The notes under the pieces: generated by a model
Told to the model about the DNA's origin: nothing
The model's database searches: none
What the model saw: the letters and a program-made list of their open reading frames with translations, nothing else
Shown: positions 1-64,000 of the stretch, in pieces
How the letters are laid out: each line of letters opens with the position of its first letter
Position numbering within the stretch: position 1 is the first letter of the stretch
Translations under genes and position numbers: made by a program
Origin: Cytophagales bacterium
Lineage (GTDB): Bacteria > Bacteroidota > Bacteroidia > Cytophagales > UBA9547
DNA length: 64,000 nt
Assembly: GCA_013297755.1 (NCBI GenBank)
Contig: JAAFIH010000001.1
Location: 140,303 to 204,302 of the forward strand
Reading direction: 5' to 3'

Positions 1-348
1 GAACAACTGACGGAAATGGCCATGATAGAAACTCAATTCTTACTAAAATACAAATCGCTAAGAAGAAAAAACCATAGATTTTATGTTATTGGAGGCCTCA
101 AACCAGGCATAAGGGCTGGTGGAAAAAAAGCAAGCAGAGAAGAAAATCGTATGGGCTTTGGCCGTATGGATTTATCCATAGAATATGGAATTGGTGTAGA
201 TTTTTATTTCAAATTTTTTAAATTTGCACCAGAACTTAGATTTTCAAATGGCATTGTAAATGTAAATACAAATGATGTAAATACCTTCAATCAAAGTATT
301 TCAAATATGCTTTCGCACACTGTTACGTTATATTTCTTTTTTGAATAA
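1..348 (+). CDS. outer-membrane beta-barrel (porin/PorT-like) protein, C-terminal part; 5' end outside window
   Basis: The frame is open from base 1. Alternating hydrophobic beta-strand pattern, with an aromatic C-terminal end (TLYFFFE) typical of OM barrels. Confidence 0.45.
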   Translation, partial: EQLTEMAMIETQFLLKYKSLRRKNHRFYVIGGLKPGIRAGGKKASREENRMGFGRMDLSIEYGIGVDFYFKFFKFAPELRFSNGIVNVNTNDVNTFNQSISNMLSHTVTLYFFFE

Positions 349-358
349 ATATTTATAA

Positions 359-934
359 GTGGCTCTAAATCAATCTAATACTAAAACAAATAAACCCAAT
401 AATTCGCAAAAAATACAATCAAATGGAATATTTGCACCTATTGGATTTATAAAAAATGTTATTTATTTTTTTATAACTGGACTATTTTTACTGACTCTAA
501 TCAAAGGAAATGTTGGTTATTCGTGGGTAGCCAATGATTTGATTTATGAAAATTTAAAATATTTTTATAAATATCCATTTCTTACGAATACTCAAAAACT
601 AGAGTCAAAATTTGGGATGGATGCTACAGTAATTCAGAAAATAAAAAAAGCCACACCAGAAAATGCAATAATATGGATGCCTCCCGAAAAAATCTTATTT
701 TCAGAAAACACTAATTATCCTTTTATGCCTGGTACAGGTGGAATCAAAAACAGAAATTGGACACTCTATTTTCTGTATCCACGCCAACTAATTTATGCAG
801 ATGAGGCTCCAAAATTGCAAAATTTAATCGATAAAGCCACTCATGTAGTTTGCCTTAATGGCTGGGGCTACGACAAACTTTATTATGATGTGGAACCAAC
901 CCAAGATTTGCAAATTCTAAAGTTAAAAAAATGA
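359..934 (+). CDS. hypothetical N-terminally membrane-anchored protein
   Basis: GTG start, one TM helix (VIYFFITGLFLLTLI), and a 4-nt ATGA overlap with the next gene. No recognisable catalytic motif. Confidence 0.4.
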   Translation: MALNQSNTKTNKPNNSQKIQSNGIFAPIGFIKNVIYFFITGLFLLTLIKGNVGYSWVANDLIYENLKYFYKYPFLTNTQKLESKFGMDATVIQKIKKATPENAIIWMPPEKILFSENTNYPFMPGTGGIKNRNWTLYFLYPRQLIYADEAPKLQNLIDKATHVVCLNGWGYDKLYYDVEPTQDLQILKLKK

Positions 935-2286
935 TTTCACTGACATTAGTTTTTATTCTAGGATTTTTAATAGTAAACGTACTATGCACACATTTTTCAC
1001 TTTTCGAGAAAATAGGTTTTTCTTTTCCCATTGGGCTTGGTATAGTTAGTATTTCATTTTTCATATTTCATATTTTTCATATAAAAATTGATATTATCAG
1101 CACCATGATTGCCATAATATCAATGTCAATAAGCATTTATTTTTGGTTAAGAAAAAAAGATAAAATAGCAGAAGTAATAAGTTTTAAAACAAATATAGCA
1201 TTTAAAATTACTTTTTCTTGGATACTTTGCATAGTCGTATTTTTGTATTTTTTATTTGGCATAACAGCCAAAAATATCTATTACACTCCATTAGAATACG
1301 ATAGTATAGTTGGATATGATATGCTTGCCAAAACAATAGCAAAAGAAGGTAAATTAATTACATCTTTTTTTCAATATCCTTACCAAAATACGATTGATAT
1401 TTTAAGATTTACATATCCGCCATTTGTAAGTTCTAGTTTTGCTTTTGCCTATATGTCGGGTTTTGAAAACTCAAAAATTATTACTATTCTTTTATTTGTT
1501 AGTTTTCTTTTTGCCTTTTATGGGTTATTAAGACAAAAAATTAACGATACCTGGACTATGCTAATTACTCTTATAATGATGCTTACACCAGAGTTTTTTT
1601 CTCATGCTTCATTAGCATTATCAAATCTCCCCAATGGTATATTTACCTCATTGTCAGCTATTTGTATCATATTTTATTTTCAAGAAAGACAAAAAAAATA
1701 CTTTTATATTTCATTGATTTTTATGTTTTTGAGCAATTGGACACGTAGTGATAGTGTAGTTTATGTGTTTGGTACGCTTGTTTTATTCATTTTTGATTTT
1801 TTAAAATCTAAAGAATGGAAATTAGCAACTGTATATATAATTGTTAGTATTATGCCAGTCATAATTTGGTCTAATTTTATACATTATAATCTACATATAA
1901 ATACTTCAGAAATTTTTATAAATCATTTATTTTGGGATTTTAATAAACTTACTCAACTATTTACAAAAACATCCTTGCTTATGTTGGCTAGTGGTATGAC
2001 TTATGGCATTACATTTCAGCTATTTTTAGTAATATTAGCACTAAATACAGTTGATGTTTTGACAAAGCAAATTCCACTGGCTATATTTATAATCATTTCA
2101 TGGTTTTCTTACACACTATTATATTATCAAATGGATAATTCGATTGCTGGCGATTTGGACACCTATATTTACACTGGATTTAAGAGAGGAATGTTTAACT
2201 TTGTACCTATTTGTTGGTTTTTTGTGGCCACAAGTCCACTTTCGCTCAAATGGTTATCAAAAATGGATGATTTAATTTACAAATAG
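931..2286 (+). CDS. polytopic membrane protein, possible GT-C (ArnT/PMT-like) glycosyltransferase
   Basis: 451 aa with more than 10 predicted TM helices and loop sizes resembling GT39/ArnT-like enzymes. The family assignment is by architecture only. Confidence 0.4.
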   Translation: MISLTLVFILGFLIVNVLCTHFSLFEKIGFSFPIGLGIVSISFFIFHIFHIKIDIISTMIAIISMSISIYFWLRKKDKIAEVISFKTNIAFKITFSWILCIVVFLYFLFGITAKNIYYTPLEYDSIVGYDMLAKTIAKEGKLITSFFQYPYQNTIDILRFTYPPFVSSSFAFAYMSGFENSKIITILLFVSFLFAFYGLLRQKINDTWTMLITLIMMLTPEFFSHASLALSNLPNGIFTSLSAICIIFYFQERQKKYFYISLIFMFLSNWTRSDSVVYVFGTLVLFIFDFLKSKEWKLATVYIIVSIMPVIIWSNFIHYNLHINTSEIFINHLFWDFNKLTQLFTKTSLLMLASGMTYGITFQLFLVILALNTVDVLTKQIPLAIFIIISWFSYTLLYYQMDNSIAGDLDTYIYTGFKRGMFNFVPICWFFVATSPLSLKWLSKMDDLIYK

Positions 2287-2287
2287 A

Positions 2288-3340
2288 ATGAAAAATAGTT
2301 ATGTTGAATTTATTGAATCAATACATGAGTTTGATTTTAAAGAATTGCTAAAATCTTACACAAAAGTATTTGTATTTGCCGACAAAAACACTTGTCAATA
2401 TTGTTATCCATTCATAAAAAATATTTTACCACTCCATTTTTTAGAAATAATCGAACCAGGCGAAGAGCAAAAAACATTACAAACGTGTGTCCAATTATGG
2501 CAATCCATGACCAACGAAGCCTTAGATAGAAAAGCCATTGTCATCAATCTTGGGGGTGGAGTTTTAGGAGATATGGGTGGGTTTTGTGCAGCCACTTACA
2601 AACGTGGAATAGATTTTATACAGATACCTACAACACTACTTTCGCAAGTAGATGCCAGTGTTGGTGGAAAACTGGGCATAGACTTTGATGGTTTCAAAAA
2701 CCATATTGGCGTGTTTCAAGAACCCCAAAAAGTGATTATTTATCCAGGATTCCTACAAACATTGCCCAAAAGAGAACTTAGGTCTGGATATGCAGAGGTA
2801 ATAAAACATGCTTTAATTAAAGAAAAATTCCATTGGAACAAAATAAATATTATTACTTTAGAGAATTTATACAATTTCCAATTTGATGTTACAGATATTA
2901 TTAAACATTCCATACAAATCAAATCTGATGTAGTAGAGGCCGACCCTACAGAAAAAGGATTACGCAAAATTTTGAACTTTGGACACACGCTAGGGCATGC
3001 TATAGAAAGTTTTTATCTACCTATGGCAGACAAAAAATTGCTTCATGGCGAAGCCATTGCTATTGGGATGATTACAGAAAGTTACTTGTCTTTTGTTCAA
3101 AAATTGATTTCTGAATCTGAACTAAATGCTATTTCCAGCTACATTTTGTCTATTTATGGTAAAATTAACATTTCGGAAGCTGAAATCGAGCAAATTATAC
3201 CACTTACACTGCATGATAAAAAAAATAGTCATGGAGCTGTCAATTTTTCTTTGATACAAAATATTGGAAATTGTGTATTTGATATTAAATTATCAACTAT
3301 TGATATGTTTGATGCGTTAAAATATTATCAAAAATTATAG
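2288..3340 (+). CDS. aroB: 3-dehydroquinate synthase
   Basis: The NAD-binding segment GGGVLGDMGGFCAATYKRGIDFIQIPTTLLSQVDASVGGK and the metal-binding motifs HTLGHAIE and HGEAIAIG are diagnostic of AroB. Confidence 0.9.
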   Translation: MKNSYVEFIESIHEFDFKELLKSYTKVFVFADKNTCQYCYPFIKNILPLHFLEIIEPGEEQKTLQTCVQLWQSMTNEALDRKAIVINLGGGVLGDMGGFCAATYKRGIDFIQIPTTLLSQVDASVGGKLGIDFDGFKNHIGVFQEPQKVIIYPGFLQTLPKRELRSGYAEVIKHALIKEKFHWNKINIITLENLYNFQFDVTDIIKHSIQIKSDVVEADPTEKGLRKILNFGHTLGHAIESFYLPMADKKLLHGEAIAIGMITESYLSFVQKLISESELNAISSYILSIYGKINISEAEIEQIIPLTLHDKKNSHGAVNFSLIQNIGNCVFDIKLSTIDMFDALKYYQKL

Positions 3341-3353
3341 TTGCTATCGGTTT

Positions 3354-3971
3354 TTATGCTGTAAATCCAACCACATAATTATCAAAAGTATAAAATATTA
3401 CTTTACAGCTATATTTTTGATTCTCAAAATATGATTCTAAACAAGCAGTATTAATATCAATATCTACTATTTTAATTTGATTTTTAAGGCTTACACCTTT
3501 TTTTCCAATCATTTTATAGGTTGCTTCTTTGGCACACCATGCTCTGCAAAGCATGTTCAGATCGAAGTTAAAAAAAGAAATTTCTTGTGTTGAAAGAAAT
3601 TTGGAAGCTACTTGAGTAAGTTTTTCTTCTTTGGCTTGAATATCAATTCCCACTGATTGATTTTTGTTGAAAATAGCTACACAATATTTTGAGGAATGAC
3701 TGATAGAAATATGGGCATTTTGACCCACTAAATAAGGTTTATGATGCTCGTCTTTGAAAATACCATCAAATTTTGTATTATTTTTTTCGCATAGATGTTT
3801 TACTAAAACTCTACTTGCTAGGTATTCTATACGTTTTTCAGGATGTGAAATATAACTTAAAAAATCATGAATCCAAGCATATTCCTTTAAATAAGAAATT
3901 AATATTTCTTCACTTTCTTCTATTTTCCAAATCAAAATATTATCATCAATATTACAAGAAACTAAAGCCAA
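3354..3971 (-). CDS. 4'-phosphopantetheinyl transferase (Sfp/EntD type)
   Basis: ISISHS, VGIDIQ (normally GIDIE) and WCAKEATYK motifs; 205 aa. Confidence 0.75.
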   Translation of the reverse strand: MALVSCNIDDNILIWKIEESEEILISYLKEYAWIHDFLSYISHPEKRIEYLASRVLVKHLCEKNNTKFDGIFKDEHHKPYLVGQNAHISISHSSKYCVAIFNKNQSVGIDIQAKEEKLTQVASKFLSTQEISFFNFDLNMLCRAWCAKEATYKMIGKKGVSLKNQIKIVDIDINTACLESYFENQKYSCKVIFYTFDNYVVGFTA

Positions 3972-4039
3972 AATTAGTAATTTTTAAATATAAATTATAA
4001 TATATAATAAATAAAAAATAAGATAATTATTAATAAAAA

Positions 4040-7000
4040 TTACTTTGCTGGTACAAACTGTCCATTTTCAAATCTCATCTCCTCTGTACCAGAATTGATG
4101 TATTGTATAGAAGCTGGTGAAATTTTAGAAGCATTTGTTGGTCTTTTTACTCTCAAAATAGAGTATGCTTTGATATCCTCAGGATTTATGCCACCATTCC
4201 ACTCTCTCAACTCGGCCATTGTCATACCATATTTTTTGGCCACCGAAAACAAAGTCATTCTAGGTTCTAGCACATGGGCCATGGCCTCAGGCTGAAAAGG
4301 GGCTTTGCTGCCAATAATTGCAAATTCAACCCTTCTGTTTAGCTGACGACCTGCAAAAGAACCATTGCTTGCCACTGGATTGTCTTCGCCAGAGGGTGTT
4401 ATTACAAGAGAAGTTTGGTCTACTCCACGTGCCTCAAAGTAATCATAGCAGGCTTTTCCACGTTGTTCGGCCAAGTTTTTGTTATACACAGGATCACCAA
4501 ATCCATCAGAGTATGATTTGATTTCTATTTGAATTTCTTTATGTGCTCCATAAAATTCTACTAATTGATCCATGGCTTTTTTGGAAATGTTTGATAACTC
4601 AGCACTATTAAAATCAAAATACACATTTTCAAAAAAAGTACGACTTGGTTTGATTGCTGAGCTAGAAATTTTAAAATTATCAATAGCAAATCTCGATTTA
4701 GTTCCATTTTCAACTGAGTTTTGCGACTCTGAATTTTCTGAAGGTAATTCCGAGAAACTTACTGATTTTTTTGGACTAGATTTTGGCTTTTCTATAGAAG
4801 TCATTGCTGATTCAGTGGTATTTATATTGCTAGATTTTGAGATTTCATTATTAGAATTATTATTATTGGTATTGCTTTCAACTATATTATTTATAGCAGC
4901 TCCAGTTTTTGCCATTTCAGTACCTGATTTTTGTGCACTGCTTGTACCTGTTTCTACTATATTATTTGTAATTGCTCCTGATTTGGCCATTTCAGTACCT
5001 GATTTTTGTGCAGTGCTTGTGCCTGTTTCTACTATATTATTACTTGTAGCAGCTCCTGATTTGGCCATTTCAGTACCTGATTTTTGTGCAGTGCTTGTGC
5101 CTGTTTCTACTATACTATTACTTGTAGCCGCTCCTGATTTTGCAATTTCAGTACCTGATTTTTGTGCAGTGCTTGTGCCTGTTTCTACTATATTATTTGT
5201 AGTAGCTCCTGTTTTTGCCATTTCAGTACCTGATTTTTGTGCACTGCTTGTACCTGTTTCTAGTAAATTATTACTTGTAGTAGCTCCTGTTTTTGCCATT
5301 TCAGTACCTGATTTTTGTGCAGTGCTTGTGCCTGTTTCTACTATATTATTACTTGTAGCAGCTCCTGATTTGGCAATTTCAGTACCTGATTTTTGTGCAG
5401 CGCTTGTGCCTGTTTCTACTATATTATTACTTGTAGCAGCTCCTGATTTCGCAATTTCAGTACCTGATTTTTGTGCAGTGCTTGTGCCTGTTTCTACTAT
5501 ATTATTACTTGTAGCAGCTCCTGATTTCGCCATTTCAGTACCTGATTTTTGTGCAGTGTTTGTGCCTGTTTCTGCTATATTATTACTTGTAGCAGCTCCT
5601 GATTTGGCAATTTCAGTACCTGATTTTTGAGCAGTGTTTGTGCCTGTTTCTGCTATATTATTACTTGTAGCAGCTCCTGATTTGGCAATTTCAGTACCTG
5701 ATTTTTGTGCAGTGCTTGTGCCTGTTTCTGCTATATTATTACTTGTAGCAGCTCCTGATTTCGCCATTTCAGTTCCTGATTTTTGTGAAGGGCTTGTGCC
5801 TGTTTCTACTATATTATTACTTGTAGCAGCTCCTGATTTGGCAATTTCAGTACCTGATTTTTGTGCAGTGTTTGTGCCTGTTTCTGCTATATTATTACTT
5901 GTAGCAGCTCCTGATTTCGCCATTTCAGTACCTGATTTTTGTGCAGTGCTTGTGCTTGTTTCTGCAATACTATTACTAGCAGTTTGACCAGAATTTGAAA
6001 GATTAGTTTGAGCAGAAGCTGGCTTTGCAAGTGCCAATTGAGGGGTTAATTTTGAACTAACTGATGCTTTTGTGGCCAAAGGCGAGGTGTTTGACACAAC
6101 TGTTTTATAGACAGCACCTCCAGGCAAATCTTTAGCTACATACTTTCCAGTGGCATCTGTTTTTGTTGTACTTACAACTTTGCCAGTAGCATCTTTTATT
6201 TCAATAGGTACATTGGCGAGTGGTTTTTTTGTTATTTTATCTGTAACTATACCTGAGGCATCTACATTGGGTACAAGAGGTGCTTTTTTATTTACCTCAT
6301 AATTGAGATTTGTTTTCAATCTTGGGTCGTTTTCATTCATTGTAATTTTATAGTTTTTGTCAGGGGGCAAATTTTCAAATCTAAATTCACCATTGGCATT
6401 GGTACGTCCTTCTCTTACAACATTACCATTTTCATCTTTCAGAAAAACTGGCAAATCAGCCACAGGCTGTTGTGTATCATTTAAAATAATTCGTCCAACA
6501 GAAGCTATACTTTCTGCATTTGCAAACGAATCTTTTGGCACATCGCCTATGGTAGATTCTTTCACATTTATATCAAAAGTGTAAATATCGTCTTTGCCTA
6601 TTCCGCCCATTCTATTTGAAACCAAATAACCCTTATTCTTACCCAAAGTAAAATAAAAATCATCCCTAGACGAGTTAAAAGGCATTCCTAAATTTACAAT
6701 AGAATCTCTGTTTTTGCCTTTGGCCTGATATACATCCCAACCGCCAAAGCCTACATGGCCATTGGATGCAAAATAAATTGTGTTGGTATGATCATCCCAA
6801 AAAGGTGCAATTTCTATGTAAGGAGTGTTCACAGATGTAAGATTTACGGCTGGACCCCAATCCTCGGTAGCACCTGTTCTATCTTTGTTTATACTCATCC
6901 AAATATCATGGTCGTATTGCTTATTGGGTTGCATGGCTTTCCCGTTGGGTCTTTTCGACACAAAAAACATAGTATCTGCAGTTGGCGAAACTGTGGGTTG

Positions 7001-7891
7001 GGCATTCCAGTAGTTTGGAATATTGATATTTTTGTTTAATTTGAGTGGTTTAGTAAATTTTCCTGCCACTTTTTTGGATACATATATATCACACTCTGGG
7101 TCGCAAATAGTATAGTAATATTTAGACTGATCGTGCGTAAGCTCGCCAGCACCATCGTCTTTGGGGGTATTTACAATATCAAAATTGTCGTCATTGTGGT
7201 GTCTAAGCCACTTATTACCAACTTTTTCAAATCTAAAATTATCGCTTCTGGCTTCTCCTGTGGCTAAATTAAGTTCTGTACCTTTGGCATCAGAGCGTTG
7301 AGATGTTATAACTATGGAGCTATCATGAAAAAAAATCATGGGTGCATAATCCACTGATTTAGAATTGACTGGTGCAGGCAAAAGTTTAAAATTATTTTGT
7401 TTTACAGGTTTACGCATCAATTCTAGTGCATAGACACAGCCTTTGTATTCAAATTCAGCTTCTTTTAGTTCTAATTTATCTTCTTCGGTTTTGGGTTTAA
7501 AATTTTTAATAAAATTACTTAGTGTACTCTCAGCTTCTAGGTATTTTCCATTTGTTTTTTGCATCAACCCAAGTTGAAGTGGTGCCAAAGGATAAGTATT
7601 GTCAGGGGTTGCACATAATTTGGCGTACCATCCTTCAGCATCGTCATAATCTTGATAATTTCTATAACTTTCGGCCAATCGCCAAAGTACATAATGGTCT
7701 GTTGGCTTTAATTTTTCGGCTTTGTGATACTCTAAAGCGGCCAAATAAAATTCGTCATCTCCATAATATTTATCTCCAGCTTCTTTGTGTTCTTTAAATT
7801 TAGTATCTGTAACACTTAATTTTGATTGCGAAAAAATACTGGTATGAATCAAAACTACTATTGTAATTAAAATACTTATTTTATTATTCAT
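4040..7891 (-). CDS. giant OmpA-family protein: signal peptide, TPR, TolB-like beta-propeller, 2 carboxypeptidase-regulatory-like domains, 14x26-aa repeat, OmpA_C, LysM
   Basis: The signal peptide ends SIFSQ. TPR-like YYGDDEFYLAALEYHKAEKL. PD40-like repeats. Two GxxxDxxxxPxxxxxVxxxDxxGxxxxxxxTDxxGxY-type domains. OmpA_C region (FDFNSAEL...NRRVEFAI). C-terminal LysM-like segment (HVLEPRMTLFSVAKKYGMTMAELREWNG). Confidence 0.85.
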   Translation of the reverse strand: MNNKISILITIVVLIHTSIFSQSKLSVTDTKFKEHKEAGDKYYGDDEFYLAALEYHKAEKLKPTDHYVLWRLAESYRNYQDYDDAEGWYAKLCATPDNTYPLAPLQLGLMQKTNGKYLEAESTLSNFIKNFKPKTEEDKLELKEAEFEYKGCVYALELMRKPVKQNNFKLLPAPVNSKSVDYAPMIFFHDSSIVITSQRSDAKGTELNLATGEARSDNFRFEKVGNKWLRHHNDDNFDIVNTPKDDGAGELTHDQSKYYYTICDPECDIYVSKKVAGKFTKPLKLNKNINIPNYWNAQPTVSPTADTMFFVSKRPNGKAMQPNKQYDHDIWMSINKDRTGATEDWGPAVNLTSVNTPYIEIAPFWDDHTNTIYFASNGHVGFGGWDVYQAKGKNRDSIVNLGMPFNSSRDDFYFTLGKNKGYLVSNRMGGIGKDDIYTFDINVKESTIGDVPKDSFANAESIASVGRIILNDTQQPVADLPVFLKDENGNVVREGRTNANGEFRFENLPPDKNYKITMNENDPRLKTNLNYEVNKKAPLVPNVDASGIVTDKITKKPLANVPIEIKDATGKVVSTTKTDATGKYVAKDLPGGAVYKTVVSNTSPLATKASVSSKLTPQLALAKPASAQTNLSNSGQTASNSIAETSTSTAQKSGTEMAKSGAATSNNIAETGTNTAQKSGTEIAKSGAATSNNIVETGTSPSQKSGTEMAKSGAATSNNIAETGTSTAQKSGTEIAKSGAATSNNIAETGTNTAQKSGTEIAKSGAATSNNIAETGTNTAQKSGTEMAKSGAATSNNIVETGTSTAQKSGTEIAKSGAATSNNIVETGTSAAQKSGTEIAKSGAATSNNIVETGTSTAQKSGTEMAKTGATTSNNLLETGTSSAQKSGTEMAKTGATTNNIVETGTSTAQKSGTEIAKSGAATSNSIVETGTSTAQKSGTEMAKSGAATSNNIVETGTSTAQKSGTEMAKSGAITNNIVETGTSSAQKSGTEMAKTGAAINNIVESNTNNNNSNNEISKSSNINTTESAMTSIEKPKSSPKKSVSFSELPSENSESQNSVENGTKSRFAIDNFKISSSAIKPSRTFFENVYFDFNSAELSNISKKAMDQLVEFYGAHKEIQIEIKSYSDGFGDPVYNKNLAEQRGKACYDYFEARGVDQTSLVITPSGEDNPVASNGSFAGRQLNRRVEFAIIGSKAPFQPEAMAHVLEPRMTLFSVAKKYGMTMAELREWNGGINPEDIKAYSILRVKRPTNASKISPASIQYINSGTEEMRFENGQFVPAK
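4886..5986. repeat. tandem repeat, 78-bp unit x about 14, in frame inside the OmpA-family gene
   Basis: The string gccatttcagtacctgatttttgtgca recurs every 78 bp (for example near 4910, 4987 and 5064). It encodes 14 copies of AQKSGTE(M/I)AKSGAATSNNI(V/A)ETGT(S/N)T. Confidence 0.9.
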
Positions 7892-8101
7892 TTTTATAAC
7901 TTACAGAAAAATTTACAATATACATTTGTAAAATAAATATAAAATTTTGTAGAAATGAAAAAAAAACAAAAATATTATTTTAATGCCAACAAAATTCATG
8001 AAAATAAAAAAAATATATTTACAAAATAAGTAATTTTTATAGATTTAATTTTTAAAATAAAATTATAAAAACAAAATTTTAAATTGCTACAAAAACAAAA
8101 T

Positions 8102-8554
8102 TTATCTTTTTTTTTTAAAAAAATCTTTCATCATTTTTGCACATTCTTCTTGTAAAATTCCATCAATTATTTGAATGTTAGAATGATAAAAATTATTTAA
8201 AATTTGAGATTTGAATCCACCTTTTTTGTCGCTTGCTCCATACACAATAGTAGGTATTTGTGCCCATTTGATAGCTCCTGCACACATCATACAAGGTTCG
8301 AGGGTTATATAAAGGGTACAATCTGTCAGATATTTTGCTCCTAAATGACCACAAGCAGCAGTGATACATATCATCTCTGCGTGAGCAGTAGGATCAGCCA
8401 ACATTTGAGTTTGGTTGTGGGCTTTTGCTATGATTTTGTTGTTGCATACCATAACAGCTCCTACAGGAATTTCGCCATTATCATAAGCCTGTTGGGCTTC
8501 TAATAAAGCCAATCGCATAAAAAAATCATAATTTTTATTATCATACATACACAA
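8102..8554 (-). CDS. tadA: tRNA-specific adenosine deaminase
   Basis: CDA zinc motifs HAEMICI and LEPCMMCAGAI; 150 aa. The start may be the third-codon Met at 8548. Confidence 0.9.
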   Translation of the reverse strand: MCMYDNKNYDFFMRLALLEAQQAYDNGEIPVGAVMVCNNKIIAKAHNQTQMLADPTAHAEMICITAACGHLGAKYLTDCTLYITLEPCMMCAGAIKWAQIPTIVYGASDKKGGFKSQILNNFYHSNIQIIDGILQEECAKMMKDFFKKKR

Positions 8555-8570
8555 ATATCAAAAAAATATG

Positions 8571-8578
8571 TATATTTG
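8571..8578 (+). promoter_or_regulatory. Bacteroidota -7 box (TATATTTG) upstream of rpoZ
   Basis: Exact TAnnTTTG match 36 bp upstream of the ATG at 8614, in the divergent tadA-rpoZ spacer. Confidence 0.4.
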
Positions 8579-8613
8579 CAATCTTAAAATTTTCAACATT
8601 ATCAAATATAATC

Positions 8614-8922
8614 ATGGCAGTAGTAAATTCAATCATCACTAGAGATATAGACAAATTGGCCGAGCCAACAGGTAATATTTACGAATCTGTAATGATTATC
8701 TCTAAAAGAGCCAAGCAAATAAGTACAAAAACAAAAGAAGAGCTAAGCAACAAATTGTCAGATTTTGCATCTACGATTGATAATTTAGAAGAAATATTCG
8801 AAAACAGAGAACAAATTGAAATATCAAAATATTACGAAAGAATGCCAAAATCATCTACACTTGCTTTAGATGAGTTTACTGAAGGCAAAGTAATGTATAG
8901 AAAAGTTGAAGTAGAGGTTTAG
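8614..8922 (+). CDS. rpoZ: DNA-directed RNA polymerase subunit omega (Bacteroidota type)
   Basis: EPTGNIYESVMIISKRAKQI followed by EEIFENREQIEISKYYERMPK, which matches my memory of flavobacterial omega subunits of about 100 aa. Confidence 0.7.
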   Translation: MAVVNSIITRDIDKLAEPTGNIYESVMIISKRAKQISTKTKEELSNKLSDFASTIDNLEEIFENREQIEISKYYERMPKSSTLALDEFTEGKVMYRKVEVEV

Positions 8923-9096
8923 TTATTTCATTTACCTTTATTAGGATAGTCAAAGTGTATATTCTTAAAATTTACACTTTGACTATTTTTATTTTATATA
9001 GTCATTAAAATTTTAAAAAAATGTAGTACATTATTGAAATTTTAATTTGTTTTGCACTTGATTTTAAAGACACCCCTAAAATCAACTTTAATTACG

Positions 9097-9651
9097 ATGA
9101 CACTTGATGATTTCATCATTGAGGTAGCCACTCCAGCAGATAGTAAATTTTCTACTATTATTACCAACGAAATGGAAGAAAGTGCTAAGGCACGTGGTAC
9201 TGGTATTGCAAAAAGATCGCCAGAATATATTATCAAAAAAATTGAAGAAGGAAAAGCCGTCATTGCTCTACACAAAGATGGCACTTGGGCAGGTTTTTGC
9301 TATATCGAAACATGGGGGCATGGCAAATTTGTGGCCAACTCTGGCCTTATCGTAAATCCTATTTATAGAAAAGTGGGATTGGCCAAAGCCATTAAATATA
9401 AAGTTTTTGAACTTTCTAGAACAAAGTATCCTGATTCTAAAATATTTGGTCTTACAACAGGCTCTGCTGTTATGAAAATAAACTCTGAATTGGGCTACGA
9501 ACCAGTTGTATACTCAGACCTTACTGATGATGAAGACTTTTGGAAAGGATGTCAAAGTTGTGTCAATTATCCTATTTTAATGATGAAAGAACGCAAAAAT
9601 TGTATGTGTACGGCCATGTTATACGATCCAGCGGAGAAAATCAAAAAATAA
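9097..9651 (+). CDS. GNAT family N-acetyltransferase
   Basis: Acetyl-CoA-binding motif IYRKVGLAKAI and the GNAT beta-alpha pattern. The start is moved to the ATG at 9097 (MTLDDF), because the longer ORF begins in the AT-rich spacer. Confidence 0.7.
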   Translation: MTLDDFIIEVATPADSKFSTIITNEMEESAKARGTGIAKRSPEYIIKKIEEGKAVIALHKDGTWAGFCYIETWGHGKFVANSGLIVNPIYRKVGLAKAIKYKVFELSRTKYPDSKIFGLTTGSAVMKINSELGYEPVVYSDLTDDEDFWKGCQSCVNYPILMMKERKNCMCTAMLYDPAEKIKK

Positions 9652-9767
9652 TATTTTATAAATTAATGTTTTTAATAATTTATAATATTACTAATTTGAC
9701 TTTATTTTTACATACTTTAATTTATATAAACTAATTTTTTGTAGAAATAAACTAATTTTGTGTACTT

Positions 9768-11342
9768 TTGGAGATAAATAAATTATCAAAAAAATTGGCC
9801 TGCACTACATGTACATCAGGGGGCGGATGCGGCACAGTGGGTGGATGCAAAAGCAATGGCGGATGCTCTTCGGGCGGATGCAATAGATTAAACACTTATG
9901 ATTGGTTGAGTGGCATAGATACTTTACCTCAAGACAATCGTTTCGATTTTGTTGAAGTAAGATTTAAAGGTGGACGAAAAGAATTTTTTAGAAACTCAAA
10001 CCATCTTGATTTATTCACTGGCGATTCGATAATAGTTGATACCCCTTCAGGTAATGATTTTGGATTTGTATCTCTACAAGGTGAGTTGGTGCGACTTCAA
10101 ATGAAAAAGAAAAACGCAAAACTTACTAGCGAATATACCAACATTTTAAGAAAAGCAACTGACATAGATGCCAAAAACTACGAAAGTGCAAAAAATAGAG
10201 AACTTCCAACACTTTTTAGAGCTCGACAAATTATAGGCGAACTAAAACTGCAAATGAAACTTTCGGACATAGAATATATGATGGATGGCAAAAAAGCCGT
10301 CTTTTATTACTCTGCCGAGGATAGAGTAGATTTTAGAGAATTGATAAAAGCGTTGGCTACTGAATTCAAAATTCGTATCGAAATGAAACAAATCAGCCTT
10401 AGGCAGGAGGCTGGCCGACTGGGTGGCATTGGTGTTTGTGGGCGAGAATTGTGCTGCTCTACTTGGCTTACAGATTTCAAAAATGTAAATACATCGGCTG
10501 CTCGATACCAAAATTTATCTATCAATCCTGTAAAACTTTCTGGGCAGTGTGGGCGACTCAAATGTTGCCTCAACTACGAATTAGATACTTATATGGAAGC
10601 TCTCAAAGATATTCCTACAGTAGAAAAACCAATTCTTACTGTTTTGGGAGAAGCAAGATTGCAGAAAACCGATATTTTTAGAAAAATGATGTGGTTTTCT
10701 TACAAAAGTGGCGAAGACTGGTTGCCTGTATCTACTCAAGATGTGTACAAATTATTAGAACTAAACAAAAACGGAATTAAGCCCAATTCGCTTGATCCTA
10801 ATGACTTAACTGATAAAGAAAATGTAAAAATACCTGTCAGTTTAAATAAAGATATAAAGCAATTGGATGATAAGTTTAAAAATAAACGAACTCAACAAAA
10901 AAACAGCTTCAAAGCCAAACCAAAACCAAATTCTAATATTCAAAATATTGTTATTTCTACATTACCTAATGGAGGTGTAAATAAAACAAATATTACTACA
11001 AACAATGTAAATAGTAATAAAAACTTAAATCAAAAGCCAAACCAAAACCAAAACCAAAACCAAAATTTTAATTCTAATTCAAATTCTAATCAAAAAATAA
11101 GTTTGAATAACCCAAAGCCAAATTCTAATTCTAATTCTAATTCAAAAAATAATCCTAACAATAATCCTAAACCAAATAATCAAATTAATAATCAAAAAGT
11201 TAGTATAAATAATCCTATTACAAATCAAAATCAAAAAAACAAACAGAATAATTTTAATCAAAGAAACAACCCAAATTCATCAATTCCACCAAGGCAAAAT
11301 CCAAACTTGAATGAAGTAAAACCAAAAGTTGATGAGGCATAA
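9768..11342 (+). CDS. PSP1 domain protein (RicT/YaaT-like) with Cys/Gly-rich N-terminus and long N/Q/P-rich tail
   Basis: Cys-Gly N-terminus (CTTCTSGGGCGTVGGCKSNGGCSSGGC), the PSP1 core (VEVRFKGGRKEFF...CGRELCCSTWL...GQCGRLKCCLNYE), then about 170 aa of low-complexity tail. TTG start. Confidence 0.75.
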   Translation: MEINKLSKKLACTTCTSGGGCGTVGGCKSNGGCSSGGCNRLNTYDWLSGIDTLPQDNRFDFVEVRFKGGRKEFFRNSNHLDLFTGDSIIVDTPSGNDFGFVSLQGELVRLQMKKKNAKLTSEYTNILRKATDIDAKNYESAKNRELPTLFRARQIIGELKLQMKLSDIEYMMDGKKAVFYYSAEDRVDFRELIKALATEFKIRIEMKQISLRQEAGRLGGIGVCGRELCCSTWLTDFKNVNTSAARYQNLSINPVKLSGQCGRLKCCLNYELDTYMEALKDIPTVEKPILTVLGEARLQKTDIFRKMMWFSYKSGEDWLPVSTQDVYKLLELNKNGIKPNSLDPNDLTDKENVKIPVSLNKDIKQLDDKFKNKRTQQKNSFKAKPKPNSNIQNIVISTLPNGGVNKTNITTNNVNSNKNLNQKPNQNQNQNQNFNSNSNSNQKISLNNPKPNSNSNSNSKNNPNNNPKPNNQINNQKVSINNPITNQNQKNKQNNFNQRNNPNSSIPPRQNPNLNEVKPKVDEA

Positions 11343-11384
11343 AAGAACTTTAAAATTAAAAAAAAAGTAATAATCAGTGGTATT

Positions 11385-13139
11385 TTGAGTATAAAAAATA
11401 AAGTTATTCATTTTTTTATATGTGCAATTTTATTACAAATATCTTGTTTTGCAAAGCCAAAAGTTGTTTGTAGTACAACCATCATCTATGATATTGCCAA
11501 AAATATAATAGGCCAAAACGCTGACATTGAATGTATAATGCCCATAGGTGGCGATCCTCATACCTACGAACCTATACCATCTGATGCATCCAAAATTGCA
11601 GAAGCAAATATTATATTCAAAAATGGGCTTTTTTTAGAGGGTTGGCTCGAAAAATTCTTACAAAATTCATCTTCATTCGTTACCATAATAGATTTATCTA
11701 CAGGAATTACACCTATTTCAAATATTCAGTTGCATGGCTCGCCAGATCCCCACATTTGGATGGATCCAAGAAATGGCAAAATAATGGCTCAAAATATTTG
11801 CCAAACTTTACAAAAATTTGATACTCTAAATAGAAAAATTTATCAAAAAAATTACTTGTTATATGCACAAAAAATTGATAATTTATTCCAAGAAATAGAA
11901 AAAAAAATAAAATCAATCCCATTAAAAAAAAGAATTTTAATCACAACACATGATGCTTTCAGGTACTATGGCAATGCTTTTGGTCTCAAGGTAGAATCTG
12001 CTATGGGTATATCTACAGATGCAGAAGTGTTGCTTGAAGATATGAACAGGCTCACCAAAATGATTCATGAAAATGAAATTGCAGCCATTTTTGTAGAATC
12101 TACCATTAATCCTAAATTTTTTGAACAACTAGCCCAAGATAATAACATAAAAATTGGGGGAAACTTGTATGCTGATAGCATTGGCGATAGCACCAGCACA
12201 GGTGCTACTTATTTGAAAATGCTTGAAGCCAACACCAACGTCATCGTTAATGGATTGCAATTTAGTGAGGCTCTAAAATCAAAAAGTTCGCAAATTATAC
12301 CTTTGATATTAGCAGCTCTTTTTTTGTTTTTATGGGCCTTTTTGTGGATTTATTTCAAAATCAAAAATCACCATCATAGCAATCTAGCATGGGATAACTA
12401 TACCATTCAGGTCGAAAATATTACTGTTTCTTACGAAAAGAAAACAGTTTTATCTAACATAAATTTTACCATACATTCAGGTAAATTATATGGTTTGATT
12501 GGCCCTAATGGTGCAGGAAAATCTACCTTATTTAAGTCAATTTTGGGTTTAGTAACACCAGACACAGGTAATATAAAAATAAATAATAGTAATATTTCGG
12601 ATATTAGAAATAAAATTGCTTACATACCACAAAAAGAAGAAATTGATTGGACATTTCCAGCCACAGTGTTTGATATTGTGCTTACTGGCCGTCTGCCAGA
12701 CAAAAAAAGATTTGAAAGTTATACTGCTCTTGATAAACAAAAAACCAAACAAGCCATTGTTAAAATGGGATTATCTGAATTTTCTAACCGCCAAATTGGC
12801 GACCTCTCTGGCGGACAGCAACAACGCGTGTTTATAGCCAGAGCCTTGTGTCAAGAAGCCGAATTATTGTTTTTTGACGAACCTTTTGTTGGAGTTGATG
12901 TAATTACTGAACAAAAAATAATGTCTATTATCAAAAAATTAGTAGAAGAAAAGAAAACTGTCATTATGATACACCATGATTTGTCAAAAGTTAAAGAATA
13001 CTTTGACGATATTATTATGGTAAATCAAAGATTGATTGCCCACGGCAAAACTACTGAAGTTTTTGTAGAAGGCAATATTACCAAAACGTATGGTGGTCGA
13101 TTAGCTATATTGCAAGAAACCGATAAATATATGTACTAA
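11385..13139 (+). CDS. fused metal (Zn/Mn) ABC transporter: substrate-binding protein, TM helix and ATPase in one ORF
   Basis: The N-terminal half has TroA/ZnuA motifs (GGDPHTYEP, HIWMDP, THDAFRYY). A TM helix follows (IIPLILAALFLFLWAFLWIYF) plus HHH. The C-terminal half has Walker A GPNGAGKST, signature LSGGQQQRV and Walker B LLFFDEP. TTG start. Confidence 0.8.
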   Translation: MSIKNKVIHFFICAILLQISCFAKPKVVCSTTIIYDIAKNIIGQNADIECIMPIGGDPHTYEPIPSDASKIAEANIIFKNGLFLEGWLEKFLQNSSSFVTIIDLSTGITPISNIQLHGSPDPHIWMDPRNGKIMAQNICQTLQKFDTLNRKIYQKNYLLYAQKIDNLFQEIEKKIKSIPLKKRILITTHDAFRYYGNAFGLKVESAMGISTDAEVLLEDMNRLTKMIHENEIAAIFVESTINPKFFEQLAQDNNIKIGGNLYADSIGDSTSTGATYLKMLEANTNVIVNGLQFSEALKSKSSQIIPLILAALFLFLWAFLWIYFKIKNHHHSNLAWDNYTIQVENITVSYEKKTVLSNINFTIHSGKLYGLIGPNGAGKSTLFKSILGLVTPDTGNIKINNSNISDIRNKIAYIPQKEEIDWTFPATVFDIVLTGRLPDKKRFESYTALDKQKTKQAIVKMGLSEFSNRQIGDLSGGQQQRVFIARALCQEAELLFFDEPFVGVDVITEQKIMSIIKKLVEEKKTVIMIHHDLSKVKEYFDDIIMVNQRLIAHGKTTEVFVEGNITKTYGGRLAILQETDKYMY

Positions 13140-13143
13140 AATT

Positions 13144-13257
13144 ATGTTTTTCTTATCCAAAATTATTGTTGTGGGCATTATTGGGGCAATTTTGTATGGT
13201 TTGTACTATCTGATAGATTGGTATTTTAATAAAAAAATGGATAACTTTGGAAAGTAA
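13144..13257 (+). CDS. possible 37-aa single-TM peptide
   Basis: The ATG lies 4 nt after the stop of the fused ABC gene. MFFLSKIIVVGIIGAILYGLYYLIDWYFNKKMDNFGK. Below the ORF-track cutoff and unsupported beyond its position. Confidence 0.25.
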   Translation: MFFLSKIIVVGIIGAILYGLYYLIDWYFNKKMDNFGK

Positions 13258-13381
13258 TTTTTATGAATACATAGAAACGAAATATTACTAATATTTTAAT
13301 TTCAGCTCATTTTTATTTTATTTTTCCAAAAGCGGAAGTGAAAAACGAAATATATGATTAATTTTTCGAGTAAATATAAAC

Positions 13382-14368
13382 TTACTCTAAATATATCAAA
13401 TTTAATAAAGTCTGGCCAACGGCTTTTAGGGTAGATTTGTCTATATTTTGCAAATTATCGTTTTGGGTATGCCAAGTGTTTGCAAAAAAAACGCCATCAG
13501 AATTATCGTATTCTATAATATCCACCATGGGTATTTTAGCAATAGAATTTACAAAAACATGATCATCAGTGATTTGATCTACTTGTTGGTTAATAAAAAT
13601 GTGCGAATACCCTGCCCTAGCAGCAGTATTCCACACTTTTTGAACTATATCATTAGCAAAATAAATAGAAGTACCCTCTTGAGCAAAAGTAGCATTTTTG
13701 CCACCTACCATATCTAGCAAAACACCATAATTAGCGGTATAATTGCCCTTATTTGCTGCCCAGTATTGCGAACCCAAACACCATGAATTTTGCCTTTCTG
13801 GTAAATCTGAAAATTCGGGTTGCCCATAATCTTCAATATCAAAAAGCAAAAAATCAATGCCAATATTTGGTTTTTGAGAAGAGTTTTGAATAGTTCGAGC
13901 AATTTCTATCAACACCCCTACCCCACTAGCACCATCGTTGGCACCATCTATAGGAACTTTTTGAGTTTTCATGTCTTTTTCTTGATCTGCAAATGGTCTC
14001 GAATCCCAATGAGAAGCTAACAATATTCTTTTGGTTGCATTTGGATTAATTTTTCCCATAATATTACGACATTTATGAGATTTATCATCAAATGTAGTCA
14101 TACTAAATGATTGGATTTCGAGCTGACATCCATATTTTTCAAATAATTTTATCAAATAATCTCCACATTGGACGTGTCCTTTGGTACTAGGCACTCTTGG
14201 CCCAAATCCAACTTGAGTAGCTATATAACCAAATGCAGAATCTGCATTAAAATTTGGTATAGAAACCACTATTTGAGCGTTTTCATTAGTTATTTTTTTA
14301 GTTTCATTAGATTTCTTACAAGAAAACAATAAAAAACAAAGTAAGATTACTGCATATTTAAACTTCAT
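13382..14368 (-). CDS. M28-fold lipoprotein, probable glutaminyl-peptide cyclotransferase
   Basis: Lipobox LLFSC; M28/QC metal-site context LLASHWDSRPFADQE, GANDGASGVG and LFDIEDYG. About 330 aa, like Bacteroidota type II glutaminyl cyclases. Confidence 0.65.
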   Translation of the reverse strand: MKFKYAVILLCFLLFSCKKSNETKKITNENAQIVVSIPNFNADSAFGYIATQVGFGPRVPSTKGHVQCGDYLIKLFEKYGCQLEIQSFSMTTFDDKSHKCRNIMGKINPNATKRILLASHWDSRPFADQEKDMKTQKVPIDGANDGASGVGVLIEIARTIQNSSQKPNIGIDFLLFDIEDYGQPEFSDLPERQNSWCLGSQYWAANKGNYTANYGVLLDMVGGKNATFAQEGTSIYFANDIVQKVWNTAARAGYSHIFINQQVDQITDDHVFVNSIAKIPMVDIIEYDNSDGVFFANTWHTQNDNLQNIDKSTLKAVGQTLLNLIYLE

Positions 14369-14432
14369 TGGTCTATTTATTTATAAAAATATTTCATGTT
14401 GCATTTGTTAATTGAATCTAAGAGTAAAAAAA

Positions 14433-16340
14433 TTAATCTTCAGAAATTACAATTACTTTATCTTCTGCGGTAAATTTAATTTTAGCTGATTTTATAGGAT
14501 TCAAAACAATTCCAAAGCCAATAGGCTCGTTTATATTTCTCATCAATCTATAACCAATGGCAATTTCCTTTTTTTGTGAGGCTGCATCCAAAATCTCATA
14601 AAAATCTACTTCTTTGCCCTCTTGGGCGTAGTTTGTAGCAGGTTTTATATAGATTTCATTCCCATCTGCATCAAAAATATCCTCAAAAATTGAGGCTAGT
14701 TCTTTGTTTTCAGATAGCTGTGCTAATACCAAACTGATAATTTGATCGCTTACTATAAAATCATCTGCACGAGAAGTATCAGCTAATGCTCTATTTTTAA
14801 CATCCAACATTTCGCTTACAATACTAAATTTCTTACCCAGTTTTTCGGCAATATCTCTTACGTGCATCAAAGTAATGAGCGTGATAGCGTCAGCTTCTTG
14901 TATGCCATACATATCAGAATAGCTGTTAATAATGATATCATCATAAGTTTCAAAATGCAACTTATTAAGTGTAGATCGGTCGTTGATATCACCTCTCATA
15001 CAGCTTACTCTTTGGTTGGGGGTGAGCTCATCTAGTTCACTTACTTTGGCTTCTAAATCTGGGACATCAGCTAATATAAAAACCTTTGAATCATTCAAAA
15101 CATAATTATCAAGTTCCTTTACAATAATTTTAGTATTATTATTCCATCCCAAAATCAGTGTTTTTTGTTGAATTTTTATTCTTGAATTTTTCTTTAATAA
15201 TTCTTTATCAATAGGCTTAGGAACATATTTAGTATTTGGAACAAAAACTAAATCTATATCATCTTCTGCAATTACAATCAATTTATCAGAAACATGAATA
15301 ATGGAGTCTAAAGGTGGATTTAACAAGATAGTGCCATCATTTTTTCGTATTCCAATCACAAGTACATCTTCAAAAGCAAACATGGCTTCTTTGAAAGTAT
15401 GGCCAGAACTATTTTTGACAGGTAAAATGTAAATTTCTACTCCTGTATAGTCAATCAAATCATTATAAATCAAACTCAAACCTGACTGACGACTGGTTTG
15501 AACCGTAATTTTTGAAATTATATCGTTTGAAACCACCACAGTTACTTCATCTTTTCCTATTATTTTGGCAATTTCTTTATTGACATCACTATGAATTTCT
15601 GCTATAATGGTATATTGTTCTTTCTTACGAATAGGATTATTTACTATCGCCAAGATTGTTTTTATAACATAAGCATCAGATTTGGCCTCGTCTGGGGATA
15701 AAATAATGATAGATTTGGCTGTATTTAAGTTTACTATCATTATATCTATGGGGTCTCTTGGATTGCCATGTCTTACGATGACTCTTGTTTTGCCAGTGCT
15801 ACCCAATTTGCCTTTAATCTCATCTTTAATCATATCTATGTCTTCGTCAGCCAAAATTACAATACATGATGAAGACTGATTTTCATGTGCTATCATCAAT
15901 TCAGAAATGATAGAAAAAACTTTAGAACTCCAGCCCAATATTACAGTATGATTTTCTTCAAGTACCAAAGAACGTCCTTTTTTTAGCTCATCCAATTTTG
16001 TAGAAAAACCAGTATTTAGAATTGTTACAAGCGAACTCACCAAAAAAATACCTATAAAAGTTGTGGCTAATGTTGCCAGTCTTAGCTGCCAATCGGCATC
16101 GCCTGTTATAGTTCCTTGATCAATTACGTGCATCAAACTAGACCAATAAGCCTCAAAAAAAGTCATATCCATACCAGCATCATCCTGAACACGCATGAAG
16201 TACAACAAAAGACTCGTAAGAAAAGCTACTATTAAAAAAGTAAGAAATAGCATTGCAATCAGAGCAGGAGTACCTTGACTTATAATGTTATCAAAAAAAT
16301 AGCGAATTCTTTGTCTAAAAGTTACTTTATATCTTTGCAT
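14433..16340 (-). CDS. CASTOR/POLLUX-related ion channel with tandem RCK/TrkA-N-like domains
   Basis: N-terminal TM/pore region, then two Rossmann-like regions (VILGWSSKV..., LILGWNNNT...). 635 aa. Confidence 0.65.
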   Translation of the reverse strand: MQRYKVTFRQRIRYFFDNIISQGTPALIAMLFLTFLIVAFLTSLLLYFMRVQDDAGMDMTFFEAYWSSLMHVIDQGTITGDADWQLRLATLATTFIGIFLVSSLVTILNTGFSTKLDELKKGRSLVLEENHTVILGWSSKVFSIISELMIAHENQSSSCIVILADEDIDMIKDEIKGKLGSTGKTRVIVRHGNPRDPIDIMIVNLNTAKSIIILSPDEAKSDAYVIKTILAIVNNPIRKKEQYTIIAEIHSDVNKEIAKIIGKDEVTVVVSNDIISKITVQTSRQSGLSLIYNDLIDYTGVEIYILPVKNSSGHTFKEAMFAFEDVLVIGIRKNDGTILLNPPLDSIIHVSDKLIVIAEDDIDLVFVPNTKYVPKPIDKELLKKNSRIKIQQKTLILGWNNNTKIIVKELDNYVLNDSKVFILADVPDLEAKVSELDELTPNQRVSCMRGDINDRSTLNKLHFETYDDIIINSYSDMYGIQEADAITLITLMHVRDIAEKLGKKFSIVSEMLDVKNRALADTSRADDFIVSDQIISLVLAQLSENKELASIFEDIFDADGNEIYIKPATNYAQEGKEVDFYEILDAASQKKEIAIGYRLMRNINEPIGFGIVLNPIKSAKIKFTAEDKVIVISED

Positions 16341-16500
16341 AGTATTTCTCTTATAAATTATGATTCAATTATAACATATTTTTTTTACTTGAGTTTAAAA
16401 TTTAAGAGAAAGTACAAAAAAAACTCCAATAAATTATAAATTCGCCATAAAAGTAACTTAAAAATAATTTAAAAGTCAATTCCAAAAATTTTAAAAATGA

Positions 16501-17496
16501 TTAAAATCTATATTCATAACTCAACGAAAAAACTAAAAACCTAGATAATCCGTCTGGATTTTTATGTTCTGTAATTTCTTTTGTTTTAAATAATTGGGTT
16601 GCAGACCTATCTTTTAAATTGTAACCTATCATCGCTTTTATGCCAGAATGTATATTAAAACGATAGCCGCCTCCAAAAAGCAATGTCAAGGCCAAGCCAT
16701 TGCTACCTTTAATTGGTTTAATTTTGTTATCTCCATCCAAAAAAGTATCAAGATTGAGTCTGTAAATTCCTAAAAGCCCTACATAAATATTCCAATTTGA
16801 AAAACGAAGATTTCGTTCTATTCTAAGCATTACATCTGTACCACGATTTAATTGTTTGGATTTCATGTAATGATATGCTTTTGATGAATCAGAGGTTGTA
16901 TCAAAGGGTTTCCATAAAAAATTATTTGGTGTATTGGTTAAAGCATGTTGAAAACCAGTAGCAAAGAGCCAGTTTTTGGTTATTATAGAGACTCCACCAA
17001 GCACATCCCAAGTACCCAGAGAGGTCTGATAGTACATAGGCAACGATAATTCTTTAGTTTTACCAAAACGATCAGTATAAGAGGCTTTTTTGTCAGCATT
17101 AGAAGTAGGTATTTTCATGCCCACAGAGCCATTGATTTGAAAATTATCATTAGAGTATATATTATAAGAAGCACTTAGTGAAATATCTCCTAGTCCGTGT
17201 GTATTGGCTAACCCACCTGATACATACTGATATGGTAATTTGACTTGAGCAGATATTTTTTTACTTATGCTAATATTAATATCTGTTGAAATATTGTATA
17301 TCAGAATATAAGATTGCGTTACACCTAGGTAATTAGATAGCTCAACAGATCTCAATTTAATGTTTACTTTTTTTGAATAAGCTTGATTTGGTCTCATAGC
17401 ACCCAAAGTGCAAAATCCTGCATCGCTGCAACCTTGTGAAAAAATAAAGTTAATTTTAACAAAAAATAATAAACTCAAAAAAAATATTTTTTTCAT
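16501..17496 (-). CDS. outer-membrane beta-barrel protein (function unknown)
   Basis: The signal peptide ends FSQ. Alternating beta-strand pattern and a C-terminal ...LSYEYRF aromatic terminus. Confidence 0.5.
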   Translation of the reverse strand: MKKIFFLSLLFFVKINFIFSQGCSDAGFCTLGAMRPNQAYSKKVNIKLRSVELSNYLGVTQSYILIYNISTDINISISKKISAQVKLPYQYVSGGLANTHGLGDISLSASYNIYSNDNFQINGSVGMKIPTSNADKKASYTDRFGKTKELSLPMYYQTSLGTWDVLGGVSIITKNWLFATGFQHALTNTPNNFLWKPFDTTSDSSKAYHYMKSKQLNRGTDVMLRIERNLRFSNWNIYVGLLGIYRLNLDTFLDGDNKIKPIKGSNGLALTLLFGGGYRFNIHSGIKAMIGYNLKDRSATQLFKTKEITEHKNPDGLSRFLVFSLSYEYRF

Positions 17497-17561
17497 CCCT
17501 TTTTAAAAAAATATATGTATCAAATATAGCAAAAAAATTGAAGTTAAAATATAATATAACA

Positions 17562-17594
17562 AAAAAAGGTAGCTACTTAGTGGCTACCTTTTTT
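17562..17594 (-). terminator. intrinsic terminator hairpin after the 719-aa T9SS cargo gene
   Basis: aaaaaaaggtagcta-cttag-tggctacctttttt: an 8-bp stem (one G-U) flanked by A and T runs, 19 bp downstream of the stop. Confidence 0.55.
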
Positions 17595-17612
17595 GTTACA
17601 AATTAAGAAAAT

Positions 17613-19772
17613 TTACTCAATAGCTAACTTCTGTGAAGAAGTTCGACCATTTTTAAATGTTGTGGTTACAATATAAATACCAGAAGTGAACCCACTTGTA
17701 TTTACATTAACTTCGTTACTTGAAGCTGCTACTGTAGCTACCTTAGCACCAACCAAATTATAGACTGTTACAGATGCCAAACCATCAGCAGAAACAGTTA
17801 CGAAATCAGAAGCTGGATTAGGATAAATAGAAACTTTAGAAACTTCAGACGAGGGTGAGTTTATATCTGATGCCAATGTACTACAAGCTATTCTTACATC
17901 AAAACCTGTAATAGAGCCAGTTCCATCACATGTAGTAGAAAAAGTATTCAAGATACGACCAATAACAACTATAGGTGTAGGACTATATAAATAGTATCCT
18001 GTTAGAGTTACAAAATAAGAGTTACCATTTATTTCTAAATCATAATCTCCATTAGCTGTTCTTTTAACATTTGTACCAGTTGGTAAAGATCTACCAGTGA
18101 TAGAAACTAACTCAGATGGAATAATACCAGGAGCAGTAGTATTATACTTGTCATTATATTGCATTAACAACGAAACTCTAAATTTAGAACCAAATGAAAC
18201 ACCATTGTTACCAAGGTTAAACGTATTTAAAGTTCTACACTGATTTATATTTAGATAAGAATTAATTGTAAAGCATTTTACAGGAGTTTGTTTTGATATG
18301 TCTACCATAAATGTACCGATAACTGTTTTGTTTGCAACAGATGTACCAATAACAGTAACAGTAAAAACCTCTGAAGATGCTTTAGAAGCAACAACACCAG
18401 TAATTGAATTGACAGTAGCATAAGCTTTAGACTCTTCGTTTAAACTATATCTAACTTCTTGTGGAGTGTTGGCAGGCAATACAGTAGCTTTAACAGTACT
18501 AGATCCCCAGTTTGCATCTATATTTGTACCAGTCATAGTAAGCAGAGTTGGAGTAATCTGACCTGTAACTGTAATAACTATAAAGGCTGTGGTTCTAGGA
18601 GTAGCAACAGTAGTTGCAGATACTGTAACAATACCATTGTTTAATGGAGATATTAATCCAGTTGGACTGATTTTTACAATAGGCTCACCAGATGCAACTA
18701 CATTATTGATTACACTCCATGTTACGTTTTGATTAGCAGATTCTGGTGATACAATAGCATTCAAAACTAAATCAGCAGCAGGAGCAGTTATTTGATTCAA
18801 ATCTGTACCAGGCACAGTAAGTGTAAGACCATCTACAGAAACCACTCCAGGAACACCTATTAATTTCATTGTACCAAAATCTTGAGAAGCTGTCCAATTA
18901 GAGTTCCAGCAACATTGATTCCATGTCAGTTGCCCAATTTTACCTGTACCACCTACTTTTCCAATACTATTAGTAATGTCAAATCTGAAAGGAACTCTAT
19001 CTTTGGATGGTTTTTTAGTTTCATCGGCAAGTTGTCCAGTCAATAAATTAATAAATTCAATATTGATATCACTCCAAGAAATTTTACCTTCCATCACATA
19101 ACCATCCGAAGTTTTCAAAGTAGCTGCTAAATAATCAGTAACATCAAAACCACCTTCAACAGTAAAACCACTACCTTTTGTTAGGAAACGTGTAGTATTT
19201 GCTGCAGTTGGAGAATAACTAAGAGATACTTGATTATCTTTGGCAGCATCGTATTTACGAGGCCAGTTAGTTTCTCCAGGAGTAAGGGTTGATGTACCAT
19301 TTCCATTATTAAAAAATAATTCAATGTTTTCTCCAGCATGAGGAGTAGTAGCAGCAGCAATATCAGGTGCAACAACTTTTACAGCATAGTACAAATAACT
19401 TTCGTCCCATACCAAAGAGAAGCTAGCTGATCTACCTGCGTAAACTGACACAGGTGGAGGTGCAACAGGTGTTCCAGTCGTTCCATTATCATTAATATTA
19501 TTTTGTTTAAGGAGTGATAAAGGAAAAGATTGAGTAGAGGTATTAAAAGCATTAGGATTAGCTACACCTAATATATTGGCTCCTCTCCAACAAAAGTCAT
19601 TTAGCAAACCATCAATTACAGGTGGAGCAGGTGTAAACACTGGAAATACAGTGTAATTACCAAACCTTCCTCCAGTTCCATTTTCCCTAACAGAACCTTG
19701 AGCATAAGACAATATTGGCAAACCTAAGGCCAATAAAGAAATTTTCCCGATTTTTTGTACAATTTTAAACAT
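17613..19772 (-). CDS. T9SS-secreted protein with CBM9/DOMON-like domain and Big_2 Ig-like repeats
   Basis: The signal peptide ends SYAQ. PVIDGLLNDFCW is a CBM9-like start. Big_2-like VTWSV...ISPTGLISPLNNGIVTVSAT. T9SS type A CTD (VSIYPNPASDFVTV...SGIYIVTT...KLAIE). Confidence 0.75.
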   Translation of the reverse strand: MFKIVQKIGKISLLALGLPILSYAQGSVRENGTGGRFGNYTVFPVFTPAPPVIDGLLNDFCWRGANILGVANPNAFNTSTQSFPLSLLKQNNINDNGTTGTPVAPPPVSVYAGRSASFSLVWDESYLYYAVKVVAPDIAAATTPHAGENIELFFNNGNGTSTLTPGETNWPRKYDAAKDNQVSLSYSPTAANTTRFLTKGSGFTVEGGFDVTDYLAATLKTSDGYVMEGKISWSDINIEFINLLTGQLADETKKPSKDRVPFRFDITNSIGKVGGTGKIGQLTWNQCCWNSNWTASQDFGTMKLIGVPGVVSVDGLTLTVPGTDLNQITAPAADLVLNAIVSPESANQNVTWSVINNVVASGEPIVKISPTGLISPLNNGIVTVSATTVATPRTTAFIVITVTGQITPTLLTMTGTNIDANWGSSTVKATVLPANTPQEVRYSLNEESKAYATVNSITGVVASKASSEVFTVTVIGTSVANKTVIGTFMVDISKQTPVKCFTINSYLNINQCRTLNTFNLGNNGVSFGSKFRVSLLMQYNDKYNTTAPGIIPSELVSITGRSLPTGTNVKRTANGDYDLEINGNSYFVTLTGYYLYSPTPIVVIGRILNTFSTTCDGTGSITGFDVRIACSTLASDINSPSSEVSKVSIYPNPASDFVTVSADGLASVTVYNLVGAKVATVAASSNEVNVNTSGFTSGIYIVTTTFKNGRTSSQKLAIE

Positions 19773-19880
19773 GATTATATTTGATTAAATTAGATTAATT
19801 ATAATTTTTTCAAATATAGTTATATTTTGTTAAAAAAAAAATATTTTTTTAAAATTATATATTTTTATTCTATAACAAAA

Positions 19881-19906
19881 AAAGGTGTACTTTAAAGTAC
19901 ACCTTT
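19881..19906 (-). terminator. hairpin after susD-like gene
   Basis: The perfect palindrome aaaggtgtacttt/aaagtacaccttt, flanked by A/T runs, lies 20 bp downstream of the stop. Confidence 0.5.
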
Positions 19907-19925
19907 AAAAAAATATAATATATGT

Positions 19926-21833
19926 TTAATACCCTGGATTTTGTGTTAGCGTACCTCTACTCAAATCTATCTCTCTTTGGGGTAATGGACATAAACGATG
20001 GATAGCAGGATTATAGGCTTTTTTATCAGAATCTAATTTACTTTTAAAAACAACCTCGGCAGCTCCTGGATGGTTAGGATCTAATGACTGCCATCTTTGC
20101 ATATCCATAAATCTATGGTATTCAAAAGCTAATTCAACTCTACGTTCATAAACTAATGCTTCTCTGATAGCACTTTTATCGGTACCACGACCTCTATAAT
20201 CATAAAAATCAGCAAATTCAGAGTAAGTGAAATAGGGAAAATCTCCAACAATGGGTTCTTCAAATTCATTCTTATCGCTTGGGAATGTAACTTCTGAAGT
20301 GCCAGGAAAGCCATCGTAAGCTGATATTACAGAAAGTCTTATTGGTCCATGACCAGCCAGAAATTTAGTGGTATCTTTAGGATCTTTTTTGCCATCAAAC
20401 AATATTCCTCTAAATGATTCATCGATAGGTAATTGTTTAATTATCCTAGCAGCCATATACTTAGTAGCAAGGCCTCTTGCTCTTTGTCTAACTCTATTGA
20501 GTTTAGCCACTGCTTCTGTAGGATCTCCTGTTTCATTGGCAGCTTCTGCATACATAAGCAAAACATCCGAAAAGCGAATCATCCTATAGTTGTTTGTACT
20601 AAATACCCCACCTAATCCACCTGCACCATAGTTGTCTACTCCTTTTTTTACATTAAAATACTTTCCTAACTCATTTCCATTTTCCATTACCCCTTTTGCA
20701 AAATTAGGTGTATATGTCAGACCGCTAATTTTAGTAATTCCATCATTTCCAACTATGGTAAAATCATCATCCCAAGCAAAACGTAATGATTGCCTTACTC
20801 TTGGGTCTCCTATTTCGGCTTTGGCTACCCAATCCTGAGTAGCTACTAACTCGCTATAACCAGTAGATCCGCCAACTCTTGAGCCAAATAACAAATCGCG
20901 GGCTGAGTTTTCGCCTGCTATACCACCGTCATGAAAAAAACCATTAGAACCAAATTTAGCATAACTAATTTCAAAAACTGATTCTTTATTGTACTCATTA
21001 TCAGCACTAAAAATTGAAGCCCAATTTCCTTGAATTAATGCAAAAGGACCATTATCAATCACATCTTTTAAAATTTGCTTAGTAGCTAAAAAATCTTCAT
21101 TTCTGTTGTCAGGCAAATGACAAGCTCTATGCAAATATATTTTCCCTAAGAGTGCTTTGGCTGCCCAAGAGGTTGCTCTACCAACATTATTTCCTTCCCA
21201 CTTAGCAGGCAATTTAGCTATGGCAAGATTCAAATCATCAATGGCTTGTTTAAATACTTTGGCTCTTGAATCTCTTTTGGTAAACATTATGCCAGGAAAT
21301 TCAGCAGACTCTGGTGTTTCAAGCAAAATAGGTGCATCACCATAAAATATAGCTAAGTTGAAGTAATGTAACCCTCGCATAAAGTAGGCTTCTCCAAGCA
21401 TAGCATCCCTTGATTTTTCGTCTAAGAAAGGAATGGCAGGTTTTTTGTCCCTTCTGTTTTTAGATACTTTTTCTAATAACAAGTTTGTTCTGTACACACC
21501 TTCATAAATAAACTGCCACAACCTATAAAAATTATTCGCATTAGGGTCAGGATTAGTATAAATAGATTGCCAGTTCAGATTATCTAAATCATTAGAGTTT
21601 GACAATTTACTTGTGATGTCATCACTTGCATATTCAGTAATTTGAAAATAATTACTGCCATAATAATTGAGGTTTTGTAAATTGGAGTAACAAGCCATAA
21701 CAGCTGCAAATGCGTGATCTTCGGTTTTGTAGAAATTTTCTGCATTAATTTCATTGATGGGTTTAAGATCAATATAATTTGAACATCCAAAACAAATTGA
21801 AACAATAAATAAAGTTGCTATATACTTTTTCAT
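19926..21833 (-). CDS. susD: SusD/RagB family nutrient-binding outer-membrane lipoprotein
   Basis: Lipobox ICFGCS; SusD-like TPR core (RGLHYFNLAIFYGDAP, NRVRQRA, RRVELAFEYHRFMDMQRW). It sits directly downstream of the SusC-like gene. Confidence 0.9.
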   Translation of the reverse strand: MKKYIATLFIVSICFGCSNYIDLKPINEINAENFYKTEDHAFAAVMACYSNLQNLNYYGSNYFQITEYASDDITSKLSNSNDLDNLNWQSIYTNPDPNANNFYRLWQFIYEGVYRTNLLLEKVSKNRRDKKPAIPFLDEKSRDAMLGEAYFMRGLHYFNLAIFYGDAPILLETPESAEFPGIMFTKRDSRAKVFKQAIDDLNLAIAKLPAKWEGNNVGRATSWAAKALLGKIYLHRACHLPDNRNEDFLATKQILKDVIDNGPFALIQGNWASIFSADNEYNKESVFEISYAKFGSNGFFHDGGIAGENSARDLLFGSRVGGSTGYSELVATQDWVAKAEIGDPRVRQSLRFAWDDDFTIVGNDGITKISGLTYTPNFAKGVMENGNELGKYFNVKKGVDNYGAGGLGGVFSTNNYRMIRFSDVLLMYAEAANETGDPTEAVAKLNRVRQRARGLATKYMAARIIKQLPIDESFRGILFDGKKDPKDTTKFLAGHGPIRLSVISAYDGFPGTSEVTFPSDKNEFEEPIVGDFPYFTYSEFADFYDYRGRGTDKSAIREALVYERRVELAFEYHRFMDMQRWQSLDPNHPGAAEVVFKSKLDSDKKAYNPAIHRLCPLPQREIDLSRGTLTQNPGY

Positions 21834-21863
21834 AAGAATTTAATATTTAATGAATGAATAATT

Positions 21864-24800
21864 TTAGAATGAAAACTGAAGACCTGCCGAATATGTACGT
21901 GCTTGAGGGTAAGAACCCTCATCGAAACCTGCTACCTGAGATGAAATCACTCGTCTACCATTAGAGTCTCTACCAAAATTGGCCAACTCAGGATCAAATC
22001 CTAAATAAGGGGTTATGGTAAGTAGATTTTGTGCTTGAATGTAAAATCTCATAGAAATGGCATCTTCAGATTTAAAAACTTTTTTAAGGAATTTTTCTGG
22101 TAAACTATACCCAAGCTGTACATTTTTTATACGCATAAATGAACCATCTTCAACCCAACGCGATGATATTCTGGTATTTTGAGCTGGGTCATTGGTGTAC
22201 GCCAAAGGCATATTTGTTGGATTGGTTCTTGTAGAACGATTTACAACTGATTCTAGTTGGTTGGCATCTTGTGGGCCACCGCCATTTTTCATACCTTCCA
22301 AATCACTTCTTTGCTTGTTATAAATTTTTTGTCCAACAGAACCCTGAACAAATAATTTAAAATCAAACCCCTTGTAAGAAGCATCAAAAGAAAAACCAAA
22401 AGTCATCCAAGGAATAGGACTTCCAATATTTACCCTATCCTTTTCACTAATTATACCATCGCCATTTACATCTTTAAACTTAGCATCGCCCACACCTTTT
22501 CTTTTATTTGAAATATCAGCCAAAATGCTACCAGACACCGTTTTGTTACCCACATAGCTATCAGCTTCTTGTTTGGTTTGAATGACACCATCATATACAT
22601 ATCCTCTAAAATAAGACACTGGCTCACCCACTTCTACATTAGAAACGCCATTTCCATCTATAATTGGCCCTCCTGGTTTGTCTGTAGATAGTGATGTAAC
22701 TTTATTTGAAAGAAAAGAAACATTTGGACCAAGGGAATACTTAAATTCTTTATTTTCACTTCTATATAAAACTGAAAGTTCAAGGCCTTTGTTGGATATA
22801 GAACCTATGTTAGTAAAATATTGCACCCTTTCAAGGAAAGGAGCATCTGTTGCACCACTAAGTGCAGGTACAGATACAGGCACAAGCATATCGACCGAAT
22901 TCTTAATATAGGCATCAATATTTATCAAAATTTTGTTTTTCAATAAGCCTAAATCAATACCAGCATTGAATTGTTGTGCAGACTCCCATTTTAGGTTGGG
23001 ATTGGCTAAGCCACGTGTGGGAGCCTGTCCTTGATAGATGTTATTACCCAATGGATAGCGAATAATATCAGGATTGATCAGTTGTAAATATCTAAAGTTA
23101 CCAATTTCTTGATTCCCGGTCAATCCCCAACCTACCCTAACTTTTAGTTCAGATACTACTTTTACATTTTCCATAAACTTCATGTTAGAAACCCTCCAAC
23201 CCAAAGAAATAGATGGGAAAACACCATATCTATAGTTTGGGCCAAATCGAGACGAACCATCATATCGAGCATTGATTGTAGCCATATAGGTGTTTTTATA
23301 AGCATAATTTACTCTACCTAAATAACCATACAATCCATTTTCTAATGTTCTGCCACTTATAACATATCCGCTAGATCTGTCTGTTTGTATATTAGAACCA
23401 ATAGCATAAATGCCTTCTGGAAAATCAAATGCTGATGCTTGCAAATTTGTAGACCTAAAATATTGAGCATCCATACCTACAGTAACCCCAATATCATGTT
23501 CGCCAATGGTTCTGTTATACATCAACAAATGATTGACAACATTTGAAAAATTAGTTCTTTCTTCATTACTAACTTCAGTTCTTGGATAACGAATGGCAGT
23601 AAGCCCTGCTTCAAATTTATCTCTTATATCCACTGAAGTTTCTTTAAAAATATCTACTCCAAAGTTTGCTCTATATTTTAAACCCTTGAGAGCAACTACA
23701 CCAATAGCTTGAGAAATGTCGAACTCTGCATACACATTACCAAAAATTCTAAATTTTTCCTTTGTTGATCTGATAAAAGTATTGGCAGCTACAGGATTTC
23801 TCATATCATTAAGTCCAGTAATAGTCCTATTTTCTTGATTAAAACGACCAAAAGCATTGGGTTGGTCAATTAAAGGGAGTGATGGATCGTAAACTTTGTT
23901 GTAAGGAGTGAGCGAATTAGCAGAAGTATATTCAGTATTAAAAACGGGTAATAAAGGATTTCCTGTTAGGGCATTTTCGGCAAATTCAATTCCTTTTTTG
24001 CTTGTTTCTCTTGAAAAAGATATTGCTTCTCCAATTTTGAGCCATTTTTTTGGTGTAATATCTGAGTTTACTCTAAAAGAGTACCTGTCATAGCCATTTC
24101 CTTTTTGTGTGCCTTGCTGGTTATAATATCCAATACCTAAAGCATAATTGGCATTGGCGTTGCCACCAGAAGCTCTTATATTGTAATTTTGTATAGATCC
24201 TGTTTGTAATAATTGGTCGAGCCAGTTTGTATTAGCTTGTTTAGCTAGTGTAGATTGATCGGTAGTTATATATGCATTGTTTACAACAGATGCAGAATCA
24301 CCTGAATTTGTATTTACATCTTTCATATATGCTTTGTATTGAGTAGCATCTAATACGTCTAGTTTTCTCCATACATTTTGCACACCTGCCATTGCATCGA
24401 ATTCGATACGACCTTTCCCATCTTTACCCCTTTTGGTGGTTATAATAACAACACCATTTGAGCCACGAGATCCATAAATAGCAGTAGCAGCAGCATCTTT
24501 CAACACCTCCATACTTTCAACATCAGCAGGATTGAAAGCAGAAACATTACCTTCAGACACATCTAAAGGAACACCATCAACTACATATAGAGGTTGAGAA
24601 CCATTGATAGAGCCATTACCACGAATGTTTACGGAAGAAGCAGCTCCAGGTGCACCCGAAGTTTGTGTAACCTGAACCCCAGTAGCTCTACCTTGAAGGG
24701 CTGAAGCTACGTCAATATTTATAGTTCTAGCAATATCTTTTGCACCAACATTAACATTTGAACTTGTAACTTGACTTCTTTTCATTTCGCCATATCCCAC

Positions 24801-25172
24801 AACAGCAGTTTCGGTAAGCATGATAGCATCTGAAGACATACTTATAGTGAAATCTGATTTGCTACCATCTACATCAAAGATTTCATTCTTAAAACCAAAA
24901 AAAGAAACTGAAATTTTTGAGGGTACTGGCACATCTTTGATAAGGAAATTTCCCTCGAAATCGGTTTGAGTACCTCTGGTTGTACCTACAACAACCACAG
25001 TTGCTCCAATGATACCATCGCCTTTTCTAACATCTAATGCTTTATCATCAACACCTGATACAATTTTACCTTTTACATCAATGGTTTTTGTAGAAGTCGT
25101 TTCTTGTGCAAATGCTAAACTGGCACAGAAAAGAAGGAGAATTTTTAGTTTTGAATAAAAATTTAATTTCAT
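21864..25172 (-). CDS. susC: SusC/RagA family TonB-linked outer-membrane protein
   Basis: The signal peptide ends FAQ. CarboxypepD_reg N-domain (GTQTDFEGNFLIKDVP), plug (VVGYGEMKR, AAATAIYGSRGSNGVVIITTKRG), and a terminal ...AGLQFSF. Confidence 0.9.
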   Translation of the reverse strand: MKLNFYSKLKILLLFCASLAFAQETTSTKTIDVKGKIVSGVDDKALDVRKGDGIIGATVVVVGTTRGTQTDFEGNFLIKDVPVPSKISVSFFGFKNEIFDVDGSKSDFTISMSSDAIMLTETAVVGYGEMKRSQVTSSNVNVGAKDIARTINIDVASALQGRATGVQVTQTSGAPGAASSVNIRGNGSINGSQPLYVVDGVPLDVSEGNVSAFNPADVESMEVLKDAAATAIYGSRGSNGVVIITTKRGKDGKGRIEFDAMAGVQNVWRKLDVLDATQYKAYMKDVNTNSGDSASVVNNAYITTDQSTLAKQANTNWLDQLLQTGSIQNYNIRASGGNANANYALGIGYYNQQGTQKGNGYDRYSFRVNSDITPKKWLKIGEAISFSRETSKKGIEFAENALTGNPLLPVFNTEYTSANSLTPYNKVYDPSLPLIDQPNAFGRFNQENRTITGLNDMRNPVAANTFIRSTKEKFRIFGNVYAEFDISQAIGVVALKGLKYRANFGVDIFKETSVDIRDKFEAGLTAIRYPRTEVSNEERTNFSNVVNHLLMYNRTIGEHDIGVTVGMDAQYFRSTNLQASAFDFPEGIYAIGSNIQTDRSSGYVISGRTLENGLYGYLGRVNYAYKNTYMATINARYDGSSRFGPNYRYGVFPSISLGWRVSNMKFMENVKVVSELKVRVGWGLTGNQEIGNFRYLQLINPDIIRYPLGNNIYQGQAPTRGLANPNLKWESAQQFNAGIDLGLLKNKILINIDAYIKNSVDMLVPVSVPALSGATDAPFLERVQYFTNIGSISNKGLELSVLYRSENKEFKYSLGPNVSFLSNKVTSLSTDKPGGPIIDGNGVSNVEVGEPVSYFRGYVYDGVIQTKQEADSYVGNKTVSGSILADISNKRKGVGDAKFKDVNGDGIISEKDRVNIGSPIPWMTFGFSFDASYKGFDFKLFVQGSVGQKIYNKQRSDLEGMKNGGGPQDANQLESVVNRSTRTNPTNMPLAYTNDPAQNTRISSRWVEDGSFMRIKNVQLGYSLPEKFLKKVFKSEDAISMRFYIQAQNLLTITPYLGFDPELANFGRDSNGRRVISSQVAGFDEGSYPQARTYSAGLQFSF

Positions 25173-25302
25173 ACGTATTAAAGTTAGATTAAAATATTTA
25201 AGAGTACAAAAATGTGATATTTTTTATTAAAAAAATAACATTTATCTATTTTTTTTTGATTAAAAATTAAAAAAAAACCAATATAAAATCATTATAAATA
25301 AC

Positions 25303-25338
25303 AAAAGGTTGCTACAATTAAAATTGTAGCAACCTTTT
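25303..25338 (-). terminator. intrinsic terminator after the 1241-aa T9SS cargo gene
   Basis: aaaaggttgctacaatt-aaa-attgtagcaacctttt: a perfect long stem 20 bp downstream of the stop. Confidence 0.65.
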
Positions 25339-25357
25339 GTAACGTAATTGAAAAATA

Positions 25358-28300
25358 CTATTTAGTAATAACTATTTTTCGTGTTGTTGTACCCAAGTTA
25401 GAATTTAGTTTAGCATAATATAAACCAGATTCAAGATTAATTGTAAACTTTTCTGAAATATTAGTAACAGGTGTTGTAAAAACTACTTGACCTTGAGCAG
25501 AATAAACAACAATATTTCCAATAATTCCACTTTGCAAATGAACAACACCAGTTGAAGGAACAGGAGATACTTTGAAAGGTAAGCTAACATTATTAATTGA
25601 TTTATTAACTGATGTACTTGTACAAGGCGAACCATCTTCGTTGTTTTGTCCACTGATGTTGAATGTTTTGGTAAAAGTAAAGTTTGGATCGTCAAACATA
25701 GTACCAACTACAGTTACCATACCTTCGCTTTTGCAACCTAAGGCTTGTACTGAAAATGAAAGTGGAGATTCTTGAATAAGGCTTAGTTCTTGCGTAGGAG
25801 TAGATTTGATAACATCCCATTTGAATCTGCTACCACTTTGAATAGAGGGTATAAGTGAAACATTAAATTTCATCATATCTAACCAAGAAGTAATGTTTTT
25901 GCCACCGTTTTCTATACTTGCATAATCAACATCAAAGCTAGTTGGTTTTCTAAAATTTGCATACCCAATAGCTAGAGGCTTTTTATTGATTGTAGTTCCA
26001 GCAAAAGTTATCAGAACCATACCATATTTGGGTATTGTAACCATCATCTTATTTGAAACAACAATATTTGTTGAATCTAAGTTAAATATTTTAGACCCAG
26101 GACTAGGAGAAGAAGTAACATATTTTTTACCATTTACTTGTGATGGTAATATATTTGAAGGTATTTCAAGTTCTACTTCAAAATCGTTATCAAAATCACG
26201 ACTAATCATAACAACAACATAATTTCCATCTTTGTGGTAAGCATTTATTGAAGCTGGTTTTGTATTAATTACTGTACCTTTAGAATTTGTAATTTTTTCA
26301 ATTGAAGCAGTTTTTACATCAAGGACGTTAGATTTAATAAATCTATTCAAAAAAGTCATAAAATAGTGCCTTGGCATTTTAACACCTAGTTCAGTGAAAC
26401 CCCATTGGCTGTCTCCTAGAGCAAACAAACAAGGGAATGTCATGCCATAAGAAAATGATGACAAGTAATAATCCATAGCTACTAGAGCCTGACCATATCT
26501 TTTGTTATAAGAGGTAGTCGAAAAATCAGCTTCATATAGTAATGTAGGTCTCATTCTTTGGGCCTTTGCGGCACCTTGAGGAATTTGAGCTCTTGGAGCT
26601 AAATCTAGAATCATAGTTGATAAAAGCCCATCTAAATTTTTAGAAAACCTTTCGATTCCATTTTTAAAATAATCTATTTCAGATCTGCCAAAATCTACCC
26701 CTTTTACTAAATCCATGTTGCCACCCAAATAACCACCCAAGGTAAGCCCATCTACAACATCAGATTTGTTTGTTCCTAGCAAATCTTGGTGTAAGCTACC
26801 ACTTTCAACGAGTTGTGGCTCACGACCAGAGTAATAGATTTTAATTTTAGTAGAATCAAATCCTGGCACAGCTTTTGCAGCAGTTGCCAAACTTCTTGCC
26901 CATTCGCCATATACTTTATAATTATCAAAGTTATCGGCTCTGTGATCACCCTGTCCACCAAAATTAGTACCCCCCCAAGGTTCGCAGCCTAGTTCTATGT
27001 AAATACCTTTTAATTTAGGATTTAAAACAGGCGGAACAGTAATTCCCTCTTCAAGTCTTTTTCTTACACCTGCATTATAGTCAGCATCGCCACCAGGAAT
27101 AACTGCAGTTCCTTGCAAATAACCAATAAACTTGCGCATGGTAGCTTCTGGGGCAATACGCCAATCAGTAGCAGGACCATCAAAACCTGAGCTATTATCA
27201 GTTCCAATAGATATTTCAGCGAAGGCATCTACGCTAGATGCAAAATTGATAAATTCAGCATAAGAAGCAGACTCAGGAGTGTTTTTTACTCCAGCACCTG
27301 ATTTTGAATCAAATGAATGTGCATTGGCATTTAAGGTACCCCACCTAAGCATAGAAGGTTTTAGTTCTTTTACAATATTTAATACATTACCTACATATTC
27401 ATTTCTATTAAATGCAGGACCATTTAAACCCAAGCCTTCTGATCTACCAATATAATCTGTTGTTAAAAGTGCAGACATTTTTTTTGCATCTGGTGAGGGT
27501 ATAGCAGCATTGAAACCAAGAGAAGTAAATGTTTGAACGCTACTTGCTACTGATTCATTTCCACTACCATCTACTGCTTTTACTATATAGGTATTGATAG
27601 ACCTTGGAGCAAGTATTTTTAGCGTTGTAATTGTATTGTTGATAGAAGTTGTTGTAGTGTTGAGTGGTATAGAACTTCCATTCAAATATACATTATATCC
27701 AAAAATATCATTTAGATTATCAGAGGCACCCGACCATGAAACTCTAGCACTAACATCGCCAAGTTGCACCATTGTAAAATTAGTTGGTGGAGTTGGTGCA
27801 TTCATATCAAAACCAGATGTTGTAACACCTATAATATTGCTAGGTAGAGATTCGTTGCCTGCCATATCTATAGCTGTATAAAAAGTAGTATAAGGGGTGT
27901 TGCCTGATAAGTTTTGTATAGTGTAAACAGTGTCTCTTTCATTGATTGTACTATGTATCAGAACACCATCTAAGTATATATTATATGATTTTACTCCAGA
28001 GTTTGTTAGTTCATCTGGGTCTGTAGATTTGTTCCATTTAAGACTGATACTATTATTATTTCTACGATATAAGATAAGATTATTTTTCAATAATGGTTTT
28101 TTGTAATCACTATAAGTTCTCAACATTTTACCCTCCATTAATTGCATATTTATTCCACGAACAGTTGGAGTATAATATCCTACATTGTATTGATAGTCAT
28201 TAAAACCAACACTAGTGTTTAAGTCTAAAAGAATACTATCTTTTGCTGGTGCAGATGTACCAACATAACCATACCAAACACTAAAATCAACATTATCATA

Positions 28301-29083
28301 ATTGTGAGAAGAAGCCATAAAACCATAAGTTGCACCTCCCAACAATGTTGTTACAAAAGAAGATTTTTCATCTCTTCTTTTATTAATTTCTTTTCTTGAA
28401 GAGTTTTTTACAAAGTCAGGAGAAATTACTAAACCAGTATATAACTCAAACAATATACCCTGGCCAGATTTGGCTTCAAAAAGGTAATACCCAGTAACAG
28501 TTGGTGTAAAGTAACCTCTTATTCTTTGTTTAATACCAATGGCATATTTTGGTGGAGAAGGAGGGTTTTGAGACAAACCAATACCTTTGTAAGGACCGTT
28601 TTCATCATCAACAAAAGTATTCCTTGATGTTGGTAATATTAACTCTTTAAGAGGATTATCATTTTGATTGGGAATGTTATGATCCCAAAATGCTATGTTA
28701 TATATACCAAGTATGCAACCCATTTGATAAAAATCGCCTACTGTTACAGAAAATTGCTTAACAGTGGGAGCACCACCATCTGATACTGCAACTGATAATG
28801 TAACAGTACCTGCAACACCAAATTCTTTTATATTAATAATAGCAACTTTTTGAGGTGAGGTATAATTGATAGATGTTACACTCAAAATGCTATTGTTAGA
28901 CGAATTAGCTGTTACTAGAATAGGGTCGTTGCCAGTAATTCCATTGACAATAATATACCCATCGCCAGAGCCTTGGTAGATTTTATCGTTGGTAATAGTA
29001 CCAAGATCTGCAACTGCAAACGTGGAGAAAGCACTGATGCAAGCAAAAACTAGCATGAGTAATTTGGTTTTTATTCTGTTCAT
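25358..29083 (-). CDS. T9SS-secreted multidomain protein: PA14-like, 2 Fn3, clan-A-like glycoside-hydrolase TIM barrel (putative), CTD
   Basis: Start set at MNRIKTKLLML (ATG at 29083) with a signal peptide. PA14-like GYFTPTVTGYYLFEAKSG. Fn3-like SLKWNKS...YNIYLDG and ARVSWSG...YNVYLNG. ELGCEPWG resembles the ELGNEP acid/base motif. CTD at the C-terminus (VVHLQSG...GLYYAKL...KIVITK). Confidence 0.65.
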   Translation of the reverse strand: MNRIKTKLLMLVFACISAFSTFAVADLGTITNDKIYQGSGDGYIIVNGITGNDPILVTANSSNNSILSVTSINYTSPQKVAIINIKEFGVAGTVTLSVAVSDGGAPTVKQFSVTVGDFYQMGCILGIYNIAFWDHNIPNQNDNPLKELILPTSRNTFVDDENGPYKGIGLSQNPPSPPKYAIGIKQRIRGYFTPTVTGYYLFEAKSGQGILFELYTGLVISPDFVKNSSRKEINKRRDEKSSFVTTLLGGATYGFMASSHNYDNVDFSVWYGYVGTSAPAKDSILLDLNTSVGFNDYQYNVGYYTPTVRGINMQLMEGKMLRTYSDYKKPLLKNNLILYRRNNNSISLKWNKSTDPDELTNSGVKSYNIYLDGVLIHSTINERDTVYTIQNLSGNTPYTTFYTAIDMAGNESLPSNIIGVTTSGFDMNAPTPPTNFTMVQLGDVSARVSWSGASDNLNDIFGYNVYLNGSSIPLNTTTTSINNTITTLKILAPRSINTYIVKAVDGSGNESVASSVQTFTSLGFNAAIPSPDAKKMSALLTTDYIGRSEGLGLNGPAFNRNEYVGNVLNIVKELKPSMLRWGTLNANAHSFDSKSGAGVKNTPESASYAEFINFASSVDAFAEISIGTDNSSGFDGPATDWRIAPEATMRKFIGYLQGTAVIPGGDADYNAGVRKRLEEGITVPPVLNPKLKGIYIELGCEPWGGTNFGGQGDHRADNFDNYKVYGEWARSLATAAKAVPGFDSTKIKIYYSGREPQLVESGSLHQDLLGTNKSDVVDGLTLGGYLGGNMDLVKGVDFGRSEIDYFKNGIERFSKNLDGLLSTMILDLAPRAQIPQGAAKAQRMRPTLLYEADFSTTSYNKRYGQALVAMDYYLSSFSYGMTFPCLFALGDSQWGFTELGVKMPRHYFMTFLNRFIKSNVLDVKTASIEKITNSKGTVINTKPASINAYHKDGNYVVVMISRDFDNDFEVELEIPSNILPSQVNGKKYVTSSPSPGSKIFNLDSTNIVVSNKMMVTIPKYGMVLITFAGTTINKKPLAIGYANFRKPTSFDVDYASIENGGKNITSWLDMMKFNVSLIPSIQSGSRFKWDVIKSTPTQELSLIQESPLSFSVQALGCKSEGMVTVVGTMFDDPNFTFTKTFNISGQNNEDGSPCTSTSVNKSINNVSLPFKVSPVPSTGVVHLQSGIIGNIVVYSAQGQVVFTTPVTNISEKFTINLESGLYYAKLNSNLGTTTRKIVITK

Positions 29084-29184
29084 TTTAACATATTTTAAGT
29101 TTAAGTACAAATTTATAACAAAATAATACAATAAACAAATAAATTGTTTATTATTTTGAAAATAATCGTTCAACAACTTAAAAC

Positions 29185-29215
29185 AAAAAAGCCCATTCTT
29201 ACAAATGGGCTTTTT
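29185..29215 (-). terminator. intrinsic terminator after gap
   Basis: aaaaaagcccatt-cttaca-aatgggcttttt, 21 bp downstream of the stop. Confidence 0.65.
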
Positions 29216-29235
29216 ATCAAATATTTATTAAAATA

Positions 29236-30285
<1,050 letters not shown>

Positions 30286-30539
30286 TTACTAATTGCAAAA
30301 ATAAAAGAAAATTACAAAATGTCTACAAATGATAAAAATATAATATTGAAAATTAAAAAAAAGATAGATTTTTGAGTTATTTGGGGTGGAAATTGATGCT
30401 AATAATAAAGGAAACTTATAAAAGTTATTTCAAGCACTAGCATTGCTTTATCTTTGATTATATTGTGTAAATAAATTAAAATATAATCAAATCAACAATA
30501 CATTTAAAATCAAAATTAATAGTAGTTGTTTTGATTTAT

Positions 30540-30962
30540 TTATTGATTTTTTGGGCTTAATATCCACTTTTTTATTCCCCCTATCAAAAATAAAAGACCA
30601 ATAAAAATGGCGATAAGTGAGTAAGTAAGCTCTAAAAATTGACTAGCATTTTGATATTGGATGTCAAATAAAATCTCGCCAATTCCTCGAATCAAATAAA
30701 CACCTGCAATAGCAAAAATAATTGGTTTCAAAAAAGGTAATTGCCGCCATTGGTTGTCTGCCGAAAGGCCATATAAACCAAAAATCAAAAATACAACAGA
30801 CACAAATATTGTTATAATAAAAGGCAATGAAGGGTAAATTTGTGCTAGTTGAGCCATTTCTTTGCCAATTCCTGTAATTTCAAACATTTGATTGGCCCAA
30901 AAAAGACCAATAATATGACCTATTGCTATTATAATGTTGATATATCCTCCAAATTTGAGCAT
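30540..30962 (-). CDS. hypothetical 4-TM membrane protein
   Basis: Hydrophobic helices only; no motif recognised. Confidence 0.4.
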   Translation of the reverse strand: MLKFGGYINIIIAIGHIIGLFWANQMFEITGIGKEMAQLAQIYPSLPFIITIFVSVVFLIFGLYGLSADNQWRQLPFLKPIIFAIAGVYLIRGIGEILFDIQYQNASQFLELTYSLIAIFIGLLFLIGGIKKWILSPKNQ

Positions 30963-30970
30963 AAGTAAAA

Positions 30971-31378
30971 TTAATTTGTTCCAAAATAAATAAGACTACC
31001 AATAATGAATAACAAAATCCATTGAGCAAGTTTTAAAAAATTTTTCGGAAATTGTTTGGACAACAAAATTACGAGAAGCCAAACGATAGCATATCCAAAA
31101 AAATAAATAGTCAGTATTTGTAATAAAGTTTTTTCGTTGTCAAAATAATCAGTAAAGTTAATTATAGACAGACCAATAGTTGCAAAAAGCAAATCAAAAG
31201 AAACCCAATGCCAACCACATCTAGCCATAGTCCATTTTTCTCTTTTTTGGTCATTTTCTAGGTAGCTATCTGTAGGTTCGTTTATTTTTAATTCTTTGTC
31301 GCCAACAAAAGTGTGAATAACGAAAGCTAAAAATGTTAAAAGACTGGCCATTAAAATTGATATATTCATGTCATACAT
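30971..31378 (-). CDS. hypothetical 4-TM membrane protein
   Basis: Hydrophobic helices only. Co-oriented 8 bp upstream of the previous gene. Confidence 0.4.
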   Translation of the reverse strand: MYDMNISILMASLLTFLAFVIHTFVGDKELKINEPTDSYLENDQKREKWTMARCGWHWVSFDLLFATIGLSIINFTDYFDNEKTLLQILTIYFFGYAIVWLLVILLSKQFPKNFLKLAQWILLFIIGSLIYFGTN

Positions 31379-31427
31379 TTTTGGTTTTTGTTATAAATTG
31401 ATAAAAAATTGTATAAAAAAATAAAAA

Positions 31428-32336
31428 CTAATTTTCATATCCAAATTTTTTGAGTTGGTTGATATTGGATCGCCAGTCTTTGATTACACGGACGTGTGTT
31501 TCTAGGAAAACTTTTTTACCAAAAAACTCTTCCATGGCTATTCTGGCTTCGGTGCCTACTTTTTTGAGCATAGCCCCTTTGGGACCAATAATTATTCCTT
31601 TTTGGCTGTCTCGTTCTACTATGATTTCGGCCATGACTACATTCATTTCTGGCTTATCTTTAAAACCAGAAATGATAACTTCACAACTGTAGGGTATTTC
31701 TTGTCTATAATTGAGTAATATTTTTTCTCTTATAATTTCAGAGGCAAAGAATCGTTCTGGGCGATCGGTGAGGTCTTCTTTGTCGTAATAAGGTGGATGG
31801 ATGGGCATAAATTGAAGTATCATACCCAAAAGTTCAATTGTATTTTTTGATTTTAGGGCCGAAATTTCTATGGTATGATATGGAAAATCAAAGGTGGCAT
31901 ACCATTGGCGTATGGCTTCGAGTTGTGCAGATGTGGCTTCGTCTATTTTATTGGTTACAAAAACAACAGGAATACGAGATTTTTTGATTCTTTCAACCAT
32001 TTCTGGTTCTATTTTTTCGTCCATGGGGTCTGTCAGGCATATAATGGCATCTGCATCTTCGAGCGAATAGCTTACAAATTTCATCATTGATTTTTGCATT
32101 TCATAGTGTGGAGTAATAATGCCTGGGGTGTCTGAAAAAACGATTTGAAAATCGTCTGCATTTAAAATTCCAAAAATACGATGTCTGGTTGTTTGAGCTT
32201 TGGGCGTAACAATAGATAGTTTTTCGCCCACGAGGGCGTTCATTAATGTTGATTTACCTGCATTTGGTTTGCCAATGATGGTTACAAAGCCTGATTTATG
32301 TGTTTTAGAATCCAATTTGATATGTATTATATACAA
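31428..32336 (-). CDS. era: GTPase Era
   Basis: G1 GKPNAGKST, G2 TTRH, G3 DTPG, G4 NKID, and a C-terminal KH domain (IIGPKGAMLKKVG). Confidence 0.9.
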   Translation of the reverse strand: MYIIHIKLDSKTHKSGFVTIIGKPNAGKSTLMNALVGEKLSIVTPKAQTTRHRIFGILNADDFQIVFSDTPGIITPHYEMQKSMMKFVSYSLEDADAIICLTDPMDEKIEPEMVERIKKSRIPVVFVTNKIDEATSAQLEAIRQWYATFDFPYHTIEISALKSKNTIELLGMILQFMPIHPPYYDKEDLTDRPERFFASEIIREKILLNYRQEIPYSCEVIISGFKDKPEMNVVMAEIIVERDSQKGIIIGPKGAMLKKVGTEARIAMEEFFGKKVFLETHVRVIKDWRSNINQLKKFGYEN

Positions 32337-32541
32337 ATATAGTTATTCTAGTTAAAATATGAATATAATAAAAAGTATTTGGATAATTTTTTGGTGAAAA
32401 GGATTTAAAGTATAGCAATTTTTACCCTTATTTTAAAAAAAATAATATGGGCTAAAATTATGTTTCAGATAAAGACACTTTATTTGGGAATGACTGCTTT
32501 TGATTCATAATTAATAATTAATTGATTCATTTTTATAAAAT

Positions 32542-32898
32542 CTAATTGTCTTTTCTGAAAATATATCTGGTAATAAAAATGCCTGTACCATCTTTTGAAC
32601 TATATACACCAGAGGTAACATTTTGCATTTTGTAACCCTTTTTTTCCATTTCTGATAATTTAGTAGAAATGACAATGTCATTGTTTTTGATATTTTCAAA
32701 TTTGATACCTACAAAACTAAAAAAGTTTTCTAATTCGGTTTCAGACATGGTGCCGTTGTCTTCGCTAACTATCATGCGTGAGCGACCAAGCCCACCTGGC
32801 ACAACAGACTCTACAGTAGTTACAAATTTGTAGGTTTGTGCATTTGCTGTGAATATTGTACCTAATAAAACACCAGCGATTACGATTGATTTTTTCAT
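32542..32898 (-). CDS. small secreted hypothetical protein
   Basis: The signal peptide ends ANAQ. 118 aa, no recognised domain. Confidence 0.4.
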   Translation of the reverse strand: MKKSIVIAGVLLGTIFTANAQTYKFVTTVESVVPGGLGRSRMIVSEDNGTMSETELENFFSFVGIKFENIKNNDIVISTKLSEMEKKGYKMQNVTSGVYSSKDGTGIFITRYIFRKDN

Positions 32899-32997
32899 TT
32901 TTTTGATTGATTTAAAATTATATAAGTTAAACTTTTGATAAATTTAATGATTAAACAAGAACTTTTCAAAATTATAGTTAATTAATATTAAATTCAT

Positions 32998-33028
32998 TTT
33001 GCATTTTTAAAAATTATTTATATATTTG
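32998..33028 (+). promoter_or_regulatory. candidate Bacteroidota promoter (TTTG -33 box, 19-bp spacer, TATATTTG -7 box)
   Basis: tttg at 32998-33001 and tatatttg at 33021-33028. No plus-strand ORF lies downstream. Confidence 0.35.
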
Positions 33029-33034
33029 TATAAT

Positions 33035-33118
33035 CTTAGAGGTTGACATCATAAGAACCAACCACTATATCCTAAGAAAGCCTTATTGAATTTATTCTTT
33101 AAGGCTTTTGTTTTTTAA
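33035..33118 (+). ncRNA. candidate ~80-nt sRNA, antisense to the 3' end of the 163-aa ORF (speculative)
   Basis: It runs from just after the candidate promoter to the hairpin aaagcctta(33077-33085)/taaggcttt(33100-33108). On the plus strand the hairpin is followed by ttgtttttt. The T tract exists only in this orientation. Confidence 0.2.
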
Positions 33119-33590
33119 TGTTTTTACGGTCGTATTTAAACATTTTACCATTTTTCCAAATCCAAATTTTTTGAATATTTGAAGAAGCAAATATTTCACC
33201 TTTCACATATCTAAATATTTCTTGGTTAGATAAAGCATGGTCGAATCTAATAACTATATTGTTTGATTGCTTGTATGCTTCTCTGATATTTCTTTTTAAA
33301 CAATTTTTTGAACCATTTTCAGCAGTTTTAAGCTCCCATATTTCATTATTCCAAAACGCATCAGGATGTTTACCTTCTTTTACACCTTTAGGCATTAATC
33401 TATTGTAAGTTTTTTTATCTGTTATATTATTTGGTAAAAGTTGTCCTTTTCCACCATAATTATCAACAAGAAACTCCAAAATGGGTTTATTTTTTTTAAA
33501 TTCTTCGCCACTATGTGTTGAATGTATTCTATATTTATTACCTTTTTGTGATTTAAAAGTTTGGTATTTAAGTTTTTTAAAGTTTTGCAT
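33099..33590 (-). CDS. hypothetical protein with PD-(D/E)XK-like nuclease motif (stand-alone toxin-like domain?)
   Basis: The spacing in GKHPDAFWNNEIWELKT fits P-D...(D/E)-x-K. The protein is lysine-rich, has no signal peptide, and resembles stand-alone CdiA-CT/REase-fold toxin domains from memory only. Confidence 0.35.
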   Translation of the reverse strand: MQNFKKLKYQTFKSQKGNKYRIHSTHSGEEFKKNKPILEFLVDNYGGKGQLLPNNITDKKTYNRLMPKGVKEGKHPDAFWNNEIWELKTAENGSKNCLKRNIREAYKQSNNIVIRFDHALSNQEIFRYVKGEIFASSNIQKIWIWKNGKMFKYDRKNIKKQKP

Positions 33591-33683
33591 AAAGCAAATT
33601 TACAACTTTTTTTTACGCATTTAGTATTATTTTGCGGAAATTGGTTTGTAAATTTGCCTATGTTTTATATTTTTAAAAATATA

Positions 33684-34466
33684 TTATTCTACCACTACTT
33701 TTTTTCTGCTCACAGCAAAAGCACTAAAATATCCTAAACATCCACCTGAAATATTGCTTTTAGGATTGGCAAAAACGGCTGCTCCTGGAATGGGAACACT
33801 CAAAAAATAGTCATAAACTGGTTTGTCTAAACAAATCAATTCTACGGTGATGGAGTCGTTTTTTTTGCGTTTGTCTTCTGGGATAAATAATTGATTTTCA
33901 ATTTTTTGTCCATCAAAAAATTTATCATCTAAGAGCAACAAATCATTCGATTTTATACCATTGTTGTATTCTATAAATCTGAAATAGTTTTGCTCGCCTT
34001 CTTTGTCGGTCAGTACTGGTACTGTGATAGATTTTAGTTTTGCCCCAATATTCAATGGATTGGTGGTTACATACAGCGAATCCAATGGAATAAAAGTGGG
34101 CATTTTGCTGGTTGATTCATATTTTTTGCCATCGGCTACAACCGTAAGTGTATATGTTTTTCCGATAGCTCCTAGTATCTTTGAGGTTGTATATTCGCCT
34201 GGTTTTGATTGCGTTAGGGTATCAACAACGCCAGAGTTGTCGCTAATGATAACTTTGGCATTTGTAACTGGTGGAAAGTTATTGGATTGACTAAAATTTA
34301 CTGATTTAGAAACCAAAACTGTATATGGACCAGCTTCGTTGGAGATTTTACCTTCGATAATCAGCTGTGGATCTTTTGAGTTTAAATCTATGTCGATAAC
34401 TTTGGTGCATGAAACGAAAACCGTTGTAGCAATCATTATTAGTAATAATTTATTAGTATTTTTCAT
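33684..34466 (-). CDS. DUF4249 family lipoprotein
   Basis: Lipobox VFVSC. About 260 aa and immediately downstream of a CarboxypepD_reg TonB receptor, which is the usual partner arrangement. Confidence 0.65.
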   Translation of the reverse strand: MKNTNKLLLIMIATTVFVSCTKVIDIDLNSKDPQLIIEGKISNEAGPYTVLVSKSVNFSQSNNFPPVTNAKVIISDNSGVVDTLTQSKPGEYTTSKILGAIGKTYTLTVVADGKKYESTSKMPTFIPLDSLYVTTNPLNIGAKLKSITVPVLTDKEGEQNYFRFIEYNNGIKSNDLLLLDDKFFDGQKIENQLFIPEDKRKKNDSITVELICLDKPVYDYFLSVPIPGAAVFANPKSNISGGCLGYFSAFAVSRKKVVVE

Positions 34467-34505
34467 TTTTTTTATGTATTAAAATGTGAAATATGGATTG
34501 ATATT

Positions 34506-36821
34506 TTAGAATTTAAAATTATAGGTAACTGCTGGCACAATTCCAAACAAAGAAGTTTGCACTGCTTGTGTTTTGGAGGCATCGTTGGGGTCTTCTCTGA
34601 AATTGATGGTGTATGGATTCATGCGTGCGTAAGCATTGTAGATGGAGAAAGTCCAGCTAGATTGAAAGCGTTTGTGTTGTTTGCCTGTATAAGTTGCTCC
34701 CAAATCTAAACGATGATAGGAGGGCATTCTGTATCCATTTCGCTCTGTATAATAAAACTGTACTTTGTCGTCAATTCTATATTTTCCACTTGGGAAAGTT
34801 ACAGCATTGCCTGTATTATACACCCAAGTAGCTGATATTGACCATCTTTTGGATAATTCATACATGGCTACTACAGAAATATCGTGTGTTCTATCTTGCC
34901 TTGCAGCATACCAGCTGCCGTTATTGATTTCGTCAATTTTTCGTTCTGAGCGAGAGAGAGTGTAGCCAACCCAGCCAGTAAGTCTGCCTGTTTTCTTTTT
35001 CATCAAAAACTCTATCCCATAAGCCCTGCCCACGCCTGAAAGCAAAGAGGCTTCTAAGTTTTCGTTGCCATTGACTACTGTTCCATTTTTGTAATCTAAC
35101 TGGTTTTGCATGTATTTATAGTAAGTTTCTACACTAAATTCATAAGTATTATCCTTGAAATTTTGAAAATATCCCACAGCTACTTGGTCGGCAATGCCAG
35201 GCTTGATATTGTTGCTGCTGGCGAGCCACACATCTGTAGGATTATCTGTACCTGAATTATTGATCACATGGAGATTTTGAACAGATCTGCCAAAAGATGC
35301 TTTTACAGATTTGTTGGCACTCAGCATATAATTGGCAGAAAGGCGTGGCTCAGGGTTGAAATAGTTTTTTACAACCTGTCCTGATGTATATTTTTTGGTA
35401 GAAGTAATGTCGCCATCTTTGTCGTAGGTAGCAAAATTGCCACTGCCCATGACCAAAAATGCACTCAACCTCAATCCATAATTGATAGATAATTTTTCGG
35501 TAGGTTTCCATTCATTTGATACAAAGGCTGCATTTTCGAGCGAGTATCTATCTTCTATTTTGAAAGGTTTAACCCCAGATCCCTCGCTAGTTGATAGTTC
35601 GCCTGGCACAATGGTATGATGTATGATATTGACCCCAAATTTTAGCGTATTTTGTGGATTGAGATAATGGGTAAACTCTTGTTTGAAATTCAAATCTTGA
35701 ATTTTTGACACAATTTTAAAATCATTTTTTCCACTTTTAATTTTGATTTGATAATTGAAGTTGCTGTAAATCAGCGAAGTATTAGAAAACCATTTTGAGC
35801 TCAAATTGCTATTCCAACGCAGGGTGGCAGTGGCATTGCCCCAGTCTATACCAAAAGTGCTGCCCAAACCAATGGCATCTTTTCCAAAATAGCCTGAAAG
35901 GAAAACTTTGTTTTTGGCATTGATTTGATAATTGGCTTTCATGTTTAAGTCATAGAAATAGAGGCTGTTGTCTTTAAATTCTGGGCTTAGTTTTAGGAAC
36001 TGGTCTATGTAAGTTCTGCGGCCAGAAATCAGAAACGAGCCTTTGTTTTTTACTATGGGACATTCAATGGTTAGTCGAGAGGCAATCAAACCTATGCCAC
36101 CATTCATCCCAAATTTTTGATTATTTCCTTCTTTCATTTTGATGTCCATGACAGATGAAAGTCGTCCACCATATTGGGCTGGCATAACTCCTTTATACAC
36201 TTGTGCATCTTTGATAGCATCGCTATTGAAAGTACTAAAAAATCCAAAAAGGTGTGAAGCATTGTACACAGGAGCTTCGTCTAAGAGAATCAAGTTTTGG
36301 TCTGAACCACCACCACGCACATTGAAACCACTTGTGCCCTCGCCAGCCGATTTTATGCCTGGCAGCAATTGCATGGTTTTGAGCACATCTCGCTCCCCCA
36401 TCAATACTGGAATTTTGTTGATTTCTTTCATATCCAACTGCTGCACTCCCATTTGGGCATCACGCACATTTCTGTCTACCCTTTCTGCGTTTACCACTAC
36501 CTCTTCGAGCTGTTTGCTTTCTTCGGAAAGTGGAATATTCAACACAATATTACTATCCAAGTTTATTTTTTGGGTCATGGATTGATAGCCAAGTGAAGTA
36601 ATTTTGATTTCATAAGTGCCTTTGGGAAGCGTGAGGGAGTAAAATCCATAAGCATTGGTAGCAGTGCCTACCCCATTGAGCTCGTTTACAGTAATGAGTG
36701 AGCCAATGACATCTTCGCCATTTTTCTTGTCTTTTACATTTCCACTGATGGTGAATTTGGGCTGGGCAAAGGTACTTATACCCCAAGCCACAAGGAGAAT
36801 AATTTGTGTTTTTCGCAACAT
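34506..36821 (-). CDS. TonB-dependent receptor with N-terminal carboxypeptidase-regulatory-like domain
   Basis: The signal peptide ends FAQ. GNVKDKKNGEDVIGSLI...YEIKITSLGY, plug (PGIKSAGEGTSGFNVRGGGSDQNLILLDEAPVYN), terminal ...TYNFKF. Confidence 0.85.
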   Translation of the reverse strand: MLRKTQIILLVAWGISTFAQPKFTISGNVKDKKNGEDVIGSLITVNELNGVGTATNAYGFYSLTLPKGTYEIKITSLGYQSMTQKINLDSNIVLNIPLSEESKQLEEVVVNAERVDRNVRDAQMGVQQLDMKEINKIPVLMGERDVLKTMQLLPGIKSAGEGTSGFNVRGGGSDQNLILLDEAPVYNASHLFGFFSTFNSDAIKDAQVYKGVMPAQYGGRLSSVMDIKMKEGNNQKFGMNGGIGLIASRLTIECPIVKNKGSFLISGRRTYIDQFLKLSPEFKDNSLYFYDLNMKANYQINAKNKVFLSGYFGKDAIGLGSTFGIDWGNATATLRWNSNLSSKWFSNTSLIYSNFNYQIKIKSGKNDFKIVSKIQDLNFKQEFTHYLNPQNTLKFGVNIIHHTIVPGELSTSEGSGVKPFKIEDRYSLENAAFVSNEWKPTEKLSINYGLRLSAFLVMGSGNFATYDKDGDITSTKKYTSGQVVKNYFNPEPRLSANYMLSANKSVKASFGRSVQNLHVINNSGTDNPTDVWLASSNNIKPGIADQVAVGYFQNFKDNTYEFSVETYYKYMQNQLDYKNGTVVNGNENLEASLLSGVGRAYGIEFLMKKKTGRLTGWVGYTLSRSERKIDEINNGSWYAARQDRTHDISVVAMYELSKRWSISATWVYNTGNAVTFPSGKYRIDDKVQFYYTERNGYRMPSYHRLDLGATYTGKQHKRFQSSWTFSIYNAYARMNPYTINFREDPNDASKTQAVQTSLFGIVPAVTYNFKF

Positions 36822-37019
36822 TGTTTTAATGGTTTTGTTAATTGATGTTGCAAATAAATAGCTAAAAAATAATTGAAAAAGGCTATTTTATGTGAATGGC
36901 TTTTGTATTATACGAGTGGAGTTGGAGGGGGGAATATTGCGTGAAAATAGTAAGTATTATTTTATTTCTCTATTTATTCTTGATTATTTTTACAGATATT
37001 TGTTGTAAGTTAATAAAGT

Positions 37020-39422
37020 ATGCCAGATAATAAGCCCCACGTTAAACTCATAAATCAAAAAGAAGATTTTGTTAAGTTCACTTACAAAACAAGATTTGTT
37101 CCACCTAAACCTGTTGAAGAGGAAGAAAAGCCAAAAGATTATCGTAGAATGGCTGAAAGATTTGAATCTAGTATGGCAAGATATACCAACGAGAGAAATC
37201 TAAGAGTTTCAAATAGAACAATTGAATTACCCGTTCATATTGATTATATTGATATTCGTTTCCAAAGTCAGTTTGATTTAAGAACTTTTAGCAAACAGTT
37301 TTTATCAGTATTTGGATTAGATGCTGTTAAGCTAACTGAATTTAACCGTAGGGTTCTTTTTTCAATAGTTGATTTCGATAAATTCAATTTTCTTTTTGAG
37401 CAGATTAAATCCTTTATTTCATTTAGTAAAGGCAATACTGAAATTAAATTTGATAATCGTGTAACCTACATTGATGATTTTAGTTTCTTATCAAGTAAAG
37501 CAATTAAACAATATAAGCAGCTAAACAATGTGGTAAGACTTTCACTTTTAGAAGGGCTCTACAACTTTAACTTTACTTCTCAAATAGAAAACAACTTAGA
37601 TGCTTTCTTGCTGCAACAACAAATCACATATACATTTGATAAGCAAAATAACTCTATTGAACTACAAAATGTAAGCGAAGAAATAATCAATCAGATTGTT
37701 GACAATTTTGATATTGTTTATTCAGCTACATCTTCACTTTCAACGGTTATAGGTCCTTCCTCAGTTAAACTTCCTGAAAGGAGTTATGGCTTTACAATTG
37801 CTAATGCAGATGAAGATTTGCCTTTAATTGGTGTAATTGATACTGGTATTGATGCGAGAACGCCATTAGTTGATATAATAATTGGTTCAATAGACAAAAC
37901 AAATACAAATGCAACAGAAGATATTGCTAATCACGGAACAGCAGTAGGTGCTTTATGCTCTCTTGGTAAAAACCCATATACAGCAGACTTTAGAAATGAT
38001 TTAGTCGCAGATGCTAAACTTCTATCTTTAAAGGTACTTAATTCAAATATTGGTGCTTTACCTGATAAAGTTGTAATTGATATAATTAAAGAAGCAAAAG
38101 AACAATATCCATCAATAAAACTATTTGTGCTTACTGTAAATTATGAAGAATATAAAAAGTTTAATGAGCCAACATCTAATTATGCCTATCAATTAGATAA
38201 GTTATCTTACGAAGAAGATATATTGATTTTTATTAGTACAGCTAATAATTTGAATGCCTCAAATGATTGTAACGAATATGATCTACTATATTTTAATGAT
38301 GAAAAAGCAAATTTATGTTCACCTAGTGAAAGTATGAATAATGTTACTATTGGTGCTTCTGCAGATAATCTTGTAAATGATATATTCGTTGGTATTGCCG
38401 ATTTAAAAGAGTTTCCAACCATTTATTCAAGAACAAATCATATTGAACAATCAAGAATAATATCTAAAAGAAAAGTCAATAAACACATTAAGAAACCTGA
38501 TTTTATACAACCTGGTGGAGATTACGAAGTAAGCATGGGATTTGTAGGCACTGGTGAAAAAGCGACATTATCGGTTTTATCATCTGATCCAACAGAAAGT
38601 TTTTACAAAAGTGTTGGAACAAGTTTTTCCGCTCCATTAGCTGCAAATCTAGCAGCTAAAATTCTTAAAGAATACCCTGACTTAAATGCACAATCATTAA
38701 AGGCTTTACTCATCAACTCATGTAATGATAAACTACATTTATCTTCGGATAATGATAAAAGTATTGCCCTTGAAAAAGCTATTGGCTATGGTTTGCCAGA
38801 TGATACAAAAGCGGTGTTTTCTGATTCTAATTCAGTAACTTTCATTTTAGAAAGAGAAATTGAGCACAAAGAATTAATGGTTATACCCATAAAAGTACCT
38901 GAATACTTAAGAACTGTATCTAAGAACAAAGGTGTTTTAAAGTTCACCGCAACCCTTTGTTTTAGCTTTTTACCTGATAAAGATAATCAACTTGTTTATT
39001 GTCCTGTATTTATGGCATTTTCTATTTTTAGAAATAAAACACCTGAACAAATAAAAACTAGCTTTAGCAAAGAAGCCAAACTTAGAAACTCTTGGTCACA
39101 AGATGGTTACTCAATAAAAAATCCCCCACTTTATAGCAATGTTCAAAAAATAAGTTTTAACGTTAGCAAGGAAGATATAATTGATGAAGTTGGTACTTTT
39201 AAAATTGCAGTTCATTGTTTTATTAGTCCTAATATTAAAGCTGGTAGTAATGAAATTAGGAATCGTATCTCAACACCAAATAAATTTTCTTTAGCAATAA
39301 CAGTAGAAGAAAATCTAGCAAAAAATAAGTTAACAGGAAGATTATATAATGAAATACTGGCTATTAATACTATTGAAAATATTGGTACTGGAGAAGCTAC
39401 TGGCAATTTAGAAATAGAGTAA
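37020..39422 (+). CDS. cytoplasmic S8 (subtilisin-like) serine peptidase, IetS-like
   Basis: Catalytic triad in order: D274 (GVIDTGID), H305 (NHGTAVGAL), S535 (GTSFSAPLAA). No signal peptide. About 270 aa of unassigned N-terminal region and about 200 aa of unassigned C-terminal region. Confidence 0.85.
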   Translation: MPDNKPHVKLINQKEDFVKFTYKTRFVPPKPVEEEEKPKDYRRMAERFESSMARYTNERNLRVSNRTIELPVHIDYIDIRFQSQFDLRTFSKQFLSVFGLDAVKLTEFNRRVLFSIVDFDKFNFLFEQIKSFISFSKGNTEIKFDNRVTYIDDFSFLSSKAIKQYKQLNNVVRLSLLEGLYNFNFTSQIENNLDAFLLQQQITYTFDKQNNSIELQNVSEEIINQIVDNFDIVYSATSSLSTVIGPSSVKLPERSYGFTIANADEDLPLIGVIDTGIDARTPLVDIIIGSIDKTNTNATEDIANHGTAVGALCSLGKNPYTADFRNDLVADAKLLSLKVLNSNIGALPDKVVIDIIKEAKEQYPSIKLFVLTVNYEEYKKFNEPTSNYAYQLDKLSYEEDILIFISTANNLNASNDCNEYDLLYFNDEKANLCSPSESMNNVTIGASADNLVNDIFVGIADLKEFPTIYSRTNHIEQSRIISKRKVNKHIKKPDFIQPGGDYEVSMGFVGTGEKATLSVLSSDPTESFYKSVGTSFSAPLAANLAAKILKEYPDLNAQSLKALLINSCNDKLHLSSDNDKSIALEKAIGYGLPDDTKAVFSDSNSVTFILEREIEHKELMVIPIKVPEYLRTVSKNKGVLKFTATLCFSFLPDKDNQLVYCPVFMAFSIFRNKTPEQIKTSFSKEAKLRNSWSQDGYSIKNPPLYSNVQKISFNVSKEDIIDEVGTFKIAVHCFISPNIKAGSNEIRNRISTPNKFSLAITVEENLAKNKLTGRLYNEILAINTIENIGTGEATGNLEIE

Positions 39423-39424
39423 AA

Positions 39425-39459
39425 TAAAAAAGGATTACTTTTTTAGCAATCCTTTTTTT
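39425..39459. terminator. bidirectional hairpin shared by the convergent S8 and AAA+ genes
   Basis: aaaaaaggatt-ac-tttttta-gc-aatcctttttt begins 3 nt after the S8 stop and contains the ATPase stop codon (39435-39437). A/T runs lie on both sides. Confidence 0.5.
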
Positions 39460-40463
39460 TCTGTTTGAATCAGTTCCAGCCATTTACTCGTTTGTATTTT
39501 AGGCTGTAACTTTAATACATTTTCTGACAACTCAAACACGCTACGCTTAATAGCTGTAATCAATGTTTTTTGTATAGAATAAAAGGACAATCCCAAACTT
39601 TCATTAATACATTTTTGAGAAGTAGTTTTGTTATCAAATGTGAAATTAGAATTTGCAATCACTTTGCTTACCAATTCCGTAATTTGTTTTTTATTAGGCA
39701 ATTCCAAATCAATTGATAAATCAATTCTTCTTAAAATAGCATCATCTAACATGTCTTTTTGATTAGTAGCTGCAATCAAAATAGTATCCTGAGGCAAGTA
39801 ATCAAACAATTGTAGTAAAGTATTAACCACTCGTTTCATTTCTCCATGATCTTGTGAGTAATCTCTAATTTTACCAAGGCTATCAAATTCATCTAAGAAA
39901 ATAATACAACTTTCAGAAGCCGCTCTTCTAAATATTTTGGATAAATTTTTACTGGTTTCACCTAACTTTGAAGAAACAATAGAACCTAAATCAATAACGT
40001 ACATCATTTTTTCAAGTTCACCAGCTAAAACATAAGCAGCTAATGTTTTACCACAGCCCGATGGGCCATGCAATAAAATTTTATTTGAAACGGGTAAATT
40101 ATGCTCTCTTAAAAAGTTAATTTTTTTATGCTCCTTAATGAAATATTCTAATTCATTTTTCACACTCTCACTAGCAACTAAATCTTTCATGCGATAATCA
40201 GAAGTTAATTTTTCGAGTATAAACTCATTCACTTCTTTATCCTGTTCTCTGATTTGATGTTTTAAAGAACCAACTTGTGTAAGTCCACTTGTTTGGTGAT
40301 GGCGAATAGCGTCCTTTAAAATCGATTGCAGTTGAATTGCAAAATTTACTTTCTTAGTTTGCTTAGCATAATCTATCAATTCATTCAAAGAAGACAATAG
40401 TTTATCCTGGTCATTTTCAAGACCGTATTTCGCTATATCTTTTATGAAGTCAAATTGGCTCAC
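39435..40463 (-). CDS. classical-clade AAA+ ATPase, IetA-like
   Basis: Walker A GPSGCGKT (K139), Walker B IIFLDEFD, sensor-1 ATN, arginine pair ILRR. 342 aa with a ~120-aa helical N-domain. GTG start. Confidence 0.85.
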   Translation of the reverse strand: MSQFDFIKDIAKYGLENDQDKLLSSLNELIDYAKQTKKVNFAIQLQSILKDAIRHHQTSGLTQVGSLKHQIREQDKEVNEFILEKLTSDYRMKDLVASESVKNELEYFIKEHKKINFLREHNLPVSNKILLHGPSGCGKTLAAYVLAGELEKMMYVIDLGSIVSSKLGETSKNLSKIFRRAASESCIIFLDEFDSLGKIRDYSQDHGEMKRVVNTLLQLFDYLPQDTILIAATNQKDMLDDAILRRIDLSIDLELPNKKQITELVSKVIANSNFTFDNKTTSQKCINESLGLSFYSIQKTLITAIKRSVFELSENVLKLQPKIQTSKWLELIQTEKKGLLKK

Positions 40464-40542
40464 TATATATAATTTTCAATGTCGCAATAAAGGCATAAAT
40501 CCAGTATCCTACAATATTTTTCTGTTTTTTTCTATCCTCACC

Positions 40543-41247
40543 CTACACCTCTATAAATATATCTTGTAATAAAGAAATGTAATGAGATTCTGAAATTTTT
40601 TCGTTTTCAAACGCTTTATGCGATAGTTTCTCATAATCTCCAATTACTGTATTTTCATTTCCTTTTTTATATAATGAATTATCAAATCCAAGTTCTTCAG
40701 CTTTTTGGATAACATTGATTTGTTTCAATTCTTCATATCTTGTTTTATCTATTATTCCTAAAATAAGCAATCTGTAAATCAATGCCTTATGCGAACATTG
40801 AAAATGCTGTTCTAGCTTAAAAATAGTTTGCAATGAAATATTTTTTTCTTCAAACTCATGTTCTGGTATTTCAGCATATATTTTATCTTCTGGCAACATC
40901 AGATATATGGCAAATAAATCTGCGGCATATTCATTTTTGTCTTTTTTATCAAACAAGCCTGTTTTAGAAGTTTCAGATACAAAATCGTCTTGTACAAATA
41001 GATGATACAATTCATGACAAATCGTAAAATTTTGTCTTCCAATAGAATGGTCGCTATTTACCATCATAAACCTATGATTTCCTGTTTTTACAGCCATTCC
41101 AGAAATAGAAGATTCAGTTCCTCCTAGCAAAAAAACAGTTATCACTTTTTGTTTTTCTAAAATTTCATGAAACTTTAGTTTTTCAAATTGTTTTAAACCT
41201 GAGTTTTCTCTAAAAAGTACAGCTTGTTTTTTAATGAGATGCTCCAT
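40543..41247 (-). CDS. ImmA/IrrE family zinc metallopeptidase
   Basis: HEXXH motif as H78-ELYH, and the downstream EYAADLFAIYLMLPE typical of the ImmA/IrrE (DUF955) fold. The start overlaps the XRE stop (TAATG). Confidence 0.85.
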   Translation of the reverse strand: MEHLIKKQAVLFRENSGLKQFEKLKFHEILEKQKVITVFLLGGTESSISGMAVKTGNHRFMMVNSDHSIGRQNFTICHELYHLFVQDDFVSETSKTGLFDKKDKNEYAADLFAIYLMLPEDKIYAEIPEHEFEEKNISLQTIFKLEQHFQCSHKALIYRLLILGIIDKTRYEELKQINVIQKAEELGFDNSLYKKGNENTVIGDYEKLSHKAFENEKISESHYISLLQDIFIEV

Positions 41248-41582
41248 TACTGTGTCAGCTTTACTATTTTTAAATAATTCTTTACTATTTTTTTGAATTT
41301 GGCAATATTTTCTAAATCTGTATTGGTCAATCCCTCTGCCCTAAATGCAAAAGCCATATTGGCTGTTTTGTTATCAGATGCTTCTTCCAAAAGCTCAATT
41401 TCATCTACACCAAATAGGTCTGACATTTTTTTTAAAATAGCTACATTGGGCATTCGTATACCATTTTCATAATAACTTATCATTTCACGTTTTACCCCCA
41501 AAAATTGAGCCATATTTTCTTGATTCAATCCCAATCTCTCTCTTAATAATTTGATGTTGTTTCCTAATATTTGAGTTTCCAT
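41247..41582 (-). CDS. XRE-family helix-turn-helix transcriptional regulator
   Basis: LRERLGLNQENMAQFLGVKREMISYYENG is an HTH_3 motif. The start is set at METQILG (ATG at 41582), because the longer ORF runs through the operator and promoter palindromes. Confidence 0.85.
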   Translation of the reverse strand: METQILGNNIKLLRERLGLNQENMAQFLGVKREMISYYENGIRMPNVAILKKMSDLFGVDEIELLEEASDNKTANMAFAFRAEGLTNTDLENIAKFKKIVKNYLKIVKLTQ

Positions 41583-41608
41583 TTTATTTTGTTTATTTAA
41601 AGAAATAA

Positions 41609-41657
41609 TTGTTACAAAATTAATACAATATTTTAAAAAATTAAAATATTGTAACAA
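41609..41657 (-). promoter_or_regulatory. operator-like palindromes plus -7 box upstream of the XRE gene
   Basis: TTGTnACAA occurs at 41609-41617 and 41649-41657. The inverted repeat acaatatttta/taaaatattgt is at 41625-41635 and 41642-41652. A minus-strand TAATTTTG -7 box is at 41615-41622. Confidence 0.45.
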
Positions 41658-41861
41658 AAATATTTTTTAATAAATTTTATAATTTTCTAATTCAAGTTTT
41701 TAATTTTCATTCAATTTTCTTGATTTAACTTACCTTCTAAAAAATCATTTTCAAAAAGGGGCTATACTTTTAATTGTGTCATAGAAAATATTTTTTTCTT
41801 TCATGTCCAATTCTTTAAAAGTCAATCGTCATTGGGGTATAAATCTTAAATATATCTCAAA

Positions 41862-42410
41862 ATGACTAAAAAAGTAAAACTCAAATGGCTTATTATACCT
41901 GCAGTGGTATGGGCAAGTCAGGCTGCCTTTGGGCAAAAAAAAGTAATTTCAATTCAATCTTCCATTGAAATCAAGGCTCAACAAAATGAAATTTTTGTAC
42001 TGCTAAAAAACCTAGAAAGATACCCAGAATGGTCGCCTTTTTTGGTATCAGACCCTCAACAAAAACATACTGTAACGGGCATAAACGGAGAAATTGGCGC
42101 CACATTTTACTGGCTGGGTGTTTCAGAAAATAGTAAAGGTTATCAAACCTTGAGCCAAACAAACGTAAACGATTACATAAAATTTGATTGTACTATCGAA
42201 AAACCTTTCAAAGGAAATCCTGTGTTTGAATATAAGTTCATTCAAAAAAATAACGGTATTTTAGTAACTCAAGATTTTAATCTCAGGCTTTCAGGATTTT
42301 CTTATTTTATGACCAAACTTTTTGGTGTAAAAAAGAAAATGACTGCCATAAATCAACTAGGACTGGAAAGACTAAAAAAATTATCAGAAAAAGAAACTTC
42401 GCTTAATTAA
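41862..42410 (+). CDS. SRPBCC (START/polyketide-cyclase-like) family protein with signal peptide
   Basis: N-terminal signal, LERYPEWSPF motif, about 180 aa. Confidence 0.6.
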   Translation: MTKKVKLKWLIIPAVVWASQAAFGQKKVISIQSSIEIKAQQNEIFVLLKNLERYPEWSPFLVSDPQQKHTVTGINGEIGATFYWLGVSENSKGYQTLSQTNVNDYIKFDCTIEKPFKGNPVFEYKFIQKNNGILVTQDFNLRLSGFSYFMTKLFGVKKKMTAINQLGLERLKKLSEKETSLN

Positions 42411-42453
42411 ATCAAACAATTTTATTATTATTAACCTTTAAATTTACAAAACA

Positions 42454-42795
42454 ATGAATGAATTTATGATGATTTTCAGACACACGCCAAATCCAGATTT
42501 TAAAATGTCGCCAGAGCAAATGCAAACCAGCATCAAGCAATGGCAAGATTGGATTGGGGGCATTGCCGCTCAAGGTAAGTTTATTGCTACCAACCAATTG
42601 GGTTTTGAGGGTAAAACATTGAAATCCAATAAGGTAATCACAGATGGCCCTTATGCAGAATTGAAAGAAATCGTTGGTGGATATGTACTTTGCAAAGCAG
42701 CAAACATAGACGAAGCCATATCTATGGCAGAAGGATGTCCAATATTATACATTGGTGGACACGTAGAAGTAAGAAATATTATGAAAATAAACTAA
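42454..42795 (+). CDS. YciI family protein
   Basis: 113 aa. WIGGIAAQGKF...DGPYAELKEIVGGYVLCKAANIDEAISMAEGCP is typical of YciI/DGPF proteins found next to SigJ-type sigma factors. Confidence 0.7.
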   Translation: MNEFMMIFRHTPNPDFKMSPEQMQTSIKQWQDWIGGIAAQGKFIATNQLGFEGKTLKSNKVITDGPYAELKEIVGGYVLCKAANIDEAISMAEGCPILYIGGHVEVRNIMKIN

Positions 42796-42982
42796 GTACT
42801 TCAAAATTTTATCTTTAGGGAACTTCTAAAAACCTCATTTAAAATGTTTTCTTCTCTTTTGTAGGGGAGTATAGTAAGGTTTTTGAAAATATATTTGTGG
42901 TTTTTAAAAGTTCCCATAAGTTTTAAAAAAAGTTTGTAAAAAAAATTTAATCTATTTAATTCACATTTTAAACATTACCAAT

Positions 42983-43438
42983 ATGATATTACCAAACATT
43001 TTCAATCAAAACGTAGCCGATCAAGTTATCGGTCGAATAAACAACCTAAAACCCACTACGCAACCGCAATGGGGAAAAATGAATGCTACACAAGTGTTGG
43101 CTCACTGCAACGTAACCTACGAAATGGCGTTTGAAAACAAACATAAACCCAATTTTGTAATGGCAATTATGCTAAAAGCGTTTGTAAAAAAAGTTGTTGT
43201 TACAGAAGTTCCTTATAAAAAAAGTTCTCAAACGGCTCCTGCTTTTATCATCAAAGACGATAGAAATTTTGAAAAAGAGAAAAACAGACTCATTGGCTAT
43301 ATCAATAAAGGTGTAGAGATGGGAGAAAATAGTTTTGAGGGCAAAGTATCACATTCGTTTGGCGTACTTTCAAAAACAGAATGGAACAATATGTTTTACA
43401 AACACATCGACCACCATTTGGTGCAATTTGGGGTATAA
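42983..43438 (+). CDS. DUF1569/DinB-like protein
   Basis: About 150 aa. QPQWGKMNATQVLAHC and a C-terminal HHLVQFG resemble DUF1569. Confidence 0.5.
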   Translation: MILPNIFNQNVADQVIGRINNLKPTTQPQWGKMNATQVLAHCNVTYEMAFENKHKPNFVMAIMLKAFVKKVVVTEVPYKKSSQTAPAFIIKDDRNFEKEKNRLIGYINKGVEMGENSFEGKVSHSFGVLSKTEWNNMFYKHIDHHLVQFGV

Positions 43439-43537
43439 AATTTTAGGTGTTGTGTAATATTCAACACAACACCTAAAACAATAAACTCAATTAAAATTAA
43501 AAAATATTCATTATATTTGATTATCAATTTGCTAATT

Positions 43538-43768
43538 ATGAGAACACTCAATGTATCCATTTCTGATATAGAATACAATAAGTTTGGAATCAAACAAGAC
43601 AAACTTAATTTTACTGACTTTATTGAACTTGTGCGTAATGAACTCATGCGACAAAACTTAAACAAATGCGTTGAACTTGCACATAAATATGGGCTTTCTA
43701 AAATGACTTTAGAAGAGATTAATGATGAAGTAAAATCGGTAAGAAAAAATGCAAAAAATAATCATTGA
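43538..43768 (+). CDS. putative antitoxin of the PIN toxin
   Basis: 76 aa. It overlaps the PIN gene start by 20 nt. The ATG at 43538 is preferred over the upstream TTG. Confidence 0.5.
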   Translation: MRTLNVSISDIEYNKFGIKQDKLNFTDFIELVRNELMRQNLNKCVELAHKYGLSKMTLEEINDEVKSVRKNAKNNH

Positions 43769-44141
43769 CACCAATGTTATTGTTTCAAGTCTTATTCAAC
43801 GAAACTATCCCTTTTTTATCATTAATGAGCTTTTTATTGGTGATAAAATTCAGCTTTGTGTTTCTGATGAACTCTTGACGGAATATTATGAAGTTTTAAA
43901 AAGACCTAAGTTTTCAAAATTTCAAGACTTTTTTGTAAAAGCCGAATCATTTCTTGTCGACATCGAAACGAAAGCAACAAAATTTTATCCCACTATTATT
44001 CTTAATCTTATTTCTGACGATGATGATAATATGATTTTAGAATTAGCAGACGAGTGTAAAGCAGACTTTGTGATTACTGGCAATACATCAGACTTTACTT
44101 TTTCGTCATACAAACAAACAAAAATCTTAACGCCAAGATAA
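43749..44141 (+). CDS. PIN-domain toxin (type II TA system)
   Basis: IIIDTNVIVSSL N-terminal acidic motif, DDDNMILELA, and C-terminal VITGNTSDF. Confidence 0.8.
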   Translation: MQKIIIDTNVIVSSLIQRNYPFFIINELFIGDKIQLCVSDELLTEYYEVLKRPKFSKFQDFFVKAESFLVDIETKATKFYPTIILNLISDDDDNMILELADECKADFVITGNTSDFTFSSYKQTKILTPR

Positions 44142-44273
44142 TATTGGGATAATTATAAACCACAATAAAGTACCAAAAAAACAATCAATTGCTTAAAAAC
44201 ATAGTTATTCTTAAATAAAAAATTTAAAATTTGGTAATAATTTATAAATATTTTTTATCTATAAATTTAGGTA

Positions 44274-45500
44274 ATGCTACAAAACGAACTCATCCCAAAA
44301 TTATTTAAAACAGAGTATAGCAAAATTGTAGCTGTACTCTGTAAATTATTTGGGCTTGATCATATCGAAACGGCCGAAGACATAACCAACGATACTTTTT
44401 TGTTGGCTGCCGAAACTTGGGGACTAAAAGGTATTCCCGAAAACCCAACAGCTTGGCTCTATTTTGTGGCAAAAAACAAAACTAAAGACTATTTGAAAAG
44501 AAATCAACTTTTTGCCGAAAAAGTAAGTTTACAAATAAAATCGCAACTATCAAACGAAGAAATCGACTTAGACTTATCTGCTCAAAACATAAATGATAGT
44601 CAATTACAAATGATTTTTGCAGTATGCAATCCTATTGTACCCGTAGAATCGCAGGTGGGTTTGGCTTTAAAAATACTGTGTGGATTTGGAATAGACGAAA
44701 TAGCAGCTGCTTTTCTGACCAATAAAGAAACCATCAACAAAAGACTTTACAGAGCAAAAGAAAAATTAAGAACTCAAAATATTCAATTCGAGATACCCTC
44801 GCAAACCGAGATAAAAGCAAGACTTGAACCTGTTTTATTAACCATTTATTTGTTATTCAACGAAGGATATTATTCTAATTCTCAAAACAAAATTTTGCAA
44901 AAAGAGCTTTGCGTAGAAGCCATGCGTTTGTGTTATTTTTTGGTTGATAACAATTTGACAAACAAACCCGAAACATTTGCTTTGCTATCGTTGATGTGTT
45001 TTCATGCCTCTCGATTTGAGGCTAGAAAAAACGAATCAGACGAAATTATTTTGTATGACGACCAAAACAGAGATTTATGGAACGAAGATTTAATAGCCAA
45101 AGGAAACCAATATTTGATAGAAAGTGCCAAAGGACAAGAAATTTCTAAATATCACTTAGAAGCCAGGATAGCCTACTGGCATTGTACAAAAACGGGAAAT
45201 GAAAACAAATGGGAGCATATTTTACAACTCTACAACCAATTGCTTCAAATAGACTACTCCCCTATTGCAGCCCTAAACAGAACTTACGCTTTGGCAAAAG
45301 TAAAAGGAAATGAAACTGCCATACCCGAAGCTCAAAAACTACATCTAGAAAATAATCATTTTTATTATACTTTACTTGGATATCTTTACACCCAAATAGA
45401 CAATAAATTAGCAAAAGAAAACTATCAAAAAGCCCTAAAATTAACCAGATCTGCACAAGACAAGTTGATTTTATCAAAAAAAATTGAGCTATTGAAATGA
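44274..45500 (+). CDS. ECF-type RNA polymerase sigma factor with long C-terminal extension (SigJ/DUF6596-like)
   Basis: Sigma-2 region (TNDTFLLAAETW...WLYFVAKNKTKDYLKR), sigma-4 HTH (EIAAAFLTNKETINKRLYRAKEKL), then about 230 aa of helical/TPR-like extension. Confidence 0.75.
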   Translation: MLQNELIPKLFKTEYSKIVAVLCKLFGLDHIETAEDITNDTFLLAAETWGLKGIPENPTAWLYFVAKNKTKDYLKRNQLFAEKVSLQIKSQLSNEEIDLDLSAQNINDSQLQMIFAVCNPIVPVESQVGLALKILCGFGIDEIAAAFLTNKETINKRLYRAKEKLRTQNIQFEIPSQTEIKARLEPVLLTIYLLFNEGYYSNSQNKILQKELCVEAMRLCYFLVDNNLTNKPETFALLSLMCFHASRFEARKNESDEIILYDDQNRDLWNEDLIAKGNQYLIESAKGQEISKYHLEARIAYWHCTKTGNENKWEHILQLYNQLLQIDYSPIAALNRTYALAKVKGNETAIPEAQKLHLENNHFYYTLLGYLYTQIDNKLAKENYQKALKLTRSAQDKLILSKKIELLK

Positions 45501-45583
45501 ACAAAGAAATCATACAAAAATATATTCAAAATAAAATATTATTATTAAAAGATAATTTTTCATAATATTTGCAAAAAAATACA

Positions 45584-46459
45584 ATGAAAGGAATCATTTT
45601 AGCAGGAGGCTCTGGTACTCGTTTACATCCTCTAACACTTGCTGTAAGTAAACAACTCATGCCTGTTTATGATAAACCCATGGTTTATTACCCACTATCT
45701 ATATTGATGATGGCAGGAATCAAAGAAATTTTAATTATTTCGACCCCTCACGATTTGCCTCATTTCAAAAAATTACTTGGTGATGGACAATCACTGGGAT
45801 GTCAGTTTTCGTATGCCGAACAACCTTTGCCCAATGGACTTGCACAAGCTTTTGTCATTGGCGAAAGTTTTATTGGTAAAGACTCTGTAGCTCTAGTACT
45901 TGGTGATAACATTTTTTATGGTTCAGGTTTGATTCAACTATTACAAGAAAACAATAAACCAGAAGGTGGAGTAGTATATGCCTATCATGTAAACGACCCA
46001 GAAAGATATGGTGTAGTAGAATTTGACAAATCAAATAAAGTTTTGTCTATCGAAGAAAAACCAACCCATCCTAAATCAAACTATGCTGTGCCAGGCCTTT
46101 ATTTTTACGACAATGAAGTAATAAAAATAGCAAAAGAACTAAAACCAAGCCCACGTGGTGAGTATGAAATAACGGATGTAAATAAAAAATATTTAGAAAA
46201 AGGCAAACTCAAAGTTGGGGTACTAAGCCGAGGTGTGGCTTGGCTCGATACTGGTACTTTTACATCGCTCATGCAAGCAGGCCAATTTGTGCAAGTAATT
46301 GAAGAACGACAAGGACAAAAAGTAGGTTGTATCGAAGAAATTGCCTATCGAATGGGGTTTATTGATGCTCATCAATTGACCAAAATTGCTCAACCTTTGA
46401 TAAAAAGTGGATATGGCCAGTATTTATTAGATTTATTAAAACAAGAAAATGGCGGATAA
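45584..46459 (+). CDS. rfbA: glucose-1-phosphate thymidylyltransferase
   Basis: [36 protein letters not shown] and LGDNIFYG. Start set at the ATG at 45584. Confidence 0.9.
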
Positions 46460-46622
46460 TAAAACGCTCATTCATCGTATTTGGACTATCGTTTATGCTT
46501 TTTTTTATCCTGTTTTGATGTTATTTAGTGCTACATTTTTGCTACTAACACAAATGTTAAGCTATCCATCACACTGGATAAGAAAAATTCTAAATAAAAT
46601 AAATTTGCCAGATCAAAAATAA
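46449..46622 (+). CDS. possible 57-aa single-TM peptide
   Basis: The ATG overlaps the rfbA stop region by 11 nt. [35 protein letters not shown].... Below the ORF-track cutoff. Confidence 0.25.
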
Positions 46623-46715
46623 AAATGAGGGCTAGATAATAGTGTAAAATATTCCAAAACTTTTAACATCAAAAGTAACTTCTAATTAAATACATCTAAA
46701 AAATTAAGTAAAAAA

Positions 46716-47300
46716 TTGAAATTAAGAGTTGATATTAAAACTCCTACACCCGTAGGATGGATACAAAAAGTATTGCAAGATTTTCCTTCGTTTTTGCAAG
46801 ATCATGCCAATTGCGAACGAAAAGCATCTGCTGTAGCTACCAGTTTTGTAGCCAAATACCCCGATCGAAACGAAATAATGCCGCTTTTAATCGAAACAGC
46901 AATCGAAGAGTTAGAGCATTTCAGAGAAGTGTATAATATCATGCAACTCAAAGGTGTAGCCTTAAAACATGAAATAGAAGAAGACATTTATGTTAAAGAA
47001 TTGATTGCACTTTGCCGCAATGGACGAGAGGAGAGATTTATGGATCGATTAATTTTAGCTTCATTATTGGAGTGCAGAGGTGCTGAGCGATTCAAAATTA
47101 TTTATGAAAATATTACCGATAATGAATTAAAAACATTTTATCATCGACTTTGGGCTTGCGAAGCCAAGCACGCTGAAATTTATGTAGTGATGGCTTTGAA
47201 ATATTTTGACGAAGATACCGTTTACAAAAGACTACACGAACTTACCGAAATTGAAGGAAAAATAATGTTAAAACAACCTTTTACTGCCAAAATGCACTAA
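46716..47300 (+). CDS. miaE: tRNA-(ms2io6A37)-hydroxylase, ferritin-like di-iron
   Basis: LQDHANCERKASAVA, EELEHF, ECRGAERF and CEAKHAE form the paired E/ExxH di-iron ligands of MiaE. TTG start. Confidence 0.7.
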   Translation: MKLRVDIKTPTPVGWIQKVLQDFPSFLQDHANCERKASAVATSFVAKYPDRNEIMPLLIETAIEELEHFREVYNIMQLKGVALKHEIEEDIYVKELIALCRNGREERFMDRLILASLLECRGAERFKIIYENITDNELKTFYHRLWACEAKHAEIYVVMALKYFDEDTVYKRLHELTEIEGKIMLKQPFTAKMH

Positions 47301-47346
47301 AAAATTTGAAGCTAGTTGTTTCTAACTTTTACTAACAATAAAAAAT

Positions 47347-47378
47347 TGGGTCTTTATTTGCCAACAAAAAAAGACCCA
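47347..47378. terminator. bidirectional terminator between miaE and ndk
   Basis: tgggtcttt...aaagaccca forms a 9-bp stem, with an A run upstream and a T8 run downstream. Confidence 0.6.
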
Positions 47379-47416
47379 TTTTTTTTAATCGTTTATTACT
47401 TGATATAAAATATAAT

Positions 47417-47836
47417 TTAAAAAATTTCGGTTTTTGAAAAAAAGAAAGAAGCCTCTAATAGTGCATTTTCATCTGAATCAGAACCATGAATAGCATTTGA
47501 CTCTAAAGAACGAGCAAATAACTTGCGAATTGTACCTGCATCAGCATTGGCTGGATTAGTTGCACCAATTAATTTTCTAAAATCTGCCACAGCATTTTCT
47601 TTTTCAAGAACCATAGCTACAATATGGCTTTTGCACATCACTTTTTTTAAATCGTTATAAAAAGGTCTTTCTTTGTGAACTTCATAAAACTGCCCAGCTC
47701 GTTCATCAGTTAAATTAGTCATTTTCAGAGCTTTAATTTTAAAACCAGCCTCTTCAATCATTTTCAAAATTGCACCATTGTGCTTATCAGCCACTGCATC
47801 GGGCTTAATCATACTAAATGTGATATTTCCTGCCAT
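47417..47836 (-). CDS. ndk: nucleoside-diphosphate kinase
   Basis: TFSMIKPDAV, and the NAIHGSDS active-site His. Start set at MAGNITF (ATG at 47836). Confidence 0.9.
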   Translation of the reverse strand: MAGNITFSMIKPDAVADKHNGAILKMIEEAGFKIKALKMTNLTDERAGQFYEVHKERPFYNDLKKVMCKSHIVAMVLEKENAVADFRKLIGATNPANADAGTIRKLFARSLESNAIHGSDSDENALLEASFFFSKTEIF

Positions 47837-48200
47837 ATATTTTTTTTTCAAAATTAGTTTCAATATTTGATTTTGCAATACAAATCCTTAAAATAATGTT
47901 TAAAATTCAATATAGATAAAGTATTTTAGAATAGGCCCTATAGTTATTTTTAGAACAAAAAAGTTGAATTTAAGTGTTAATTTTCCAGTATAAAAAGCCC
48001 TACTCTTTTGCTGAGGGGTTGTGGTTAGACTTTAATGATTAAAATAACTTTCTCAAGTTTCCTAAAGTATTAAATTTTATATTTTTCAATAAATAACTCA
48101 AACTCTATTGAATTTGCTTTTAAAACTAGGAATGTTAAAATTTAAGACTGATAAAAAAATAGATTAAAATGATGTATTTAAAAAAATAAATCAATTTTTA

Positions 48201-49079
48201 TTACTTATCTATATTCAACAAAGGTTGCATTTTGCCATCTGTTATGATAATTTTAGAGTTTTGGGATTTGGCCAAATTATCCAGTGCTTGTATTGATTTA
48301 TATTTTAATACAGCTGGATTCAAGGTTTTATTTATCAGCTCGTTTGATTTCATTACAGCATCAGCTTCTGTTTTTAGTGCATTTGCTTTGCCTTCGGCTT
48401 CTAGTTCTAGAGTACGCTTAAAACCCTCGGCTGCAATAATTTTTGATTGTTTGTCGCCCTCAGCCTGAATTTGCTTGATTTCTACCGATTTTCGTTCTCT
48501 GTCTTTAATAAATTCCATCCTCAGAGCATCTTGTTCGGCTTGCAATTTCTCTTCTATGGCTTTGGCCAAACCATCAGGCATCACAATAGATTTCATCATT
48601 ACACGCTCTATGATAAATCCACGTGGCTCCAAAATTTCTTCCATTTGCGATTTAATTTGCACTTCAATTTCGGCTCTTTTAGAACTGTGCATATCTTTTG
48701 CATCAAATCGTGAACATATATCAGCGGCAGCCGACCTAAAAACTGGACTTATCAATTCGTTTTCAAATCCAAACCCTATCTGAGATAGTATTTTGGGCAA
48801 CTCTTCCGTTTTTATTTTGTACAAAATAGAAATTTCTGCATTGATATTCAACCCTTCTTTGGAGGGCAAAATCATATTTATTTGCAAATTAACTGTCCTT
48901 ACAGGAGCAGTAATAATAGTGGCAACAAAGGGATTGAAAAACCTTGGTCCAGGCCCATAAACAATAGGTTTTATTTTACCCATAGTTCGCTTTACGGCTA
49001 CCTCATCTTGATTTACAATTTTACAAGAACTCAAAAAAAACATTGAAATAGCAGAAATAAGTAACTTATTTTTCGACAT
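48201..49079 (-). CDS. SPFH/Band-7 (prohibitin/HflC-like) lipoprotein
   Basis: Lipobox FLSSC, SPFH core, and a coiled-coil A/E/K-rich C-terminal half. Confidence 0.8.
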   Translation of the reverse strand: MSKNKLLISAISMFFLSSCKIVNQDEVAVKRTMGKIKPIVYGPGPRFFNPFVATIITAPVRTVNLQINMILPSKEGLNINAEISILYKIKTEELPKILSQIGFGFENELISPVFRSAAADICSRFDAKDMHSSKRAEIEVQIKSQMEEILEPRGFIIERVMMKSIVMPDGLAKAIEEKLQAEQDALRMEFIKDRERKSVEIKQIQAEGDKQSKIIAAEGFKRTLELEAEGKANALKTEADAVMKSNELINKTLNPAVLKYKSIQALDNLAKSQNSKIIITDGKMQPLLNIDK

Positions 49080-49245
49080 GAGTGTAAATTTTAATAGTAA
49101 ATTAAATATTTATACTTGTTTTAACTAAAATTGGTTGCATTTAACGAAAACGCTTATCGAAAAAGAGTAAATCTTAGCATTAAAGCCCAAATAAGTACAA
49201 AAGCCCCATTTATATTCCAAAGTTCAATGTAGCACTTTTGCCCCA

Positions 49246-49477
49246 TTTTTGCCAAACCAACGTTTAACTGATACCCTATCAGTTAAACAATCAGCCAACA
49301 ATTTTACTATATTTGCCAATCATTTAAAAACAAATATATGATTAATTTTCAAAAAAAACAATGTAGGTAAAATGGGTCTCAATCAACATTAGCAAACAAA
49401 AAAAAGTCCACATCTAAGTTGTAGGTCAGGGCTTTTTTTAAGGGCTTTTTTTTCGCTAGATGGCTGGATGTTGTGTA
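49246..49477 (+). repeat. ~230-bp non-coding repeat element, copy 1 (full)
   Basis: It aligns with 53281-53508 and 54348-54430. It contains a perfect 12-bp inverted repeat gtttaactgata-ccc-tatcagttaaac (49262-49288), ctatatttgcc (a TAnnTTTG box), ttgtaggtc and two gggcttttttt motifs. Confidence 0.8.
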
Positions 49478-49514
49478 CCGTTTTTTTGTACATTGCTACA
49501 TCTTTATTAATTTA

Positions 49515-49955
49515 CTAATACGTAACTATTTGCTTGAGATGATGCTCCAAATGTTCGACATAATCGTTAATCAAGTATTCAAGTGTTAAATAGTTTTCGC
49601 CAACCAAACACTCTAATTGTAAATTTTCATTTGGTATTTTTTTAAATAGCTCAATCAATTGCTTGTTATAAATTGTCCAGAAACCAATAATTTGATTGCT
49701 GTCGATTTGTTGATAAAAATTATATTTGGTCCAATCGTTTTGGGAATAAGATATTTTGGGTCTGTTCTCAAATTGTGTTCTTATAAAACGCTGATGATTA
49801 TTTGTTGCACTGTCTATTAGGTGTCCTATAATTTCCTTTTTACTCCATTTTTCTGAGCTTGTTTTTTCATTCAATGCACTTTTTTCAATACTTCTTAATA
49901 AATCTGGAATGATTTTGCATAAGAAATCTAGTCTGTTAATTGCTTTTTCAATCAT
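49515..49955 (-). CDS. DinB family protein
   Basis: 146 aa four-helix pattern with His triad context (IGHLIDSATNNHQRF...YVEHLEHHLKQI). Confidence 0.7.
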   Translation of the reverse strand: MIEKAINRLDFLCKIIPDLLRSIEKSALNEKTSSEKWSKKEIIGHLIDSATNNHQRFIRTQFENRPKISYSQNDWTKYNFYQQIDSNQIIGFWTIYNKQLIELFKKIPNENLQLECLVGENYLTLEYLINDYVEHLEHHLKQIVTY

Positions 49956-49986
49956 AGTTAATAAATATTATTTCTATTATTTTCAC

Positions 49987-50418
49987 CTAAATTTGTTTCC
50001 AAAAATGGAATCCTAAAATAGAAAATCCTGTATTGAAATAAAACTTATGAGATTTTGCGTTTTGAATATATGTGTTTAGTTCCAAAGTTTTACAATTATT
50101 ATTTTTTGCCCACATTTCTATATAGTTCATGAAAATCGTCCCTAATCCTTTAGATTGTAAAGTTTTATCAATAATTACATTATCTATTTCAAGTTGTTTA
50201 CCTGAATATAAACGAACTGTTATCCACCCACTTGAAATTCCAATCAGATTTTCATTATAAAAAAGTCCAAAACACTTGTAAGAGGAATATGTAAACATTT
50301 CTTTTAAAAAATCTTGTACCTGATAAACAGTCAGTTGAGAATTCAGTTGTTGTCCAAGTATAGAGATTTCTCTAATATCATTTACTGATAAAATCTTAAA
50401 ATTTATTTCCTCTTTCAT
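49987..50418 (-). CDS. GNAT family N-acetyltransferase (A)
   Basis: LQSKGLGTIFMNYIEMWAKNN acetyl-CoA motif. Start set at MKEEINF (ATG at 50418), because the longer ORF reads into a repeat. Confidence 0.7.
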   Translation of the reverse strand: MKEEINFKILSVNDIREISILGQQLNSQLTVYQVQDFLKEMFTYSSYKCFGLFYNENLIGISSGWITVRLYSGKQLEIDNVIIDKTLQSKGLGTIFMNYIEMWAKNNNCKTLELNTYIQNAKSHKFYFNTGFSILGFHFWKQI

Positions 50419-50470
50419 TAATGTTTTTTTGTCTGATTGGTTCGCTAAAATAGAACATAACTGTCTGGAT

Positions 50471-51508
50471 ATTTGTGAAGGAATGAAAGACAGGGCTACG
50501 AAATTGTCCAACGAGAGAAGCTAAGCGAGAGCTAAACTACGACCTACAAACAAAACACTTTCATTAATAAATACCATGTTGAGTGCCGTATTATTTCTTT
50601 TCGTTCAGTTTTTTCATTAATTCAGCAATTAATAGGTCTTTCTCGGTCAATGCTTGGTCTTTTTCCTTTAGTTTTTGTAGATACTTTTTCTCTTTATCTT
50701 CAAACATAGCATTTACTGTTCTCCAAGCCTCTTGTTCGGTTTCAATTTTCTTTTTCTCCTCCGAATTAGTCCCTGAATGATGTAAAATATCAGTTGCAAT
50801 TTTTATTTCTTCTATATCTACTACATGTGTAAATTCCTTAATAATTTTCTTGTCATCCACAAAGTTCTTTTGCTCAAATATGCTCAATAGTTTGTCCAAA
50901 CGAGTTTGGTACCTGTCTGTAATTCTTTCTACCTGAACTATATAGCTGTCATGGGTCAGTTTCTCTACAAAATCACTTTTAGTTTCTAAGGTAGTTTTGT
51001 TGATTTGGTCTTTATAATTTCGCTCAACTTTTAAGCAAGAAGTTGCTATCTCTGGCAATGTAAATCCTAAAATATAAATGGTGGTAATCGGTAAAATAAC
51101 TTTTTCGTTATCTACATTATCTTCTTTTTTATACTGCTCTGCCAGATAGTTTCTGAAACGCATCAAATCAATTTGATTTTTTGCTTTCTGAATTTCAATT
51201 AACACTTTTTTGAGTTCACCAGTATCGGTTTTTATAGTAGCAATAAAATCAAGTCTAAAAACTGAGAGTCCTGCCAATTCGTCTGTGTAGGTAAACTCTT
51301 GAGGTTTTACTTCAACCATTTCAATGCTTTGTTCCAATAATGTACCAATGAAAAACTTAGCTACTCGCTCGTTTTCCATCATTCGCTTAAAAACTACATC
51401 ATATATTGGATTTGCAATTACCATTTTAGTTTAAATTAGTTTCAAATTTACGACTAATTTACCATTTTTCAAACTTGGCTTTTAATCTTTAATTTTTGTG
51501 TTGTAAAT
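50471..51508 (-). repeat. 1.04-kb direct repeat unit A (Rpn-like gene plus flanks)
   Basis: Near-identical to 52014-53178 at an offset of 1542-1543 bp. Its right edge covers the last 6 codons plus the stop of GNAT B. Confidence 0.85.
50591..51424 (-). CDS. Rpn/YhgA-like PD-(D/E)XK nuclease family protein (putative transposase), copy 1
   Basis: IYDVVFKRMM N-terminus, and RLDFIATI...VLIEIQKAK as the D...E-x-K core, with a coiled-coil tail. 277 aa. Confidence 0.7.
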   Translation of the reverse strand: MVIANPIYDVVFKRMMENERVAKFFIGTLLEQSIEMVEVKPQEFTYTDELAGLSVFRLDFIATIKTDTGELKKVLIEIQKAKNQIDLMRFRNYLAEQYKKEDNVDNEKVILPITTIYILGFTLPEIATSCLKVERNYKDQINKTTLETKSDFVEKLTHDSYIVQVERITDRYQTRLDKLLSIFEQKNFVDDKKIIKEFTHVVDIEEIKIATDILHHSGTNSEEKKKIETEQEAWRTVNAMFEDKEKKYLQKLKEKDQALTEKDLLIAELMKKLNEKK

Positions 51509-51968
51509 CAAATGTATAGGTATAATATTCTGTGTCTGGTTTTTGTCTTACAAATCCGATTTTTTCATATAGTCCTTGTTCTGTTTTGTTGTCAATTCCA
51601 GTAGAAAGTTCAAGTTTTTTTGCCTTTTTAGTCTCAGCAAATTCTATTGCTTTGTTTATCAAAAGTTCTCCAACTCCCATTTTTCTAAATTCTTGTTCTA
51701 CATACAAGTCATTTAATGTCCAGTTTTTTATAGCTCTGATTGATGAGTAATTTGGATAAAGTTGAGTAAATCCAATAGGTGTTTTTATATTCTCATTTTC
51801 TAAAAAAGCAACAAAAATGATGGATTCATGGCTGTTCAACCTATCTTGAATATATTTTTTTGCAAGTTCAATGTTAGATTCTTGGTTGTAAAATATTCGA
51901 TATTTGTTAAATAAGCCTATTACCAAGTTACTCTCGAGGTTACTAATCTGCCTGATTTCTATTTTCAT
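51489..51968 (-). CDS. GNAT family N-acetyltransferase (B), unrelated in sequence to A
   Basis: FRKMGVGELLINKAIEFAETKK acetyl-CoA motif. Start set at MKIEIRQ (ATG at 51968). Confidence 0.75.
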   Translation of the reverse strand: MKIEIRQISNLESNLVIGLFNKYRIFYNQESNIELAKKYIQDRLNSHESIIFVAFLENENIKTPIGFTQLYPNYSSIRAIKNWTLNDLYVEQEFRKMGVGELLINKAIEFAETKKAKKLELSTGIDNKTEQGLYEKIGFVRQKPDTEYYTYTFDLQHKN

Positions 51969-52132
51969 TTTTTTATGATTAAGGATTCCAAACACGGCAT
52001 ATAAAATGCAGGTATTTGTGAAGGAATGGGAGCAGGGCTACGAAATTGTCCAACGAGAGAAGCTAAGCGAGAGCTAAACTACGACCTACAAACAAAACCC
52101 TTTCATTAATAAATACCATGTTGAGTGCCGTA

Positions 52133-52966
52133 TTATTTCTTTTCGTTCAGTTTTTTCATTAATTCAGCAATTAACTGGTCTTTCGCTGTCAATGCTTGGT
52201 CTTTCTCCTTTAGTTTTTGTAGATACTTTTTCTCTTTATCTTCAAACATTGCATTTACTGTCCTCCAAGCCTCTTGTTCGGTTTCAATTTTCTTTTTCTC
52301 CTCCGAATTTGTACCTGAATGATGTAAAATATCAGTTGCAATTTTTATTTCTTCTATATCTACTACATGTGTAAATTCCTTGATAATTTTCTTGTCATCC
52401 ACAAAGTTCTTTTGCTCAAATATGCTCAATAGTTTGTCCAATCGAGTTTGGTACCTGTCTGTAATTCTTTCTACCTGAACTATATAGCTGTCATGGGTCA
52501 GTTTCTCTACAAAATCACTTTTAGTTTCTATGGTAGTTTTGTTAATTTGGTCTTTATAATTTCGCTCAACTTTTAAGCAAGAAGTTGCTATCTCTGGCAA
52601 TGTAAATCCTAAAATATAAATGGTGGTAATCGGTAAAATAACTTTTTCGTTATCTACATTATCTTCTTTTTTATACTGCTCTGCCAGATAGTTTCTGAAA
52701 CGCATCAAATCAATTTGATTTTTTGCTTTCTGAATTTCAATTAACACTTTTTTGAGTTCACCAGTATCGGTTTTTATAGTAGCAATAAAATCAAGTCTAA
52801 AAACTGAGAGTCCTGCCAATTCGTCTGTGTAGGTAAACTCTTGAGGTTTTACTTCAACCATTTCAATGCTTTGTTCCAATAATGTACCAATGAAAAACTT
52901 AGCTACTCGCTCGTTTTCCATCATTCGCTTAAAAACTACATCATATATTGGATTTGCAATTACCAT
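52133..52966 (-). CDS. Rpn/YhgA-like PD-(D/E)XK nuclease family protein, copy 2
   Basis: 277 aa, differing from copy 1 at 3 residues (L>I, and E/L to A/Q in LTEKDLL against LTAKDQL). Confidence 0.7.
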   Translation of the reverse strand: MVIANPIYDVVFKRMMENERVAKFFIGTLLEQSIEMVEVKPQEFTYTDELAGLSVFRLDFIATIKTDTGELKKVLIEIQKAKNQIDLMRFRNYLAEQYKKEDNVDNEKVILPITTIYILGFTLPEIATSCLKVERNYKDQINKTTIETKSDFVEKLTHDSYIVQVERITDRYQTRLDKLLSIFEQKNFVDDKKIIKEFTHVVDIEEIKIATDILHHSGTNSEEKKKIETEQEAWRTVNAMFEDKEKKYLQKLKEKDQALTAKDQLIAELMKKLNEKK

Positions 52967-53137
52967 TTTAGTTTAAATTAGTTTCAAATTTACGACTAAT
53001 TTACCATTTTGTACCAATGAAAAACTTAGCTACTCGCTCGTTTTCCATCATTCGCTTAAAAACTACATCATATATTGGATTTGCAATTACCATTTTAGTT
53101 TAAATTAGTTTCAAATTTACGACTAATTTACCATTTG
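52884..53137. repeat. perfect 2 x 127-bp tandem duplication of the Rpn copy-2 5' end plus upstream region
   Basis: Unit 1 is 52884-53010 and unit 2 is 53011-53137. The junction reads ttaccatttt|gtaccaatg. Confidence 0.9.
53001..53093 (-). pseudogene. 30-codon Rpn-like gene fragment created by the 127-bp duplication
   Basis: It reads MVIANPIYDVVFKRMMENERVAKFFIGT, then KW-stop at the duplication junction. Confidence 0.8.
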
Positions 53138-53280
53138 TCAAACAAGGCTTTTATGTTTTAATCTTTGTGTTGTAAATCGGTTTGGCGTTTGGCAAAGAAG
53201 CGAATGTCGAAGCACTAAACTATCTATCAACATTAAACTTGAATAGAAGCACAAATCTTCATTTAAGCCCTGAACCAGCT

Positions 53281-53508
53281 TTTTTGCCAAAACCGTGTTG
53301 AACAGACACCCTATAAGTTAAACAATCGGCCAACAATCTTACTATATTTGCCTTACATTTAAAAACAAATATATGATTATTTTTCAAAAAAAAAATGTAG
53401 GTAAAATGAGTTTCAATCATCAATTTTAAATAAAAAAAGCAATCTAATTTGTAGGTCGGGGCTTTATTTCAGGGCTTTTTTTTGCTAGATGGCTGAATGT
53501 TTTGTGTA
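53281..53508 (+). repeat. ~230-bp non-coding repeat element, copy 2 (full)
   Basis: It aligns with copy 1. In this copy the element is bracketed by the 10-bp inverted repeat aagccctgaa (53265-53274) and ttcagggctt (53468-53477). Confidence 0.8.
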
Positions 53509-53521
53509 GTATGATTTGTCG

Positions 53522-53824
53522 CTAGAGTTGGAGCGTCAATTTCAGCTGTCCGCCAAGTCCTTGTTGAATTATTTTCATAAGTGTCGAAAGGCGAATGTCT
53601 GATGAATTATTTTCGATACGTGAAATGTATGATTTATTTGTTCCACACTTATCCGCTAATTCTTCTTGAGTCAAATTTAGTTTTGTTCTGGCTTGTTCAA
53701 GTAAAACACCAAGTCTAAATCCCTCAAATTGCAGTTCCCATTCTTCTCGTTTTGGGTTTCCTTTTTTACCATACTTTTTGTCAAGTATTTCGTCTAAAGT
53801 CGTAATATTACTCTTTGTTTTCAT
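53522..53824 (-). CDS. XRE-family HTH antitoxin (HigA-like)
   Basis: ARTKLNLTQEELADKCGTNKSYISRIENN is an HTH_3 motif. It overlaps the upstream toxin ORF by 17 nt. Confidence 0.8.
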   Translation of the reverse strand: MKTKSNITTLDEILDKKYGKKGNPKREEWELQFEGFRLGVLLEQARTKLNLTQEELADKCGTNKSYISRIENNSSDIRLSTLMKIIQQGLGGQLKLTLQL

Positions 53825-54152
53825 TTTGATATTCCTCCATTATTTTAATTGCTTTTTCTAATTCTTGTTTTGGGGTCTTTTGAGTTTTCTTTTGAAAAGC
53901 GTTTCCAAGCACTACTAAATTTCCTTTATCGAAGAATGAAAAAATACGATAAATATTACTAGCAACTTCAACTCGAATTTCATAAAGTCCTTTAGTTCCC
54001 TCCAAATGCTTAAAATACTTTTCTGGAACTTGTTGCGTTACTCGAATTAAATTCAAAGTCTACTCAATTTTAGCTTGGACGTTTTCGGGAAGTTCTTCAT
54101 AAAAGTCGAGAAAGTAGTTTTTATAAGCAATTACCTGTCTATCGTAAGTCAC
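53808..54152 (-). pseudogene. RelE/ParE-superfamily (HigB-like) toxin interrupted by an in-frame TAG
   Basis: From the GTG at 54152 the frame reads VTYDRQVIAYKNYFLDFYEELPENVQAKIE, then TAG (54062-54060), then TLNLIRVTQQVPEKYFKHLEGTKGLYEIRV.... The track ORF is only the TTG-initiated C-terminal 82 aa. Confidence 0.7.
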
Positions 54153-54347
54153 AATACAAAGTTAACTATACAGACAACTATTTCCAAACTTAAATTCAAT
54201 TATTTTTTAAATATTAGGTCGTCCGGTAACATTGCCACCAATGTTTTACAGATTGGCATGGACGGCCTTTTCAGCACAAAAGTTAGTTCAGAGTACTGAA
54301 ATTTTGGCTACCACAAAGCTGTAAATAGGAGAATAAACCCTACCTAA

Positions 54348-54430
54348 TGCCAAGCCGTTGTTTAACTGACACCCTATCAGCTAAAAAATCGGCCAACAAT
54401 CTTACTATATTTGCCTTACATTTAAACAAA
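54348..54430 (+). repeat. ~230-bp repeat element, copy 3 (left third only)
   Basis: It aligns with the first ~85 bp of copies 1 and 2, including a degenerate palindrome and ctatatttgcc, then diverges. It lies 41 bp from the msrA stop. Confidence 0.7.
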
Positions 54431-54471
54431 ATTGTTAAGTTTAAACGAATGAAACAGTATTTTTTTTAAGT

Positions 54472-55095
54472 TTACTTAACTTTCTCAGGAAAAACTTTTC
54501 TGAATTTTTCTATTTTGGGTTTGATTACAAAATAGCAATAAGGTTGCGAGCCATTGAGATTGTAGTAATTTTGATGATAATTTTCGGCTTCATAAAATGT
54601 AGATGCTTCCACAATTTCTGTTGTTAGAGGTTTAGAATATGCTCCAGATGCTTCAAGTTCTTTTTTCAACTGGCTAGATATATTTTTTTGAACTTCGCTA
54701 TGATAAAAAATAGCCGAGCGATATTGTGTGCCTACATCGTTGCCTTGTCTATTGAGGGTAGTGGGGTCGTGTGTTTTCCAAAAAATTTCTAAAACATCTT
54801 TTGTGCTTATGATTTCAGGATTATATGTTACCTGAATTACCTCAGCGTGGCCAGTTTCGCCAGTACAAATATCTTTATATGTTGGATTTTTCAAAGTCCC
54901 GCCCATGTAGCCAGAAACAACCTTTTGCACACCTTTGGCTTGCAAAAATACAGCCTCTACACACCAAAAACAACCTGCTCCAAGAGTAATAATTTCTTTA
55001 TTTTCCATATTTTTTGGTTGTTTTTTTTGTTGTGCTGATATATAGTTGTTTGAAATTAAGGTTGCAATTAAAAAACAATTAGCAAGTAGTTTCAT
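54472..55095 (-). CDS. msrA: peptide-methionine (S)-S-oxide reductase with signal peptide
   Basis: GAGCFWCVEAVF active site and GHAEVIQVTY. The N-terminal signal ends SAQ. Confidence 0.9.
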   Translation of the reverse strand: MKLLANCFLIATLISNNYISAQQKKQPKNMENKEIITLGAGCFWCVEAVFLQAKGVQKVVSGYMGGTLKNPTYKDICTGETGHAEVIQVTYNPEIISTKDVLEIFWKTHDPTTLNRQGNDVGTQYRSAIFYHSEVQKNISSQLKKELEASGAYSKPLTTEIVEASTFYEAENYHQNYYNLNGSQPYCYFVIKPKIEKFRKVFPEKVK

Positions 55096-55227
55096 ATAAT
55101 TTCTAAAATATAGTTTTAAAATTGAATGTAATTAAAAATTGTTTCAAACTTTTCAAAAAAAATGTCTTATCAATAATGATATTAAAAACGCAAATCAATA
55201 ACTTTTTATTGTAAATATAGTATATAA

Positions 55228-55638
55228 ATGCAAAGTAAAATGTATAAATATATGAAAACTGTAACTTTGATTTCAAGATTATTGCTGGGAGTAATATTCT
55301 TTGTGTTTGGTTTAAATGCTTTTATTCCATTTATATCTATGCCACCTATGCAAGGTATGGCAGGTAATTTTGTTGGTGCTTTGGTTCAATCTGGGTATTT
55401 CTTTCCATTTCTCAAATCTTTGGAGGTTATTGGTGGATTCTTACTACTTACTGGGTTGTATATGCCTTTGGTTTTGTTGGTATTGTTTCCAATAACATTA
55501 AATATCATGCTGTTTCATGTGTTTTTAGGGCTTGAGGGTTTACCAATTTCTATTCTTATGTTTTTAGCACATCTGATATTACTATTTGGATATAAATCTT
55601 ATTTCAAAGGATTATTTGTGATGAAAGCATCTGTTTAA
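55228..55638 (+). CDS. small 4-TM membrane protein (DoxX-like)
   Basis: Four hydrophobic helices. Alternative starts at 55240 and 55252. Confidence 0.45.
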   Translation: MQSKMYKYMKTVTLISRLLLGVIFFVFGLNAFIPFISMPPMQGMAGNFVGALVQSGYFFPFLKSLEVIGGFLLLTGLYMPLVLLVLFPITLNIMLFHVFLGLEGLPISILMFLAHLILLFGYKSYFKGLFVMKASV

Positions 55639-55683
55639 TTCAAAATTTTGTGTAAGAATATATTTTTTATAAATAATATATTC

Positions 55684-56544
55684 TTACACAAATATCATCG
55701 TTAAAATACCCCAAATCATCGTCCATTTTAGAATTTTTGTAATCACTGTAAAATCATTTTTTTTGTCTGCATAGTAGTACTTTATATTCACGAATATAAG
55801 TAATATTATCGTCATGATATTAAGTAAAATATAATGAATCACATTAATATTGTTTCTTAAATAGATCAATACCAAAATAGTAATCAAACTTACGATATGT
55901 AATATAACTTTTGTTTTAGGTACACCTAATTTTATAGGTAATGTTTGGCTATTGTAGCTTTCATCGCCTTTGATGTCTTCTATATCTTTGGTAAGCTCTC
56001 TCATATAAGTAATTACAAAAGAAAAAAGACTGTAAAAAAGAATATAATCTTGGTTTGTTTTATAATAAAGTGCCAAAATATAAACACTACAAAAAGCTAG
56101 TAATGAGATAGTTATATTGCCAAGAATAGATGTACGTTTTAATCTATTGGAATAATACCAAAGTAATATTTCGCAAAATAAAATAAAAAATCCTACTTTT
56201 ATTGAAAGCACAAAAACAGCCAATAATAAAGCCAATAAATTAAGGCTTAATTGCAATATAAATGAGTTTCGCCTTGAAATAAATTTACCAATAATGACAC
56301 TTTCGGGCTTGTTGATTAAATCTATTTTTATGTCGTAATAATCGTTGATAATATATCCTGCGGCAGCTACTAATAATGTGCAAAACGATAAGATAAAAAT
56401 TTCTTTTTCTACAACGATAGCTCCCATTTCGGATGGCGAACCAATTAAGAAAATTCTACAAAAATATTGTAAAATCAATAAAATAATCAGATTCTTGATT
56501 CTTATAAGTCTAAAAAAATAAATAATTTGAGATGTAATTTCCAA
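55684..56544 (-). CDS. UbiA-family prenyltransferase
   Basis: The first Asp-rich motif GYIINDYYDIKID, a second acidic motif region KDIEDIKGD, and about 8 TM helices. Confidence 0.75.
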   Translation of the reverse strand: MEITSQIIYFFRLIRIKNLIILLILQYFCRIFLIGSPSEMGAIVVEKEIFILSFCTLLVAAAGYIINDYYDIKIDLINKPESVIIGKFISRRNSFILQLSLNLLALLLAVFVLSIKVGFFILFCEILLWYYSNRLKRTSILGNITISLLAFCSVYILALYYKTNQDYILFYSLFSFVITYMRELTKDIEDIKGDESYNSQTLPIKLGVPKTKVILHIVSLITILVLIYLRNNINVIHYILLNIMTIILLIFVNIKYYYADKKNDFTVITKILKWTMIWGILTMIFV

Positions 56545-56642
56545 AATTTATTTTGTATATTAATTTCAAATATACATTTTTCAAAATATTATTTGTATAT
56601 TTTAAGTGTTTATTTCTTAATTTTGTCAAAATAACAATTACA

Positions 56643-57110
56643 ATGACAATAAAACTCGATAAAATTGACAAGAAAATTTTAGAATTATTGCAAATCGATA
56701 GTAATATTACTAATTCTCAATTGGCCAAAGAAATTGGATTATCACCAGCACCAACGCTTGAGCGAGTAAAAAAACTCGAACAGTCAAATATTTTGAAAAG
56801 TTACCATGCCAAACTCAATACCAAAGAGCTTGGTTTGGGAGTTACTATATTTGTAAATATTACTTTGTCGAGCCACAAAGTAGGTCAGTTGGAGAGTTTT
56901 GTAAAAAAAATCACTGCCCTACCCGAAGTTTTGGGAGTATATAATGTAACTGGCCAGGGAGATTTTTTGGTAAAAATTATTATTGAAGATATTGAAAAAT
57001 ACCATACCTTAATTGTGCAAAAACTAAGCCAAATCGAAGAAATTGGCAACATGAGCAGTATGATTGTATTGCACGATTACAAACCAGATGCCATTATTAC
57101 CATTGATTAA
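56643..57110 (+). CDS. Lrp/AsnC family transcriptional regulator
   Basis: LDKIDKKILELLQIDSNITNSQLAKEIGLSPAPTLERVKKLE HTH plus a RAM domain. Start set at the ATG at 56643. Confidence 0.85.
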   Translation: MTIKLDKIDKKILELLQIDSNITNSQLAKEIGLSPAPTLERVKKLEQSNILKSYHAKLNTKELGLGVTIFVNITLSSHKVGQLESFVKKITALPEVLGVYNVTGQGDFLVKIIIEDIEKYHTLIVQKLSQIEEIGNMSSMIVLHDYKPDAIITID

Positions 57111-57117
57111 TAGCAAC

Positions 57118-57160
57118 AAAAAAACCTTGTCTTTTATCGAAATAAAGTGCAAGGTTTTTT
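57118..57160. terminator. bidirectional imperfect hairpin between lrp-like gene and rho
   Basis: aaaaaaaccttg...caaggtttttt with inner ctttat/ataaag pairing, between convergent stops. Confidence 0.5.
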
Positions 57161-57186
57161 AAATTTTAGTTGATTAATGGCTATTT

Positions 57187-58875
57187 TCAACCATTCATGG
57201 TGGCCAAAAACTCTTCATTTGATTTTGTACCTCTCATTCTATCAAGTAAGAAATCAATAGATTCTTTAGCATTCATATCGCTCATATATTTTCTTAGAAT
57301 CCATACCCTTTGTAGCTCTTCGGGCGACATCAATAAATCTTCTTTTCTTGTGCCAGAAGCTGGTACATCTATGGCTGGATAAATTCTGCGATTGGCCAAG
57401 GTTCTATCTAATTGTAGTTCCATGTTGCCTGTACCTTTAAATTCTTCAAAAATAACTTCATCCATTTTTGAGCCTGTTTCTATCAAAGCAGTAGCAATAA
57501 TGGTAAGAGAGCCTCCATTTTCGATATTTCTTGCAGCTCCAAAAAATCTTTTTGGTTTGTGTAGTGCGTTTGCATCGACACCACCAGAAAGTATTTTGCC
57601 CGAACTAGGCACCACAGTATTATAGGCTCGAGCCAATCGAGTAATAGAATCAAGCAATATAACCACATCGTGGCCACATTCTACCAATCGCTTGGCTTTT
57701 TCTAGTACAATAGAAGATACTTTTACGTGTCTTTCGGCCTGTTCATCAAAAGTTGAGGCCACAACTTCGGCTTTTACACTGCGTTGCATATCTGTAACCT
57801 CTTCTGGTCGCTCGTCTATCAAAAGTACTATTAGATACACTTCTGGGTGGTTTTCGGCTATGGCGTTGGCTATTTCTTTGAGTAAAACTGTTTTTCCAGT
57901 TTTTGGCTGAGCTACAATCATCCCACGCTGACCTTTGCCTATGGGAGCAAATAGATCTAAAATTCTGGTACTCATCAAGCTAGCTTTGGTACTTAAATGT
58001 AGTTTTTCTTGTGGAAAAAGTGGCGTCAAGAATTCAAATGGAATCCTATCTCTAACCTCTTCGGTAGTTTTACCATTGACGGTTTCTACACGCAACAATG
58101 CAAAATATTTTTCACCTTCTTTGGGTGGACGCACTTGGCCTTTTACAGTATCGCCAGTTTTGAGTCCAAATAATTTTATTTGCGATGCAGACACATATAT
58201 ATCATCTGGGCTAGCAAGATAATTATAATCAGAAGAGCGTAAAAAACCATATCCTTCAGACATAATTTCTAAAACCCCTTCGTTCATGATAGCACCATCA
58301 AATTCACGTGTAGGTTTTGGTACTCGATTAGCGTTTGGATTTTGGTTTGAATTTTGGTTTGGATTAGAATTAAATGCAGCAGAGGCATCTCCATTTCCAT
58401 TGGCTTCGTTTGGCCTATTTCGTTCTCTTTTGGGAATCAAAGAGGGTTGGTTTTCAGTATTTATTTGTTCTGTTGGGTTTTCAGCTGGTTTCGACACAGG
58501 CTCAAAATTGTCGTCTACTTTCAAAATCAATTTTTCTTTCTGCACCATGGGTTGTGGTGTCGATTTTGGTTTTATAAAAGCAGGTGTCGATGGCTTTTCG
58601 GTGGGTGTAGTAGTTTCTACAATATCGGCAGCGGCAGCAGCTACTGTATTTTTGATGTTATCAGCTCCTGTATTGCGTGTACGTGGTCGTATGGCAGATG
58701 TTCTAGGACTGCTAGTTTCTGATGCTACAGCCTCAGGATTGATGGCTTGTTGGTCTAGTATTTTGTAAACTAGCTCTTCTTTGGATAGTTTTTTACTATT
58801 TTTAACGTCTAATTTTTCTGCAATCTCCTTGAGTTCAGAAATAAGTTTGAGGTTGAGCTCCTCGATGTTATACAT
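57187..58875 (-). CDS. rho: transcription termination factor Rho with a low-complexity N-terminal insertion
   Basis: Rho N-terminal helix bundle ([17 protein letters not shown]), RNA-binding GFLR, Walker [17 protein letters not shown] and [12 protein letters not shown]. Start set at MYNIEEL (ATG at 58875). Confidence 0.95.
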
Positions 58876-59386
58876 ATAAAATGGATTAAAATAAAATAGA
58901 ATAATGTAGCATGAATAGCTATAAATAAAAGAAAATTGAACGAGCAAAACTGTGGATGCGAAAGCTTAGTTTTGCGTTTTTAAATAAAATTATGAATGCA
59001 AAATTAATAGTAATTTTTAATTCAACAACTTTTTTTTAAAATTTATATACCAATGTCGTTTACTTATGAATCAGATTAACTTTCCCTTTTGGAGAAAGTC
59101 TAAGATAAAGGCATTTAAAAATATTTATGTAAATGACATAAATTTGTTTATTTTCATCCACGCTTATTTTTTAAACTTTCCTTTTATAAATCTTAGTTTT
59201 TGTATATTTTTGTATCGTTCAAAGTGAGATTTATTGAAGGTTTATTTCTAAAAAATTATTTTTTTGAAATCTTTTTTAGGATACTGTTTAAAGTCCAATA
59301 ATCAATGAAAGACTTTAAAAATTAAATTTGGTATTTGGTAATAGCTTATTTAAAATTTCATTTTTAGACTTAGATTTATAATAAAT

Positions 59387-60283
59387 ATGTCATTAGCAAG
59401 TAGATTATGGATAGATAAAAATGCAAAAAAAGTAATGCTTTTTTGTGTGTTTTTTTGCCTATCTTTTACTTTTTTTATTGGCTTTGGTTTGTATAGCAAA
59501 TCCATCAATTTATTAACCCAATTTCGTTCTTATGATTTATTGTTGTCATCAGAATGGATGCCTGGTAAGATGAAATTTGGCATATTTTCTTTTATTATTG
59601 GTACACTTTATGTTACAGTATTGGCCATGATTATAGCAGTACCACCATGTGTGTTGGCCGCTATTTATCTTACCGAATATGCAAATTACAAAATAGTAAG
59701 ATTTGTTCGCCCTGTTGTAGATGTGCTTGCGGGTATTCCTTCAGTAATATTTGGCGTTTGGGGTATCATTTTGATAGTACCATTTATTAGAGATTTTATT
59801 GCTCCATTTTTTGGAGTTCAGACCTCTGGGTACACGGCCTTGGCAGGGGGAATAGTGCTGGCTGTATCTGTTTTTCCTGTTATTTTACAATTATTAATAG
59901 AGCTTTTCAAAACTATTCCACAAGAGTTAAGAGATGCCTCGCTCGCTCTTGGAGCTACACAATGGCAAACTACCAAATTAGTAATGTTACGAAAAGCAGG
60001 CCCAGGTGTAGTTTCGGCAGTTGTTATCGCATTTTCTAGAGCTTTTGGCGAAACCATGTCGGTCATTATGGTTACTGGTAATGTAGCTATGGTACCCAAA
60101 TCTGTATTTGATCCTGTCTACCCTATGCCTTCGCTTATTGCCAACAATTATGGAGAAATGTTGTCTATACCAATGTATGATTCAGCTCTTATGTTTGTGG
60201 CTTTGGTTTTGTTTTTAATTGTATTAATTTTCAACATTATTTCAAGATATATTTTACGGAAAGTAGAATTAAGCAGTATTTAA
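59387..60283 (+). CDS. pstC: phosphate ABC transporter permease PstC-like
   Basis: Six TM helices, GIPSVIFGVWG, and the EAA-loop region RDASLALGATQWQTTKLVMLRKAGPG. Confidence 0.75.
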   Translation: MSLASRLWIDKNAKKVMLFCVFFCLSFTFFIGFGLYSKSINLLTQFRSYDLLLSSEWMPGKMKFGIFSFIIGTLYVTVLAMIIAVPPCVLAAIYLTEYANYKIVRFVRPVVDVLAGIPSVIFGVWGIILIVPFIRDFIAPFFGVQTSGYTALAGGIVLAVSVFPVILQLLIELFKTIPQELRDASLALGATQWQTTKLVMLRKAGPGVVSAVVIAFSRAFGETMSVIMVTGNVAMVPKSVFDPVYPMPSLIANNYGEMLSIPMYDSALMFVALVLFLIVLIFNIISRYILRKVELSSI

Positions 60284-60287
60284 AACC

Positions 60288-61367
60288 ATGCAAAAAGACA
60301 TATATATTGATATTTTAGTTGATAATAGCAAGGCTGTATCACAAAAAGAGGCACTATCTACCGTGTCCACTGCTTTTGAATTTGATGCCATTACTAAAAT
60401 ATTAATTGCAAAATCTGAAATCGCATCTCAATCGATGTTTGCAGACAAAAAACTACGAAAAGCTGCACTTTTTGCTCCTAATAGAGCCTATCTTAAAAAA
60501 CTAATTCATCAACACCACAAGCCACTAAAAATAGAAAAAATCGAAGATTTTACATTTTTAGACGCTCATTTTAAAGATAAATTAATAGATGAAATTACAG
60601 AAATACCCGTAAATCCAACAAGAGAAAATTCAGAGTTTGAGGTTGAAAAAGATACCTATTTAACACAAATTGTAAATGATAAAATCATTAATAATGGCAC
60701 TCAAATAACAGTAAATCCAAGTACAAGAAATTCGGAGTTTGAGGTTGAAAAAGAGGCTTTTTTAACACAATTAGCAAACGATCATGTATTAGTTACCAAT
60801 GATTCATTTACAGAAGAAAATCAATTTTCTGAAAACGAAACATATAAACAAACAAATGCTGAAGCAGATATTTCAGTAGATTTGATACCTACAAATGAAT
60901 TTAATTTTCTAGAAAATACAAATATCGAAGAGCAAAATATCGAAAGTCCAAAAGAAGAATTTTTGAGATTTGAATCAAAATTTTATGTGCATATATCCAC
61001 ATTTGGCCACACCCCAAAAGCCAGCAAAGTAGATGCAGTGGATGAGTTTTTAGCGTATCGAATACAGCAAGAGACCGAAAAAGCCACTCCTGATGTGCAG
61101 CAACTCATTATACAAAAATTCCTTGAAGATGAACCAGTAATCAATAGATTAAGTAATAATTTTGTAGAAACAAACAAGACCGATTTATCAAAAACTAGCA
61201 CAATGCCATCTGAGTTTATTACAGAAAATTATGCCAACATTTTGATAAAGCAAAAAAAATATGATAAGGCAATAGAAATATATAATAAATTAATTTTGAA
61301 AAATCCAGAAAAAGAAACTTATTTTGCGGATAAAATTATTTTAATACAATCTTATCATTCCTTATAA
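60288..61367 (+). CDS. hypothetical acidic protein with an internal ~35-aa duplication and a C-terminal TPR-like motif
   Basis: NPTRENSEFEVEKDTYLTQIVNDK and NPSTRNSEFEVEKEAFLTQLANDH are repeats. The C-terminus reads ANILIKQKKYDKAIEIYNKLILKNPEK. Confidence 0.4.
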   Translation: MQKDIYIDILVDNSKAVSQKEALSTVSTAFEFDAITKILIAKSEIASQSMFADKKLRKAALFAPNRAYLKKLIHQHHKPLKIEKIEDFTFLDAHFKDKLIDEITEIPVNPTRENSEFEVEKDTYLTQIVNDKIINNGTQITVNPSTRNSEFEVEKEAFLTQLANDHVLVTNDSFTEENQFSENETYKQTNAEADISVDLIPTNEFNFLENTNIEEQNIESPKEEFLRFESKFYVHISTFGHTPKASKVDAVDEFLAYRIQQETEKATPDVQQLIIQKFLEDEPVINRLSNNFVETNKTDLSKTSTMPSEFITENYANILIKQKKYDKAIEIYNKLILKNPEKETYFADKIILIQSYHSL

Positions 61368-61376
61368 TATATCATC

Positions 61377-61709
61377 ATGTTCACGGTAGCTTTAATTTTT
61401 ATTGCATTTATTTGTTTATTTTTAGTTTTAGTAGTGTTATTGCAAAGTTCAAAGTCATCAGGTGGGTCTGGAGCAGCCTTTGGTTCGAGCATGAATTATT
61501 TGGTAGGTGCCAACAAAAAAGGCGATTTATTAGAAAATATCACTTGGGGACTAGCCATAGTGTTGTTGGTAAGTTGCTTGGCAACCAATTTTATTATAGA
61601 TAGAGATGGCACTGGCCAGGTAGAACTTAATAGTCCAAATATCGAAAGAGCTCAAGAATCTGGTTTTCAGCAACCAGCAGCTCCACAACAACAACAAGAG
61701 CAAAAATAA
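61377..61709 (+). CDS. secG: preprotein translocase subunit SecG
   Basis: LVLVVLLQSSKSSGGSGAAFGS signature, two TM helices, and a Q-rich tail. Confidence 0.8.
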   Translation: MFTVALIFIAFICLFLVLVVLLQSSKSSGGSGAAFGSSMNYLVGANKKGDLLENITWGLAIVLLVSCLATNFIIDRDGTGQVELNSPNIERAQESGFQQPAAPQQQQEQK

Positions 61710-61734
61710 TTTTATTAATCTGTTTTTATCTTTT

Positions 61735-61770
61735 GAGGGATGTTTTTAAATAAATTTAAAAACATCCCTC
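61735..61770 (+). terminator. intrinsic terminator after secG
   Basis: gagggatgtttttaaa-taaa-tttaaaaacatccctc: a perfect 16-bp stem with a 4-nt loop, followed by a T-rich tract. Confidence 0.75.
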
Positions 61771-61823
61771 AATTTATTTTTAAAAATATTTTTTTTATTA
61801 CTATTTGTTTATATATTTGTAAT

Positions 61824-62816
61824 ATGAAGCAAATAAGATACTTAATAATCGTCCTAATTTTTGCAAAATTCAGTCTAGTTTTTGCACAAGTAACTCCAAA
61901 AATTTCGGCAGCAACTGTCAAATTAACCTCTGGTTATCATCCAATTACCATACAGCTAGGACTTGGTTCTTGTTCATATTATGGAGAATTGAGCAGTACA
62001 GAACATAGCTTCAAAGCTATGAACTATCAAATCAATGTTGGAAGTAGATACAGAATAAGCCCAAGATTCTGCGTTGGTGCTTTGCTACGCCATGCTGTCA
62101 TGACAGCAGATGATAAAAGTTCAGATTCTCCTGTAGAAAATGGCGGCTCTGGCCGTTATGAAAGAGGTCTAAATTTTAGAACCAACACGTTGGCTCTTGA
62201 GGCCTTTGGTACTTTTGATATTTTTCCTTCCAAAAGAAATCATATTGTAGAAGGTGCCATAGTAAATAATAGTGGCATTTTTGGTATCAACCCTTATCTT
62301 ATTGTTGGCGTTGGATTAATGTACTACAACCCAACAACTGAATTGAATGGAAAAACATACAGTTTAAGATCTGCCAAAACTTCATTAGAAAAACAAAATG
62401 GAGAAAGTTATAGCATTTTTACCCCTGTAATCATGTATGGTGCTGGTGCAAGAGTACAATTAAATCGATTATTTGATTTAGGTTTTGATGTAACTTTTAA
62501 TAATTCTTTTACTGATAATTTGGATGATGTCGCTTCAAATTCACATTATCCCGACCGCACAAGACCAGACATTACCCAGCTAGATTTAGCTTTATCAGAT
62601 AGATACCCGCTCGAAGGATTGCCTGCACGCACAAGTGACGACTTGAGATCTTACTCTAAAGGCAAAATTTTAGACAGCTATTTTATGATAAATATAAAAG
62701 TCGAATACACCATACCTGGCAAATTGGATGCCAGAGAGTCTAAAAAACTAAATACCTCCAAAAGACATCTACAAAAAGGAAAAGGTGCAAAACATCATAA
62801 GTTTGATAAACGATAG
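61824..62816 (+). CDS. outer-membrane beta-barrel protein (function unknown)
   Basis: Start set at MKQIRYLIIV, with a signal peptide ending FAQ. The longer ORF begins inside the secG terminator. Beta-strand pattern and a basic C-terminal tail. Confidence 0.5.
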   Translation: MKQIRYLIIVLIFAKFSLVFAQVTPKISAATVKLTSGYHPITIQLGLGSCSYYGELSSTEHSFKAMNYQINVGSRYRISPRFCVGALLRHAVMTADDKSSDSPVENGGSGRYERGLNFRTNTLALEAFGTFDIFPSKRNHIVEGAIVNNSGIFGINPYLIVGVGLMYYNPTTELNGKTYSLRSAKTSLEKQNGESYSIFTPVIMYGAGARVQLNRLFDLGFDVTFNNSFTDNLDDVASNSHYPDRTRPDITQLDLALSDRYPLEGLPARTSDDLRSYSKGKILDSYFMINIKVEYTIPGKLDARESKKLNTSKRHLQKGKGAKHHKFDKR

Positions 62817-62843
62817 TTATAGAGATTTAATTATATGAAGAAT

Positions 62844-62883
62844 ACAAACAAAAGAGTTTCAAAATTGAAACTCTTTTGTTTGT
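62844..62883 (+). terminator. intrinsic terminator after the beta-barrel gene
   Basis: acaaacaaaagagtttcaa-aa-ttgaaactcttttgtttgt: a perfect stem of about 19 bp. Confidence 0.7.
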
Positions 62884-62933
62884 AAAAGGGTTATAAGTTA
62901 TACTTGTAATAATTAAATTATAATAAATCTATT

Positions 62934-64000
62934 ATGCCTTTTTCGCTCGTATCTGAATATAAACCCACAGGAGATCAGCCTAAAGCCATAGCCGAATTGG
63001 TAAAAAACACCAATAATGGAGACATTTGTCAGGTTTTATTAGGAGCTACTGGTACAGGCAAAACTTTTACGATAGCAAACCTCATTCAACAAACACAAAG
63101 ACCAACACTTATTTTAAGCCACAACAAAACACTGGCTGCCCAACTTTATGGAGAGTTTAAGCAATTTTTTCCCAACAATGCCGTAGAATATTTTATTTCA
63201 TATTACGATTATTATCAACCAGAGGCTTTTTTGCCCTCTACTGGCACATACATCGAAAAAGATTTGGCCATCAACGAAGAGATTGAAAAATTGCGATTGA
63301 GTGCTACTTCTGCCTTAGTATCTGGCCGAAGAGATGTCATTGTGATAGCATCTGTTTCGTGTATTTATGGTATTGGAAATCCCGAAGAGTTTAGTAAATT
63401 AACCATAAAAATCAAAAAAGGCGATATTTTTGGACGAAATAGATTTTTGTATGCCCTTGTAGAAATTCTTTATAGCCGAACTATGGCCGAATTTAAACAT
63501 GGTAATTTTAGAGTAAAAGGCGATACAGTAGATATTTTTCCTGCGTATGCAGATTTTGCTTATCGTATTATTTTTTTTGACGATGAAATAGAAAAAATAC
63601 AAAGAATAGAACCAGAATCAGGCAAAAAAATTGCTGACGAAGACCAAATCAGTATTTTCCCTGCTGCCCTTTTTGTAACTGGCAAAGATGCTTTGAGCGT
63701 AGCCATGAATGAAATTAGGATAGATTTAGGACTTCAAATCAAATATTTTGAACAGCAACAGCGATTTGTTGAAGCCAAAAGATTGCAAGAACGCACTGAA
63801 TTTGATTTAGAAATGATGGGCGAACTGGGCTATTGCTCTGGTATTGAAAATTATTCAAAATATTTTGATAGACGAGACACTGGGCAGCGGCCATTTTGCC
63901 TACTAGATTATTTTCCAGATGATTATTTGACTGTGATAGACGAAAGCCATGTTACAATTTCGCAAATAAGAGCTATGTGGGGGGGCGATAGGTCTCGAAA
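62934..64000 (+). CDS. uvrB: excinuclease ABC subunit B, N-terminal part; 3' end outside window
   Basis: MPFSLVSEYKPTGDQPKAI, Walker A GATGTGKTFT, SHNKTLAAQLY and YFISYYDYYQPEAF. The frame is open to the window end, which is why it is absent from the ORF track. Confidence 0.95.
   Translation, partial: MPFSLVSEYKPTGDQPKAIAELVKNTNNGDICQVLLGATGTGKTFTIANLIQQTQRPTLILSHNKTLAAQLYGEFKQFFPNNAVEYFISYYDYYQPEAFLPSTGTYIEKDLAINEEIEKLRLSATSALVSGRRDVIVIASVSCIYGIGNPEEFSKLTIKIKKGDIFGRNRFLYALVEILYSRTMAEFKHGNFRVKGDTVDIFPAYADFAYRIIFFDDEIEKIQRIEPESGKKIADEDQISIFPAALFVTGKDALSVAMNEIRIDLGLQIKYFEQQQRFVEAKRLQERTEFDLEMMGELGYCSGIENYSKYFDRRDTGQRPFCLLDYFPDDYLTVIDESHVTISQIRAMWGGDRSR

Follow-up and report, generated by a model that had tools for sequence, protein, structure and literature searches.

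IetAS, which pairs an AAA+ ATPase (IetA) with an S8 serine protease (IetS), was reportedly identified as an anti-phage system by Gao and colleagues in 2020. XRE-family repressors inactivated by a cognate M78 peptidase are exemplified by ImmR/ImmA of ICEBs1 and by IrrE/DdrO of Deinococcus. The ietA/ietS genes were first known as a plasmid-stabilising toxin-antitoxin pair of the Agrobacterium Ti plasmid pTiC58 (cited in PMC13069673), IetS acting as the toxin, IetA as the antitoxin, and abortive infection being triggered by a phage protein (PMC13069673; 10.1101/2022.08.27.505566). In ietHAS, IetAS is combined with an SNF2 helicase (PMC13069673). This is a precedent for IetAS gaining a further component, encoded upstream, by which toxicity is modulated, although the component added in the locus described here is a repressor/peptidase pair rather than a helicase. 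In CapP, the GAF and peptidase domains form an ssDNA-binding groove and activity is governed by a cysteine-switch mechanism (Lau et al., 2022; Calloji et al., 2026).

Results

The window (the whole stretch of 64,000 nucleotides that was analysed) contains the following features, listed with the evidence on which they are based.

37020..39422, + strand: ietS, S8 subtilase of 800 aa (ORF list)
39435..40463, - strand: ietA, AAA+ ATPase of 342 aa, GTG start (ORF list)
40543..41247, - strand: immA, M78 zinc metallopeptidase of 234 aa (ORF list)
41247..41582, - strand: xre, HTH repressor of 111 aa, most likely start ATG 41582 (homologue lengths, independent gene calls)
41247-41657, - strand: xre open reading frame as first listed, TTG 41657, 136 aa
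36975..37019, + strand: 5' flank of ietS, still part of the IetAS cassette (blastn homology to locus L185)
39426..39458, both strands: predicted bidirectional intrinsic terminator hairpin of ietS and ietA (terminator scan, RNA fold)
40464..40542, - strand: immA-ietA spacer of 79 nt (blastn homology, fold, motif scans)
41610..41656, - strand: putative promoter/operator of xre-immA(-ietA) (conserved half-sites, motif scans)

The four open reading frames described in an earlier note on this DNA are all present, and their catalytic residues were checked directly in the translations. These are the triad D274 (VIDTGID), H305 (NHGTAVG), and S535 (GTSFSAP) of the S8 protease, K139 (GCGKT), D191/E192 (FLDEFD), and R245/R246 of the ATPase, and H78-E79...H82 (CHELYH) of ImmA. 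The spacings given in the note are also correct, with 12 bp separating the convergent stops of ietS and ietA, 79 bp from the stop of immA to the start of ietA, and an overlap of the xre stop with the immA start as TAATG. The true start of XRE is most likely ATG 41582 rather than TTG 41657, since gene callers predicted a protein of 111 aa on 3 independent contigs, the homologues comprise 111-119 aa, and in the 111-aa form the HTH starts at residue ~6. The 75 additional nucleotides of the longer reading frame (41583-41657) correspond to a predicted promoter/operator region.

Profile searches assigned the ATPase and the S8 protease to a distant clade of IetAS, in agreement with the composition proposed in the note. 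As in described IetAS systems, an AAA+ ATPase lies beside a large cytoplasmic S8 protease, both with intact active sites and with PADLOC matches over most of their length (IetA, E = 9.8e-73 across the full length; IetS, E = 1.5e-40). The scores were far below the NCBIfam equivalog cut-offs for IteA (210 versus 510 bits) and IteS (109 versus 900 bits), and identity to proteobacterial IetA was 30-37%. IetA is a classical-clade AAA+ protein (Pfam AAA, 5.7e-31), in which K139, D191/E192, and R245/R246 are invariant among 20 homologues; among solved structures, p97/Cdc48 D2 and Rix7 are the most closely related to it. The homologues align from residue 1, and the GTG start is also found in loci L084 and L097.

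No T9SS sorting domain was detected in IetS, since Peptidase_S8 (7.7e-24) was the sole Pfam family matched. The AF2 model (pLDDT 86, pTM 0.88) comprises a propeptide-like alpha/beta region at the N-terminus (~76-238), a disordered linker (246-254), a catalytic core (~258-600) containing the triad, a C-terminal beta-domain (~600-790), and a disordered acidic tail (...GEATGNLEIE). The best Foldseek matches were subtilases in the pro-form that have a beta-domain at the C-terminus (ProN-Tk-SP, 3AFG, E = 6.6e-25, 621 columns). Kyte-Doolittle windows of 19 aa revealed no signal peptide or transmembrane segment (maximum of -0.49 over residues 1-40 and of 1.17 over the whole protein), as the note had stated. 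IetS is thus predicted to be a cytoplasmic, zymogen-like subtilase.

XRE and ImmA were assigned to the CapH/CapP-like pairs, in agreement with the type of switch proposed in the note. XRE matched Pfam HTH_3 (8.6e-15), PADLOC capH (1e-9, over nearly the whole model), and PDC-M69A. ImmA matched Pfam Peptidase_M78 (1.1e-16), PADLOC capP (3e-23, peptidase part only), and PDC-M69B (2e-21, near full length), the PDC-M69 families being PADLOC candidates only. Foldseek comparison of the AF2 model of ImmA (pLDDT 93) returned CapP of Thauera (7T5T) as the best match (E = 1e-6, TM 0.50, 176 aligned columns), followed by PprI/IrrE. As in CapH/CapP, the genes of an HTH repressor and of an M78 HEXXH peptidase overlap beside defence genes. 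In contrast, capH/capP is divergent upstream of its operon (Lau et al., 2022; Calloji et al., 2026), whereas the cargo is co-directional in the window and its relatives. ImmA consists of the HEXXH peptidase and a short helical C-terminal domain; it has no GAF domain, in contrast to CapP, so that the ssDNA-groove and cysteine-switch mechanism would not be simply transferable. IrrE also differs from ImmA by the presence of a GAF-like domain. The two-protein logic is the same as that of ImmR/ImmA and IrrE/DdrO, but the window locus has no integrase or mobile-element genes within ±8 kb and no DNA-repair regulon context. Comparison with locus L096 gave dN/dS values of 0.04 for xre and 0.11 for immA, indicative of purifying selection, and the XRE-ImmA switch is therefore probably functional. 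Since dS is near saturation in this comparison, part of the divergence may predate the loss of the third gene described below.

The note had regarded the tail-to-tail layout of ietS and ietA as an oddity. On the contrary, this layout is standard in the Bacteroidota clade, with convergence in 78 of 80 loci (gaps between HSPs mostly of 11-73 bp) and in all closer relatives. The pairing of IetA with IetS in these loci (78/80) is far beyond chance. A co-directional operon was found in three proteobacterial plasmids (Agrobacterium pTi, Mesorhizobium, and Klebsiella), whereas the window genes converge on a common terminator. The terminator scan detected a hairpin at 39426..39458, formed by a 14-pair stem followed by a T-run and overlapping the last ietA codons, with folding energies of -15.2 kcal/mol (z=-5.5) on the - strand and -11.2 kcal/mol (z=-2.0) on the + strand. 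Its sequence is nearly identical in loci L181, L182, and L185, and it is predicted to act as one bidirectional terminator common to both genes.

The neighbours of other IetAS cassettes include a type I R-M system (L084), AAA_21 and RloB (L185), and housekeeping genes (L181 and L182). The cassette is clearly mobile, being found in many unrelated chromosomal contexts. This mobility, together with the initial description of IetAS as a plasmid-stabilising pair of protease toxin and ATPase antitoxin, would suit a module that acts here mainly in addiction or stabilisation, next to an irrelevant XRE-ImmA neighbour. We consider this explanation highly improbable since homologous systems confer phage defence by abortive infection and the site is chromosomal, with no plasmid, ICE, integrase, or other mobile-element genes within ±8 kb. 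Moreover, the toxin-antitoxin and abortive-infection roles are compatible with each other. With regard to the inserted island suggested in the note, an empty insertion site for the locus was looked for and not found.

The XRE-ImmA family is associated with a different third gene. A gene encoding ~170-190 aa (gene3) lies directly 3' of ImmA in 55 of 59 ImmA-family loci, and the native unit of the family is predicted to be XRE-ImmA-PIN-like gene3, the architecture of the Xre-COG2856(DUF955)-PIN-like systems (Makarova et al., 2009; Matelska et al., 2017, PMC5499597). The invariant residues of gene3 (D8, D10, E41, E89, D110, and D127) cover the four acidic positions that a PIN-like nuclease would be expected to have; HMMs support this assignment weakly, and gene3 also matched PDC-S70, a PADLOC candidate only, weakly. 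An ImmA with 83% identity is encoded 91 nt upstream of JetA/JetB (Wadjet), homologues with 76% and 65% identity are followed by gene3, DUF2188, and E2-CBASS/SMODS genes, and PDC-M64 or XseA comes next after ImmA in the loci lacking gene3. Thus, the XRE/ImmA pair is joined to other cargo elsewhere.

The note had interpreted the locus as a dedicated, selected four-gene conflict system with XRE/ImmA as the integral regulatory arm of IetAS. The tight spacing and common orientation of xre, immA, and ietA, the purifying selection acting on both switch genes, and the repeated occurrence of this XRE-ImmA family at the head of defence cargo (Wadjet, CBASS-like genes, PDC-M64) are in favour of such a system, which would also be consistent with the published view of CapH/CapP-like pairs as regulators of diverse immune operons. 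The combination was, however, found in none of the 88 other IetAS loci and in none of ~89 other loci of the same ImmA family. In 80 metagenomic loci of this family, neither IetA nor S8 was found (0/80). Relatives with IetA proteins 98.5%, 96.5%, and 91% identical have no XRE/ImmA at the locus; since IetA is 96-98% identical in relatives devoid of the pair, the fusion would be very recent. Searching with the family HMM within ±7 kb of IetAS, an M78 peptidase was detected in 1 of 85 loci, L016 alone, 4.5 kb from IetAS and separated from it by opposite-strand genes. The XRE/ImmA-IetAS adjacency was restricted to a single lineage, represented by 8 contigs that come essentially from one sequencing project. 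Furthermore, only ietA could be controlled, ietS being convergent and without an operator, and the remnant of gene3 points to a junction formed by replacement rather than to an ancestral design. A four-gene system is therefore improbable: the locus is not a new conserved system but the fusion in one lineage of two known modules. In the library of papers searched, no mention of IetA together with CapH/CapP was found, in line with the novelty of the combination supposed in the note.

Blastn comparison with the nearest cassette (L185) revealed 87% identity over 3490 nt, from 36975 to 40462, ending at the ietA start codon. Homology of the IetAS cassette begins at this codon in L181 and L185, and no more than 17 nt before it in L182. 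On the other side, homology of the XRE-ImmA module to L088 and L096 reaches ~50 nt beyond the immA stop, into the start of gene3 of L088. These alignments put the module junction at a distance of ~0-17 nt from the first codon of ietA and identify the first ~50 nt of the spacer as a predicted stub of gene3 (RBS and first ~8 codons). The native architecture of the family is thus modified in the window, where the third gene is deleted to this stub and ietA is in its place. L181, L182, and L185 have ~90 nt of common sequence upstream of ietA, including a TAnnTTTG -7 box at -21/-22. A scan of 200 nt upstream of the window ietA gave no such box, the terminator scan detected no terminator between immA and ietA, and no hairpin was predicted in the 79-nt spacer (MFE -7.5 kcal/mol, z=+1.1). 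The 3' flank of the XRE-ImmA module has taken the place of the native ietA promoter region, which makes the wiring of ietA to the switch structurally plausible in this strain. Since both a terminator after immA and a -7 box at ietA are lacking, ietA is probably transcribed by read-through from P_xre, the promoter repressed by XRE. A weak or non-canonical ietA promoter may be present in the 3' end of immA or in the spacer since Bacteroidetes promoters are degenerate and the genome has ~30% GC. For ietS, a near-consensus Bacteroidetes -7 box, TATTTTTA, is located 35 nt upstream of the ATG (TAnnTTTG at -29/-27 in L181 and L182).

Upstream of xre, the - strand contains the inverted pair TGTTACA-N33-TGTAACA, whose promoter-proximal half-site overlaps a -7 box of the Bacteroidetes type, TAATTTTG (about 41615-41622, - strand). 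Six divergent XRE-ImmA loci have both half-sites unchanged. A single copy of the paired motif is located 5' of xre in each of the 12 XRE-ImmA loci examined, and the motif is present in exact form in 34 of 62 further ImmA-family loci; none was found in IetAS-only loci. Between 36.8 and 42 kb of the window, TGTWACA was found solely upstream of xre, and no such operator precedes ietS. A perfect 13-nt palindrome located between the half-sites (41624-41653) is specific to the window and not conserved elsewhere.

These observations bear on a further explanation, namely that the adjacency is a coincidence, IetAS being self-sufficient owing to an unrecognised ietA promoter and XRE-ImmA being an orphan remnant that regulates only itself, with no cross-talk. 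Other IetAS cassettes do adjoin unrelated, often defence-type, neighbours, XRE-ImmA-gene3 can stand alone (an opposite-strand gene immediately follows gene3 in ~40% of the ImmA-family loci), L016 holds both modules in one island without operonic organization, and the association has no phylogenetic depth. However, cassette homology goes no further than the ietA start codon, the -7 box of the three nearest relatives is missing, and transcription from upstream would meet no terminator. In addition, if IetA keeps IetS non-toxic, ietA needs upstream transcription, for which P_xre is the only recognisable promoter. On balance, we regard coincidence as rather unlikely.

Discussion

We favour the view, with a probability of roughly 60%, that two known modules, each mobile on its own, have been joined here into a chimera specific to this strain, the regulatory wiring between them being plausible. 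One module would be a Bacteroidota-type IetAS abortive-infection/toxin-antitoxin cassette, convergent and served by one terminator; the other would be a truncated XRE-ImmA-(PIN-like) switch in which the IetAS cassette has taken the place of gene3. In this chimera, ietA, devoid of its native promoter, would occupy the third-cistron position behind xre-immA. XRE would bind the paired TGTnACA operator over the -7 box and autorepress xre-immA-ietA. By homology to ImmA, IrrE, and CapP, a stress or infection signal would activate ImmA, leading to cleavage of XRE, and derepression would increase ietA transcription by read-through of the terminator-free 79-nt spacer. Since no XRE operator is present upstream of ietS, this gene would be transcribed independently. 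Based on other IetAS systems, IetA would restrain or control toxic IetS until a phage trigger leads to proteolysis and abortive infection.

The proposal of the earlier note that the switch is wired to the IetAS core is thus retained, as structurally plausible, for ietA, whose promoter region was replaced, but not for ietS. Since the combination is confined to one lineage (the 8 contigs), there is no evolutionary replication of a selected coupling. If the proposed wiring is correct, its net effect would be that the switch governs the ratio of IetA to IetS and not the system as a whole, and, if IetA is purely an antitoxin, induction by stress would dampen the defence instead of arming it.

Open reading frames and catalytic residues

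All four open reading frames described in the earlier note were recovered at their coordinates, with a revised start for xre.

37020-39422, forward strand: ietS, S8 peptidase
39435-40463, reverse strand: ietA, AAA+ ATPase
40543-41247, reverse strand: immA, ImmA peptidase
41247-41582, reverse strand: xre, XRE repressor

The proposed S8 triad (D274, H305, and S535) was confirmed directly in the window protein, as were the HEXXH motif of ImmA (H78-E79-H82) and the Walker A (K139), Walker B (D191/E192), and arginine-finger (R245/R246) residues of IetA, which are invariant across homologues. The spacings were also verified: the convergent stop codons are 12 bp apart, 79 bp separate the stop codon of immA from the start codon of ietA, a GTG in the window, and xre and immA overlap as TAATG. 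The presence of xre was established, but not its initiation at TTG 41657. Since gene callers agree on independent contigs and homologues comprise 111 to 119 residues, xre most likely starts at ATG 41582 and encodes a 111-residue protein. The 75 nucleotides between these two codons are the site of the promoter and operator. The GC content of the genome is ca. 30%.

Relationship of the ATPase and protease to IetAS

The ATPase and S8 protease had been assigned to IetAS by composition, in agreement with the PADLOC profile HMMs matched by IetA (PDLC02196, E = 9.8e-73, residues 5-316 of 342) and IetS (PDLC02197, E = 1.5e-40, residues 182-697). The NCBIfam IteA and IteS models were also the top matches for the ATPase and the protease, at scores far under the equivalog cut-offs (NF042959, 210 bits versus 510; NF042956, 109 bits versus 900), and the equivalog level was not reached. 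Because of these low scores, sequence comparison places the window pair in a distant clade of the IetAS family. A sequence search of the PDB returned generic AAA+ and subtilase relatives only, and no solved IetA or IetS.

As had been proposed, the S8 protein lacks a signal peptide. It looks cytoplasmic, since neither an N-terminal hydrophobic segment nor a transmembrane-like stretch was found and Peptidase_S8 was the only Pfam family matched. The AlphaFold2 (AF2) model of IetS (m09582f096084; pLDDT 86, pTM 0.88) resembled pro-form subtilases with a C-terminal beta-domain, the top PDB matches being ProN-Tk-SP (621 aligned columns) and pro-subtilisins. In this model, alpha/beta propeptide-like units at the N-terminal end (residues ~76-238) and a disordered linker (residues 246-254) precede the catalytic core, a C-terminal beta-sandwich, and a disordered acidic tail. 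The predicted structure hints at zymogen-type control of IetS in the cytoplasm, and, as a speculation, the target of IetA may be the propeptide-like region or the tail of the protease. In other IetAS systems, the protease IetS is toxic, its ATPase partner IetA is antitoxin-like, a phage protein acts as the trigger, infection is abortive, and defence requires the protease activity (PMC13069673; 10.1101/2022.08.27.505566). That the locus has a toxin-antitoxin or stabilisation role only is most improbable.

Convergent organization of ietA and ietS

Canonical IetAS, carried by pTiC58-type plasmids, is a co-directional ietA-ietS operon, and the tail-to-tail layout of the window had accordingly been considered an oddity. 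To the contrary, among 80 loci with IetA relatives (61-77% identity) fetched from many Bacteroidota genera, the S8 homologue was located on the opposite strand and convergent with ietA in 78, the gap between the ietA and S8 HSPs being 11-73 bp in 72 of them. The other two loci had no S8 match, one of them consisting of a contig ending right after ietA. Eight closer relatives (IetA identity 84-98%) were also convergent; linkage of the S8 gene to ietA thus holds across genomes, with adjacency in 78/80 Bacteroidota loci and in all eight closer relatives. A co-directional S8 gene 3' of an IetA homologue was found on three plasmids (Agrobacterium pTi, Mesorhizobium, and Klebsiella). These counts, set against the co-directional proteobacterial plasmids, indicate that convergence of ietA and ietS is a conserved clade-specific architecture and no peculiarity of the window locus. 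The difference in orientation is one of layout, which is outside the HMM-based definition of IetAS.

A strong bidirectional terminator hairpin is common to ietS and ietA in the window, and convergent genes sharing a terminator are the rule in Bacteroidota. Independent promoters are unusual for a toxin/antitoxin-like pair, and those of convergent ietA and ietS may imply different regulation.

The two proteins differ in conservation. Identity to the window IetA and IetS was 98.5% and 34% in L182, 91% and 34% in L181, and 96.5% and 90% in L185, these loci containing the nearest cassettes (the ietA-ietS pair and its flanks). Across 75 loci, mean identity was 66% for IetA and 37% for IetS (r = 0.40). 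IetA and IetS therefore have very unequal evolutionary rates and are re-assorted between loci, which suggests either IetS as the diversifying partner, possibly for sensing or specificity, or recombination at the point where the two genes converge. Within window block 39393-39458 (3' end of ietS, spacer, and terminator), the C-terminal ~10 residues of IetS, GEATG[N/T]LEIE, and the terminator DNA differ little or not at all between the window, L185, L181, and L182, although in L181 and L182 the body of IetS is only 34% identical to its window counterpart. Farther relatives have other tails, which are still acidic (DDELTLDL, EGEADIE). The tail, disordered in the AF2 model (pLDDT ~33), could be an IetA-docking element or could simply travel with ietA as part of a single recombination block.

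Identity of the XRE and ImmA proteins

ImmA matched Pfam Peptidase_M78, PADLOC capP in its peptidase part only (profile positions 38-152 of 242), and PDC-M69B over nearly its full length; XRE matched capH and PDC-M69A. A pair consisting of a small HTH repressor and a HEXXH M78 peptidase is thus present (PADLOC capH, 1e-9; capP, 3e-23). The AF2 model of ImmA (pLDDT 93) was closest in fold to Thauera CapP (7T5T; E = 1e-6, TM 0.50), followed by PprI/IrrE. The match to 7T5T, a protein of 278 residues, covered only 176 alignment columns, and residues ~104-234 of the model were nearly all helical, with one short strand. In CapP, the peptidase and a fused C-terminal GAF domain together form an ssDNA-binding groove, and a cysteine-switch loop is present in a subset; in contrast, the window ImmA is predicted to have a helical C-terminal part instead of the GAF domain.

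It is already established that pairs related to CapH/CapP occur with various immune operons. In all examples of Lau et al., CapH/CapP is divergent from, and upstream of, the regulated immune operon, whereas the cargo is co-directional in the window and in related XRE-ImmA loci. ImmR/ImmA is located at the regulatory end of ICEs and prophages, next to integrase and excisionase genes, unlike the window pair: Pfam annotation detected no integrase, recombinase, or phage gene within ±8 kb, and no tRNA gene was found in the 64-kb window. Comparison with the related locus L096 gave dN/dS values of 0.04 for xre and 0.11 for immA, with dS near saturation. As both genes are under purifying selection, the switch is probably functional.

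The XRE-ImmA-gene3 family and its cargo

The earlier note had proposed that the repressor, the peptidase, and IetAS form a single four-gene conflict system. An HMM built from 120 ImmA homologues and run over ±7 kb of 85 IetAS loci detected an M78 peptidase in one of them only, and neither IetA nor S8 was found in any of 80 metagenomic ImmA-family loci. The three nearest IetAS relatives (L182, L185, and L181) have no XRE/ImmA and are found in unrelated contexts. XRE/ImmA is not, on this census, an integral part of IetAS, but foreign to it.

The single positive locus, L016 (1404-8026), belongs to a Saprospiraceae MAG. Here a complete XRE-ImmA-gene3 module lies ca. 4-4.5 kb upstream from a convergent IetAS, the intervening genes being on the opposite strand; the XRE and ImmA of L016 are 54% and 46% identical to those of the window. 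This, the only other co-occurrence found, shows that both modules frequent the same islands unfused. The IetAS cassettes of close relatives adjoin type I restriction-modification genes (HsdR/M/S, in L084) or an AAA_21 and RloB pair (in L185), and this proximity to other defence genes supports movement of the two-gene cassette between defence islands.

XRE adjoins ImmA upstream in essentially all ImmA-family loci with upstream sequence. A third gene encoding ~170-190 residues, gene3, is located directly 3' of immA in 55 of 59 loci. Matches of gene3 to Pfam, to PADLOC (PDC-S70), and, by hhalign, to the PIN_3 protein of the window were weak or absent. Nonetheless, gene3 probably encodes a PIN-like nuclease because it has an invariant acidic pattern (D8, D10, E41, E89, D110, and D127) and because its position fits the Xre-COG2856-PIN-like three-component systems (Matelska et al., PMC5499597). 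As in these systems, Xre and COG2856/M78 are in one operon in the window, which retains only a ~50-nt remnant of the 5' end of the PIN-like gene located 3' of the peptidase gene. An opposite-strand gene comes right after gene3 in ca. 40% of the ImmA-family loci, and XRE-ImmA-gene3 is therefore able to stand alone and seems to form a regulator/effector family of its own, as yet uncharacterised. The module is widespread (L088-L096 and L101-L180), often with co-directional defence genes next to it (DUF2188 with CBASS-like genes, Wadjet, PDC-M64).

Table. Co-directional downstream cargo in the loci of the closest ImmA homologues, with ImmA identity where available.
L096: ImmA 83%; Wadjet JetA/JetB, no gene3
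L088: ImmA 76%; gene3, DUF2188, E2-CBASS-like
L090: ImmA 65%; gene3, DUF2188, NUDIX, SMODS, E2
L094: ImmA 63%; gene3, DUF1508
L164/L165: no gene3; PDC-M64 candidate system
L159: no gene3; XseA, then PDC-M64 genes

The immA-ietA junction and the xre operator

Homology of the XRE-ImmA module runs ~50 nt beyond the immA stop codon; in L088, this stub corresponds to the ~8 initial codons of gene3 together with its ribosome-binding region. From the other side, the 87% nucleotide identity between the window and L185 (36975-40462) ends exactly at the ietA start codon. The three nearest cassettes have ~90 nt of common sequence upstream from ietA, including a Bacteroidetes -7 box (TAnnTTTG) 21-22 nt 5' of the ATG. 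This sequence is absent from the window, where no TAnnTTTG was found in the 200 nt scanned upstream from ietA. A scan for sigma-70-type promoters gave 26 matches versus 28.8 expected, and Bacteroidetes -7 motifs were used instead. The 79-nt immA-ietA spacer contains no terminator and no stable structure. We infer that replacement of gene3 by the cassette cost ietA its native promoter and that its transcription now depends on read-through from the xre promoter. The alternative, in which the adjacency is coincidental and ietA is transcribed from a cryptic promoter, appears somewhat unlikely: the gene3 stub, the end of homology at the ietA start codon, and the terminator-free spacer argue for an adjacency that is more than passive.

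The xre promoter region contains an inverted pair, TGTTACA-N33-TGTAACA. Its half-sites do not vary among six XRE-ImmA loci that are divergent in other respects. The paired motif occurs once upstream of xre in 12 of 12 XRE-ImmA loci and in none of the IetAS-only loci; an exact match was present in 34 of 62 further ImmA-family loci. The promoter-proximal half-site overlaps the -7 box TAATTTTG. Elsewhere in the 36.8-42 kb region of the window, including upstream of ietS and in the immA-ietA spacer, the motif was not found. Owing to its absence upstream of ietS, direct control of ietS by XRE does not appear possible.

A perfect 13-nt palindrome (41624-41653; TACAATATTTTAA-N4-TTAAAATATTGTA) lies between the operator half-sites. 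It was dropped as the operator in favor of the TGTTACA/TGTAACA pair because it is lineage-specific and absent from related XRE-ImmA loci; it may provide extra operator symmetry or be a chance product of AT-richness. The spacer contains a similar 11-mer, as would be expected by chance in AT-rich DNA of this kind. Conservation between the window and L181 at 100-150 nt upstream of ietS was not significant by local alignment, and the solid conservation upstream of ietS is limited to 45 nt common to the window and L185.

Distribution and neighbourhood

Every contig with the XRE-ImmA-ietA fusion belongs to what is essentially a single sequencing project. When the 182-residue SRPBCC protein encoded by the flanking gene was looked up by exact match, only contigs of that project with the same arrangement, and no empty site, were retrieved. 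Both the census and the young age of the fusion speak against selection of the four genes as one system, which their adjacency had suggested, and we consider such selection very unlikely.

Two further modules were observed nearby.

33099-33590: 163-residue ORF with a CdiA_C domain (E = 8.8e-10), without recognisable delivery domain
43517-44141: VapBC-like pair, 83-residue putative antitoxin overlapping a 130-residue PIN_3 toxin (E = 4e-18)

The CdiA_C ORF lies immediately past the TonB-receptor/DUF4249 pair and is possibly an orphaned toxin module. The VapBC-like pair, another small mobile-type module, is inserted 2 kb from the island, inside a YCII/DUF1569/ECF-sigma (DUF6596) cluster; the length called for its antitoxin ORF, 76 or 83 residues, depends on the contig. 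The CdiA_C ORF and the PIN toxin-antitoxin pair together point to a variable character of this neighbourhood.

Proposed mechanism and significance

According to the promoter-swap model, XRE would autorepress xre-immA-ietA. A signal would activate ImmA, leading to cleavage of XRE by analogy with ImmA, IrrE, and CapP, the window ImmA having no GAF domain. Derepression would then increase ietA transcription and leave that of ietS constant. Stress-induced IetA would dampen the system if it acts as an antitoxin, or arm it if it acts as a required ATPase. Most loci have the PIN-like gene at the position 3' of XRE-ImmA; elsewhere this place is taken by Wadjet, PDC-M64, or XseA, and in the window by ietA. 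We tentatively propose, as an unlikely reading with a probability of about 0.2, that this position is a cargo-exchange slot, that selection kept a swap placing only IetA under a stress-cleavable repressor, and that the IetA:IetS ratio is regulated in abortive infection.

Both modules are of known kinds, and IetAS is callable by any HMM-based defence annotator. In the literature searched, no paper joined IetA with CapH/CapP, as the earlier note had anticipated, or IetA/IetS with subtilase/AAA+ mechanistic terms. The convergent architecture of Bacteroidota IetAS, the XRE-ImmA-gene3 family (operator and variable 3' slot included), and the ietA promoter swap appear to be undescribed in that literature. 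What appears to be a multi-gene system in a variable region can prove to be a chimera of very recent origin, which calls for caution in discovery by guilt-by-association.

The large Bacteroidota IetAS clade combines a conserved convergent layout and a highly conserved ATPase with a rapidly exchanged protease. If true, the association of a nearly constant IetA with exchanged IetS bodies and an invariant acidic tail would assign to IetS the role of diversifying sensor/effector and to its tail that of an IetA-docking element, providing a testable way into the IetAS mechanism. A single XRE-ImmA family, marked by a conserved TGTnACA operator, serves as a movable front end for a range of cargo genes, most of them of defence type. 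The locus is a natural experiment in which ietA has apparently been cut off from its promoter and now lies behind a repressor/peptidase switch, ietS being independently expressed; if confirmed, it would mean that stress signalling can tune the stoichiometry of IetA and IetS.

Follow-up and report, generated by a model that had tools for sequence, protein, structure and literature searches.

A non-coding element of ~255 bp occurs three times beside msrA in the 64-kb window (the whole stretch of DNA analysed here) from an uncultured Bacteroidota bacterium, where its copies, set between a pair of housekeeping genes, partition two mutually unrelated blocks of accessory genes. We propose that the copies are junction repeats: cargo modules would have been inserted one after another, each by a single crossover, between the stop codon of msrA and its terminator hairpin. 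We assign this reading a probability of about 40%. Such repeated insertion of foreign DNA at one spot would make the locus a familiar kind of genome island. The initial annotation had offered three readings: serial insertion at an att-like site, a MITE-like element and a repeated promoter-bearing small RNA (sRNA) gene. The first of these fits best, because the units are discrete and sharply edged, the cargo is unrelated, a partial copy lies against msrA, copy 2 is mosaic and strains differ at the edge; against it, no recombinase was identified for the locus.

Searches of the window with nhmmer and blastn returned three direct copies, all on the plus strand, confirming the number and shared orientation noted initially, with limits that lie 10–25 nt further out (nhmmer) than first drawn. 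Copy 1 (49224–49481; nhmmer, blastn and alignments) is full length and lies between the stop codon of a DinB_2 gene (49515) and the upstream region of an SPFH gene. Copy 2 (53259–53510; nhmmer and alignment), also full length, resembles copy 3 in its left portion and copy 1 in its right, and copy 3 (54347–54442; nhmmer and alignment) consists of the left third only. The nhmmer E-values were 7e-40 to 4e-41 for copy 2 against copy 1 and 1e-11 to 1e-13 for copy 3, and a 24-nt core, GCCAACAATYTTACTATATTTGCC, gave 3 matches versus 0.00 expected. The alignment of copies 1 and 2 spans 264 columns at 80.7% identity; the left block common to all three (~96 nt) is 81–86% identical in every pair. In the central 68 nt of copies 1 and 2, identity reaches 94% (64/68) versus 81% overall, a conservation that could reflect a function outside the junction-repeat model. 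Each copy sits just 3′ of a minus-strand gene, as had been observed, at distances from the stops of 34 nt (copy 1, DinB_2), 12 nt (copy 2, HTH_3 antitoxin) and 30 nt (copy 3, msrA, stop at 54472). The left flanks of the three copies lack homology to each other, their local-alignment scores being at the level of shuffled sequence. The searches yielded no fourth copy elsewhere in the window (nhmmer/blastn), and no further copies in 1.9 Mb of related loci or in public collections (pattern scans, BLAST).

The locus is flanked by core genes, the SPFH/Band_7 gene on the left (48201–49079, minus strand; Pfam), which is identical in nine contigs, and msrA on the right (54472–55095, minus strand; Pfam). 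The cargo genes between them are of accessory type and all co-oriented with msrA. Cargo block 1 (49515–53258, minus strand) comprises DinB_2 (49515–49955), GNAT-A (49987–50418), a gene for a 277-aa PD-(D/E)XK-like protein (50591–51424), GNAT-B (51489–51968) and a second copy of the 277-aa gene (52133–52966), together with a remnant of the GNAT-B 3′ end (53158–53178). Pfam agrees with the gene content given initially, except that the 277-aa proteins, described there as Rpn-like, matched no Pfam, NCBIfam or PHROG model. Cargo block 2 (53522–54155, minus strand) is a HigB/HTH_3 toxin-antitoxin pair, an arrangement also found in a contig seen in 10 samples. Next to the HTH_3 antitoxin gene (53522–53824; Pfam), the Gp49/HigB-like toxin gene carries an in-frame TAG (remaining ORF 53808–54056). 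Block 1 holds a 1040-bp duplication (97% identity) and a 127-bp tandem duplication; with these local duplications and the nonsense codon in the toxin gene, the cargo modules are decaying. In line with the initial annotation, neither the scanned ORFs of the window nor the precomputed annotation of contigs that overlap it yielded an integrase.

The nearest neighbour of copy 2 switches within the element. A 40-nt run identical in copies 2 and 3 (53324–53363, equivalent to 54387–54426, plus strand), embedded in an overall identity of 84%, overlaps at CATTTAAA with a 24-nt run identical in copies 1 and 2 (49321–49344, equivalent to 53356–53379, plus strand), and this is where the switch occurs. On the left side of CATTTAAA, six variants unite copies 2 and 3 against copy 1; on the right side, copies 1 and 2 remain 80–94% alike and copy 3 diverges. 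The 40-nt run is a candidate crossover block, and Logan contigs break at its edge, 54387. A simpler tree explains the mosaic pattern equally well: copies 2 and 3 group together with copy 1 outside them, and a deletion removed the right part of copy 3. At the other end of the array, metagenome contigs that represent the same organism in other samples match perfectly across SPFH and the 146 nt upstream of it; two of them (L005, L006) show 3–5 differences within the 20 nt beyond the identical stretch, and three others (L007–L009) stop at 49225, indicating that strain variation starts at the left edge of copy 1. The nearest relatives (SPFH 79–82% identical) have no synteny at the locus, and the element is absent beside the best msrA matches (53–70% identical) among GTDB species representatives.

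In the ancestral state that we envisage, msrA would have been followed by ~30 nt, a terminator-type hairpin corresponding to the element's left third and then the SPFH promoter region. Two cargo modules would have entered successively by single-crossover (Campbell-type) recombination, the first bringing the DinB, GNAT and PD-(D/E)XK-like genes and the second the HigBA pair. Each module would have recombined via its own ~255-bp "tail" with the resident homologous sequence, with the crossover falling in or beside the block ...TTACTATATTTGCCnnnCATTTAAA. Each copy would then be a joint: copy 1 between the chromosomal left part and module 1 (right arm), copy 2 between module 1 (left arm) and module 2 (right arm), and copy 3 between module 2 (left arm) and the chromosomal right part beside msrA. 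The order in which this happened, a circular intermediate and the kind of recombination are all inferred; recombination may have been site-specific (with a recombinase encoded elsewhere or since lost) or homologous. The copies are only 81–86% alike, so the events would have to be old, or the incoming tails already diverged. Moreover, the left part of copy 1 is chromosomal in the model yet strain-variable, so gene conversion among the copies must be invoked. That the locus duplicates on its own, as the 1040-bp repeat and the 127-bp tandem show, also counts against the junction-repeat reading.

On the gene-sense strand, the left third forms a 20–21-bp hairpin, which the two outer copies retain and the middle copy has lost. 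The extended, terminator-like hairpin of copy 1 (49250–49300, minus strand; RNA fold −18.5 kcal/mol, z −4.5) consists of a perfect 12-3-12 palindrome (49262–49288), the 12-bp inverted repeat reported initially and degenerate in the other copies, and a G·U-rich outer stem. Its counterpart in copy 3 (54348–54398, minus strand; 21 pairs, −19.6 kcal/mol, z −3.2) lies 86 nt past the msrA stop codon, and the palindrome there keeps 9/12 pairs, two of the three departures being G·U pairs on the minus strand only. In copy 2, the palindrome (53297–53323) is reduced to 8/12 pairs and the fold z is ~0 on both strands (0.2). In style, the hairpin resembles the genome's own terminator palindrome, the AT-rich perfect palindrome at 55647–55692 between the convergent DoxX and UbiA genes (z −8.3). 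The hairpin probably still acts as a terminator, or forms the 3′ end, for msrA and the last cargo gene; its retention in copies 1 and 3 and loss in copy 2 fit a need for termination behind msrA and at the array's end, not mid-array.

Additive genomic islands grow by tandem accretion at one attachment site; examples of such arrangements include the CIMEs, integrase-less cis-mobilizable elements beside ICESt1/ICESt3 of Streptococcus thermophilus, and the tRNA-linked islands of Prochlorococcus with their repeated att scars. As in those islands, direct repeats here partition unrelated accessory modules beside a core gene, one end carries a partial repeat, the joints are hybrid (mosaic) copies, and the modules lack an integrase of their own and are decaying. 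In contrast to them, the repeat here is long (~96 nt in three copies, ~255 nt in two) and 81–86% identical, with no short exact core; the target extends from the stop codon of a protein gene to its terminator hairpin instead of being a tRNA gene or a CDS 3′ end; and no integrating element or recombinase is known for this repeat. The locus also recalls Xer-dependent elements (IMEX) and the pdif modules of Acinetobacter plasmids, in which integrase-less modules are flanked by palindromic recombinase-type sites and toxin-antitoxin cargo is common; the palindrome arm here has an outer GTTAAA similar to the XerD arm. Kono et al. 2011 predicted Bacteroidota dif sites of the form ...ATAAT-N6-ATTATGTTAAAT (PMC3025954, supplement). 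Unlike these, the palindrome here lacks the conserved inner ATAA/TTAT and has a centre of 5 nt instead of 6, so we rejected it as a dif site; nor does the region show a plus-to-minus GC-skew switch of the terminus type. The sites are direct here, whereas those of pdif modules are inverted.

Alternatively, the copies might be passive remnants of local segmental duplication, in which a recombination-prone locus duplicated an intergenic segment and the adjacent genes subsequently underwent gain, loss or rearrangement; the element would then play no part in mobility or expression. The same 5 kb does contain the two duplications described above and the orphan GNAT-B 3′ end, the element occurs nowhere else in the collections searched, and its copies are diverged, one of them degenerate. 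We nevertheless consider this origin unlikely: arbitrary duplications carry neighbouring sequence, whereas copies 1 and 2 have the same sharp ends without flanking homology; the unrelated blocks between the copies would require extra insertions or deletions; the outer hairpins are kept with wobble-compatible changes; and strain variation starts exactly at the element's edge. It is similarly doubtful that the copies represent a paralogous family of small non-coding genes on the plus strand, with a palindromic operator upstream of a Bacteroidota-type promoter (TATATTTG) and a hairpin followed by a T-run that would terminate an RNA of ~115–135 nt, intact in copy 1, decaying in copy 2 and reduced to the promoter in copy 3. 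Paralogous sRNA genes with a conserved operator and promoter are known from Qrr, PrrF and LhrC, and here too the promoter-proximal region and 5′ part are the best conserved and the middle is variable: the 64/68-nt stretch of copies 1 and 2 spans the box to ~+65, and the palindrome ends 19 nt ahead of the box. Copy 1 also has a 5′ hairpin (AATCAT...ATGATT) and a right-module hairpin flanked by an A-run and T-runs (49399–49453, plus strand favoured through G·U; −14.2 kcal/mol, z −2.9), which is followed by T7 and T8 runs. Copy 1 preserves all of these structures and copy 2 has them in degraded form, as would be expected of a live gene with pseudo-copies. Against this, both hairpins are lost in copy 2 (53432–53483 for the right-module counterpart, z 0.16) with no compensatory changes, structural conservation or covariation between copies; the whole putative transcripts fold like shuffled sequence (z −0.67 and +0.45); an Rfam scan gave no family even at E ≤5; the changes in the copy 3 palindrome preserve pairing on the minus strand only; one copy lacks the entire RNA body; and the exact position of the copies at the joints of the cargo blocks is left unexplained. 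The TAnnTTTG −7-like box is present in all copies (49308–49315, 53343–53350 and 54406–54413, plus strand; pattern count), one base away from where it had been placed, and is weak promoter evidence, because the octamer is common (177 in the window, with an intergenic density only about twice the intragenic one) and occurs on both strands of the element, with an equal box on the minus strand at 49338–49331 in copy 1 and 53373–53366 in copy 2 (pattern count). No −33 TTG was found at the usual spacing of 19–21 nt from it.

Two further alternatives have a much smaller chance of being correct. An integron-like array, composed of genes with a 3′ hairpin recombination site and served by a recombinase encoded elsewhere, would account for cargo that is small, accessory and uniformly oriented (GNATs, a toxin-antitoxin pair, a DinB-family gene), for mutually similar repeats placed after gene 3′ ends, and for the lack of an integrase nearby. 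Chromosomal integron cassette arrays, and attC clusters without an integrase, share these traits. The attC box consensus is RYYYAAC/GTTRRRY, which the palindrome arms GTTTAAC and GTTAAAC match, and the hairpin is strand-biased and bulged in copy 3. We find this reading very improbable, and rejected an attC hairpin, since there is no element-wide imperfect hairpin and only one pair of boxes, just 13 nt apart, without a second (L) box pair or spacer. Folding is confined to the 27-nt palindrome (right-part single-stranded DNA z −1.4 to +0.4), ~255 bp is about twice the maximum attC length, several genes lie between successive repeats (3 sites for 7 genes), and the homology common to the three copies reaches ~96 nt to one side of any crossover instead of 6 nt. 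Three insertions of a non-autonomous mobile element or modular intergenic repeat (MITE-, BOX- or REP-like) are just as remote a prospect. The make-up is modular, copy 3 being the left module alone; the 3′ UTR position and hairpin recall REP elements; and a 10-bp inverted repeat lies close to the ends of copy 2 (AAGCCCTGAA at 53265–53274, TTCAGGGCTT at 53468–53477), with copy 1 apparently changed at one position on both arms (left G→T, right C→A). This inverted repeat had been taken as terminal; it exists, but its right arm lies ~35 nt inside the element, and copy 1 agrees at only 6/10 positions. All three copies point the same way at one locus, no copy turned up in the remaining 59 kb of the window or in the collections searched, and no target-site duplications are present. 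Lacking terminal inverted repeats, target duplications and dispersed copies, the MITE option of the initial annotation was rejected.

A motif of the element, TTGTAGGTC, had been proposed to link it to the Rpn-like genes. It does recur 3′ of both of them (50541–50548 and 52083–52090, minus strand), but the homologous 3′ sequences in other genomes do not conserve it, and TGTAGGTM occurs 16 times in the window; the link is probably due to chance.

The repeat is an element of ~255 bp, for which nhmmer returned two full-length copies, at 49224-49481 (copy 1) and 53259-53510 (copy 2), and a short copy consisting of the left third only, at 54347-54442 (copy 3). All three are identically oriented. The three-copy repeat described in the initial annotation was therefore borne out by nhmmer, with slightly wider limits. 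The full copies matched each other at E ~1e-40 and the short copy was recovered at 1e-11 to 1e-13; an alignment of copies 1 and 2 (264 columns) showed 80.7% identity, the left block common to the three copies is 81-86% identical, and the 24-nt core of the element had 3 matches versus none in shuffled sequence. No further copy was found in the 64 kb window. The copies end 34, 12 and 30 nt from the stop codons of the minus-strand genes DinB_2, HTH_3 antitoxin and msrA, respectively. Their left flanks are unrelated to one another. A minus-strand frame that is open in copy 2 (54 a.a.) is frameshifted and interrupted by a stop in copy 1, indicating that the element is non-coding. This frame had no homologues anywhere searched, a profile built from all three minus-strand translations had no match among 5.8 billion proteins, and the small ORFs of the element had no Pfam match.

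Every gene between 47.4 and 55.1 kb lies on the minus strand, including the core genes SPFH (48201-49079) and msrA (54472-55095), which are separated by two blocks of cargo. Block 1 encodes DinB_2, a pair of GNATs sharing only 24% identity, and two 97% identical copies of a gene for a 277-a.a. protein (50591-51424 and 52133-52966, minus strand). Within this block, we found a 1040-bp repeat composed of the 277-a.a. gene and its flanks (50470-51509 versus 52012-53051, 97% identity), a 127-bp tandem duplication of the 5' end of the same gene (52874-53000 versus 53001-53127), and an orphan copy of the final 21 nt from the second GNAT gene, GNAT-B (53158-53178); the duplications inside block 1 are recent and local. 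Block 2 consists of a Gp49/HigB-like toxin gene with an in-frame TAG and its HTH antitoxin gene. In line with the initial annotation, neither an integrase nor a tyrosine recombinase was detected among the scanned ORFs of the window or in the precomputed annotation of the overlapping contigs, and the window yielded no cognate recombinase for the repeat. The window also contains no tRNA genes.

The organism is a low-GC (~31%) member of the Bacteroidota, whose SPFH protein is 82% identical to that of a Cytophagales MAG and whose msrA shows at most 53-70% identity to any GTDB species representative. Two exact patterns drawn from the conserved core of the element had no match, CCAACAATNTTACTATATTTGCC in the GTDB species representatives and CAACAATNTTACTATATTTGCC in the JGI metagenomes and IMG/VR; a central-block pattern had none in IMG/VR, and a BLAST search with copy 2 returned none among plasmid and phage records. 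Across 174 fetched loci (1.9 Mb), element matches were confined to contigs of the same locus, and the element was found neither in the best 80 msrA loci of GTDB representatives (53-70% identical) nor in 76 metagenome loci encoding the 277-a.a. protein. Around the nearest SPFH homologues (79-82% identity), the gene neighbourhood is completely different, with no synteny. An Rfam scan, proposed earlier as a check, gave 0 matches to the Rfam 15 covariance models at gathering thresholds over the whole window and 0 at E<=5 in 48900-54600. The element is a real, lineage-restricted repeat.

The three copies form a mosaic. An exact run of 40 nt is common to copies 2 and 3 (53324-53363 = 54387-54426) and one of 24 nt to copies 1 and 2 (49321-49344 = 53356-53379), with an overlap between the two runs at CATTTAAA. 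Left of CATTTAAA, six variants are common to copies 2 and 3 against copy 1; to its right, copies 1 and 2 are 80-94% alike and copy 3 diverges toward msrA. In Logan contigs of the same organism from the SRR99489xx samples, the SPFH, DinB, HigA and msrA proteins are identical, and the contigs end within the element or at its edges. Those carrying msrA stop at 54387, which is the edge of the 40-nt run shared by copies 2 and 3, and those carrying SPFH match the window exactly up to 49225-49228, after which two of them (L005 and L006) show 3-5 differences in 20 nt; three others (L007-L009) stop at 49225. Therefore, the left edge of copy 1 is exactly where strain variation sets in, and the core flank is invariant. 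One contig breaks inside an A8 run, implying homopolymer length variation. The contig breaks and the variants at the element edge provide only indirect evidence on an empty site or on excision. In SRR9948921-34, the microdiversity at the left edge of copy 1 (49226-49248 and 49346-49358; loci L005-L010) amounts to at least three sequence variants after 49228, and the SPFH gene with 146 nt upstream is identical in all of these loci.

On the gene-sense (minus) strand, the left third of the element folds into a hairpin with 20-21 pairs, at -18.5 kcal/mol (z -4.5) in copy 1 and -19.6 kcal/mol (z -3.2) in copy 3, and this hairpin is lost in copy 2 (z 0.2). The corresponding plus-strand folds are weaker by 5-9 kcal/mol. 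The perfect 12-3-12 palindrome that had been described in copy 1 (49262-49288), degenerate in the other copies, was confirmed, and a promoter/terminator scan flagged it as terminator-like on the minus strand; in copy 3, two of the three departures from the palindrome are transitions that keep G.U pairs on the minus strand only. As a local reference for terminator style, we used the spacer of the convergent DoxX and UbiA genes, an AT-rich palindrome at 55647-55692 (z -8.3) with 23-nt arms of 96% complementarity and 18 perfect pairs in its fold (-19.5 kcal/mol), which probably acts as a terminator in both directions. The local terminator style therefore seems to be a long AT-rich palindrome placed after the stop codon. 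In the right part of copy 1, another, terminator-like hairpin is flanked by an A-run and T-runs (z -2.9), and its equivalent in copy 2 is not stable (z 0.16). Between copy 3 and the start of higB, a strong plus-strand hairpin at 54216-54268, AGGTCGTCCGG...CATGGACGGCCT (-21.7 kcal/mol, z -3.7), precedes a TTTTC stretch and has the opposite orientation to the genes around it.

Each module boundary of the locus has a direct repeat, the joints are hybrid, and the repeat next to the core flank is partial, as expected for an accretion-type island of att-flanked modules (CIME-like). The element copies are most readily interpreted as junctions within a small additive islet. Serial single-crossover insertion would explain them most simply, and we tentatively assign it a probability of about 0.4. 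The ancestral msrA-SPFH spacer would have carried the hairpin, and two modules, each with a ~255-bp homologous tail, would have recombined with the spacer in or near the shared block. Copy 1 would then combine the chromosomal left part with a module right arm, copy 2 a module left arm with a module right arm, and copy 3 a module left arm with the chromosomal right part. Such insertion would account for the copies being direct and sharp-edged, for the partial copy at msrA and for the unrelated cargo, as well as for the retention of the hairpin at the two positions that require a terminator (after msrA and before SPFH) and for the strain variation starting at the element edge. The repeat with its edges, the mosaic and the hairpins are observed directly, whereas we infer the order of events and the intermediates; the recombination could have been either homologous or site-specific, in the latter case through an enzyme that is unlinked or has been lost.

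One alternative is passive local duplication. The locus clearly duplicates itself, but the sharp common ends and the unrelated cargo are left unexplained, and we regard this origin as unlikely. Just as doubtful is a family of plus-strand sRNA genes, as had been proposed initially, even though the central block of the element is 94% conserved and copy 1 is laid out like a gene. No structure is kept between the copies, with the reservation that structure and sequence conservation between the putative paralogues was judged on two copies, too few for covariation, and the whole putative plus-strand transcripts folded no better than shuffled sequence (z -0.67 and +0.45). The promoter evidence is also weak: the -7-like box noted earlier, TATATTTG, is indeed in all copies, but TAnnTTTG occurs 177 times in the window, at a density between genes only ~2x that within genes, copies 1 and 2 have another such box on their other strand, and a -33 TTG at the usual spacing from TATATTTG was found in none of the element copies, so that the box carries little weight.

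An integron-like hairpin-site array is highly improbable, since folding did not reveal the architecture of attC, namely an imperfect hairpin over the whole site of ~57-141 bp, with R''/L'' and L'/R' box pairs, a spacer and extrahelical bases. Here, only the 27-nt palindrome folds, the right two thirds of the element as single-stranded DNA gave z -1.4 to +0.4, the element is ~255 bp long, and a distance of 13 nt separates the boxes GTTTAAC and GTTAAAC, without L boxes. A MITE- or REP-like repeat, of which the MITE-like form was among the initial proposals, is likewise highly improbable: its three copies are all at one locus, the remaining 59 kb of the window has no copy, flanking direct repeats (target-site duplications) were not seen, and there are no terminal repeats. 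The 10-bp inverted repeat that had been called terminal is present in copy 2 only; its right arm is internal, ~35 nt inside the element, and copy 1 matches at 6 of the 10 positions. A canonical dif/Xer site (28 bp, with two 11-bp arms, a 6-bp centre, inner ATAA...TTAT and a TTATGTTAAAT-like XerD arm) was rejected as well, because the palindrome is 11-5-11 with inner TGAT...ATCA and matches only the outer GTTAAA of the published Bacteroidota dif predictions (PMC3025954 supplement). No dif-like matches above chance occur in the window, and the cumulative GC skew has a weak minimum at ~54-58 kb, not the maximum of a replication terminus, where the skew switches from + to -.

A more novel reading, which we consider very improbable, is that the element is the recombination site of an undescribed cassette-capture system in an uncultured Cytophagales-related lineage without its own integrase. 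The element would serve as the attachment site borne by each module, and the strand-specific hairpin would be the target of a recombinase encoded elsewhere, which would place the modules between the stop codon of a host gene and its terminator, making the system a functional analogue of the integron with another type of site. Accretion itself, if true, would provide a compact example of accessory genes (a toxin-antitoxin pair, acetyltransferases and a DinB-family protein) piling up at a single intergenic spot in a poorly sampled Bacteroidota lineage, and would mean that the stretch from stop codon to terminator can be a landing site. This would help in the search for islands in metagenome-assembled genomes, as repeats of this kind are exactly where assemblies break. 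Since additive islands bounded by direct repeats are already well known, current understanding would be unchanged, and the wider interest rests on a dedicated recombinase or more arrays being found.

The "Rpn-like" label given earlier to the 277-a.a. protein was not upheld, as the protein has no Pfam, NCBIfam or PHROG match; the models for Rpn / PD-(D/E)XK "transposases" were Pfam PDDEXK_2 and Transposase_31 and TIGR01784. An invariant D59...E77-x-Q79-K80 motif, which we take to fit a PD-(D/E)XK nuclease, and a weak PDB match to a CRISPR-associated protein (E 0.37) are the only basis for suggesting a nuclease of that fold; the AlphaFold model was poor (pLDDT 56), and its fold-search matches were meaningless. 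The family, represented here by loci L091 and L096-L171, has more than 3797 homologues across the Bacteroidota, mostly on short contigs, the best 120 being 73-100% identical, and in L091 the gene lies among restriction-modification and AbiE genes. The first ~17 nt after its stop codon (TACGGCACnnAACA) recur in ~15 of 52 loci from different metagenomes, while the longer 3' sequence of 115-130 nt is common only to the closest subset (50455-50590 and 51997-52132 here; L091:4349-4487, L096:2021-2160, L098:1151-1290 and L100:1284-1425). This 3' sequence may be the end of a mobile unit; as a structured RNA it was rejected, with no consensus structure (RNAalifold, -0.33 kcal/mol).

The initial annotation had also linked the element to this 3' sequence through TTGTAGGTC, a link that is probably due to chance, since the window has 16 occurrences of TGTAGGTM and the homologous 3' sequences of other genomes do not conserve the motif. 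Likewise, TGTAGGTC was dismissed as a shared terminal repeat, with 16 occurrences in the window and no retention in the homologous 3' sequences. The shuffles predicted 2.2 occurrences of TGTAGGTM against the 16 found, half of which are in 49-53.5 kb; the others are mostly on the minus strand inside genes, so they may reflect a codon-pair effect. A second cluster of accessory-type genes, from which the 255-bp element is absent, occupies 39435-45500 and includes an HTH and Peptidase_M78 (ImmA/IrrE-like) pair, an AAA ATPase, YCII, DUF1569 (DinB-like), a PIN_3 toxin with a small partner, and a sigma-70/DUF6596 gene.
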